A stretch of DNA of 64,000 nucleotides from positions 186,001 to 250,000 of the forward strand of contig JBBPEB010000003.1 in the NCBI GenBank assembly GCA_039096225.1, read 5' to 3'. Positions 1-64,000 of the stretch are shown piece after piece. The notes under the pieces are model-generated. The model saw nothing but the letters and a program-made list of their open reading frames with translations. It was not told the DNA's origin and did no database searches. Position 1 is the stretch's first letter. Each line of letters starts with the position of its first letter. The stretch is from Blastocystis sp. Blastoise. Lineage: Eukaryota > Protista > Bigyra: Opalinata. Position numbers and translations under genes: made by a program.

Positions 1-399
1 ATCAAATAAATGATAGCTTTATTTGCTCATTTATAAAGACATTTTTTTGTATTTAGGTTAACTTTGTCAAAAATATTATGATTTATGGCCATGTATACAA
101 ATAAGGTGAAAAGCCTTTCATTCAGTCTGATGACAAAACTCATGAGTATCATATTTTGTTACAAAAAACTTCCTTATGTGTTTGATAAATTCAGCAGAAT
201 TAAGCATGGCTGAAAAAGTGTCACAAAATTTGGTGGCAAGTGTCACCAAAGTCAGGAAAGGACTGACTATTTGATTATTTTTAAAACTTCAGTCATTCTT
301 TAAAAATTTCAATGATAATTTCATTCTTTTGTTAAAGATTCAAATCAGAATAAGATTATTGCCTATAATATTTTTTCAAACTTGCTTTCTATCTGCTTT

Positions 400-3300
400 C
401 TGAACTAATAATGGTTTATCATTAAGATTCATATTGGTTTTTGTTGCATTGTGAACTCCTCTTAAATACTAGTCAATATCTACTACATGATGATTTCCCA
501 TTGTTTGTTGATTGCTTTGTTACGTACTTGCTCGTTATGATCAGTGTTCAATACACATATCTTACAATGTGCTACGTGATGGATACTTATCAGTTACTTA
601 TTCTTGGAATGATTACTTGCAATGTATAATTTTATGAATATTTACAGTTTGTTGCCTTCCATTTATTATTTACATCTGATTTGGTTACTCACCAAACTTC
701 CTTACTTCTCTTCTTGAATTAGTATACTCATTTTTCTTTTTGTAACTTTGCGATTAATGAGATCTTTATTTATGTTGTTTGTATGTTTGATTTTATTCGA
801 CTAATGTGCTTTTGATTGCTTGTTCTACTTTATAAGTGCTAATTATTTTGTTTTTGTTTTTTATTTTTCTGATACTTCCTTTTTTCATACTGTATTATAA
901 TGGTATTTATATATAACGATGACATTTTCTTATAGATTTACTTATTATGAATTTTCTTATTCTTATTCTAGTATTTAATAAATACTTAAACACTTCATCT
1001 CTGCGATTAATACTTACTATGGTTACTAACATACATAAGTTTCTACTGAAGATAGTAGCAGATTAGTAACAATTGATGTTTATTTCTTTTCATCCTTAAA
1101 TCCTTTTGTCTATATTACAATATTATCATGTACTCTTATTCTATCAAGTTTACTATTATAAGTTTTTGAATGTTTTAGTATCTTATTGTGTAATTCTTTA
1201 ATATGCTATTATACAGGAAAGTATCTATATGATATTTCTTTGTTGTAGTTTTCTGTATAAAATTTTTGAATTTCTTTTTATTCTTTGTATATATTTTCAT
1301 CTTGGTTAATTATTCTTCAACTTCTCTTCATGTTATCGTTAGTCTACTATTATATATTGAATTTTTAGTTATAAACCTTATCTTATTTCCTTATCTTATT
1401 TCATCTTTTGTTCTTTTAAGGTATTATAGCATTACATTAATTGTATTAGTTTTCTGGTTTTTCAGTCTCTTCCTATCTTCTTCGTATGGTATCTTTATAT
1501 TTATTAGACTCTTCATTTCTTCTGGTGCTTTTCAATTATTATGTGATCATTCGTAATACTTCACCTGCATGTTCTTTTCCCTTTATTAAAGAGTTTCTAG
1601 ATGTGCTATTTTTATATTACTTTTATATTATCCTTAGTTGATATTCCTTTTTCTCCTATGATAGAATTCTTTATGTTCTTATGTTATTCTAATAGTCGTT
1701 TCATATTTCTCTATTAAACATACTATGAGATTTAATGACGATTTTCTTTTCCTTTAATAATTACAAATTCCTCACTATTATATATTATTATATATCTTAG
1801 TTTTATTATTCTAACAGATTTATTTTTATATTTGTTTCTATAATTGAAAACATACTCAATTAATTTATTTTCATATTTCATTCAAATATACTCTTCATAT
1901 ACATATTCATATCCTTCATTTATGGTTTTCTTCGTTTTCTCATGTTCTATATATTATCCCATGGTCTACTTATTTTTGTGCCTATTTTTAATCCTATACT
2001 TCCTCATTATCTCTATTTCTTTATCCACTTTTCTTTTATTTCTAGTGCTTCTATTGTGTATATTGTGTGCTCATTATTAGACTTATTCATTTTAATACTG
2101 CTTCATCATTATCTCTCTTCATATTCTTTAATGCTCATGTTTATTGTATTTCCTATTTACACAGTTATTATTTCAGAAGCATTTTCCATTTCTTGTCTAA
2201 ATAATATGGGTTTGAATATTTTTATTAGTCCTATTTCTTACTATCGTTTTTTATAATTCTTCTCGTTCGTTTCCTTTCTTTTTCTTTCCAACAATTTCTC
2301 TCTTGGCACTACTCATCATGGATTTTAGTAATCAAAGTTAGGATTTGTTCTCATTGTTGTATTACTATTATCTATATACCACAAAAGATATTTTTATTAT
2401 TTCTCTTCATTCTAAGGTTTTGCTCTTTTTGTTACTTAAACATATTTATATGGCTACTCTTATTTATTATTATTGTGTACATTCTCTTCTTCTTATTTAA
2501 TTTTTTATAAAAGCCTAGTATCTACACCTTCTATTCCTTCTATTCTTTCTCATTTCTAATTACTCTCATTTTCCAAAAATGATATAATTATATAATAGGA
2601 TCTATGTCTCCATATTTCTTTCGTACTGTTATTTAATAAAATACTATCTCTATTTACTTTAAACCATTTCAACTCCCTTTAACTTATTATCTATATACAT
2701 CTTACATTCATGCTGATATGAATACTATAATACTATTTGTATTTCTTCTATTTTGTTGAATACGGTTGAGGTAGTTCTCGAATTGTTTATTTTCTAAATT
2801 TATTTTCATTTCTATTACTTTAGATATTATATCTTCTTAAGTGCATATGTACATAATTAATATGCTTATATATATTTACACCTGCTTTTTCCGTTATCAG
2901 CCGTTACTTCATATTATTTATACAATGTCTAACTATTATATACAATTTACTCCGTTTGTTCTTTTACTCATGATGATATAATATAGAAATCAACTTCTTA
3001 TTACTTCTTATGGTTTATTTATTGTATTTCTATTTATAGATTTATATATATTTTTATACGAATATTGTTCTCTCTTCATGTTATTGTCTTTAAAAATATA
3101 CTAAAAATAATTATTATCGTCTCTTCTACTCATTTATCACTGCCGATTATAAATTCAGTTGATATATGCATTCTTCCTTCTTCTTAACTTCAAATTTTAT
3201 TTACAAGTTTTTAGTTATCTTCTTTATGATCTACATATATAAATATATTCTCATTAAGTCTATGTCAATCTTTCCAATAATTTTTCTTCTGATAATCTTT

Positions 3301-3560
3301 CAAATGCTAACCTTTATATAATATCATGAATCTTAATCTAATACTTATTTCATGCTATTATAATATAAAATCCACATTACTTTCTATTATATCATATATT
3401 CTAATACTCTTTCGGATATATATAATCCCTCATATGATACTTAATATAGATATAACACATCTTGCTCTTTCCTTTTGAATTCATGTATAAATATAAAATT
3501 GTTGGTGTAAACGATTTAAGATTCCACTTTATATATATGTTTTGGAAAATAGTATATTCT
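400..3560 (-). mobile_element. Probable heavily decayed non-LTR retrotransposon (L1/Tx1-like ORF2 remnant)
   Basis: There is no long ORF, but the minus strand is strongly purine-rich and lacks the microsatellite introns seen elsewhere. Broken motifs occur in L1 ORF2 order and spacing: RLHQQFYIYT* and RDYIY (~3520-3420, APE-like); GIEGVD..FYKKIK (~2540-2500); KEKWIKK / KIGTKISRPW / MNMYMKSIFE (~2040-1880, RT-like); HHVAHC (~585, zinc-knuckle-like). Matched by eye across stops and frameshifts. Confidence 0.4.
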
Positions 3561-4319
3561 TTAGGAACCAATTGTTATCACTCTCTTTGTGATATTTGAT
3601 TGATAAGTCAGGTAAATGATTTTAGTAGTTATTTGGTTCTTTCTATTGATACATTATGATTGAAAATATATTTTGCTATTTATTTATATATTTAATCTTC
3701 TTGATTAGATATACTATTTGATTTAAGAAGAGTATACTTTATAGTTGTATATTATACTTTTGATTGAATAAAGATTCTTATTAGTATTGGATATTGTTTT
3801 AAAGTATTATACTAGAGAGATTAGTATATATGAAATAATTACTTCTAAAATAATATTTATTTTTCATATAAGTAATAATATTTCTCAGTTATTCGTTTGA
3901 TCTGAATATAATAGTACTTGAAAAAGAATATAATTAGAAAAATAATTGAAATATAGATAAAAATTATTAAGGAATAGTGATTCTAATTAAGAAACTATAT
4001 ACTATTGATATAATCAAATATATAAAGGAATATTCAATGTCATCTATTTATAATTATATTTAAAAGATAACAGTATATCTTCTTGAGTTAATTAAAACAA
4101 TACAAATTATAATGTAACAATAAAACATTATGGAATACAAATAGTTAATATAATGAAAACAATATAAATATATAAATATTAATAGTAAAAGAAATCAATG
4201 TACTTTGTAGTATAAATACAGTAATTAAGTAGTTGGATTAGATTAGTGATTTTGTTGCTAGATGTTATCAATCGAGTTTCTTTTTCTTTAATTTATCTAT
4301 ATATAATTAAGAATAGATT

Positions 4320-7002
4320 CTATATTATGTGAATTATGAATATAATACTTATAATATACATACGCTCTAAAACAGTAGTTATAAGTGATGAAGAATCAAT
4401 GATATCAGAAGTTAATCCAATTGTCATTTGGGTTGTTGGATTAATAGTGTTTCTGTATTTGTTTTTTATATACACGAGATGACTGAAACCGCTCTCACAG
4501 AGATATGAAGTTGCAAAGGGAAGAAAACATTTCTTGGCTATATCATATAATAATGGAAAACGACTCTTATGGCTTATATAGAACTCATCTATTGGTACGT
4601 TATTAAATTCTTCTCTACATGTTTTATCAGCAAGTAAACAGAAATACTCTTCTTTAACATGAAACTCCATTTTATTTTCGTCAGCTACTTTTGAAAATGG
4701 ATTAGTAATCCAATATAAAGAATGATCAATAAGATTAGTTGTTGGTGTATTTTTTGGTTTTTTTATGTTACTATTCGTTTTCTTCTGCTTTTTATTCTTT
4801 TGTACTTCTCCTTGATTTGTATTATTACTTATTTCATTTGGAATGATTGCCCCAAGAGTTATTATACAATTGATATTAGCCTGAATTATATTTATATTAC
4901 TAATGATTCCATTGTATTGTCCTTGAATACTACTATTAGGGAAATTATTAAGAACACCAGAAATACTACCTAAAGTGTATCCATATACTAAATATGGAAA
5001 GTCAATTCTAATCGTTACTTGAGTTTCTATTAATTGCTGAGTAACTATGTCAACATAGGTTATTAAGCCATTTACAACTCCATTTGGAGATACGCAACCT
5101 TGTAATGATCCAAGAATATTAAATTGGTTTGATACTACTGATGTATTGTTATTAACATTACTATTCACTTCATGAGATATATTTGATGTATTATGTGTAT
5201 TTTCTTGGTCTATTAAATATTCATTAAGGTCTTGAAGATACGATTCATCACTACCAATATAATTTAGTATTTCTGGGAAATAATTCAGTAAATTACGTCG
5301 AAGAGTTATTAGATGATTTTTGATATAAAATATGATTGAATTAATATCAAGCTTGGTTGTAGATACATAATCCTTAAGTTTCGTAAATGATGAATAATCG
5401 TTATTATTTATTAGTCTTTCTAATCTCAACGATAATTTTATAAATAAATCCTTCATAATGTCTATTAACCCAAATATATATCTATGCTGTCCTTGCATTG
5501 ATTTATTACAATCATAGAATAAACTGGTAACATCCTCAAGGTATAACATTGAAGCTATGAAGTTAGTATCAATAATGGTGTTATATAAGTCCTTCTTTTC
5601 TTTATCCTTTTTTATTACTAGTGTTATTCCATTTCTAAGTAAATTAAATCTTTTAATTGATGAATGGCATGAAAGCCATCTTGTAGGGCAATAAAGGAGA
5701 AGTTTATAACTTCTAATATTTTTTTCCTTTTTTTCTTCCTTCTTATCATTACTATAAACTTCATGAATATTATTATCTATATTATTATCTGTATCAGATG
5801 TATCTAAAAGGGATTCAACTACTTTATTATATTCTATCTCTAAAGAAGATATATTATTAGGGGAATCAGGTATGTTATCTTGAGGAGAGAAGATAGAAGA
5901 GGTTAATGAATATTCATTATCAATATTGTAATTATTGGATTCGTCTTGTCTAACAGCAGACTTCTTTATATATGAAATTATCTCAACAGCACTTTTGAAT
6001 ATATTAGTGAAGTATTTTGGTAAACAGTTTACACAGAGTTCTTCTCTATGAAGAAAACAGTGGATGAACATACAATTCTTATTCTTCTCTAGTACTCGTG
6101 TTTTGAAGGAGTTTTTGTCTCCATTCATATTCGAAGCACCGTCAAAAGTAGCTGATACGCAATTATTCCACAGAAGGTTATTATTATTAAAGAAATTATC
6201 TACCATGTTAAATATATTATCACCTGTTTTGGAACTAATCTGAAAAATACTTAAAAATGATTCAGTAAACTTTTTATTATATTCGTATCTAGCATAAACG
6301 AGTAAATAGGATTTCATTTCTATGTCAGTTGACTCGTCAAGCTGAATAGAAAATGATCCTGATTGTCTTATCCTATTTATTACTTCTTGTTGAATTGTCA
6401 AAGCAATTTCATCACTTTTTCTTTTGATACTGCTTGAGGATAACGGAAGATTAGAAAGGACTTTGACATTCTTTAACCTTTCATATTCTTCAATAATAGG
6501 TTTAACTAATTTTTCTCCAGTTCTGTAGCTGTATCCATTCTTTGAAATGGAGTAGGCGATGAAATATGAAAGCTTACTGGATAAATCTGAAAAGCTAAAG
6601 AGAGAATTTGAGTATTCTGTGTTTTCATTATGATCTTTTAAGAGTTCTTGAATGTCATCATATGTGTATTTGCTTAACCCATGTTTATTCTTGAAATGAG
6701 TGAAGAGTTTTGAGGCTTCATAACCTTTACACGTGAGAGTAGACTCACAGATTAAACAAAAATAGGAGTTTTTTGTTAATTTTTTAAATCCATAAACAAC
6801 TGGATTGGCATTATATCTTTTAACTCCTTCTTTTACTTCACTATAATATTTGGATTTAGGATTAATATCTGGTTTATTATTCGTTTCTTCTGTAATTATG
6901 TCATCATCTTTTTTTTTTTCGTCTGTTGTAGACTTGTCAATCTATATATATATATATATATTACTATTAATATACTTGTAATTTTTTAAAGTACTGTTCC
7001 AT
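4320..7002 (-). CDS. hAT-superfamily (Buster/ZBED8/SCAND3-like) transposase with N-terminal BED zinc finger
   Basis: ATG 7002, 34-nt intron 6975-6942, then an open frame running into ORF 4320..6401. Motifs: BED finger CLIC..HFKNKH; catalytic QLDESTD and FDGASNM; HCFLHRE (CxxH); TRW; hATC region PFATSYLCESGFS..IKNKYRN. The C-terminus probably has another intron near 4363, so the true stop is uncertain. Confidence 0.92.
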
Positions 7003-7205
7003 GTATTTAAACAATAAAAAAAGTTTATCTAATATAGAATGTTCTTTTTGGTTTAGCAAAACATTTTCCCTTATATTTTTGTTTTTCCCGTTTTTTCATC
7101 ACTTAAAATAACTATGAAAATCACGGTAATAAAAAAGTAACTTTGTTATTTAAGCGCAAAAATTTTGGTCCTTTCGCTTAACGAGTAACTACGTGGTGAC
7201 CCCTG
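4320..7205 (-). mobile_element. hAT DNA transposon; candidate 5' terminal inverted repeat ending at 7205
   Basis: On the minus strand, CAGGGGTCACCACG starts at 7205, about 200 bp upstream of the transposase ATG, and resembles hAT termini. I found no partner TIR or target-site duplication in the window. Confidence 0.55.
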
Positions 7206-8386
7206 GTCATCAATGTTTATTTTTTAAATAGAACAAAATTAATTGTTGTATTAATGCCATATTCTTATTCATAACTATATACAGTATTTATATGTTTATT
7301 TCTTCTACGTGATTTCATTATTTATAACATACATATACAATCCTTTTTAGTAATTAAAACATCATGTTAGCAATATTTATATCAAGTAATAATCAATTAC
7401 TAGAGTCATTTCGTACAAGTCACCCTGACAAATAAACAATGTTTGATTTTTTAAATATATTTTAATTTTTATATTTAAAAGAGTAAAGAAATTAACTTAT
7501 TTGGATGAAAAAAAGATTAATTAACTGACATGTGATTCACTTTAGATTGAGAAGATTATCTTTAGAAGTGTTATTTCACTTTATATTGCAATCCTATCAA
7601 CTTTTACATAATAATTATTAGCTAAAGAGAGCAATAGTATGAAAACTAAACAAGATAATGGCAATGTTTCTTGTTATCGTGTGAATTGATATATGTCTTC
7701 AAGTAAAGTGTGCAACTAGATGTACAAACAGGATACATACAGATATAGTAATCAATAGTCATCAATAATAATCAATATAATGAAAAACGTCGACTAGACA
7801 TTCATGGGAGAAGGGAATGTTCACAGTGATTTCAACATTAAATTAATAAAAAATAATCTCAAAAATAATGAAGATTTAGCGAGTTTCGCTTCATTTATTT
7901 ATAAAAATCATTACCATTAGAAACGGCATCAATAAAAAGTTTCTCCAATACATTAATAGAAATAATCTTGAAGCCAAAAAAATCTTCAAATAATATTTCG
8001 CCAGCTAAAAACAAAATAAAATTCCTGAATTATGATGTGATAAAATTATGGGAAAATTAAATAATTTATAGTATAATCTTATAGATTTCCATAATTAAAA
8101 TGATTCTCTTATGGATACTTTTCATTAAAGAGAAATGAGAGGTAGATTGTCAAAAAAGGAGAAACTGAGGCTACTCTTCAGAGGTCTAAGGACCGGTTAC
8201 TCCATTAATTTTTCTTAATAAAACTTTTTCTTCGTTCTTTTTATTTTCTAATTAGAGAAACTTCATACAGAATCCAAAAGAGCAGAATCTACACAAAGCA
8301 GCTCGATTTCTCTCTTTTACTAATGTGCCTGTGTAATTATCTTTACATGTTATTTTATAAAATCTTTTTCTAATCGTTTAAAAAAG

Positions 8387-10591
8387 ATGTCTATGCGTTC
8401 TACCTCTGTTCTTTTAAAGGTATATATACTATGCTAATCTTGTATATTCATTTTCTTACAAAAAATCATAAAGTAACAAAAAAAGTCACACATTACATTT
8501 TTTAAAGGCTTCTCAATTTGCTAGAAACTTTGCTTCTGAAGGTATTTATATTCATATACACTTTCATTAATATAATTAGCTCGTCCTTTTGATAAGATTC
8601 TTGTTGCCAACCGTGGTGAAATTGCTTGCCGTGTCTTCAAGACTGCCAAACGTATGGGTATCAAAACTGTAGCTGTCTATTCTGAAGCTGATAGATATGC
8701 TAAGCATGTCAAGATGGCTGATGAAGCTATTTGTATCGGACCTGCTCCTTCTAAGGATTCTTATCTTAGAATCGATAAGATTATTGCTGCCTGTGAACAA
8801 ACTGGTGCTAACGCTGTTCATCCTGGTTATGGTTTCCTTTCTGAAAATTGGAAGATGGCTGAAGCTCTTGAAGCTAAGGGTATTAAATGGTGTGGTCCTG
8901 GTAAATATTCTATTGAAGCTATGGGTGATAAGATTCAATCTAAGATTCTTGCTGTTGAAGCTAAGGTTAACACCATTCCTGGTTTCAATGGACTTATTGA
9001 AACTGATGAACAAGTCATTAAGATTTCTAATGAAATTGGCTATCCTGTTATGATTAAAGCCTCTGCTGGTGGTGGTGGTAAGGGTATGAGAATTGCTCAT
9101 AATGATAAAGAAGCTCTTACTGGTTATCATCTTTCTAAACAAGAAGCTTTAGCTGCTTTCGGTGATGATCGTATGTTCATTGAAAAGTTTATTGAAGAAC
9201 CTCGTCACATTGAAATTCAAGTTCTTGCTGATAAGCATGGTAACTATTGTGCTTTCCCTGAACGTGAATGTTCTATTCAAAGACGTAATCAAAAAGTCGT
9301 TGAAGAATCTCCTTCTTGTTTAATTGATCAAGCTACTCGTAATGCTATGGGTAAACAAGCTTGTATGATGGCTAAGAAAGTCGATTATTGTTCTGCTGGT
9401 ACTGTAGAAATGCTTTGTGATAAACATAAGAATTTCTATTTCCTTGAAATGAATACTCGTCTTCAAGTTGAACATCCTATTACTGAAATGGTTACTGGTG
9501 AAGATCTTGTTGAACAAATGTTCTGGATTGCTGCTGGAAGAGAACTTCCTGATAGACTTAAGAACTGGCCTCTTAAGATTCATGGTAATGCTATTGAATG
9601 TCGTGTTTATGCTGAAGATCCTCTTCGTAATTTCCTTCCTTCTCTTGGTCAACTTACTAAATATGTTGAACCTACTGGTGAAGGTGTCCGTTGTGATTCT
9701 GGTATTTTAGAAGGTACTCAAATTTCTATGTATTACGATCCTATGATTTGTAAACTTGTTTGTTGGGGTGAAAATCGTGATATTGCTATCTCTCGTATGG
9801 ATGATGCCTTAAATACATATATTATTCGTGGTCTTAACCATAACTCTGCTTTCTTACAATCTGTTATTCGTTCTGCTAGATTTAAGTCTGGTAAGATTAC
9901 TACTGCTTTTATTCCTGAAGAATGGCCTGAAGGTTGGAAAGGTGTTACTTTAACTGAAGAAGAAGGTCATCAACTTATTGCTGCTACCATGGCTGTTCAT
10001 AGAGATAGACTTCTTGAATCTTTTACTAATGATCAATCTCTTGATTCTTATCAACCTGAACTTACTAAGGATCTTGTTCTTACTTTCAATGATAAAGATT
10101 TCGAAGTTAAGGCTAAATATGATAACGTTAATAACAATATGACTCTTACTGTTAATGGTAAAGAAGTTAAGGTTGAAAATCCTCATATGATGGAAAATAT
10201 TCCTATTATGAGAGCTACTGTTGATGGTAAAGATACTAAGGTCCAATATTTCAATCCTACTGCTGAAGGTTATAAATTACAATATTGCGGTGGTATGTTT
10301 GATGTTATTGTTCGTGAAAAGAGAGCTTCTGAATTATCTAAATATATGATTCCTAAGAAGGCTGTTGATACTTCTAAATCTCTTGCTTCTCCTATGGCTG
10401 GTGCTCTTGTTGCTCTTAAAGTCAAGGTTGGTGATAGAATTGAAGCTGGTCAAGCTTGTGCTGTCGTCGAAGCTATGAAGATGCAAAATGAACTTTATTC
10501 TCAAAAGGCTTGTGTTGTCTCTGCTATTAATAAGAAGGTTGGAGATTCTCTTGCTCTTGATGATATCATCATGGAATTCAAATTAGAATAA
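8387..10591 (+). CDS. PCCA: Propionyl-CoA carboxylase alpha chain, mitochondrial/MRO
   Basis: Exons 8387-8419, 8508-8541, 8580-10591. Presequence-like MSMRSTSVLLKASQFARNFA, then KILVANRGEIA, HPGYGFLSEN, KASAGGGGKGMR, ERECSIQRRNQKV, FLEMNTRLQVEHP and biotin site EAMKMQN. Confidence 0.93.
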
Positions 10592-10922
10592 ACAATATTT
10601 TCTACATCACTTATAACTTCTTTCTTTTAATTTTTCTATGAATATTATGTTTTATTTCTTAATCTGATTTTAAACGAAAACTTTTGATAATATGATATTA
10701 TAGTATATATAGCCATGCGTAACGTATAATTATTATATTTTTTTATTCTTTGTATTCTATTTTATTTTTTTTGTTCTGCATACACACAATTATGGCATTA
10801 ATATTTAAATTGTTTTGTTGCTTTTATTTATACAATGTTATTAAAAAAAAAACAAAAATATATATGACTACTTGTAAATATTAAAAGAAATAAACCAATT
10901 AAGAATATAATAAATATGATTT

Positions 10923-11833
10923 TTAGAACGTAGTTGTATATGCACCTAAACTTATATATCCTTTTAATTGGCCTCCTGTACTCATTGCAACTGTAATACT
11001 TTCGTAGGTAGTAGCTTTCTGATTTACTTCAAATATACCCTGTATGCTGATTTTATTGTTAGTTGCAGTTAATTTGATACCTACATGAAGATGTTGAGCA
11101 GGAATACCTTTTACATATATATTAGTTTCTGTAGTAGAACAATTGACATAGTTATAAGCATATTCTGTAGGAATAAGATCGGAAGAAGAAGACCCATGTA
11201 TACTAAATAAACCTTCTGATAAATTATGGAACTATATATATAGAGATAATAATATAAGGCAGAAGATATAGAGTAAAGTAATAGAGTCATATGATTATCA
11301 TTTTGTTTATCATTATTCATAATAAATAGAATAAAAAGTATAATAATAAATAGAATAAAAAGTATAATAATAAATAGAATAAAAAGTATAATAATAAATA
11401 GAATAAAAAGTATAATAATAAATAGAATAAAAAGTATAATAATAAATAGAATAAAAAGTATAATAATAAACACCATAAACATAATAATAATAATATATAA
11501 ACATAATAATATATAAACATAACATACAGTTCGTTGTCTCCAGAAAAGATCTTGAGATGGCAAAGGACATCGTATAAATAATTGCGGGAATTGTTGATGA
11601 TCAACAGTACAAGGAGTATATATAATATTCTGTATATGTAATACAGTAAGAGGCGCGGGATGTAATGGCGGGAAACTCAGAGAAAATAACGAGAAAACAG
11701 GCTTGTGATCAGAGAAACAAATTGAACAATCTGTATCATAACTATGATATATATATATTATGTCAAGGGTTATTATATATAATATATATTTTATAATAAT
11801 CATTCTATTCAATAATAGTAAATAATATTACAA

Positions 11834-11864
<31 letters not shown>

Positions 11865-12988
11865 CGATAGTTGTTCTATACACTTCACAAGTCCTGGCAT
11901 AACTGAATAAATTATACGATCTGTGTACGAAGGCGTACGGATTCCCTTCTTCACGTGCGTCGTTAGACTATCAGACACAGCATCATAATCCGTATAATCC
12001 TTACAATAACCGCGGGACTGCTTATAGTATCGAAAAGTAGGAGGGAAATGAATAGGTCCTTCTTTGAAGGTGTAATAGATCTATATATAGAAGAAATCTT
12101 ATAGTTATATTATCAATATTCATAAAGAAATTATATAGAGCAAAAAAACTAAAAATAAAAAAAAAATAAAAAAATAAATAGAATTCATAATATTATATAT
12201 ATGTATATAATTAAATTATTAAAATACATTATGTTTATTCATTTCATAAAATAGTTGGTCAAATCTCTCTATATAGCTCTTTTGATAGCTATTATTATTT
12301 ATATGCTGCTTCTCATTCTCTGCATTCGTAATCGCATAAAATAATCCCATTAATTGTGTTTCTTGAGAAATCCCCCATTGTTTGTTGATGACACTCTGAG
12401 GGTCAAACGTGTCAGGTGACAATGGTGAAATAGCGAATGACGCATACTCCGTCGATGGAGACATATCATTCTCTAATAAGTGTGTTTTAGAAGTAGTATT
12501 TATACTTGTATTTATAGTTGAAGAAGACTGATGATGAGATAGAGACGCGAGTTGTGCTCTAATTTGATCATTTATATAATCATCCTCATAATGATAATAA
12601 CAACGGTAATTCATATCTCCAGCAATAAACTAAGAAATAGAGACAAATGATAGTTATATATGTATTAGTAATAATAATAAATATAATATGTTTAATAAAT
12701 ATAATAAACATAATATATTTAATAAACATAATATATTTAATAAATATAATAAACATAATAATAAACATAATATACGGTGGCAGTATGTAGATAATGTGTG
12801 TCCCAGTCCTCAGTATCTTCGTGTTCAATATTAATCGACGATAATATACTGTGACACTCCTCTACTCTCTTTCCTATATTCGACTTACCCTATAGAATAT
12901 TATATATATAGAATATATTATATGATTGATTCATATTCAACTATATTATTGAATATATACTAATAATATATCGAATATAAAAATATTA

Positions 12989-13045
<57 letters not shown>

Positions 13046-14883
13046 TACTATCACTGCTAAGGTGACATCCCAAAAAGAACAGATTCTGACCTCCAGAAAG
13101 ACGAATAGATAGACCTGACGCACCCTTATTTCCCGCGGTAAAGAGAACAACATTCTTTCCTGTTCTTAACTATAGCATATATATAGAGTCATAAAATAAA
13201 TAAATAAAAATAAAGTTTATATATATATATATATACAGTAGAATTAGTAGTAGTTTTAACATCAGAAGAGAGATTCTTATGTAAATATACAATTGTAAAC
13301 ACATAACCGTGGTAACCCAATAACTTCTGAGTACTATATATATATATATAAGGTAAAATAAGAATATATATATGGTTAAAAGTATATATATATAAGTGAT
13401 AAAATAAGAATATATATATGGTTAAAAGTATATATATATACCCTCCAATATAACTGGTATATACTTCGTACTGTCCCTCTCGATTGATGTAACCGCTAAG
13501 AAAAGACAACGTCTGTGATAAATCCATGCACTCCTATATATATATATAGTATATACATAGTATATACATAGTATATAAATAATATATACATAGTATATAA
13601 ATAATATATAAAAAGTATATAATAATATATACTTGAAAAGAGAAGAAGTAGATGTCTTTATGTTCAGGTATATCTTTAAATATACTCGTTGTCAGTTTGG
13701 CTTCTCCCAAGTTGAATGTTAATATAAAGAGAGACGCCTTTAAAGGGGAATCATATGTATCAAGAGATGTATGTTCATTCATCGAAATAAGAGCTATTTC
13801 TTGAGCCGAGTCAGTAGGTCGCCTCTTTATACAGGGTATATATGTGTGTCCTGTAAGGAATAGTGAAGTGATGAATCCAAGAGAGGATGTAGATAGAGCA
13901 TGTAATATATATATAGGAAGAGGAGGAGTAGAGAAGACTTCCCAGAGACGGTGAATAAGAGCCAAACTCCAAAGGAGAGAATAGAGAGAGATATAATTCA
14001 ATAACTATATATTATAATAATAACAAACATAATAATAATTGATAATAATAATTATTATTATATTATTATTGAACTTAGAGAAGAAAAAATGAATCAAATT
14101 ATACATAGAATAAGAATTAAAAACTAATAAAACATTACATATATATATACTTTCTTATATAGTTGATTGCCAATATCCACGGGAATATTACGTTTTTTTA
14201 AGAGGATTTTAATAGAAAAACACATATAAAGGTCATAAAGTATACATAGAAATAGAGGAATATAAAAAATAGTTAATTCCCAATTATCGTCAGTTACCCT
14301 GTATATATATATATAATATATAATATATAGAATAAATAATATATTCGTTTATGATTCATAAAAACTCTAAATACTATATTATATACCAGCACCATAATTC
14401 TGCATTCTCAATTTTATTTGCTGATAATAATATAATAACGGAAAGAAGAGGGATTCCATAAGATATACAGTCATATATAGTACTCATTAATGGATTTCGC
14501 GGAGGTGCTAAATTATGAATATGATGGGCCATACATCCAGATAAAAGGGCACTATTCAAAATGAAAAATTGAAGTAAAGAACCTTGAAAAGAACAACTGA
14601 ATCCTTCTGGATCAAATATAACACCATAAAGATGACAGAAGGCAATTCCAAATAACTATAAGAACATATAAATAAATACAACATTAAAATTTACAGATAT
14701 ATTCAATTCATTTAATAGTTTTTGACTTAATGACAATTTTCTTCTTTTCTGAAACAACACGTAAAATACCTATCAACTAATAGAAACTAATATGAACAGA
14801 AATCTTACAATACTACAGGAAATAAGTGACAATACACACATAATGCTTGTCAAAACAATTAGCAACACGCTGTTTTCATACAT
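10923..14883 (-). CDS. 7TM GPCR (cAR/GCR1-like) fused to inositol polyphosphate 5-phosphatase
   Basis: About 13 exons, all joined by in-frame GT-AG introns. The N-half has seven hydrophobic segments with CSFQGSLLQFF, YGIPLL, WCWV and FYIPL. The C-half has FILTFNLG, DIYFFSFQE, GNKGA, GCHLSS, AGDMNYR, DQL..EGPIHFPPTFRY, PSYTDRI and SDHKPV. Confidence 0.9.
11321..11470. repeat. Intronic 24-bp minisatellite, ~6 copies (AATAAATAGAATAAAAAGTATAAT)
   Basis: Visible tandem units in the last intron of the GPCR-INPP5 gene; they generate the spurious repetitive ORFs in the track. Confidence 0.95.
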
Positions 14884-15821
14884 TTAGTTAAGCTCAATAT
14901 ATTATTATATAAAAAGGAACAATAAAATATTTAATTTGGCCTTTTAGACAGCTTAAAAACTAAAAAATTGGGAACAGGGAAAAACGATAAACTGCTTCTT
15001 TTTCTCCTGCCTTTCAGGGAAATAAAAGCGTTGTACTATTTTTTAAGTTTTTGACCAAATAGCACCTAGATTATTTAAAGTGAGCATTTCAATATATACA
15101 GTTATATAGAATTCAATGGTACTTCGTTCTTTGAAGCAGTAAAGGATAATAGCATCATATTGTTGACTGTAACGATTCAAAATAATTAAAAACTGTTTAG
15201 ATTTACTTAGCTTATATGAATTATTATACAAACTAATAAAATGAAGTGCTCATTTTTAATTATATGATATGAAATAGAATAATTTTTTCTTATTTGTATA
15301 TGTGTTACATAACATATACAATATAGAAAACAAAACAAAAACAAAAATGTATAGATTTAACCAGTGAATGTGTACTGAATAAAAACAAAATTGTATTTTT
15401 TGTGTTGATGTCCATGAAGGATGAATTTCTGAATGTTTCTGTTCATCAGCATATATCCTTTTGTAAATAATTAGCAACATAAGTAGACTATTAAGTATAC
15501 AATGAATAATCCAATAAAAAACGACAATGATATGTGTTTTCCAATCGAATCGAATTGTTATTGAAATCAGCAATGAGTCGATGAATCGTGATTTATTACA
15601 CTACTTAGCGATCAAATTGAGTATATTCACGGAAAGACTATCAGTTATGTGATTTCAACAGGGATTCCAAAAGAAAGATATTTCCTTGGTTTTTTTTTTA
15701 TTTTTGTTTTCGCAATATTAAAACACAAATATATTTCTTATTCAAAAAAGTATTCATTGAAAAGAATCACTTCATTCTTATTAAAACTTGCTTTAATATC
15801 ATTATAAAATAAAATCATCAT

Positions 15822-16464
15822 ATGAATCTACCCATTTCTTCACCACCAAGGTATTTTAATCTTTGTTTTTTATGTTTTTATATTATATTAGAAACAACAT
15901 GAATCAAGATAATGAACTGTTGCCATTGAATTTAGGATTTTTGGAATCTCCCTCTCAAAATCACAGACGTTCAATTAGTTATTCCTTTGATATATCTCAG
16001 GTATTTATCGTTTATAGAATAGTCTTAAATATTGAATAGACTATGAGCAATGCATCACTTCCATCTGTACTACGTTCACTTGAAGATTCACCTCCTTTAA
16101 CGTATAATAGAAACAATAATCAAAGCGAAATACTTATTCTACCTCAAAAACCAAGAAGTCGAAGTCAATCGATTACTGGACCCATTCGACATGAAAAGAA
16201 ATCAGAAAAACAAAGTCCATATCCTAAATTAAACTCAGAACAGATGAGAAATCTAATCAAACAACAATCTAAAGGTATTCAATTATTATTTTTATTTTCT
16301 TAAATATAAATAAATAGAACACCTAACAGATCCCTTTGAATTGAAAGACAATGTTGTATATATTTTATATATATATAACTATTTTTATTAGTATATTGAT
16401 GTTGAAACAATACCGCGACGAAACTCACTCAATTCTCCAGACAGTAAATTATTATTTTTATAGA

Positions 16465-16503
<39 letters not shown>

Positions 16504-16998
16504 TATATATATTTATTAACTATTCTCTTACTATAAATATAGAATCTCTGTCATGAATTATATGATAATATATAATTGATTCTCTCTATATATATATAGT
16601 AATGAAGACACCAATTCTTCAGTCTTTCTCTCCAAAGAAATCGAATCAACTCTTTTTATCACCCTCGCAACGACTCAACGAAAGTGTTCATTCACATAAG
16701 AAAACTATGTATATATATATATATACATAATATAATCAATTACTCATAACTGTGTTCTTATTGTACTTATTCTCGATATATATATATCAATATTTTATCA
16801 TTTTTTATTATTATATATATATATATAAAATTAATTTATTGATTTTTTTTTTAAATTAAAATATATATTCCATCCCTTTAGCGTTCGTGATAGAAGTCGA
16901 TCTCTTGATTATATTTCCCTATCGAAAAAGTCAAAGCCTGAAAGTTCATTTACTATTCCTTCTCCTCCTATTTTTATGATTCATGCTACTTATCTAGA

Positions 16999-17059
<61 letters not shown>

Positions 17060-17332
17060 CATAAATCCAATAAATTATATATACAATCATAAATCCAATA
17101 AACTATATATATACAATCATAAATCCAATAAACTATATATAGTCATCAATATCATTTTCTTTTTCAAGGAAATAATTTACCAGAATTATGTCAAGAATTA
17201 CGAAGTGTTATTTCTCATTTACCCTCCTTTAAAATGTTATTTGAGCATCCTCGACAAGCCAATCAATATTTACCGTTAAACTCAATCGACCAATTATATG
17301 ATCATGTTCATATTATTATTCAACCCATCTAA
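15822..17332 (+). CDS. Hypothetical Ser/Pro/Arg-rich protein with a small folded C-terminal domain
   Basis: Multi-exon GT-AG model from MNLPISSPP to ...IFMIHATYLDHQYHFLFQGNNLPELCQELRSVISHLPSFKMLFEHP...YDHVHIIIQPI*. No family recognised. Confidence 0.7.
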
Positions 17333-18062
17333 ATCATGTTATTCAATATATTATTTATCTATATATATATATATATATTCCATATATGTTTCTTTATAGG
17401 GGCTATTGTATTTTTTTTTCATTTTTTTCAAATTTTTTTATATTCTTCACCCGTTCTATTATATGTTGTTTCTTTCAATTTCTATTTCCTTCTATATCTT
17501 TATTTATCCATTTATATTATTTTATTATGCTTCTCTTTATTGTATTCACATGTATGATTATATAAATTAACATTATTTAGCGTATTAAATATAGTTGACA
17601 ATTGCTATTTTTTTTGTATTGTTTTCTATTCTTCGTTCAACTTTATATTCAAAACGCGTTTTATATTTTACACACTAAAAGAATCAAACAATAAAACTCT
17701 TCTATATCGAATAGCTCTAACTCTTTCATTCATATTTCGAGAAATATTATTGTTATAAGTCTAGAAATGATTGTTTAGCACATACATAGTATGAGAAGTC
17801 TGAAATAATAAGTATCTACTGATATAGCAAACCATTTTTACATCAATGATCAAATGGTCAAGTCTTAATGTGTTTTTCATATCTACCATCATCAAGAGAA
17901 CATATTCTTATCTAACAAAAATGTATAAATTATATCTATTTAACATAACAGAAGCTATTAATATTCGATTCAAAGAGCTAAAAGAGAGAAACGTATAATT
18001 TTCTAAAAGAACACAAAATATTTAGTCAAATTGGGGTTGATGTTTGAAGCGTTTATAAGGCA

Positions 18063-21565
<3,503 letters not shown>

Positions 21566-22149
21566 AAATTTTTTATTCAATAATTTTATTTATAAATTAT
21601 TCTATATATGGGTATGTTTATATATAGTTTTTTAATAATTTATATTATAATTATTAAATATATATATTGTTTTCATTATCATTTATTTATTTATTCTTGA
21701 TTTGTAGAATATGTTTTCCGTGTTTTATTATTATCTATAAACATTAGATTCATGATTTGTGTTGCTTTTATTAAATAGTTTTTATATTTAAGTTTAGTCT
21801 TGTTTTGTCATTGATTGGATATGTAACTAATAGATATATTCATTACTGATATGTATTCAATATAACAATATAAACTGTAATATTTAATAAAAAACATGAA
21901 ATGAAAAGAATATATGTATTTTGTAGGTATACATAAAGTATATAAATGTCTGTTTAAATCAATAAATAATAAACAAAACAAAAACAGTATGACAGAGAAA
22001 GAAAAATGATGATTATTATAATAAAATGATGTATAAAAAAATAGGTAAAAACAAAATAAAGAAATGACTACAACAAAAGCAATAATGATAATAGAAAAAT
22101 GAAAATGAAAAAGAAGAGAAAACATATATATATATATATATATATTTAT

Positions 22150-24243
22150 TTATAGCATCATATCTGCCATAGTCCAAAATGTTTGATTTGGTTGAACTGT
22201 ATAGGGATATATATAATCAATAAATCGAATAGAATCAGAAGGAGGAAGACTATTAAGCGATGTTGTGACATCTTCTAGAAGAAGTTGAGTAGGAGATCCA
22301 AATAGAGAATAATATTGAGATAAGATGAATGAGCCCAAAACCCTCTATATAATGTGAAATAGAATGACAAGGAATATTAACAATATAATGAAGATAATAT
22401 GCATAATAAATATAAGATAATAAGTATAATAAATATAATGATGATAATAAGTATAATAAATATACGATAATAAGTATAATAAATATAAATATAATAAATA
22501 TAATAAACATAAATATAATGATGATGATAAGTATGATAAGTATAATATAATACATATATACATTAAGTGCCATAATACAGTGTCTGGCTTGTATTTGTTT
22601 CAATATACTGCTGGATTTGAATATAGTTTCAAGATGTTCCGTTAGTGAGGGATAGATCTTTAAGAGGATAGAGGAGATAGCACGTGGACCTAACGAATAT
22701 AAACACACAATAGCACCATAAATGGCAGGCAATGATGATTTCTTTTGAAATACTTCAGAGATATTAATTGTAATACGTTTTTGTAGCTCAGGATAAGATA
22801 AAGAATATCTATATATATATATATATATATTAATATAATAATAATATAATAACTATAATATATAAAAACAGAATTCAAAGAAACACAATATAATAATACT
22901 ATACCTATTTAACCAATAATATATATATATATATACTGTGTGCATATATCTCTGAGTACTTGGGCTGCCTTCTCTCTTAATTCCCAATGATTCTCTATAG
23001 GTGAAAACGATAGGGTCTTCGCTAAAAGACAAGACAAAATCGCGGGAATTAATAAGTGTAACTATATATATATTATTTTAAATAAATACAAAAAGTATTG
23101 GATATAGATATATAATATATAAATTATAATAAACGAATATTAAATAAACATAAAAAAAAAATCTATATACATAAGGTTGTATATTAATATTTGGATTATT
23201 AAGAAGTGCTTCAGAAGCATATAAATAAGAAAATAATTTCATTAACATATCTTTTGGCTTTGTTTTTATATAGAACTTAATCTATATATAGTATAATAAT
23301 AGTAAAGACAGAATATCACAAATATTATATTCTATAATAATTAAACCAATTTTCATAAATGTAAATAATATATATATAATGAACAATATATATTTAAAAA
23401 ACAAAAAAATAATAATAAGCATAATAATATATACTTGAGATATAATATGTTGAAGTAAATAGGGAATCAATTGATGTAGTCCTCGATCTTTTCGAAGACT
23501 ATTATATATATATATACGTATTGGTTCTTCAACTGAATTTAAACTTTCTTTTACATGTAAAAAGAAATAGTTTAATTCAGAAGATAAGGAATGGAAAGAA
23601 ACAGGAGATATAGCAACTAACTTATCTTCTTTTGGGGGATTATGATGATTAATCAAATGTTCTTTAGAATATAAATATAATAATTATTTAAATGGCAATA
23701 AAAAGATTATTATTATTATTTTAAAAACACGAATAAAATTATTTATCATATACTGGAAGGTGGATTTTCTGGTATACAAGGTTGAACTCCTTCTACAGAC
23801 AACCAATGCATATGAAATGTCATTTCTTGTGGTAAATCAGGTGCTGGTGCATTGATAATATCTACTAACTTTATTGTTTCATTCTTTATTAGAGCTACTT
23901 CAGGACTCACTTTGTGTTGTTCGAAATGATACACTTCTTTTGAAGAAAAACCATAAATAGTCTATAAAGAATCGATATTATTCAATCCCTTATATATGAA
24001 CTATATATATATTTCACATACATCAATCTTACGTAACTGAAGAGCGTTTTTTACATCAGAAACTTGAAGAGTATCTCTCTTACTATGAATCATAAATTTA
24101 GATGCATCTTGAATCAATTCTTTTAAACGATATTCAATTTTGAATGATAAATCTCTAGCAACTTGCTCCGAAATCGAAATTTTGATGTCTTCAGCTATAT
24201 TCTTGACTAATTTTGTATTATCCATATCATAAATTGTATTCAT
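22150..24243 (-). CDS. TAF6: TFIID subunit 6
   Basis: N-terminal histone fold (IEYRLKELIQDASKFMIHSKRDTL), HWLSVEGVQPCIPENP, HSLSSEL, DRGLHQLIPY, NHWELREKAAQ and YGAIVCLYSLG; GT-AG introns in frame. Confidence 0.95.
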
Positions 24244-24519
24244 ATAAGATAGAAAACTATTAGAATTATCTATTTTTTTCAACTTAATAAAAACCGCAGG
24301 AAAGAGAGTAGAACTCAGTTCAGTTCTATAAAAAACCGTGTTAATTACTCAAGACAATTTCTAGCTTTTTTTTTTTTGCTGTTATTTCAAAAGGCTGTTT
24401 ATTCAGGAATATATGAAAAAAATAACTCTAAAAAATACAAATAGTTTTTCAATAGATTATCTTCCTCTATAGAAGTTTGAAACATTTATTTACTGCTACC
24501 GAGCATATAATTCACTCAA

Positions 24520-26416
24520 ATGGCGAATCCTTACTATAATCCATCAAGTCTAAACCCTCAGATAGCACCAATTAACAATTCACGAGTTCCAAATGCTTAC
24601 AGTATGCTTTTGTATACATAAATATTCTTTATAAAATCTTTCTACTTGCTGGTGATGCGATTTATAGATTCTATTCTTATTAACTATTTTGCTTATTTTT
24701 CCTTTAACTTATTAAAATATATATTTGATAATGTTTTCTTGCGTTTCCGTGTTATTCATATATATTGATTGACTATTTATTATCAAATTACGTTTTTATT
24801 ACCTTGATTCATGTTATTTTTTCTATAGATATAAGCACGAACCCAACACCTTATATGAATTCAGTTTCTTATTCTCAAAAATCTGTTCCAAATTCTCTTC
24901 CAAACGATCAAAACAAGTTTCATTATCCTTATCCAGAAGAACCAATAAATCAAATTAGTTCGATACCCAATGCGTCTTCTTATGGTAAATCTTATACATC
25001 TTCTATGCAATATGTTTCTTCTATTTCTCCTCCTCCTTTTCCTATGTCTTTATCTATCTATGATGATGAAGGAATGAAACAATATAGAGCAATAAGAGAT
25101 AATAAACCTTGTGTATATACTAATATGAATCCATCTTCTGTTTTAGATAATTCCTCTAAACAACAAAATTGTAATTATTATATGAATAATAATATAAATA
25201 ATAATATGAATAATAATATGAATAATAATATTAATAATATGAATAATAATAATATGAATAATAATAATATAAATAATAATATGAATAATAATATGAATAA
25301 TAATATGAATAATAATATGAATAATAATATATCTCCTATATATAATAATAATATAGTTAATAATAATGGTAACAATATGAATAATAATATGAATAATAAT
25401 ATGAATAATAATACTATATCTCCTAATACTATACCATATAATACTATTAATGCTGCAATTCCTATGCAGTCACCATCATCAAGACCTGCTGCCTTTTCTC
25501 CTTCTATTCCTTCACAAGCATCGAATCCTTCGAACTATAGAAATCCTATATATTATACTCCATCTAAAGTATCGACAACTGCCTCTACGATTAAAACAAC
25601 ACCTTCTTCTATTCATATGTCACAATATGCTACTACTCCGAATCTTCTAGAACAATTAAAGCAAGCAAATCAATCTCCTGCTGTACAAACAACATATACA
25701 AAGAATACTACATCCTATCCTTCTCAAAATACAACAGGTATTTCCTATAATACAAATAATGGATCTGTATATACTCAACAAGTATCTAATATATCTTCTC
25801 TTCCTGATCTTCCTTTTGCATCAGAATCCATTGAAATTAATCCAGATCAATTCAATCAATTCAGTAATAATCAACCAAATACTCAGAAACAACAGGAAAA
25901 CTTGAATACTCAAAATGAACAAAATTCAAATAATGATGATAATAATGATGGTAAATATATCTCTATTATAGATATTTATATAGTTTCTTTTTTTTTCTTT
26001 TTTTCTTTTTGCTTGGTTTTAATTATCAGAACTTTTATCATATTTCTTATTTGCTACTGTAGAGTCTATTCTATTTATTATTTTTTACTTATTTTTTTCC
26101 ACAATATAAACAATCTCATTTCAATTATTGTCAATGTGTTCTTTTTGTCAATTCGACAAGTCTTTTTATATACTAATAATTATTACCTATTTGAACATTA
26201 TGCTTAGAATCGCCTTCTCCTCCTCAAAACATATCTAACAATTATCCATTTTCATTTACTCAATCTTGTAGTATATTTTTTATTTATTTTTTCATTATTA
26301 TATTCATTAATCTATTTTACGTCATTCTGTATTAATTATATTTCTTTACTTTAGTTAATTTGCCAACTGATTTGGATATCCTTTCTCAACAGTTTCTTGC
26401 CGCAGCTAAAAAGTAA
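24520..26416 (+). CDS. Hypothetical low-complexity Asn/Pro/Ser-rich protein
   Basis: Four-exon model from MANPYYNPSS to INLPTDLDILSQQFLAAAKK*, including a large exon with MNNN repeats (~25182-25412). Divergent from TAF6. Confidence 0.7.
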
Positions 26417-27371
26417 TTTTCATTATATTTCCCCTTTCTCATTATATTTCTTGTCATTTTATCGTTAAGTGTGCCTTCGTTTTGAAAACTGGTTTTAGTG
26501 CTTTACCAACTAAATTTATAACTTGCACACCTTCTAGGCATGTTTCAATAGTACTGAACACTGTTTTAAAGTTATATAAACTATTGTAACACATTTGAGT
26601 GCTAAAATATAAAAAGTAATTTTTTTTAGTACTTTCGACAATTTAATTCATTTCAAGTATTCTCATTCAAATTCATATTATTTTTTGTATCATATGCTTA
26701 GTATGTTCTGAGATATATGTGTGAACATTTGTGTCTCTTAATTATGATTCTTTTCTTCAATTGACCTCTAAGTATCACTTGAGAGGGAACAAAAATCAAG
26801 TTGAATTTTTTAGTCTCAAATTGTTGTATATAGTTGTCTCTATGTCTTTATGTAAAATAAGCTCATGAATATAAGTCTTTTGTCCTAATTGGAAGGGTAA
26901 TTAATTTGGTGGTAAGATCATTATCGTCATTTCAAAAGTTGATTCATATAACATGAGATGCCCTAGAGTCAACCTGATGTCGATGACGTATTATATCTTG
27001 GCAGCTACAAGATATAAATAAATGTTTCTAAAAAATAATTCGGTTTTTCCAAACTATCCCCCGAAATTGATTTTCTTTATTTATTGGTTAATAGAAAACG
27101 TATCCAATTATTTTTCTGGGCTTAACGTTGGATCTGTAGAGTACTAAAAATTGTTTTTTTTTGTTAAGCATTAGAGTTTCATATTTTATTTTAAAATATA
27201 TTGTCAACTTTCACACTTTGTGTGGGCTTGTTTGATCCTTCAATAGTCAACATAATAACATTATATATATAAATAAATGTAAATACTTGAACATTATTAT
27301 ATATGCGCTACTTATTTCATCTATAGATATATGATACTTCGCTGTTTGATTTAAATCTTTAAGTAATAAGT

Positions 27372-28846
27372 ATGGCAAGAACTAGAAAAATCAATAACCA
27401 AAGTAATACTCTATTAATGTGATACTTTTTTCATTATTACTATTTATACCATATATTCAATTAAAAACACTTCTGATGTTCTATATATCATAGCTGATAG
27501 TGAATTAACTAGTGAAATTAGTTTTTCGGATAACGCGGTTAACAACAATGACAATGAGAATGCTACTGTTAATCAAGTATATTCATTACTATTTCATCAA
27601 TAAATACAATGAATGATCTATATAGGTTCCTAAGAGAGTGATAAACATACAAAAGAGTAAGTTTCTTTCAATTAGATTATGTTTTCTTTTCTATCATTAT
27701 AATAAATAAATATTAATTATTTATTAATTAATATATGTTATGATGTTTATGGGAAATACATTTTATAATATTATTTTTATAGAAAAAGATACTTTATCAA
27801 AACAATTGCCTTTATCTGAGAAGAGATCTCATAAAGCTAAGATTCAAACTTCTAAGAGAAAGAGATTTTCTGTATGCTATGAAATATTAAAAAATAGCTA
27901 ACAACTGTATAGGCATTAGACAATAATTCGTGTACGAATAATGAAGAAGATGAAGATTTAAACAGCCGAGTATCATATCCTCCATTTGATCTTTCTGCTA
28001 CTGAGAGAAAGCACTCTCATGATTCCACTCATTTACAGCATCATATAGGAAAGTATAAAATTTAAAAACATTTATTGTGCTATTTACTAAAAAAAATTCA
28101 TATTTTTAGATCGATTCCGGATGCCAATAAATTCACAGATGAGTGGACGGAAACTGATATTGAAAGATTACAAGTAGCTATCTCCATGTATGGTGAAGGC
28201 CATTGGACAAAAATTTCTAATTATATCCTTTTTAAATATTTTATTATACATGACTATGTATGTATAAAGTATTGATAATAGTATTTCTTAATCATTATAC
28301 ATATTGGAACAAAATCAGTTAATAAATGTCGTTATATGACTCAAAAGAAAATCAACCCTAATATGAAACCAATTTATGAAAATGTAAATAAATATATAAC
28401 GATTAATGAGTCGATATTTTTATTTATATACATAATTAAAAATATAAGTTCCAATTTTTTATTATTATTATTATTATAGAAACATTGGAGTAAACGAGAA
28501 GATGAAATGTTGATAGCTTTTGCAAATCATCATATGAAACAATCCAAAAAGAAGTCTATTCCCTGGGGTATTCTTTGTGAAACGTTAAAAACACGAACTT
28601 CAAAACAATGTTCATGTCGATGGAATTATATTTTAAATCCTGCTATTAAACGAGGGTATATATATAGTATAGTTATTATATAATATAGCATTAGTTTTAT
28701 AAATTTTTATTATTATTTTATATATATATATATGTTTGTTATTTTATAATGTATATATGTATATATAAATAGACAAATTGAAGATGATGAACCTTACAAA
28801 CTTTTTTATTATTTAAAGAAATTTGGTCCTAATTTTAAGCTTATTG

Positions 28847-28912
<66 letters not shown>

Positions 28913-30405
28913 ATGAATGGACGTAAGAATGAATGGTGTAAATCACAATTACGATCTTTTATATATCGTTTAAAGAGATGTGATATTGTATGTTTTATTA
29001 TTATTTATTTATTATATTTATTTTTATTATTTATTATTATATATAATTATTATTATTAACCAAATTATATAATTATTATATAAAGAAAGATTTTGATACA
29101 AATTTAATTACTGAAGAGTTTTTAAGTCAATTTCCTAAACCAAAAGAGGATTTAGAAAATCAGTTAGAAACATCTCAAAATACTTCTGTTTCTATAAAAG
29201 AAAATTCAATTGAAGAACAATCCACTCTTCCTACAACTATCAATCCTAATGATTGTACAGAAAACATTGTTCCTAGTATATGGATGCAAGTAGATCCTTT
29301 TTATACACCTATAACATCATTTGTAAATAATGATTCTTATACTATGATGAGCACTATACCTAGAAGACCAAGAGTTCCTTTTAATAATATTTATAATGTT
29401 AAACCTACTTATAGTTCTGATACGATGAATCCTATATATAAAAATAACAATCATGAACTCAATTCTTCATCATCTGATTATCAAGGAGGACCTCTTATGA
29501 ATCTTAGTTCTGAACAATATTCAGATAGTGTATCTATGTCAGAAAGTAATGAACATGAATCATCATTACCAAATATCCAAATAGATGACTCTTATGATAT
29601 GCTCTCAAACACTGGAAAATCAAACTATTCGGACCTTATACAAGATCCAAATATACATACATACGATTTATCTAAACAAAACAATATATCTCAACATTCA
29701 ACTCATTTGTTAAAACATCAAATTTCCTATGGATCTTCAGATACACTTCTATATGAAGAAGAACCTCTAGAGTGTACCGTAAACAAAAATAGAGAAATCA
29801 AAATAGAAAACCCGTTACAAAGAATAATAAAAACTGATGTGAAAACTGAAGTGATTCATCCTTATAATATAAATCTTCACGTTAATACAAATGAAACTTG
29901 CTTCTTAAAGAACTCTTTATCCAGCACGAATACATCTTCAATATGTTCAACACCTAATAATCAAGATACTGATTCTTCCTATGTATATCAAAACAATAAT
30001 AATTCAATTTTTTCTCCAGAAATAGTTCCATGTCCATTAAATCAGGATACTCTATTTCAAGCAAATCAAATACATAAAACTATTATGAATAACAATTTGA
30101 ATCTAAATAAATTTACAATTAATAATAATAAAATATTGTCACCTATGGGAGAATCATTTATGTCAACTGGAAGTTCTTCAATGTATTCTTCTGATGCATC
30201 TATTTCTTCAGATAATGATGATTTTACATCTAATAATGATCCTAATTCTTTTTCTTCAACAACACAGTCAATGTTTATTGATGAACAACATTATTCACAT
30301 TTATATAATAATATGAATTACGAATACCAATTCCCATCATCTACTAATACAACTGTGCAAAGAATCCCTTCACAGTCATTAGTTTGTAATCAGACTTTAA
30401 TATAG
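27372..30405 (+). CDS. Myb transcription factor with three Myb/SANT repeats and a long Ser/Asn-rich tail
   Basis: R1 WTETDIERLQVAISMYGEGHWTKISNY|IGTKSVNKCR; R2 WSKREDEML..WGILCETLKTRTSKQCSCRWNYILNP; R3 IEDDEPYKL..KKFGPNFKLIAKNMNGRKNEWCK. Contains an AT-AC intron. Confidence 0.9.
28223..28300 (+). other. U12-type AT-AC intron in the Myb gene
   Basis: 5' ATATCCTTT, branch-like TTTCTTAAT just upstream of the 3' AC. Removal restores SNY-IGTK in Myb R1; retention hits TGA. Confidence 0.88.
28852..28909 (+). repeat. Intron consisting solely of G(TA)28G
   Basis: AAG|GTATA...TATAG|AAT; removal restores IAK-NMNGR in Myb R3. Confidence 0.9.
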
Positions 30406-32170
30406 TTTTTTTTTTATAATTCTTATAATTTTTATTCTCTTCTTTTGTCCTTTATGCGCCATACATTGATGAATAATTAGATTTATTATCAGTAGCCATT
30501 TAATCTTTCATGTATCATAGTCTATTTTTACACTATCCTCTCTCTCTCTTTTTTTTTTGTTTTCATGTATCAAAATTTTGATGAAACAAATATTTACAAC
30601 ATACCGATAATATTTTGTAGCCATTATTATGACTATGCTCTTATCATTCAATTAACTATGTTCCTTCTTCATTTGTCTAATTATTGTTTTCTATTTGTTT
30701 GTTTACTTTAATGTATTTTATTCCTGTTTTCACTTATTTTCAACTTTTTTTCATTCTTCTCTCAATGAGATTTTTGTTCTTTTCACCTTTTTATATATAT
30801 TATTTATTTATATATCGTTTTGTTATCAATAAAAAATTAATAATATGTAGAAGTTTTTTAAAAATAAAACACTTTTTTATAAACAAAAATTATGATTTAT
30901 TGTTTATAAAAATTAATAATTTTTTGCTTTAAGAAATAGTAAATTATATAAAAATGTTAAAAAATATTTTTTATATAACAAACAGAATGTTCTTTGGGTG
31001 TACTGTTTGAAAATTAAATTATTGAAGCAATTGGACAATTAGGAAAATAACAATGTATGTTGAATGCATATATTTCAATTAATTTATATTTTCAATAATA
31101 TCTCAAGTAGGAAATTTTATTAATTTTAAGTAAATTGTAATTAAATTGTAATTATGAATATAGATAAACAATATAATAGAGTATTTTGTTTGCTTTGTTG
31201 TTCCTTTCAGCGTTAGAATATGTGCCAAAAATAAAAAGGAAAGCAATCAAGGTTAATCAAAGACATATATAATGAAACAATTAGATTTCTTTTGACATGT
31301 TAAAAGATAAATAACAAGAAATATTAAAAAAAAAAGAATAGAAATATAAAATAATGTATATAAAGGAATGAAAGATTTTAAAGGAATTAGTTCAACAATA
31401 TACATAGAATGGAAAACATAAATATATTATTTAAAAAAAAATATATATATATATAAGAAAGATAACGTGGTTGTTTATAGAAAAAAGTTATTTACAATTA
31501 GAAGAATGAAAATATGTATATAAAACATGAAACTTAGTAATAGATTTCATAAAATAAATTAATTAATAAAAAAAAATATAGATATAGCAATTAAAAAACA
31601 AACAAAAAAATAGTATATATACATTCATATATATAAAACAAGTCGCAAAAAAATGTTATATAAGATAAGATACAAAGAAGAAGAGTATATATATATATAT
31701 ATAGAAAAAAAAAACTGTCTAGTAATAAATAAAGTTAGTCATGAATAGAAACTATAGAGAAACAATATATATATATATAGGAAAATTACCATATATATAT
31801 ATATGAAATCAAATAAAAAAAAACAAAAAAAATAATACATGTATATAAAACCATTAAAAAATCGAAAAAATAAATTATAATTATATATATATACATATAC
31901 AGATGAAAAAATATATGTATAAAATACTGAACATGATAAATATTAAAAAAAAAAGATAAATGTAAAATTGAGAAAAGAACGTTAATATAGATAAGAATAA
32001 AAAAAAATAAGAATAAAAAAAAAGAATAACAAAAAAAAAATAAAAAAATAAATATAAAAAAAAACTATATATAGAATACTAAAATAAATAAGCTTAAAAA
32101 GTTAAAAAAAAAAAAAAATAGATACTATTAGATAATAAATCCATATATTATTTTTCTATAAATACTATGT

Positions 32171-33857
32171 TTATGCGATTCCATAGACTTCAATTTCATC
32201 GACAGTAAAGTAATAGCTATCTTCTCCTTTGTCTTCTAAGAACAATTTCCATCCTTGTTTGGTAGTATCGGGTCCATAACCATAAGAGAAATGTATATAG
32301 TTATAACGTACTTCATTACATTTATCAGAGACATATAGATCACATCCTAAACCAAAAGAAGGGCCACAAGATTCATTACAATAAAGTGAATTTGAAGGAT
32401 CCGAAGTATTGAATTTAATAGCAGGATGATGAAGTGGATTCTGAAGTGTAAAGATGAATGCCTTTGGATCATACTCCCATTTCCCACCTAGAGGACAAGA
32501 GGGAGATAGTATAGGTAGAAGAGAAAGAATAATAATATAAATAATAATAGTAAATAGAATATAAATAATATAGTATAATAGAATATAAATAAAAATAATA
32601 TAATAAAAAAATAAAACATAAAATATTAAAAATAATAAAAATAAAACAAAAATAATAAAAATAAAACAAAAATAATAATAATACAAATAAATAATACTAT
32701 AAATAAACTTCAAGCTTACTTGTACACCATGAGCAACTAGTATATCCACCAAATATATATTTATGTCCATAATCATTATTACGTATAATAGTTACAGTCT
32801 CACCTTGATTATCACATTTATCATGAAATATTTTCCCTGTAAATCCATCTTGACTTCCACGATATAATAATTTCCATGATTTATTTCCATCTAACCATCG
32901 ATTTAATATACTACTCGTTTCATTAGTTAATATCAAAGAATCACTGAATGCAAAAGAATACCAGTATTTCTTCATTAATGTAGAACTTCGTTCGATTCCT
33001 AAATCTTCAAATTCTTTCTCTAATTTTATAAAATCGATATTTGATTTCACAGAATCCGATAATTGAATATCTCCTGTAGTAATATATTGATATACATAAT
33101 CAAAATATTTATAATATTTCAATACAGTAAACACATGACTAAATTCATCATAATCTACGTTATCGTCAATAGGTTTTTGAAAGAATGAATTTGTTATATT
33201 TCTTTCTTTCAAATCATAATTCGTAATTTTATATACTTTCCCATTTATATCTACTTTCTTATCCCATAACCATTCACGTTCTTTAGCTAACTTAAAACGA
33301 ACATCATCTAAATATTCAGGAAAAGGAAGGTTGAAAAATAAAAACTCATCATGAAGAGTAATCAATTCACTCTCACGCTTTTGAGATAATTTTATATCAT
33401 TACCAACCATAAAATCAAATATTTGAGGTAAATAAGTATCCTCATGATCAATAAAGATTTCACCTTTTTCATTCAAACTCTTTGAATCTTGACAAAGAAC
33501 ATAAAAAAGACAATTAGGAAACTTTTCCAATAAATCGACATCAACTACATATTTCTTCGGACTTCCACGAAAGGTAAATACATAAGAAGTCGCAGACATA
33601 GCATTCGCTGTAGGAACTGAATTCATCTTAGGATCAAGAGGAGATATGGTTAAACCATTCGATTTTTCTATTTTTCCAAAGAGTGTATTCATACTAGCAA
33701 ATGCATCATTCATCTTCTTAGAATTCTCTTTACAAAATGAAATCAAATCCTCAGTAAACTTATTATAACTAAATTGAAGATTATTCATTTGTGATTTTAA
33801 TAATCTTAAATCTTCACGATCCATAGTAATCGTTGTGCTTTCTTTCGGAGTCTGCAT
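32171..33857 (-). CDS. BTB/POZ-like plus TLDc domain protein
   Basis: BTB-like LLEKFPNCLF..GEIFIDHE..EFLFFNLP and a second degenerate copy. TLDc motifs WKLLYRGSQDGF..FHDKCDNQGETVTII..IFGGYTSCSW|..AFIFTL..GPSFG..VDEIEVY. One intron. Confidence 0.9.
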
Positions 33858-35046
33858 CTTCTATATTCAAATATATCACTTTTATACTTAAAAATGAACA
33901 ACAAAAATTGTCTTAGAATGCCTTGTTTTTTGAGGTTGTTTTTTCTTCTTAAACATAAAGTGAATTTTTCTTTTTGTTTTTGATGATTTTATCTGTTGAA
34001 ATAATTGATAAAATATGTCTCTCAAAAATAGAATATCATAGAATATCTATTCTTAAAAATACAAAATATAAAACAAATTTCTTGTTTTTAATTTTAGATA
34101 TATTACTAACTTTTAACAATCACATTGTAACTGTCTGAACCTAAACTAGTTATACATAAGAACAAAATAATGAAAACATGAAAATTAAATATATTGGATG
34201 AACTCTTTTTTCTATAAATAGTATATAAATAAACAGATTTCGAAAAACAATAGATAAGCAACACTTATATAGTTAGAATAACTCTCTATAAAAACAAATG
34301 ACGACAATCTTGTTGATCTATAATTTGATAACATCTAAACTCAATAGAAACATCAATATAAGTATATCCATATCAACAAACAAATGATTAGTATTGAACG
34401 AAACATACTCGAATTTGAACAATTGAAAACCAGCTATTTAAGAAGAAATCATAATGAAAAACCATGTTGGAATGATATCCACAATACTTCCTTGATATAA
34501 ATTAACTCTATTGCCAAACATCTAAAATGTAGAACTATGAAATCTCCTTTAAACTAAGTTGAAAATAGGCTCTTTCGATTCCTCATGATGTCACCAGCTC
34601 AGAATAACTCATAAATAAATCAAATAATATTTGTATAAAGAGAAAAAAAAACCTTGTACCCCTTCGACTCAAAATTCGCCGAGATCAACCAGTTGTACAC
34701 AAACAGATGTACCGTCATCAGGAAATGAATTATTTTCCATGATTTCTATCACTTTTTCTTCTTTTTTCCACTCATTTTTGTGTTCGATTCTCTTCTTTGA
34801 AAAACCCCTAAGATATGGGAATCATGGATTTTCACCAGAAAAAACAGAAATTCCCTATATAATAGAATCACCACAAAATTCTAGCTCCCAAAAAATAAAA
34901 TGGAATGTTTCACAAATTTATTTTAGAATAATACAAGTTATTGCTTTAATTGCATTATTTTAACTAAGTCCAGTATGCATTTTTACTACTCTATAGTCAT
35001 TCTTATCATCTGTGGCATAAATACTTATCTTTATTCTATTTAGATC

Positions 35047-35328
35047 ATGAGTTCTTATACTTTTCCTACCAAAGCTGCTGAGCCTGTAGATGCCTATGAT
35101 GGTTATCCTTTAGATGTTATCTTTAATGATATCCACAAAGGTACTACTTGTACTTATGATGATATGATCTTCTTACCTGGTAAGTTATTTCTCATATGAT
35201 TTTAATATATATATATATTTTATAACAAGTTTGGAATGATTAAAGTATTATATGCTAGACTTCTGAGAGGAAACTCTTTGATGCTTATATAATAATGACC
35301 AAAAAAAATTTTTTTTTTGCTTTAAATA

Positions 35329-35420
<92 letters not shown>

Positions 35421-36912
35421 GGATTCATTGATTTCCCTGTTTCTGATGTCAAACTTGATTCCAAGTTAACTCGTAATATCACCCTTCATGTTCCTCTTGT
35501 CAGGTATATATATTTAATAATATATATATAATATATAAATTATAATCAATAATAATAATAATATATTATATATATATAGTTCTCCTATGGATACTGTTAC
35601 TGAACATAGAATGGCTATTGCCATGGCTCTTAATGGAGGTATTGGTATTATTCATCATAACTGTTCCATTGATACCCAAGTTGATGAAGTTCTTCGTGTA
35701 AAGAGATTCAGAAATGGTTTTATTACTGAACCTGTTTGTGTTAAACCTACTCAAACTATTGAAGATGTTTTAACTCTTCATAAAGAATTAGGTTTCAGTG
35801 GTTTCCCTGTCACTGTTGATGGAAAGATTGGTTCTAAGTTAATTGGTATTGTTTCTAAGAGAGATTTCGATTTCATTACCGATACTTCTAAACTTATTCA
35901 AGATATTATGACTAAGAGAGATAATCTTGTTGTTGGTAAAGAAGGTATTACTCTTCATGAAGCTAATAAGATGTTATCTCTTTCTAAAAAGGGTAAACTT
36001 CCTATTGTTAATGAAAAGGATGAAATTGTTGCTTTAACTAGTCGTCTCGATTTAGTTAAGAATCGTGATTATCCTGATGCTTCTAAAGATAAGAAAGGTC
36101 AATTATTAGTAGGTGCTTCTATTGGTACTCGTCCTGATGATAAGACTCGTTGTACTGCTCTTATTAATGCTGGTGCTGATGTTATTGTCATTGATAGTTC
36201 TCAAGGTGATTCACTCTTCCAATTAGATATGCTTCGTTGGATTAAAGAAAATTATCCTCAAATTGATGTTGTTGCTGGTAATGTTTGTACTAGAAGACAA
36301 GCTATTCATTTAATTGAAGCTGGTGCTGATGCTATTCGTATTGGTATGGGTGTTGGCTCTATTTGTACTACTCAAGAAGTATGTGCTGTCGGTCGTGGTC
36401 AAGGATCTGCTGTTTATCACATTGCTAAGGCTTGTGCTGAATTTGGTATTCCCGTTATTGCTGATGGTGGTATTGGTAATGTTGGTCATATTACTAAAGC
36501 TCTCATTCTTGGTGCTTCTACTGTTATGATGGGTTCTCTTCTTGCTGGTACTGAAGAAGCTCCTGGTCAATACTTCTTCCAAGATGGTGTTCGTCTCAAG
36601 AAATACAGAGGTATGGGATCTATTGAAGCTATGGAACATGGATCTTCTCAACGTTATTTCTCTACTGGTGAACGTGTTAAAGTTGCTCAAGGTGTTGTTG
36701 GTTCTGTTGTCGATAAAGGTTCTCTTAAAATCTATCTTCCTTATTTAATACAAGGTGTTAAACACGGATTCCAAGATTTAGGTGTTCCTAGCATCGATAA
36801 ACTTAATGAATATCGTGCTTCTGGTATTTTACGTGGTGAAGTCCGTTCTAGTGCTGCTCAAGCTGAAGGTGGTATTCACAATCTTCATAATTATGAAAAG
36901 AGACTCTTCTAA
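35047..36912 (+). CDS. IMPDH: Inosine-5'-monophosphate dehydrogenase with CBS pair
   Basis: Exons 35047-35179, 35422-35503, 35580-36912. [40 protein letters not shown] and YRGMGS. Confidence 0.97.
35230..35303 (+). ncRNA. Intronic box C/D snoRNA, snR58/SNORD104-like
   Basis: Terminal stem TTTGG/CCAAA; C-like ATGATTA; D' CTGA (35263-66); AGAG-GAAA-CTCT hairpin; C'-like TTGATG; D-like ATGA. The guide TATATGCTAGACT is complementary to the LSU rRNA GAGUCUAR region. Confidence 0.7.
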
Positions 36913-37740
36913 ACAAACACTCTCTTTTTTCTTAATTTGATTATATCATGAAAATTCTTTTTTTTTTGAACGATACAATTCTTAAAGAACTTCTGGTTGA
37001 CTTTATAGACAACTGTTGTTCTTCTATTTCTATCTGTTTTTTTATATTTCCTTTTTCTATTTTTTAATTAATTTTATTTGTTTTCTTTTTTTTGTCATGT
37101 ATTTTTTTTAAAGATAATCTAGTATCCTTATTATTATACGTTAATTGATTGTACTGATCATTCATTTCTCTTTGTGTTATGTTCCTTTTTTATAAATTAA
37201 AATATATAAAAACAACAATTGATAACAAATTACATGCTTATCATGATAAATATATTATTCAGAAAACTCTATTGTTCATAAAGAAAGAAAAAAATAAATA
37301 ATAGGGTACATACAAAGGAGAGAGAATTAGTAATAATTGGTATTATTCAAAGAACAATAATTATGTATATATAATATCAACGATGAATAGTGAAAATAGA
37401 GAAATGCATACATTTAAAAAGAAAGCAAAAAAAAAAAAATACATACATATATACAAGTGATGAAGAATGAAAACAATAAAAAATGGAAGATATAAAGATA
37501 TTTAAATATATAACAATAAATAAATGAATGAGAATAATATATATATGAATAACAAAATAAATAAAAATATCAAGAAGAGAAGAAGTAGTATACTTGAACT
37601 TTCATAAATATAAAACAATAATAAATATATATATATATATATTCTTATAATAAAAACAACACTAATTCCATATATATATATTTATATTTATAAGTTAAGA
37701 AAAGAGATAAAATAAATAATAAAATAAATAAATATGTATC

Positions 37741-38474
37741 TTATTTGGGTGAAATATTTTCTACAACTGGACGAACATCATCGAACCAACTATTCTTAAG
37801 GCACTCACTAGCTGTAGCACGTTGTTCTATATATAGATATATAGTTATTATTATAAGTATTATTAAAAGGTATTTTTCATAATAAATATAATATAATAAT
37901 TATACTAATAATAATAATACATATATATATATATATATATATACTAGGATCATAAGTGAGCATAGGAATGAGTAATTGTTCAACTTTAAAGGCTTCTTCT
38001 CTCGGTATATGATACTCATTAAATAATATATCGGAGATAGACCAGTGACGATTCCCTTTATTATATCGTAAATAACCCTATGTTTAATAAATATAATAAA
38101 TAAATATTATAACAATAATATACATTTCTATTAAAGAACTCTCTAGATTTCTCTGCGTTACTAAATACATTCTTATTCATAGTCCCTAAAATAGACTCCA
38201 TAATGGCCAAATGCTCTTCATCTTTTGATATTCCTTCAGGTTCATCAACTGGATCAAATAAATAGTCTCCCGTGATTAATTCGAAGATCATACAGGCAGC
38301 AGACCAAATATCCGTGGAAGTATAGTATTTAGCACATAGAATAGCTTCAGGAGATCGATATTGGCGTGTTTGTATATAATTAGTAAAATGATGGCTTTTA
38401 AAACAAGAATTACCTAAATCGACGATCTTTGCATGTATTTCAACACCTATTATATATAGTGTTTATTATTATTA

Positions 38475-38505
<31 letters not shown>

Positions 38506-39227
38506 GATTATGATTATGATTATTATTATGATTATTATTATTATATATATACCTTCAGGGAAGAAAGGAGGAAGAGTGACGGAGTCAACGCTGGCACTTG
38601 TCGTTAACTCCTGAGCTGTTGGCCAATCAGACATTCGTGTTTCTAACGGCAGAGGGTATAATGAACATGATGCTAGATAATAATAATAATTATTCTTTAT
38701 AATAATAAAATAATAATAATAATAATAAAAATAATAATAATAATATACGAGCATCAAAATAGAGACCAGCATAAGATCCCTCACGTGTCTTGAAGAGTGT
38801 GTCATTGGGGGGTAAGAATTCTCTTTTAACGGACGCTAATAATGTGTGTTCAAAAGCTGATAACGTTTGTACGGGTGGCGGGAAACGAAGGAAATGGAGG
38901 TTAGGTATTTTGTGCTCTAATATATTGAATATTTCTACACAATGTCTTCCATCAAATCTCAAACTCCATAATAAGTCAACATCTCTTCCTTCTATATATA
39001 TATATATATATATATATAATAATAATGATATATATATATATATACTATTTTCAAAGGATTGAGTGAGGATATCGTGAACGTCATGTAATCGAGTATAACT
39101 ATCAGGGCCATGACCGCGAATATTAAACATATTACTATGATCCTCTATATATATAGTTATATATAGTTATATATAGTTATATATATACCAAGGAGAGTGT
39201 CACCAAATTGATAACTCCATTCACCCC

Positions 39228-39295
<68 letters not shown>

Positions 39296-39629
39296 GTGAT
39301 AATAATAATAATAATAATAATAATAATAGCATTAATACCAATAATAATAATAATAATAATAATATACCTTTTTCACCTTCTGGTTGAGCATCCACGTGAC
39401 TTTTACCCAATGCTGCATAGATAACTTTTTGAGGACAAATGAAAAACAGCTTAATATATAACTCATCCAATGGGTATTGATATTCACATGCTTTTAATAC
39501 AGGAAGAACCTAAATAATAATAATAATATATATATATATATATACATAAGGTTTCTCAGGTATTGCTTCGAATGCGAAATTTGTTGTAATAAAACGATAA
39601 ATATGTATAGCAGAGAAAATTGGAGGTAC

Positions 39630-39701
<72 letters not shown>

Positions 39702-40901
39702 TATGTAAATACATTTTTCTCGTTTATCAGCTTTTAGTTTCTTGATTTTGTTTTTCAGCTGATTTTTCAGACGAAGTTTGTCTTCAGGAAGAAGCGAGAG
39801 ATTGGCTAATTCCGACCGTATAGCAACTATCTCTTCATCATCATCAACAGATATTTCACACTGAGGTGGCGTAGGAACAGGCAAAAACTCAGGGATTGTA
39901 AGAGGAGGATAGGTGAGAAGAACATTTTCGGGCTTCAGATCTGTATGAATGATCTCACATGCGTCATGCAAGAAAGACAATCCCTCCAACATCTAAAGGC
40001 GGGAATATAATATAATAATAATATATATATATAATAATAATAAACATAAACATAATAATAATAATAATAAATATAATAATATATACATCATAAGATATTT
40101 TCTTAACATATAACAAGGGCAGACCTTTATAATCATAATATTTAATGAGATCTAAGAGTGACGCACCTAATAATTCATAAACAAAACATAAATGTACAAT
40201 GTATGAAGGAATATATAATATATATAAAGAAATAATAAATTATATATATAATATATATTAAAAAAAGGATATGTTTTCCATTTGGACCATAAAGAATAAA
40301 ATCATCATATAAATTCACTACAGGAGGATGCACGTGATAATCATGTTTCATTTTCATTATATAAGATAATAATTCCAATTCATCTTCAGCAGCATCTCGA
40401 TACTTATCGGCACCTTTTTGAATCTATATGATAAATATAGAAAAAAATATATATTCAAATAAAAAATGAATATATTCAAATAAGATATGAATATGTTAAC
40501 ATATTTAATAAAAAAATAAAATCTATATACTTTTAATGCGTAATAGCGGCCACTAATTTCTAAGTCTTCAGCCAACCATACTGTAGAAAATTGTCCCCAA
40601 CCTAGCTTTTTGATAATTTTATACTTATCATTATAGATATCTCCAATCTAGACAAATAATAATAATAGTTAAAAAAGAAAGATAGAATTGATTAAGAGAA
40701 TAGAGTTGCGTAAATGAAATCATACAATAACTGGATGATAACCACCTGAACGGTAATCACTTTGATCTTCTTCTTCTCCATCAGAGTATCCATCACTCTC
40801 TGATTCAGAACATGAAGAACAAGATTCAGAATTGTCTAAACTTAAATAAAATCAAAGACATATAACAACATACCATAATAGGTTTTGGAGCTCTTTCCCA
40901 T
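37741..40901 (-). CDS. SRPK: SR protein kinase (SRPK/Sky1 family)
   Basis: DYRSGGYHPV, KLGWGQFSTVWL, GPNGKH|LCFVYELLG, IIHTDLKPENVLL, spacer, KIVDLGNSC, IQTRQYRSPE, FELITGDYLFDP, DEEHLA. Confidence 0.96.
40194..40272 (-). other. U12-type AT-AC intron in SRPK
   Basis: Minus strand ATATCCTTTTTT ... TTCCTTCAT ACATTGTAC. Removing 79 nt fixes a frameshift and restores GPNGKHLCFVYELLG. Confidence 0.92.
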
Positions 40902-42276
40902 AATTTCTAAAAACACTTGTAAATATTAGATACTAGTAAAACGTACAGTTTGTTGAAGTCAAAGAAAAAGAATGATAAGAGATCACGCAACAATAAATAA
41001 TAAAAACTATCGGACATTTATGATACAATGATATTGGTGACAAAACCGTTTTATTCATGAATAAATCATTTAGTTGAAAAAATATCTATTTCTTTGTTGG
41101 TTTCAATAAGTTGTCGTCAATCAGAGGTTTAAGTCATATATTCATTTCTAACAGTGAATGATCAATATAAATATATTAAATAATTGTCGAATTTCTAGGT
41201 GACCGAATTTTCAGGACAAAAGATATTGCTTTTAATTGATTTAGTTAATAACTATTAAGTGATCTAGGAATATAGAGTAGATACTGATGAGTTATGGTTT
41301 TCGATGACAAAACAAAGCAATGAATGTTGTAAAATAATTATTATATAATGAAAAAAAATGAAAAATGAAAAAACGACAAAGAAAAGAATATATATACACT
41401 TCAAAATATAACAGTATAAGGTAATAATTACTAGGTAGAAAAATAGATGATAAAAATAACAAAATATATATATGTATATAGGAGAAACAAAAGAGATTAA
41501 AGGGATAATGATTTTTGATAGACTTTGATTGAAAAATAAATATAATAATAACTTGAAATTAATATATATATATATGTACACAAAGAAATAACAACAGTTT
41601 AGAGTATAAGCATTAATAAATAGATAAATAACGAAGTTATATATATATATATATATATATATATAACAATAGGAGAAAAAAAAAAAAATTAAAAAATGAT
41701 AAAAAAAAACAAAAATCACTTTAGAAAAACAAAAACAAAGCGGCAAAAAAAAGTATTATATAATAATTAAATAAATAAAAGCATAGAATAGAGAATATAT
41801 ACAAAGAAAGTCACAACAATTGATATAAGATATTTATATAAGTAAATAAAATAAAATTATAGTTAATAAATCAAAGAAGAGAATAAAAAATAATAATATA
41901 AAAAAGTATGTATTTATATAAAATATTAAATAGAAATATAGAATATATATATACAACACAAATAATATGAAATAAAAATATACAACAAATTAATAATTTA
42001 TATATATATTCGTAGTAAAATAGCAAAAGATATTAATAACTATATGTATAGATATATAGTTATAATTATTGGATTGTTCAATTGAAGTTAATATATATAT
42101 ACTTTTATATATAGAAATGAAAGAGAAAGCAATATAAGACTATGTATATATATATATATATATAATAGATATAGAATGGGAATACAATTAAAAGAATATA
42201 TAGAAGGGTATATATATATGAAGCACATAATAATCTAGTAATATATTTATATTATTATTATTTATTGTATTCTATA

Positions 42277-42758
42277 TTAATACACGCGTTCTTTATATAT
42301 AACACAACAACAACGAATAGAATAACCACAAGGACATTTGACATTTTCTTTGACTTCTCCAACTCTTTCATTACATTCCGAACAATATATATAGGAATCA
42401 TTTGTGACTGTTTGTTGTTTTTGCATCCATTTCATGATTTCTATATATATATCACATTTCGGATTATCTATATAACAATTCTCACTTAATATATTCACTA
42501 TCTCTTCATCCAGTTGGTCTCTATGTGCAGTTGTACTTATATATTTAAGTATTGAAAGAGAACGATAATATGATATAGCAGCTTCCTCATTATCAAATGG
42601 AATGGTGTATATATCTGCGGGAATATTCGTGTTTTTATATGTATATACATAAGGAGTAACAGAAGGAGCTTCTACAGACGACTTATTAGGAATACCACTA
42701 TATATATATAATGATAATTAAAATAATATATATATATATATAATGATAATTAATATAA

Positions 42759-42828
<70 letters not shown>

Positions 42829-42896
42829 GGTCATTCTTAAGGTCCTCTCCGTCATCTTCCTGGAGCCACGCGTTACGATCCGCAAAGAGATCTGTC

Positions 42897-42928
<32 letters not shown>

Positions 42929-43139
42929 ATTATAATTATATATGTATTTAAATATAATGATATACATTTTTGCTGATACGCTTATCTATATATATATATA
43001 ATGATAATTAAAATAATATAATAAATATATATATATACGAGTTGATCGAAGTTCTGTTAAATTTGAATCTAAAGATATATATATAAACAATCATAATAAT
43101 AAATATAATAAATTATCTGAATAGATAGAAAAACATTTC

Positions 43140-43170
<31 letters not shown>

Positions 43171-44093
43171 TATAAATACATTTCGTTTCTTCAGAGAATT
43201 CGCAGGGAATACTTGGAATACTATCTTCAGTAGAAGACATATCCCCGTGGTTATTCTCAGAGATAGTTACTATATTAAGTTTGTCTTCACGGTTATTTCT
43301 AGCGTTACAAATATGTAGAGGAGAAGAGATAGTAGGTGATGGAGATCGATGTAAGGAAGAATGAATATAATTAGAAGAAGAAGAAGAAGAAGAAGTAAGT
43401 AATTTTGATTGACCTATAGAACCTGCACGTTTATATAAAGAAGATTTTAAAGTATTTTCTACTTTTTGTGTAGAAGACACGTGTTGATGAGGATATAGAG
43501 TAGATTTTGGCAGGGAATAATCAGGAGGAGAGGGTTCCCGTTGAGAAATAGAATTATTGATATTGTCTACTTCCCGCGGGGATGTTGGATTTGAATGTGA
43601 TGATGTTCTAGTAAGTTTAGTATATGATGTAGTTGATAGAGATTTAGAAGGAGGAGAAGAAGAATGAGATAGATTTTCACGATTATATAGAGAAGATGAG
43701 AATTTAATAATAGGTGAAGGTTGTTTACGAAATAAATTAGTTGAATTATGAACAGGAGACATAGCTCCTGAATGTATATATGTATCAAGAGGAATAGAAG
43801 GTATAGAAGGAGAAGGAGATACTATATGAGGAGTAGTAGGAGTAGAAGGAGTAACAGGTTTTGTGTGAATATTCACGGGAATTACATCTGGTGGAGGTGA
43901 TTCTAAAGGTGCTCTATCTCGTTGTATAGATGTTTGTATAGCATCTTCAGAATAATCATCTATATTAAGGTCTAATATATCATCATATTCATGAATATCA
44001 ATATCTGAATAAGAAGATTCTATAGTTTTATTAGTTAGAGAACGTGTATCTATTAATTGTGGAGGACGAATAGAAAGAGGATGAGAGAGAAAC

Positions 44094-44140
<47 letters not shown>

Positions 44141-46468
44141 GAGAGTATCAATAGATAAATTGTTATTATAATCTCCAATAGGATTCGGAATAGATTTTAA
44201 GACGTTTTCAGATGGATTCAGCGTAGAGACTGTAGGAAGAGAGGGTCTTATTTTATCGGATGTACCAAATTGAAGTTTAATATTATTTCTATTCACTGTA
44301 TTCGTTTGTTGTGAATGAGTAAATGAGGACATACACAAATTGTCTTCGTTGATTTCTTTAGGTTCAAGATCATCGTCCATTTCTTCTATAGATATATTAT
44401 GTATATTATCTTTTATAGTATCTGAGTCATCAAATTCACTATCTCTATCTTGAGAAGGATCAGGTATATTGATCTTAACACAAAGTCTATGAGGTCTAGC
44501 AGTTGATAAAGGAGATATTATATTTGTATTATTACTATTATTATTATTATAATCTTTATTATTACTATTATTACTATTTTTAGGTGTAGAAACAGAATTA
44601 ATAGTAGATACTTCTTGAGAAGAAGAGTAAATAGATGTTCCACGAGAACGAGGAGAAGAGATAGGTATAGTTAAAGGATGAATGTTAGTATGTGCTTTAT
44701 TAGAATTGAAAGAGAATGCTGTTGAGAGAGGAGGTTGTGATGTAGATCGATAACGAGGAGAAGAAAGATTAATAGTAGTAGTAGTAGTAGTAGTAGTAAG
44801 AGGAGGAGGAGGAGGGAGAGTGACTGCCGAGGGAGAAGATGGGGAATTATAAAGAGAAGAAGAAGGAGTTATTGTATGTATATTTAATGAAGTTGGAGTA
44901 GTATTCATTATTGATGGATATTTATTAGTTTGTAAGGATAATGGAGGAGATAATTCTGTTTGTATAGAATCATTAACAGAATGAATATGATGAAGAACAC
45001 TAGAATAATATAGCAAATAGAATCATCTTGTAGAATATAATCTTATAATAGAATATTGAAGAGAAAATATTATGAATAGAATATATGAGAGAAAATATTT
45101 ATAAAAAAAAAACATATATAACAAAGAATAATAAAGAATAAAAGGTTAATTAATATATACTAATATATATAATAATAAATATACTTGATAGCATAGAATA
45201 ATACATGACCACAATGTTTACATTTATATTCTTTTGTAAATAGATTACTAAATTGTAATTTAACACTGATATGATTCTCTAATAAATGAAGAATAGCCTT
45301 GGGACAGATATACTCCTTGAAACTGGCACGTTCTTTATCATCTATAGATAATAATTATAGTATAATAATTAGTATATTTATTTTATATAAAAAGTATATT
45401 AAGAAAATATAAGAATTATACATAGAATTCTATATATAATTCTATATATAATTATAAATATTGTTATATATATAATTCTATATTTATAATTCTAGACATA
45501 ATTCTATATATATACATAGATTGACACTATCTAGTACTTTTCGATACAACATAAATTGATGGGCCATAAATACATTATATCCCGATCGTTCAAACTCAAT
45601 TAACTGATGTTTAAAGCCTTTATAAGAAAATAAGCATAGTATATAAGAATAAGAAGTAATAATAGTATATATAGAGAAACAAAGGTAGATAACAGTAAAA
45701 AATAAATAGAATTATTTTAATAATCATATAAGAATCAATATATATAATAATAATAAACATAATAATATACATTCATTGATAGAAACACAATCATATTTCG
45801 ATTTGATAAGTTGATAAGCTTTTTCGAATCCATAATTGTATTTCTTCATAATATAACTGATTACAACGGCAGGTGAACGGCTAATTCCTGCTCGACTAGA
45901 AAATATAATAAATAAATATACCCAAAGTACATATATAAAAAACAAAAAGTAAAAAATTAAAAAGAAATAATTAAATAATAATATTTAAAAAAATAAAAAT
46001 AAAAAAAAAATAATAATTAAATAATACAAATTAAAAAATAAAAAAAAAATACCAATGAACTAAGACTCGTCCTTTTGTATTCTTTGGATATGATTTATTA
46101 GAATCACTTTTCAATGCATTATCAATGAATATAAAGACAGCTGGTAGATAAGGAAGAAGAGAAGATTCAACACCGTCTTCAATTGTCAGAAAAAGATAAT
46201 TTGATTTCTAAAGAGTATGAATAGATTATATAAATATGCGAAATAAATATAAATACGGTCTCATTTAGATTCTCAGCTTTTGAACAGTTAATAATATGGG
46301 TAATTCTTTTGTTGGATAACAATGTATAATCATTTGCAGCTTGTTGTGTTCCAATATAGAGTCCGTCGATGATCTCATATATATCGTTTCTCTAAAATAG
46401 TCACTATAAAGGTATAACAAAAAAGTACATACACAAATGGTATCAAGAGGAAGAGATAGATGATTCAT
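42277..46468 (-). CDS. Dual-specificity phosphatase, DUSP12/Yvh1-like, with a split zinc-binding domain
   Basis: EIIDGLYIG, ITHIINC, IED and VLVHC|RAGISRS in the phosphatase domain. YKCKHCGHVLF..NVLHH, then a long S/P/T-rich stretch, then CDIYIEIMKWM..YCSECNERVG..KCPCG..IYKERV. Confidence 0.88.
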
Positions 46469-47040
46469 CAGTATATATTATTATATTGAATAATGCAACA
46501 ATAAGATTGTTTGCTATTTACAACGTTTTAAGTTCAAACTGAGAGATTTTAAAGTAGTTTCAAATTCAATTCGCTTTTTTTTTGGGACTGTTTTTTTTTG
46601 TCTTTTTTATGGCTTTTTCACGGGGATTTCCCAATAGAAAAGTTAGAAATTGATAGATCTATAAAATGATTGGTTGTTCTCCTTGAAATTTGTTGTCAAT
46701 TGTTTGGGAAGAGTTTTTCTTATTTGTAAATATATGTACAGTTAGTTATCATGAAATATTTAAAAATAAAAAATAAAAATAGTAGAGTAAATATTTTGGA
46801 TCATATTGATAACGATACGTATGATTTCAACGATAGATTTCAAGATAATAACATACACATTTAAGAAAAGTGTCGATACTTCATATATGAAGAATTGAGT
46901 ATACGTGGATATGGGACGAAGAATGAGAACAATACTTGAGGTCGTAATATTTTCGTATAAATAGTTTATTCAGTAGAATGTAATGGTACACAATAAAAAA
47001 AAAATATGAATAATAAATAAGAAAATAGAGTAAAGAACAA

Positions 47041-49251
<2,211 letters not shown>

Positions 49252-50313
49252 TAGTTATTATCGACCGTTCAATTATCAGACTAAAATAAAAGATAATCAA
49301 AGTGAACTCCTTTTTAATAATGTATAAGGATACTCAATTGAAAGATTTCTCCCAGAAAACAATTATTCCCATAATTCTCATCGTCTCATCAAGTTTTATC
49401 CTTTCTGTTGTTTTTCATATTGTTTTCTACTATTATTCTTTACAAACATACTTTATAAAATGTTAAAAACCATCCAAAAGCATATATATGCTATTTAACT
49501 TTAGAATTATACATATCATTTAGTTCATGAATCATTGCCACTCTAAATCAAACTCTATTCTATTACATATCATACGTATAATTCAAACATGCATCGATGT
49601 CTCTCGTATTTAAAATAGCCAATAATTCATTACAAGTAATCCCTGAATTATCACTGTTTCATTTATAGAATTCCTTCATATTAGTTTATTTCCATGAGAT
49701 AGTCGATATCTATTCAATAACCTTTTAAGTAGACATTTGAAAATACAATTTTTAATAATATATAAATATATTTTTGATTATTCCTTGTTATTTTTATACA
49801 AACTATCATCAAAGAACTATTTCTTTTTAAATAAATAAAAATATATATGAATCCAACTCAATAAATAAGTCAAATTACAAACACAATTGTTCTTCATCGA
49901 ATGTTAGACTTCTAGAAATAAATACAATTCTTAGAATAATGCTATTCAGATCATTAAAAAGTGTGAATCGTTAAGAAAACTGTATATAAATAAACTAATT
50001 CTATCGAATACTAAATAAACAAAAAAAACAAACAAAATGGAAGAATGAATCATTGGAAATGCAAAATGTATAGGAAAAATGATGGGAATTCCAAGGGACT
50101 GGCTCTTCTACGAAAAAGAATCGATTGGATCCAATCAAAGATTCAAATAAGGTTGTATTAACGAATCACAATTCATTTGAAAAACCACAGAATTCAATAA
50201 ATGAAGAAGGGTGGTGTCAACAAACCATGAAATTTCATCACCAAATAAAAAAAATAATTAGAGATTTGAATTGGTTTTGATTTTTTCTATTATTTATTAG
50301 TGATCTATTTAAT

Positions 50314-50572
50314 ATGACTCATTCAAGGTTAGTTAATACTTCTTCCGCTGTTGAGACGCAACAAGTTGAAAGAAAAGATAATTCTATTCAAATGACCAAT
50401 TACTCATGCGCTGAACCATTATGTTATGCTTGCAAAAGACAAATCAAGTTAAAAGAAAACATATACATGTATTTTTTAACAAAAGTTTTAAGCATTTTCT
50501 ATTTTATATAGGTTATGTGATATGCCATTCTGTTCACAAAGTTGTAGAAGTTATTTTATTAAGAAGGATTAA
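50314..50572 (+). CDS. Small FCS-like zinc finger (zf-FLZ/DUF581-like) protein, 71 aa
   Basis: Removing intron 50469-50511 gives LCYACKRQIKLKENIYMLCDMPFCSQSCRSYFIKKD*, i.e. C-x2-C-x17-FCS-x2-C. Confidence 0.8.
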
Positions 50573-51533
50573 ACTCCTTATATCTAGATTAGTATAGACT
50601 TCTTTATTTTATTCAAATTCTCAAGATTTTCTTTTTCTATTTTTTTATTTTCTTCTTTTAAACTTGTATACTTGAAGTAACTATTGAAAGTATAAATCTG
50701 TTTTATCGCTTTTTCTTTCTTTTTCTTCAGAGTTTTCCTTTTGATTCTTTTCCTTAGAGGTATTCTTATAGAGTTGTAGTTTATTTATTATTAAATACTC
50801 TATTTATTATCTTTTGATCTTTATTAATATATATATATATATATTTTCATTCAGTTTTTGAGTTCTTTTAATATAGTTTGTACATTATTCTATATTGTCG
50901 TTTATACTTATAATGATGACATACTCAATACTACTTTATGAATGTATTTTTATTTTCATTTCTAATTCATCCTTCTCTATGTAACTATGTAAATAGTTGT
51001 TTCTTTTGTCGTTATTCTTGTATAATAATTATATATATTTTTTATCATTGTAAATGATAAGAAGTTGTTGTCTTTTTATTAATTCATTTGATGATTATAT
51101 ATGAATTTCTCACGTATTTAGATGCGTTTGCATATATAAAACATTCATTGACAAGAAATGTCCGTGATAATTATGAAATTTTGCTTCTACAAAAATATAA
51201 AAATAGATCCGATTCATCTAATTAATACTATTAATATTAATTATTAAGTTTTGAATAATGAACAATGGCCATTGGAACTAAAAAACATAATTTATTTATA
51301 CTGTTTAAGACTCTATGAATATTCTTGAATAGAGTACTCATCATATTATAAGTTTTTACTTTTCCTAGATACTTTATACACATAAAACATAACAAAAACA
51401 AAAACAATATGAGAGATTTATCAATTCTGACTATAAAAGAATTAAAAAACCGTAAGAAAATGGATGTTTTGAATAAAAACATATTTATCAAAAAAGTCAT
51501 ATTTTTGTTTTTACGTTTATTCGTCTATTAAAG

Positions 51534-52394
51534 ATGATTCGTTCATTGATTTCTAATAGTATTCATAACTACAGTTCATTGAAATGTATTGCAACTCAAA
51601 TACCTGTTAGAAACCTTGCAACAAAAGTTGTAGAAGAACCTAAATGGCCAAAATATAACGTTTGTTCATTACCATCTACAATGAAAGTGACTGAAGGTCA
51701 TATCAAACTGAAGTCACCAACAAAAAGAGCTGGTTCTTTATTAAAAGAACTTAATGATGAAGCATGTAGACAACACAAATCAAAAGTAGATGACTTTTCT
51801 TCTGGTGATTTAATAGAAATTGTTGTATATATATTTGATTCTATGTTTTTTTTCTATTTATTTATTTTATTAAATTAATTATTTCTTTATTTTAATGTAT
51901 TCTTATTGTTTTTTTTAAAGATAGCATATATTTCATTATATACTTTTTAATTATATATATATATATAGATGAAAAAAAGAGATAGTCAAAAGAATGAAGA
52001 TAAATATAAATGTATTGTTATAGGGAAAAGAAATCGTTCTATTAATTCTACATTCAGTTGTTTAAGTGTATTTATTATTATTTGAGTTTTTAGAATAGTT
52101 AATTTGTTATATAAATATAATTTATTTATTTAAAGTTTCTTTATTATAAATATAATTTATTTATTTAAAGTTTCTTTATTATACAAATATTATATATATA
52201 TATAGATTATATCGGGTCAACCAATAAAATTAATGTTCCAAACATATCAACCTGATATTAAAGAAATTAATTTAATACAAAAAGCGTTTATTCATAATGG
52301 AGAAAAACGAGTAAGAAAATCAAAATTATATTATATTTATGATACTTATCAGCAATATGCTAGTAGATTTGGATCTAAAAATAGTACTAATTAA
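51534..52394 (+). CDS. MRPL19: Mitochondrial ribosomal protein bL19m
   Basis: Presequence-like N-terminus; DFSSGDLIEI, CIVIGKRNRSINSTF and KRVRKSKLYYI; two introns. Confidence 0.88.
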
Positions 52395-53071
52395 ACTTAT
52401 ATTTATTAATTTTCATATATATATTTCTAAATTAAACTGAATGATAAATATCATATTTTTTATGTTCATTTTTGTTGAGTTTATTTATATATATATTTGT
52501 TATTCTTCTTTTTTTAAACTCATATATATATTTAAATATTATATAACTGATATAAACAACAAGTTTTATGTTACTCTATACAACTTTAAAAAGTGATTAT
52601 CAAATAATTGAATTTTTTAAATCCATTATACTAACAATCTTCATATTGAACAACGAAACTTTCCTAATTTCTATGATAACTGCTAACACATAAGACAATT
52701 CCATTAATTGAAACAAGCATCTTGTATAGACTAGTGCTGATTAAACAACAATTAACAACCAAATAACTTTAGGATTCAGTTTCTTATTTCTTAACTCATT
52801 GATATACATTTAATAGAAACCATACAAGAACTCTCTTCTCTATAACTAGTATGAATTACACTCAAAACATTCATATAAATTTAATGGAAATCTTACTAAA
52901 AACAAGAATCAATATGATTGTTTCATTTCTTCATTTATTTCTAGCCTCTCTACAAAAATAACGGGGAAGACTATATTCTCACTTCAATATTTGATATTTC
53001 CACGAATATATATTCATTACAAAAAATAGTCTCTCTTTTCAAGGTAAGTTTTTTATCTAGTATATCCAAAA

Positions 53072-53468
53072 ATGAATGACACTTTAAAACAAAGGATGCT
53101 TGTATACACATTCTTAGCATGTTTCTTCTTCACATTTGTCTTATATATATCAATAGCGCGGTCAAATAGTGTGCATAATATGAATACAACACAAAGGCTA
53201 TGCTCTTACCCAAGTCATAAAACTGTAATATTGGTCAGTGATTTTGAAGTGAATGGATTTACATCGCAGTTAGCAAAGGATATCGTCAATCATAGTCAGA
53301 CGATCGTTCTTACCAGATTAAATACAAATTCACTTCGAAACTTTAATCCAGATCCTCCAAAGACAAAACGTAAGCATTTTTTCGAGCTCTTATTTGTTTT
53401 CATAATCATCAATGTTTTTTTCTTTATTCTATACTCATAATAATCTTAATGTTTATATAGGTAAATAG
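53072..53468 (+). CDS. Small hypothetical type II membrane protein (~100 aa), possibly truncated
   Basis: N-terminal TM segment (LVYTFLACFFFTFVLYISI), then KTVILVSD. The intron GTAAGC...TATAG leads to an immediate stop (RK*). Confidence 0.5.
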
Positions 53469-54114
53469 GAACAAATAATCCTTGTCATATTTTGTTTTAT
53501 TGATCAGAATACAATTTTTTTTACTATATATATATATATATATTTTCATCGATTAAACAGTCACTTTATAGAATTTCTATATATTATTGCTATTCTATAT
53601 CAAAACCACTATTTTTTTAATCATTTTTTTTATTTGTTATATACATTTATTGAAAAACATAAATCTATATAAGTATTATTTTATTATTAAATTAAGGATC
53701 CATTTTTCTTATTACATTAATTATTCATTATTCTTTATTACATATATTTCTTTTTTTTTCATATATTCTCATTGTTTGGAATATATTAATATTTTTTGAA
53801 TATATCTTTTTTCTACATAAAAAAAATATATTAATATTCATATATTCATTTTATTCATACTCTATGATATTATTTAAGTAGAGATCTTTTCGTTTTATCT
53901 ATTACATATTTTCTTTTTTAATTTTATCTTTTTAATATGGATATAAGGATATACGCTTTCAATAATGTTTAGTTCTTTTATTGTGTATATAATTAAGCGA
54001 AGATTGAATAAGTTATTGTGAAATATACATTGAAGTTGTGTTAATCATTGCTAATTAATTACTTATAAGAGAATAAAAATATATAACAACACATTTACAA
54101 ATATTTACATAAAA

Positions 54115-54693
54115 ATGATTATTCATCCAACTGAGAAAGATATCCCAGAATTAAGAAGAAGCATTGTATACTTTTATATAGAATTTATATCATCTATTTT
54201 AAATTAGATTGCATTATTTAATACACCATTTACAAAATCAACATTTAAAACTATTTTTCAAGTCAGTCAATATTGCTATATACAAAAAGAAGAAAATAGT
54301 ATTGTATCGGCATTATTATGTTCATTAGAATCAAGACACATATTAGAAATAAAATCGTTTTATACATTGCCAGCATATCGTGAAAAAGGCTTTGGTATTT
54401 GTATTTAGTTAAAGTTATGGATATATTTTATGTTTTTTTAGGATCATCTTTATTATCACAGCTTATTCATGATTTCAATAATCAGAATCTTCTTACTTCT
54501 ATTAGTCTTCATGTATATATATTTATATTGAATTATTTCATTTATTTCTTAGGTATTAAAAGAGAATCAAGAAGCTGTTTCTTTATATAAAAAATACGGT
54601 TTTATAATTATTAGAACTATTGAAAACTATAATCGAAGAGTAGAACATGGTGATGCATATTTAATGGAATATAAACGAATTAAAAAAATGTAA
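54115..54693 (+). CDS. GNAT N-acetyltransferase, NAA50-like
   Basis: Four exons; IKSFYTLPAYREKGFGSSLL, ISLH|VLKENQEAVSLYKKYGF and IENYNRRVEHGDAYLM. Confidence 0.85.
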
Positions 54694-54915
54694 TTATTAA
54701 AAAAAAATATATTGTGATGTCTTTTGTTTTTTTTATGTTGAATAATCGAGTTAATATTGTTAATTTTATTTTAAAATGAAGATATACAGAACAACATAAC
54801 AATATATTGATTATATTTCGTATAAAAAGGAAATATTGATAATTCACACATATATAACAAAAATAGAATAATATTTGAATCCTATAAAAAAAAAACAGTT
54901 TTATATATATATAAT

Positions 54916-59228
<4,313 letters not shown>

Positions 59229-60222
59229 ATTGTTTTAATATTAGCAACTCAAGAAAAGAAATAGCAATAGAAAAACAAAGCTCAAAATGTCTGGTTAACG
59301 GTATTTTTACGGGAATATGTAATTTATTACTGAGAATTCCATTTCTTTTTTCTGTTTATAAAACTTTTCATGTATCTCTGATCATACGCACCTTTGTTGT
59401 TCAAATTAGTTTAAAGACTATTATATGGACAGAGATCAGACATTGTGACATATTAAAATCAGAAAATAAATGAATGTGATTACTTTTTATTTATCAAAAT
59501 TGAGATTTGTTTTTATTATTCGTTACTCTTGCTTATGTTCATACATGTAGGTTCCAAAAAGTGAATATAAATGATAATCAATTGAAAATTTGTTCTTTGA
59601 TTGCCATTGTTAGGTCATTTTAAACCTTCTTAGTGCTTCCACATGACTAGAAAGACTATGTGTAATAGTGTCATTATAGATATGAAAATGATTGACCATA
59701 GTTAAAAAACAAAACATAATTGTACATTTTTCTTAATAACTGTGTGATTCAAATGTTTATGAAACTTACATTATATCACCTTCTCATTCATTCACATGCA
59801 TATTTATATAGTCTATGTTCTTGAAAGTTTTTCTTTGTTGATCAACGCTATTCATTACCTACTTTTTATTAAATCTTATAGATCAACAATAATCATAAAC
59901 ACAATGAATCTTGATAGATAATATTTCATTTGCACATTATTTAAAAATAATGAACTCTTTGATGTGTCATGAATTCGAGGAGCTGAAAGAAACTTCTTTC
60001 ATTGGGATCACATGCCTTTTAGTTCGTTTTAAATGGGATTTGTAGAATAAGCCAATCAATTTATAGCGTCCATTTGTTAAAAAAACAAAAATGCATCTTT
60101 TAGAATTCTATACAAAAAAAGCGAATTCGATTTATTTATAGTGGAAAGTCGTTTCCATTCTTAAAAAGAAAACAACTGGTTTCATTATATTTTTCTTTTT
60201 GAATTGAGATAAATAATTAAAA

Positions 60223-61021
60223 ATGTTTAAAAGTTTCGTAACTAATCATAAGCTCTTAACTACACTCGGTGTATGTATTGCAGCATCTTCGACTCCCTTA
60301 ATTAAAAAGGACAACAGAGTAGCATTCAAAGAAACTCTTGATGGAGTTTCAAGAGGATTCAAACTCACAAAAACAGTAGCCTTTCTTGCCATTGACTATA
60401 AATGGTCATTTCGTGGATTGACTAGAGGTTCTCAAGCTTATATGGACCTTTCTAAAATTGTAAATAAGAGAGAATCGAAACGAGTTGCTGCTACATTCTT
60501 AGACCTTGGTGGAGTTTTTGTGAAATGTGGTCAAATGATTTCTAGTGGTGGTAAAGCGATTCCAAAAGAATGGACAAATACAATGAGTGTTTGCCAAGAT
60601 AAAGCGGAAGGTGTTCCCTTCTCGGATGTTGCCAGAGTATTTAAAGAAGATTTTGGACTTGATGCAAATGATTTATTTAGTGAGATTGACCAAGTAAGCT
60701 TTTTATATATATTTTATTGAACTTATTATAATGATATATTATATATATTATATATTATATATAAATAGGTACCTGTAGGAGCTGCGTCATTAGCTCAAGT
60801 ACACCATGCAGTGTTAAAGACAGGAGAAGAAGTAGCAGTAAAAATACAATATCCACATTTAAAGAAACAATTGAAACAAGATATTAATAATGTTGAACGA
60901 TTATCACGAATAATCGCGAAAATGTTCCCTAGTTTTGATTTAATGGTATATTCAAGTTATTATTATTTTTATTATATATAATAGTTATTGAATTTATTAT
61001 GGTATTTGTTTATATGTTTAC

Positions 61022-61058
<37 letters not shown>

Positions 61059-61519
61059 TATAGTGGATGGTACCTATGATGCGTAAAGAGCTTGAGCGGG
61101 AAACTGATTTTACTTTGGAGGGAAAGAATGCTCAAGATTGTAAAGAATACTTTGCCTCTCATAAGGATATCTATATACCTACTATATATCCAGAAATATC
61201 TAGTAAGCGTGTTCTTGTCATGGAATATATTAACGGAGTGAAAGTATACTTATTTATTTATTTATTTATTTTTATTAATTAATTTTTATTTATTAATTTT
61301 CATTTATTTATTTATTTATTTATTTATTTTATCTTATGCTACTATCAATTATCAATATATTCTATATATATATATATAGATTAATGATCCTGCTGTATCT
61401 ACTTCTATGGGATATAATATAAGAGATGTTTCGAAATCATTTGTACGTGCTTTCGCTGAAATGATATTCGTCTATGGTCACGTGCACATTGATCCACATG
61501 CAGGAAACCTACTTGTATA

Positions 61520-61551
<32 letters not shown>

Positions 61552-61886
61552 TTAGTCTATTTATATTAATTCTCATGATACTATATAATAATTCCTTACA
61601 AGTGTATATATAATTATTTATTCTTCGTTTTCTAGGTACGTCCTTCTCCTTCGAATCCCAAACAATATCAAGTGGTTATTATTGATCACGGTATGTATTA
61701 TCATCTAGATAAAGACTTTCAAACCACTTTCTGCAAACTATGGCAAGCATCCATTCTGAAGGATAAAAAGACCCTTCATGAACTATGTGTATCACTCCAT
61801 ATGGAAGCATTAGAATTCATTCTCCCCATTATGTTTATGGGTCAATCTATGGACTCTGAAAAGAAGTATATATATACATTTATTCA

Positions 61887-61949
<63 letters not shown>

Positions 61950-62588
61950 GGATAGGAGAAGATATGGACAGAAAGGATTTCATGAAATTACATAATACGA
62001 TGATGAAGCATCAAGATCCAATGGAAGTATATATATATTATCATGTTATATATATTATATATATATATATTATATATATATAGATGCTAAATGCTATGAA
62101 GAACATGCCTGAAGACTTTAAATTCTGTATGCGTACAATTCAAATGGTATATATATATATATATATATATGTTTATTATTCATATTATTATGTCTTATAT
62201 AAATACCTCCTATTCTTATCATCTATCTCTATGATTATATTATATTATATATCTATATACATATATATAGATGAATGGTTTGAATCATTCCTTAGGAGGT
62301 AGTAATAGTGATCGATTATATGTCATGACAGATGCCTCTCAAAAAGGATTAGATTTACATAATGTTGATTTCAAACAATATAATATAACTTCACATATTA
62401 CACATTTCTTCCATTATCTTCAACTTAGAATAAAACTTGCTTATTTGGATATTGTATTACCTATAATGAAGTATTATATGAAGAAGCAAATAGAAGCGAT
62501 GGAGAAAAAGAAACAAAAGGAACTAGAAAATAAAGAGAAGGAAGAAGAACAGAATTCATCTTTATTAATTCCCGCGAAACTTGAATAA
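60223..62588 (+). CDS. ABC1/UbiB (ADCK1-like) atypical kinase, copy 1
   Basis: LGGVFVKCGQ, PVGAASLAQVH, VAVKIQYP, ETDFTLEGKN, LVMEYING, HIDPHAGNLLV and IIDHG. Confidence 0.93.
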
Positions 62589-63114
62589 ACACAATTTAAA
62601 GATATTCTATATACTTACATATATTCTTATTATATATCAATAATAATATATATATATATAGTTTCTTTTATTTTTTTTTTGAGTCATTTCATTGTATAAC
62701 TATTACCTATCTATATTCAATTATTTCTTAAACGTTCTTAATATTATTATTTTACGTTCTTTCTTTATTCTTATTTCCCTTCTTTTATTATATATATTTT
62801 CAAATAATTTTCTCACTAATATTTTTTGTATTCTAAAATGAATCTTTATACTATTCACTATTTTATATAATTTGAATAGTATATCTCTTTTTTTAGTTGT
62901 AACTATTCTTATACTTTTTGTTTTCATTATTTTGGGGTCGTCTATTTTTTTCGTAGTTTAATCTTTGTTTTGTTTTGTTTTTTAACTATTTATTATGTAT
63001 AATCAAATACTATAATATTTAAACAACTAGATATCCGTTTTTGATTTCTAAATATAAAAAGAAAACGATAAACAACTTTAGTTATAAAGTTTCCTATAGT
63101 GCTATTTTTTATTG

Positions 63115-64000
63115 ATGAATGTTATTAAATCATTTGCTAGAAACCATAAACTCTTTACTAGTATCACCACGGTAGCAGCAGCATCCTCTTTAGGGTTGAT
63201 CGACAAAAATAATCGAAAAGCAGTTTCTGAGAGTTTATATGGCATTTATCGAGGCATTAGCATTTATTCATCAGTTTTTTATATCTTGGCTGACTATAAA
63301 ATATCTTTTCGAGGGCTTACAAAGGGATCAAAAGCATATACAGATTTAGAGCACACAGTTAACAAACGATCAGGTGAACGACTCTGTAAAACCTTTCTGT
63401 ATATGCATTTTATTTATTCATATATTCTATCATAATGTTTTAGAAAGCTTGGGGGTGTTTATATTAAAACAGGACAGGTATTATCGTCGATGGAACTTAA
63501 TTTACCTCCTGAATGGGTAGAAGCTATGGTCCCTTGTCAAGTATTTTATTCTAATTTATATATTTTTTTTATTCTTAAGATTTTATTCATGTATCAAGTT
63601 TATATACTATATTTCTTTAATAAATTATTCTTATATGATTATTTTATAGTGTGACGTGACGCCAATTCCCTTTGAAGAAGTGTCTCAAATATTCAAAGAA
63701 GACATAGGCATTGATTCTAAAGATATATTCTCTTCCATAGATCAGGTATATTATATTATTATTGTATATTATGTGTATTATATATATATATATATATTAT
63801 TATTATATTATATATATTATGTGTATTATATAAATATCTGATAATAATATTATTATATAATACTATATATACTAGACTCCAATAGGATGTGCGTCATTAG
63901 CTCAAGTACATAGAGCGACTTTAAAGACAGGAGAAGAAGTAGCAGTAAAGATACAATACCCGTTCCTTAAGAAAGAAGCACAAATAGATATACGAAATGC
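63115..64000 (+). CDS. ABC1/UbiB (ADCK1-like) kinase, tandem copy 2 (runs off the window)
   Basis: Collinear with copy 1: DYKISFRGLTKGS, LGGVYIKTGQ, PIGCASLAQVH, VAVKIQYP. Confidence 0.92.

What the first reader, a model, noticed from the sequence alone, without database searches (positions are those of the whole stretch)
10923..14883. GPCR-inositol 5-phosphatase fusion: a one-piece receptor-enzyme
Seen: TM6, TM7 and the first INPP5 strands (FILTFNLG..DIYFFSFQ) lie in one exon (ORF 13534..14001), so this is not two genes merged by annotation. The catalytic motifs GDMNYR, PSYTDRI and SDHKPV are intact. Known: GPCR-INPP 'bigrams' are described mainly from oomycetes. Inference: its presence in this non-oomycete-looking genome implies an older or independent origin of a receptor that could couple an external ligand directly to phosphoinositide dephosphorylation. 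The automatic ORF track misses it entirely.
Basis: partly seen in the sequence, partly recalled or inferred. Interest (0 to 1): 0.8.

Follow-up and report, generated by a model that had tools for sequence, protein, structure and literature searches.

The report
Receptor fused to lipid phosphatase, Blastocystis
A tortoise-gut Blastocystis has one gene that joins a seven-helix surface receptor to a SHIP-like phosphoinositide 5-phosphatase, a divergent member of a receptor-enzyme family described so far only in oomycetes and one alga, which pushes the fusion back to early stramenopiles.

Summary
On the minus strand, 14883..10923, lies a 13-exon gene with GT..AG introns only (exon GC 34%, intron GC 12%). 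Exon 5 (13633-14004) encodes TM6, TM7, a short linker and the first 5-phosphatase strands in one open frame, so it is one gene.

GenBank already carries the model as a 'hypothetical protein' (KAK8814128.1, Blastocystis sp. Blastoise, 821 aa). It probably starts 14 residues too late.

- Pfam finds Dicty_CAR (6.6e-12) and the 5-phosphatase family (2e-35).
- In the AlphaFold model, residues 1-233 match GPCR bundles (Z 23-25).
- Residues 262-820 match the SHIP2 phosphatase-C2 crystal structure (Z 33.7).
- All 5-phosphatase motifs are intact.

The host is a stramenopile, so 'non-oomycete-looking' does not mean outside the oomycetes' lineage. Collinear relatives occur in Platysulcus tardus, Triparma, many oomycetes and unnamed environmental sequences. 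Both domains score about twice as high against profiles of that family as against the general Pfam models. This supports one old stramenopile origin, not an independent one.

No G-alpha was found in the genome (weak negative), which fits direct receptor-to-enzyme coupling. No RNA reads could be laid.

Verdict: a new, divergent member of a known kind; moderate interest. A first-reader note (s1-733062, unchecked) reports a different 7TM-phosphatase fusion elsewhere in this genome.

The parts
14809..14883 (-). Exon 1: proposed start codon (ATG 14883) and first half of TM1. The GenBank model starts 14 codons further in, at an internal Met.
   Evidence: A stop lies directly upstream in frame. The extra 14 hydrophobic residues complete TM1 when aligned with relatives.
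14695..14769 (-). Exon 2: end of TM1, basic intracellular loop 1 (KRRK), start of TM2. Intron 1 is 39 nt, as in the GenBank model.
   Evidence: P0001 is an exact suffix of the joined translation with this acceptor. The loop carries 5 K/R.
14387..14655 (-). Exon 3: TM2 to TM4 and the extracellular loop 2 hairpin (NAELWCW), with the conserved TM3 and loop 2 cysteines.
   Evidence: This exon alone gives Pfam Dicty_CAR 2.6e-07. C57 and C125 are invariant in the family.
14151..14298 (-). Exon 4: TM5 and basic intracellular loop 3.
   Evidence: Frame and splice sites; helix 130-161 in the models.
13633..14004 (-). Exon 5: TM6, TM7, basic patch and about 35-residue linker, then the first 5-phosphatase strands (TFNLGE, DIYFFSFQ). 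This is the physical junction of receptor and enzyme.
   Evidence: One uninterrupted frame. It matches P0001 residues 176-299 at 100% identity. The linker has low pLDDT.
13442..13533 (-). Exon 6: supplies the catalytic Glu of the FQE motif, then a helix and strand of the phosphatase.
   Evidence: Phase-0 splice gives FQ|E. Q299 and E300 are invariant in the family.
13237..13333 (-). Exon 7: phosphatase strands (GYHGY motif).
   Evidence: Invariant G336, H338 and G339.
13044..13169 (-). Exon 8: NKGA substrate-contact motif and the CHLSS catalytic His.
   Evidence: Aligns with SHIP2 GNKGAVG and CHLTS. N376, K377 and G378 are invariant; H398 is nearly invariant, 90% or more.
12776..12889 (-). Exon 9: helix after the catalytic His (SSGKS...KR).
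   Evidence: Conserved with Platysulcus (HLSSDSSGKS).
12228..12629 (-). Exon 10: GDMNYR catalytic motif, followed by a disordered insert of about 70 residues (pLDDT below 50 at P0001 residues 482-552) and the DQL helix.
   Evidence: alignment. pLDDT is under 50 at 482-552. Platysulcus has a variable, acidic insert at the same place.
11866..12080 (-). Exon 11: PPTFRYY and PSYTDRI motifs.
   Evidence: This exon alone gives Pfam Exo_endo_phos2 8.4e-08. It aligns with SHIP2.
11528..11741 (-). Exon 12: SDHKPV motif, end of the phosphatase domain and start of the C2-like beta sandwich.
   Evidence: Model range 262-820 aligns with SHIP2 phosphatase-C2.
10923..11231 (-). Exon 13: rest of the C2-like domain and the TAA stop.
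   Evidence: Strands 742-820 in the model. SHIP1/2 phosphatase-C2 matches reach model residue 820-821.

Best explanation
This is a real, single, intron-rich gene of a tortoise-gut Blastocystis. It encodes a membrane protein of about 835 residues (821 in GenBank).

Layout, in order:
- an extracellular N-terminus of only a few residues;
- a seven-helix receptor bundle of the cAMP-receptor-like kind;
- a basic patch and a flexible tether of about 30 residues after TM7;
- a cytosolic SHIP-like module: a Mg-dependent inositol polyphosphate 5-phosphatase followed by a C2 domain.

It is a very divergent, single-copy member of the stramenopile GPCR-INPP 'bigram' family, inherited vertically from an early stramenopile ancestor.

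Most likely mechanism: a small ligand binds in the helix bundle or extracellular loops. The resulting shift of TM6/TM7 and the short tether changes how the phosphatase-C2 unit sits on the inner leaflet. That changes local removal of the 5-phosphate from PI(4,5)P2, or from PI(3,4,5)P3 if the cell makes it, without a G protein in between.

Shown here: gene structure, domain make-up, topology, intact catalytic motifs, family kinship.
Inferred: regulation by a ligand, the substrate, and independence from G proteins.
For: Gene:
- 13 exons, all introns GT..AG, one frame, exon GC 34% against intron GC 12%.
- Exon 5 alone spans TM6, TM7, the linker and the first phosphatase strands.
- An independent public model has the same exons. 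It comes from a genome whose size, contig count and GC match Rus-B of PMC12129017. [quoted passage not shown]

Domains:
- Pfam gives Exo_endo_phos2 2e-35 and Dicty_CAR 6.6e-12.
- The hydropathy scan gives six clear peaks plus TM6 just under the cut-off, a positive-inside charge pattern and a cytosolic C-terminus.
- The AF2 model of the receptor part has pLDDT 84.5 and pTM 0.81. Its top PDB hits are adhesion, secretin and Frizzled GPCRs, with TM-score 0.6-0.8.
- Whole-model residues 262-820 align with SHIP2 phosphatase-C2 at Z 33.7, rmsd 3.1 A over 393 residues. Phosphatase-only structures stop at about residue 673.
- By sequence, the best solved relatives are SHIP2 and SHIP1, at 7e-16.

Kinship:
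- Platysulcus tardus transcript product: 880 aa, E 4e-55, 94% coverage.
- A profile search returns about 20 proteins with both domains, from oomycetes, Triparma, MMETSP and metagenomes.
- Profiles built without the query score it at 85.8 bits for the receptor part (Pfam gives 45.6) and 252.9 bits for the phosphatase part (Pfam gives 123; canonical 5-phosphatases score about 90).
- In the tree it sits at the base of the fusion clade, apart from the outgroups, with support 97/90.

Context:
- PIP5K genes are present.
- The G-alpha profile hits only Arf/Arl genes, and the G-alpha switch II motif has no match.
Against: - Transcript continuity therefore rests on exon 5, the public model and word shares of 0.55 and 0.36 in two runs.
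- Nothing here shows ligand binding or catalysis.
- The receptor half is strongly derived. The family's near-invariant TM2 Asp and the TM7 LQGFxNAxVYGG motif are lost. The branch is very long, at 3.33, and composition is biased. The bundle may therefore no longer sense anything.
- The own-genome family search missed the Dicty_CAR domain that is demonstrably present. The negative results for G-alpha, PLC and the PI3K RBD are therefore weak.
- An RGS-like exon does exist.
- Domain-to-domain geometry in the model is unreliable because the linker has pLDDT under 50.
Confidence: 0.75

Rival explanations
1. The seven-helix part no longer senses anything. It acts only as a membrane anchor or sorting signal that holds a constitutively active SHIP-like 5-phosphatase at a particular membrane.
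For: - The receptor half is the most diverged part. Exon 5 has no significant relative among 1.84 billion representatives apart from itself.
- Family-conserved TM2 and TM7 motifs are lost.
- There is almost no extracellular N-terminus.
- Blastocystis has shed much of its signalling machinery (PMC12129017).
Against: - All seven helices are kept, as are the TM3-to-loop-2 cysteine pair and the LWCW hairpin.
- A single-pass anchor would do the job if only tethering were needed.
- The fusion has been kept across very distant stramenopiles.
Confidence: 0.17
2. It is a conventional G-protein-coupled receptor that signals through a heterotrimeric G protein. The phosphatase is an accessory that shapes the lipid environment or desensitises the receptor.
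For: - Oomycetes, which have many GPCR-INPPs, keep G-alpha and G-beta.
- The GPCR-bigram paper leaves open whether the receptor acts on the enzyme directly or through G-protein intermediates (PMC5784254).
- An RGS-like exon is present in this genome.
Against: - The G-alpha Pfam search hits only three Arf/Arl genes, and only in the shared switch region.
- The DVGGQRSERKK pattern has no match with up to 3 mismatches.
- Both are weak negatives.
Confidence: 0.06
3. It is an annotation artefact or a decaying gene: two neighbouring genes read as one, or a pseudogene.
For: No reads were laid across the junctions. GenBank calls it only a hypothetical protein.
Against: - TM7 and the first phosphatase strands share one exon with no stop.
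- Thirteen exons keep frame in DNA whose introns are 12% GC.
- Every catalytic motif is intact.
- The same architecture occurs on single transcripts of Platysulcus, with a complete ORF.
Confidence: 0.02

Closest known systems
Oomycete and Nannochloropsis GPCR-INPP 'bigrams' (van den Hoogen et al. 2018, PMC5784254)
   Same: Same order of parts: an N-terminal cAMP-receptor-like 7TM domain and a C-terminal inositol polyphosphate 5-phosphatase. Both domains are specifically related by sequence.
   Different: - About 23-25% identity and a very long branch.
- The shortest tether seen here: about 35 residues, against more than 100 in the Phytophthora relative found here.
- No N-terminal Q...LQ segment; TM2 Asp and the TM7 motif are lost.
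- Single copy, against up to nine per oomycete species.
- The host is an anaerobic gut commensal of Opalozoa, where no member had been reported.
- No G-alpha was found in this genome.
Human SHIP1/SHIP2 phosphatase-C2 unit (PDB 5okm, 6ibd)
   Same: 5-phosphatase followed directly by a C2 domain. Best sequence match (7e-16) and best structural match (Z 33.7 over model residues 262-820). PPTFRY resembles SHIP2's PPTYRY rather than the PTYK recalled for other 5-phosphatases.
   Different: No SH2 domain and no proline-rich or NPXY tail. It is tethered to a 7TM bundle instead of being recruited by phosphotyrosine. It carries a disordered insert (pLDDT below 50 at 482-552) after GDMNYR.
Voltage-sensing phosphatase (Ci-VSP); from my own knowledge, not tested here
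   Same: Same design logic: a membrane-embedded sensor, a short basic linker, a phosphoinositide phosphatase and a C2 domain, with no diffusible transducer.
   Different: The sensor is a four-helix voltage sensor and the enzyme is PTEN-like (Cys-based), unrelated to the Mg-dependent 5-phosphatase fold. This is an analogy only.
GPCR-PIPK (Dictyostelium RpkA, Phytophthora GKs; PMC3206951, PMC5784254)
   Same: A 7TM receptor fused to a phosphoinositide-metabolising enzyme. The published idea is that the kinase and phosphatase fusions act as a pair.
   Different: The enzyme runs the opposite reaction (PI4P 5-kinase). No 7TM signal was seen upstream of the four PIP5K loci of this genome, in a weak test.
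Dictyostelium cAMP receptors (Pfam Dicty_CAR, class E GPCRs)
   Same: The 7TM domain matches the family model above its cut-off, at profile positions 72-252.
   Different: No evidence for cAMP as the ligand. The C-terminal tail is replaced by an enzyme. The nearest solved folds are class B and F receptors.

Membership tests
GPCR-INPP bigram | N-terminal seven-transmembrane GPCR domain | tested here: met
   Dicty_CAR 6.6e-12 and 7tm_2 1.6e-4. Seven helices in the AF2 models. Foldseek and VIA matches to GPCR bundles at TM-score 0.6-0.8 and Z 23-25.
GPCR-INPP bigram | C-terminal inositol polyphosphate phosphatase domain on the same polypeptide, on the cytosolic side | tested here: met
   Exo_endo_phos2 2e-35. 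The junction lies within one exon. The positive-inside pattern puts the C-terminus in the cytosol.
GPCR-INPP bigram | Sequence kinship of both domains with described (oomycete) members | tested here: met
   Leave-one-out family profiles score 85.8 and 252.9 bits. Pairwise phosphatase scores to oomycete proteins are 100-125 bits. Pairwise receptor scores to oomycetes are weak (E 0.02 or worse), but strong to Triparma, Platysulcus and environmental members.
GPCR-INPP bigram | One mRNA carries both domains | tested here: inconclusive
Indirect support only: exon 5, the public model, and word shares of 0.55 and 0.36 in two runs against an exon fraction of about 0.6.
Inositol polyphosphate 5-phosphatase (PF22669) | Signature motifs GD(L/M)NYR and P(S/A)(W/Y)(C/T)DR, plus the Asn, Glu, His and Asp-His catalytic set | tested here: met
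   TFNLGE, FQE, NKGA, CHLSS, GDMNYR, PPTFRYY, PSYTDRI and SDHKPV are all present and align with SHIP2.
Inositol polyphosphate 5-phosphatase (PF22669) | 5-phosphatase activity on phosphoinositides or inositol phosphates | not testable with these tools
   Needs an enzyme assay.
SHIP subfamily | C2 domain directly after the phosphatase domain | tested here: met
   The predicted model aligns with the SHIP1/2 phosphatase-C2 crystal structures through residue 820. This rests on a predicted structure; pLDDT in the C-terminal part is mostly 65-90.
SHIP subfamily | N-terminal SH2 domain and C-terminal NPXY / proline-rich tail | tested here: not met
   Pfam finds no SH2. The N-terminus is the 7TM domain and the protein ends with the C2. 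It is SHIP-like in its catalytic unit, not a SHIP orthologue.
G-protein-coupled receptor in the functional sense | A heterotrimeric G-alpha partner encoded in the genome | tested here: inconclusive
   PF00503 hits only Arf/Arl genes. The switch II pattern has no match. The same kind of search missed a domain known to be present.

The most novel reading that the evidence does not exclude
In an organism that has apparently lost heterotrimeric G proteins, the single surviving cAMP-receptor-like 7TM protein works as a ligand-gated lipid phosphatase. Its helix bundle directly controls a tethered SHIP-like phosphatase-C2 unit, much as the voltage sensor controls Ci-VSP. This direct coupling would be the ancestral mode of the whole stramenopile GPCR-INPP family, dating to the stramenopile root.
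Probability: 0.3. Interest if true: 0.65.

Novelty: new member of a known kind. Interest (0 to 1): 0.4.

Why it matters
GPCR-enzyme 'bigrams' are an unsolved signalling design. Nobody has shown whether the receptor drives the enzyme directly, and no ligand is known.

This find matters in four ways:
- Published surveys limit GPCR-INPPs to oomycetes and Nannochloropsis. Members in Blastocystis (Opalozoa), Platysulcus (a stramenopile that NCBI leaves unplaced and that I recall, unchecked, as very deep-branching) and Triparma (Bolidophyceae) make the fusion an old stramenopile trait.
- The Blastocystis copy is single and has the shortest tether among the relatives compared here. It sits in a genome with reduced signalling and no detectable G-alpha, so it is a clean case for testing direct coupling.
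- The enzyme half is a SHIP-type phosphatase-C2 unit. That gives structure-based hypotheses about membrane docking and allostery.
- Blastocystis is a very common gut eukaryote, so a surface receptor wired to phosphoinositide turnover is a plausible sensor of gut metabolites.

The gain is incremental. The kind of protein is known and the gene is already in GenBank, though unnamed.

Tried and rejected
- **RNA reads.** No junctions or transcript ends could be shown. Locus L001 (window 12133-15504), fetched as a by-product, contains them and was not used.
- **Joined model.** My 835-residue model was used only inside local scripts for hydropathy and a local alignment. It was not sent to any search or fold tool. 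The public protein P0001 and single exons by reference were used instead.
- **Exhaustive search with exon 5.** It found only the protein itself and one low-complexity false hit. The junction region is too diverged to trace by itself.
- **Own-genome paralogue searches.** Exon 5 and the whole 7TM part gave only self-hits. The Dicty_CAR family search of the genome found nothing, although the domain is there. This shows the tool's limited sensitivity on split genes.
- **G-alpha.** Three PF00503 hits turned out to be Arf/Arl GTPases.
- **PLC and PI3K.** The PI-PLC-X and PI3K_rbd searches were blank. I treat both as uninformative.
- **Human-associated Blastocystis.** Three word-indexed protein searches returned no orthologue from subtypes ST1, ST4 or ST7 or from other tortoise strains. 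This is only a hint, because candidates are pre-filtered and those proteomes may not be indexed.
- **GPCR-PIPK partner.** The fusion-family 7TM profile gave only a low-complexity hit upstream of one of four PIP5K loci. That locus looks like Fab1/PIKfyve.
- **C2 domain by sequence.** No significant hit. It is recognised only by predicted structure.
- **Literature.** The Genome Research paper's supplements are not held. No paper links Blastocystis to GPCRs or 5-phosphatases.
Full report
**What is in the sequence**

Window 10923-14883 lies in AT-rich eukaryotic DNA. A three-frame reading of the minus strand shows short open stretches. They join through GT..AG introns, mostly GTATAT...TATAG and 39-296 nt long, into one frame of 13 exons. 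Exons are 34% GC and introns 12% GC.

The ORF at 13534..14001 contains exon 5 (13633-14004). It reads TM6, TM7, a basic patch (KRR), about 35 linker residues, and then FILTFNLGE ... DIYFFSFQ. The catalytic Glu follows after a phase-0 intron. The motifs GDMNYR, PSYTDRI and SDHKPV sit in exons 10, 11 and 12.

**Whose gene it is**

The genome has 33.34 Mb in 34 contigs. An exhaustive search with exon 5 found one true hit, an 821-residue protein identical over the exon. It is GenBank KAK8814128.1, 'hypothetical protein WA158_007990 [Blastocystis sp. Blastoise]'. That species is a stramenopile of Bigyra/Opalozoa.

Size, contig number and GC fit the Russian-tortoise isolate Rus-B of PMC12129017: 33 scaffolds, 33.3 Mb, 23.1% GC. 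Earlier notes of this scan had also called the genome a tortoise Blastocystis, which I checked in this way.

The public model equals mine from Met15 on and uses a 39-nt first intron. With that intron and the upstream ATG (14883; a stop lies just before it), the protein has 835 residues and a full-length TM1. Aligned relatives have about 13 hydrophobic residues before the conserved LS of TM1. The GenBank start leaves three. I therefore think the public model begins 14 codons too late.

The 835-residue joined model was used only in local scripts. All searches and folds used single exons by reference or the public protein.

**Domains and topology**

- On the public protein, Pfam gives Exo_endo_phos2 (the 5-phosphatase family) at 2e-35. 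It gives Dicty_CAR at 6.6e-12 and 7tm_2 at 1.6e-4. Single exons already pass the cut-offs.
- The hydropathy scan shows six clear peaks plus TM6 just under the cut-off (about residues 183-205 of the joined model). Basic loops are inside, acidic loops outside, the N-terminus is a few residues long and the C-terminus is cytosolic.
- AlphaFold2 with 17-20 relatives gives a confident seven-helix bundle (pLDDT 84.5, pTM 0.81). It includes a loop 2 hairpin and the invariant TM3 and loop 2 cysteines.
- The bundle's best PDB matches are adhesion, secretin and Frizzled-class receptors, with TM-score 0.6-0.8.
- In the whole-protein model (pLDDT 71), residues 228-258 are disordered.
- Residues 262-820 align with the SHIP2 phosphatase-C2 crystal structure at Z 33.7, rmsd 3.1 A over 393 residues. 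Phosphatase-only structures align only to about residue 673.

The last 130 residues or so are therefore a C2-like sandwich placed as in SHIP1/2.

SHIP2 and SHIP1 are also the best sequence matches among solved structures, at 7e-16. Every catalytic and substrate-contact motif lines up. A disordered insert (pLDDT below 50 at residues 482-552) follows GDMNYR. Platysulcus has a variable acidic insert at the same spot.

**Relatives**

- The word-indexed search with the public protein found one relative: an 880-residue product of a Platysulcus tardus transcript with a complete ORF (E 4e-55). It is collinear over 94% of the length, including the insert site and the C-terminal domain.
- A profile of the two sequences then found about 20 proteins carrying both Pfam domains. 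They come from Phytophthora, Plasmopara, Peronospora, Bremia, Pythium, Triparma laevis, an MMETSP transcript and unnamed metagenome or Logan sequences. Ordinary 5-phosphatases scored far lower.
- Profiles built without the query score it at 85.8 bits for the 7TM part (45.6 for Pfam's general model). They score it at 252.9 bits for the phosphatase part (123 for Pfam). Canonical 5-phosphatases score about 90.
- In a phosphatase-domain tree the Blastocystis protein sits at the base of the fusion clade, next to Platysulcus. It is separated from two canonical outgroups with 97/90 support. Its branch is very long (3.33), its composition is deviant and there are few outgroups, so its exact place is unsure.
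- All named fusion proteins retrieved are stramenopiles.

Published surveys list GPCR-INPPs only in oomycetes and Nannochloropsis (PMC5784254; PMC6033456). The evidence therefore supports one old origin within stramenopiles and argues against an independent fusion. The phrase 'non-oomycete-looking genome' should not be read as 'outside the oomycetes' lineage'.

**Copy number and context**

- The genome has three 5-phosphatase loci, and only this one is receptor-fused.
- No paralogue of the 7TM part or of exon 5 is detectable.
- Four PIP5K loci exist, so PI(4,5)P2 should be made.
- The G-alpha profile hits only three Arf/Arl genes, in the shared switch region. The G-alpha switch II motif has no match with up to three mismatches.
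- PI-PLC-X and PI3K_rbd searches are blank. One RGS-like exon is present.

These negatives are weak. The same kind of search missed the Dicty_CAR domain that is certainly there. No orthologue from human-associated subtypes came up in three protein searches, which is a hint and no more.

**Expression**

One run of the source organism's study holds 0.55 of the sampled words of the 4.1-kb stretch. A poly(A) gut metatranscriptome holds 0.36. Exons make up about 0.6 of the stretch. This fits a spliced transcript but does not show junctions.

I kept those places out of every later search.

[quoted passage not shown] I cannot tell which evidence applied to this particular gene.

**How it most likely works**

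Shown here: a 7TM bundle with almost no extracellular N-terminus, a short flexible tether with a basic patch, and a catalytically intact SHIP-like phosphatase-C2 unit on the cytosolic side.

Inferred:
- A small ligand binds within the bundle or its loops.
- Movement of TM6/TM7 is passed through the short tether to the phosphatase-C2 unit.
- That changes its docking on the inner leaflet, and so the local 5-dephosphorylation of PI(4,5)P2 or PI(3,4,5)P3.

The design parallels the voltage-sensing phosphatase (sensor, basic linker, lipid phosphatase, C2). That parallel is an analogy from my own knowledge. The apparent lack of G-alpha favours direct coupling.

The main rival is that the diverged bundle is now only an anchor: the TM2 Asp and the TM7 motif of the family are lost. 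A classical G-protein route and an artefact are both unlikely.

**Verdict**

This is a real gene and a real receptor-enzyme fusion. It is a new and very divergent member of the known GPCR-INPP family, in a lineage where none had been reported, and it is already present but unnamed in GenBank.

It extends the family to deep stramenopile branches and shows that the enzyme half is a SHIP-type phosphatase-C2 unit. It also offers a simple system for testing direct receptor-to-enzyme coupling. Interest is moderate.

Noticed in passing
window 12010 and 13133 (exons 11 and 8 of this gene): The GC-only palindrome CCGCGG occurs four times in the 64-kb window, against 0.24 expected from base composition. 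Two copies lie inside exons of this gene, as CCCGCGG / CCGCGGG.
   Followed up: partly
window 11232-11527 (last intron), array at 11319-11493: The longest intron (296 nt) is mostly a 24-nt unit repeated 7.3 times at 96% identity. Several other introns are pure (TA)n or short AT-rich tandem arrays.
   Followed up: partly
window 14809-14883: The GenBank model KAK8814128.1 starts at an internal Met in the middle of TM1. An in-frame ATG 42 nt upstream, preceded by a stop, restores a full first helix.
   Followed up: yes
G000:C24:172991-173134: An RGS-domain exon (28.6 bits, over the Pfam cut-off) sits in a genome where no G-alpha was found. It may belong to a sorting-nexin-type protein.
   Followed up: no
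If it is real, this genome has two 7TM-phosphoinositide-phosphatase fusions. Its 7TM is not detectably similar to this one.
   Followed up: no
window 8654-10591, plus strand: A 645-residue uninterrupted ORF for a biotin carboxylase-type subunit (propionyl/methylcrotonyl-CoA carboxylase alpha-like). It converges on the 3' end of the receptor gene, with about 330 nt between the two stops.
   Followed up: no
G000:C3:578652-583000 (L007): One of the four PIP5K-family loci looks like a Fab1/PIKfyve-type kinase, with a chaperonin-like stretch upstream of the kinase exons. No 7TM signal was seen there.
   Followed up: partly
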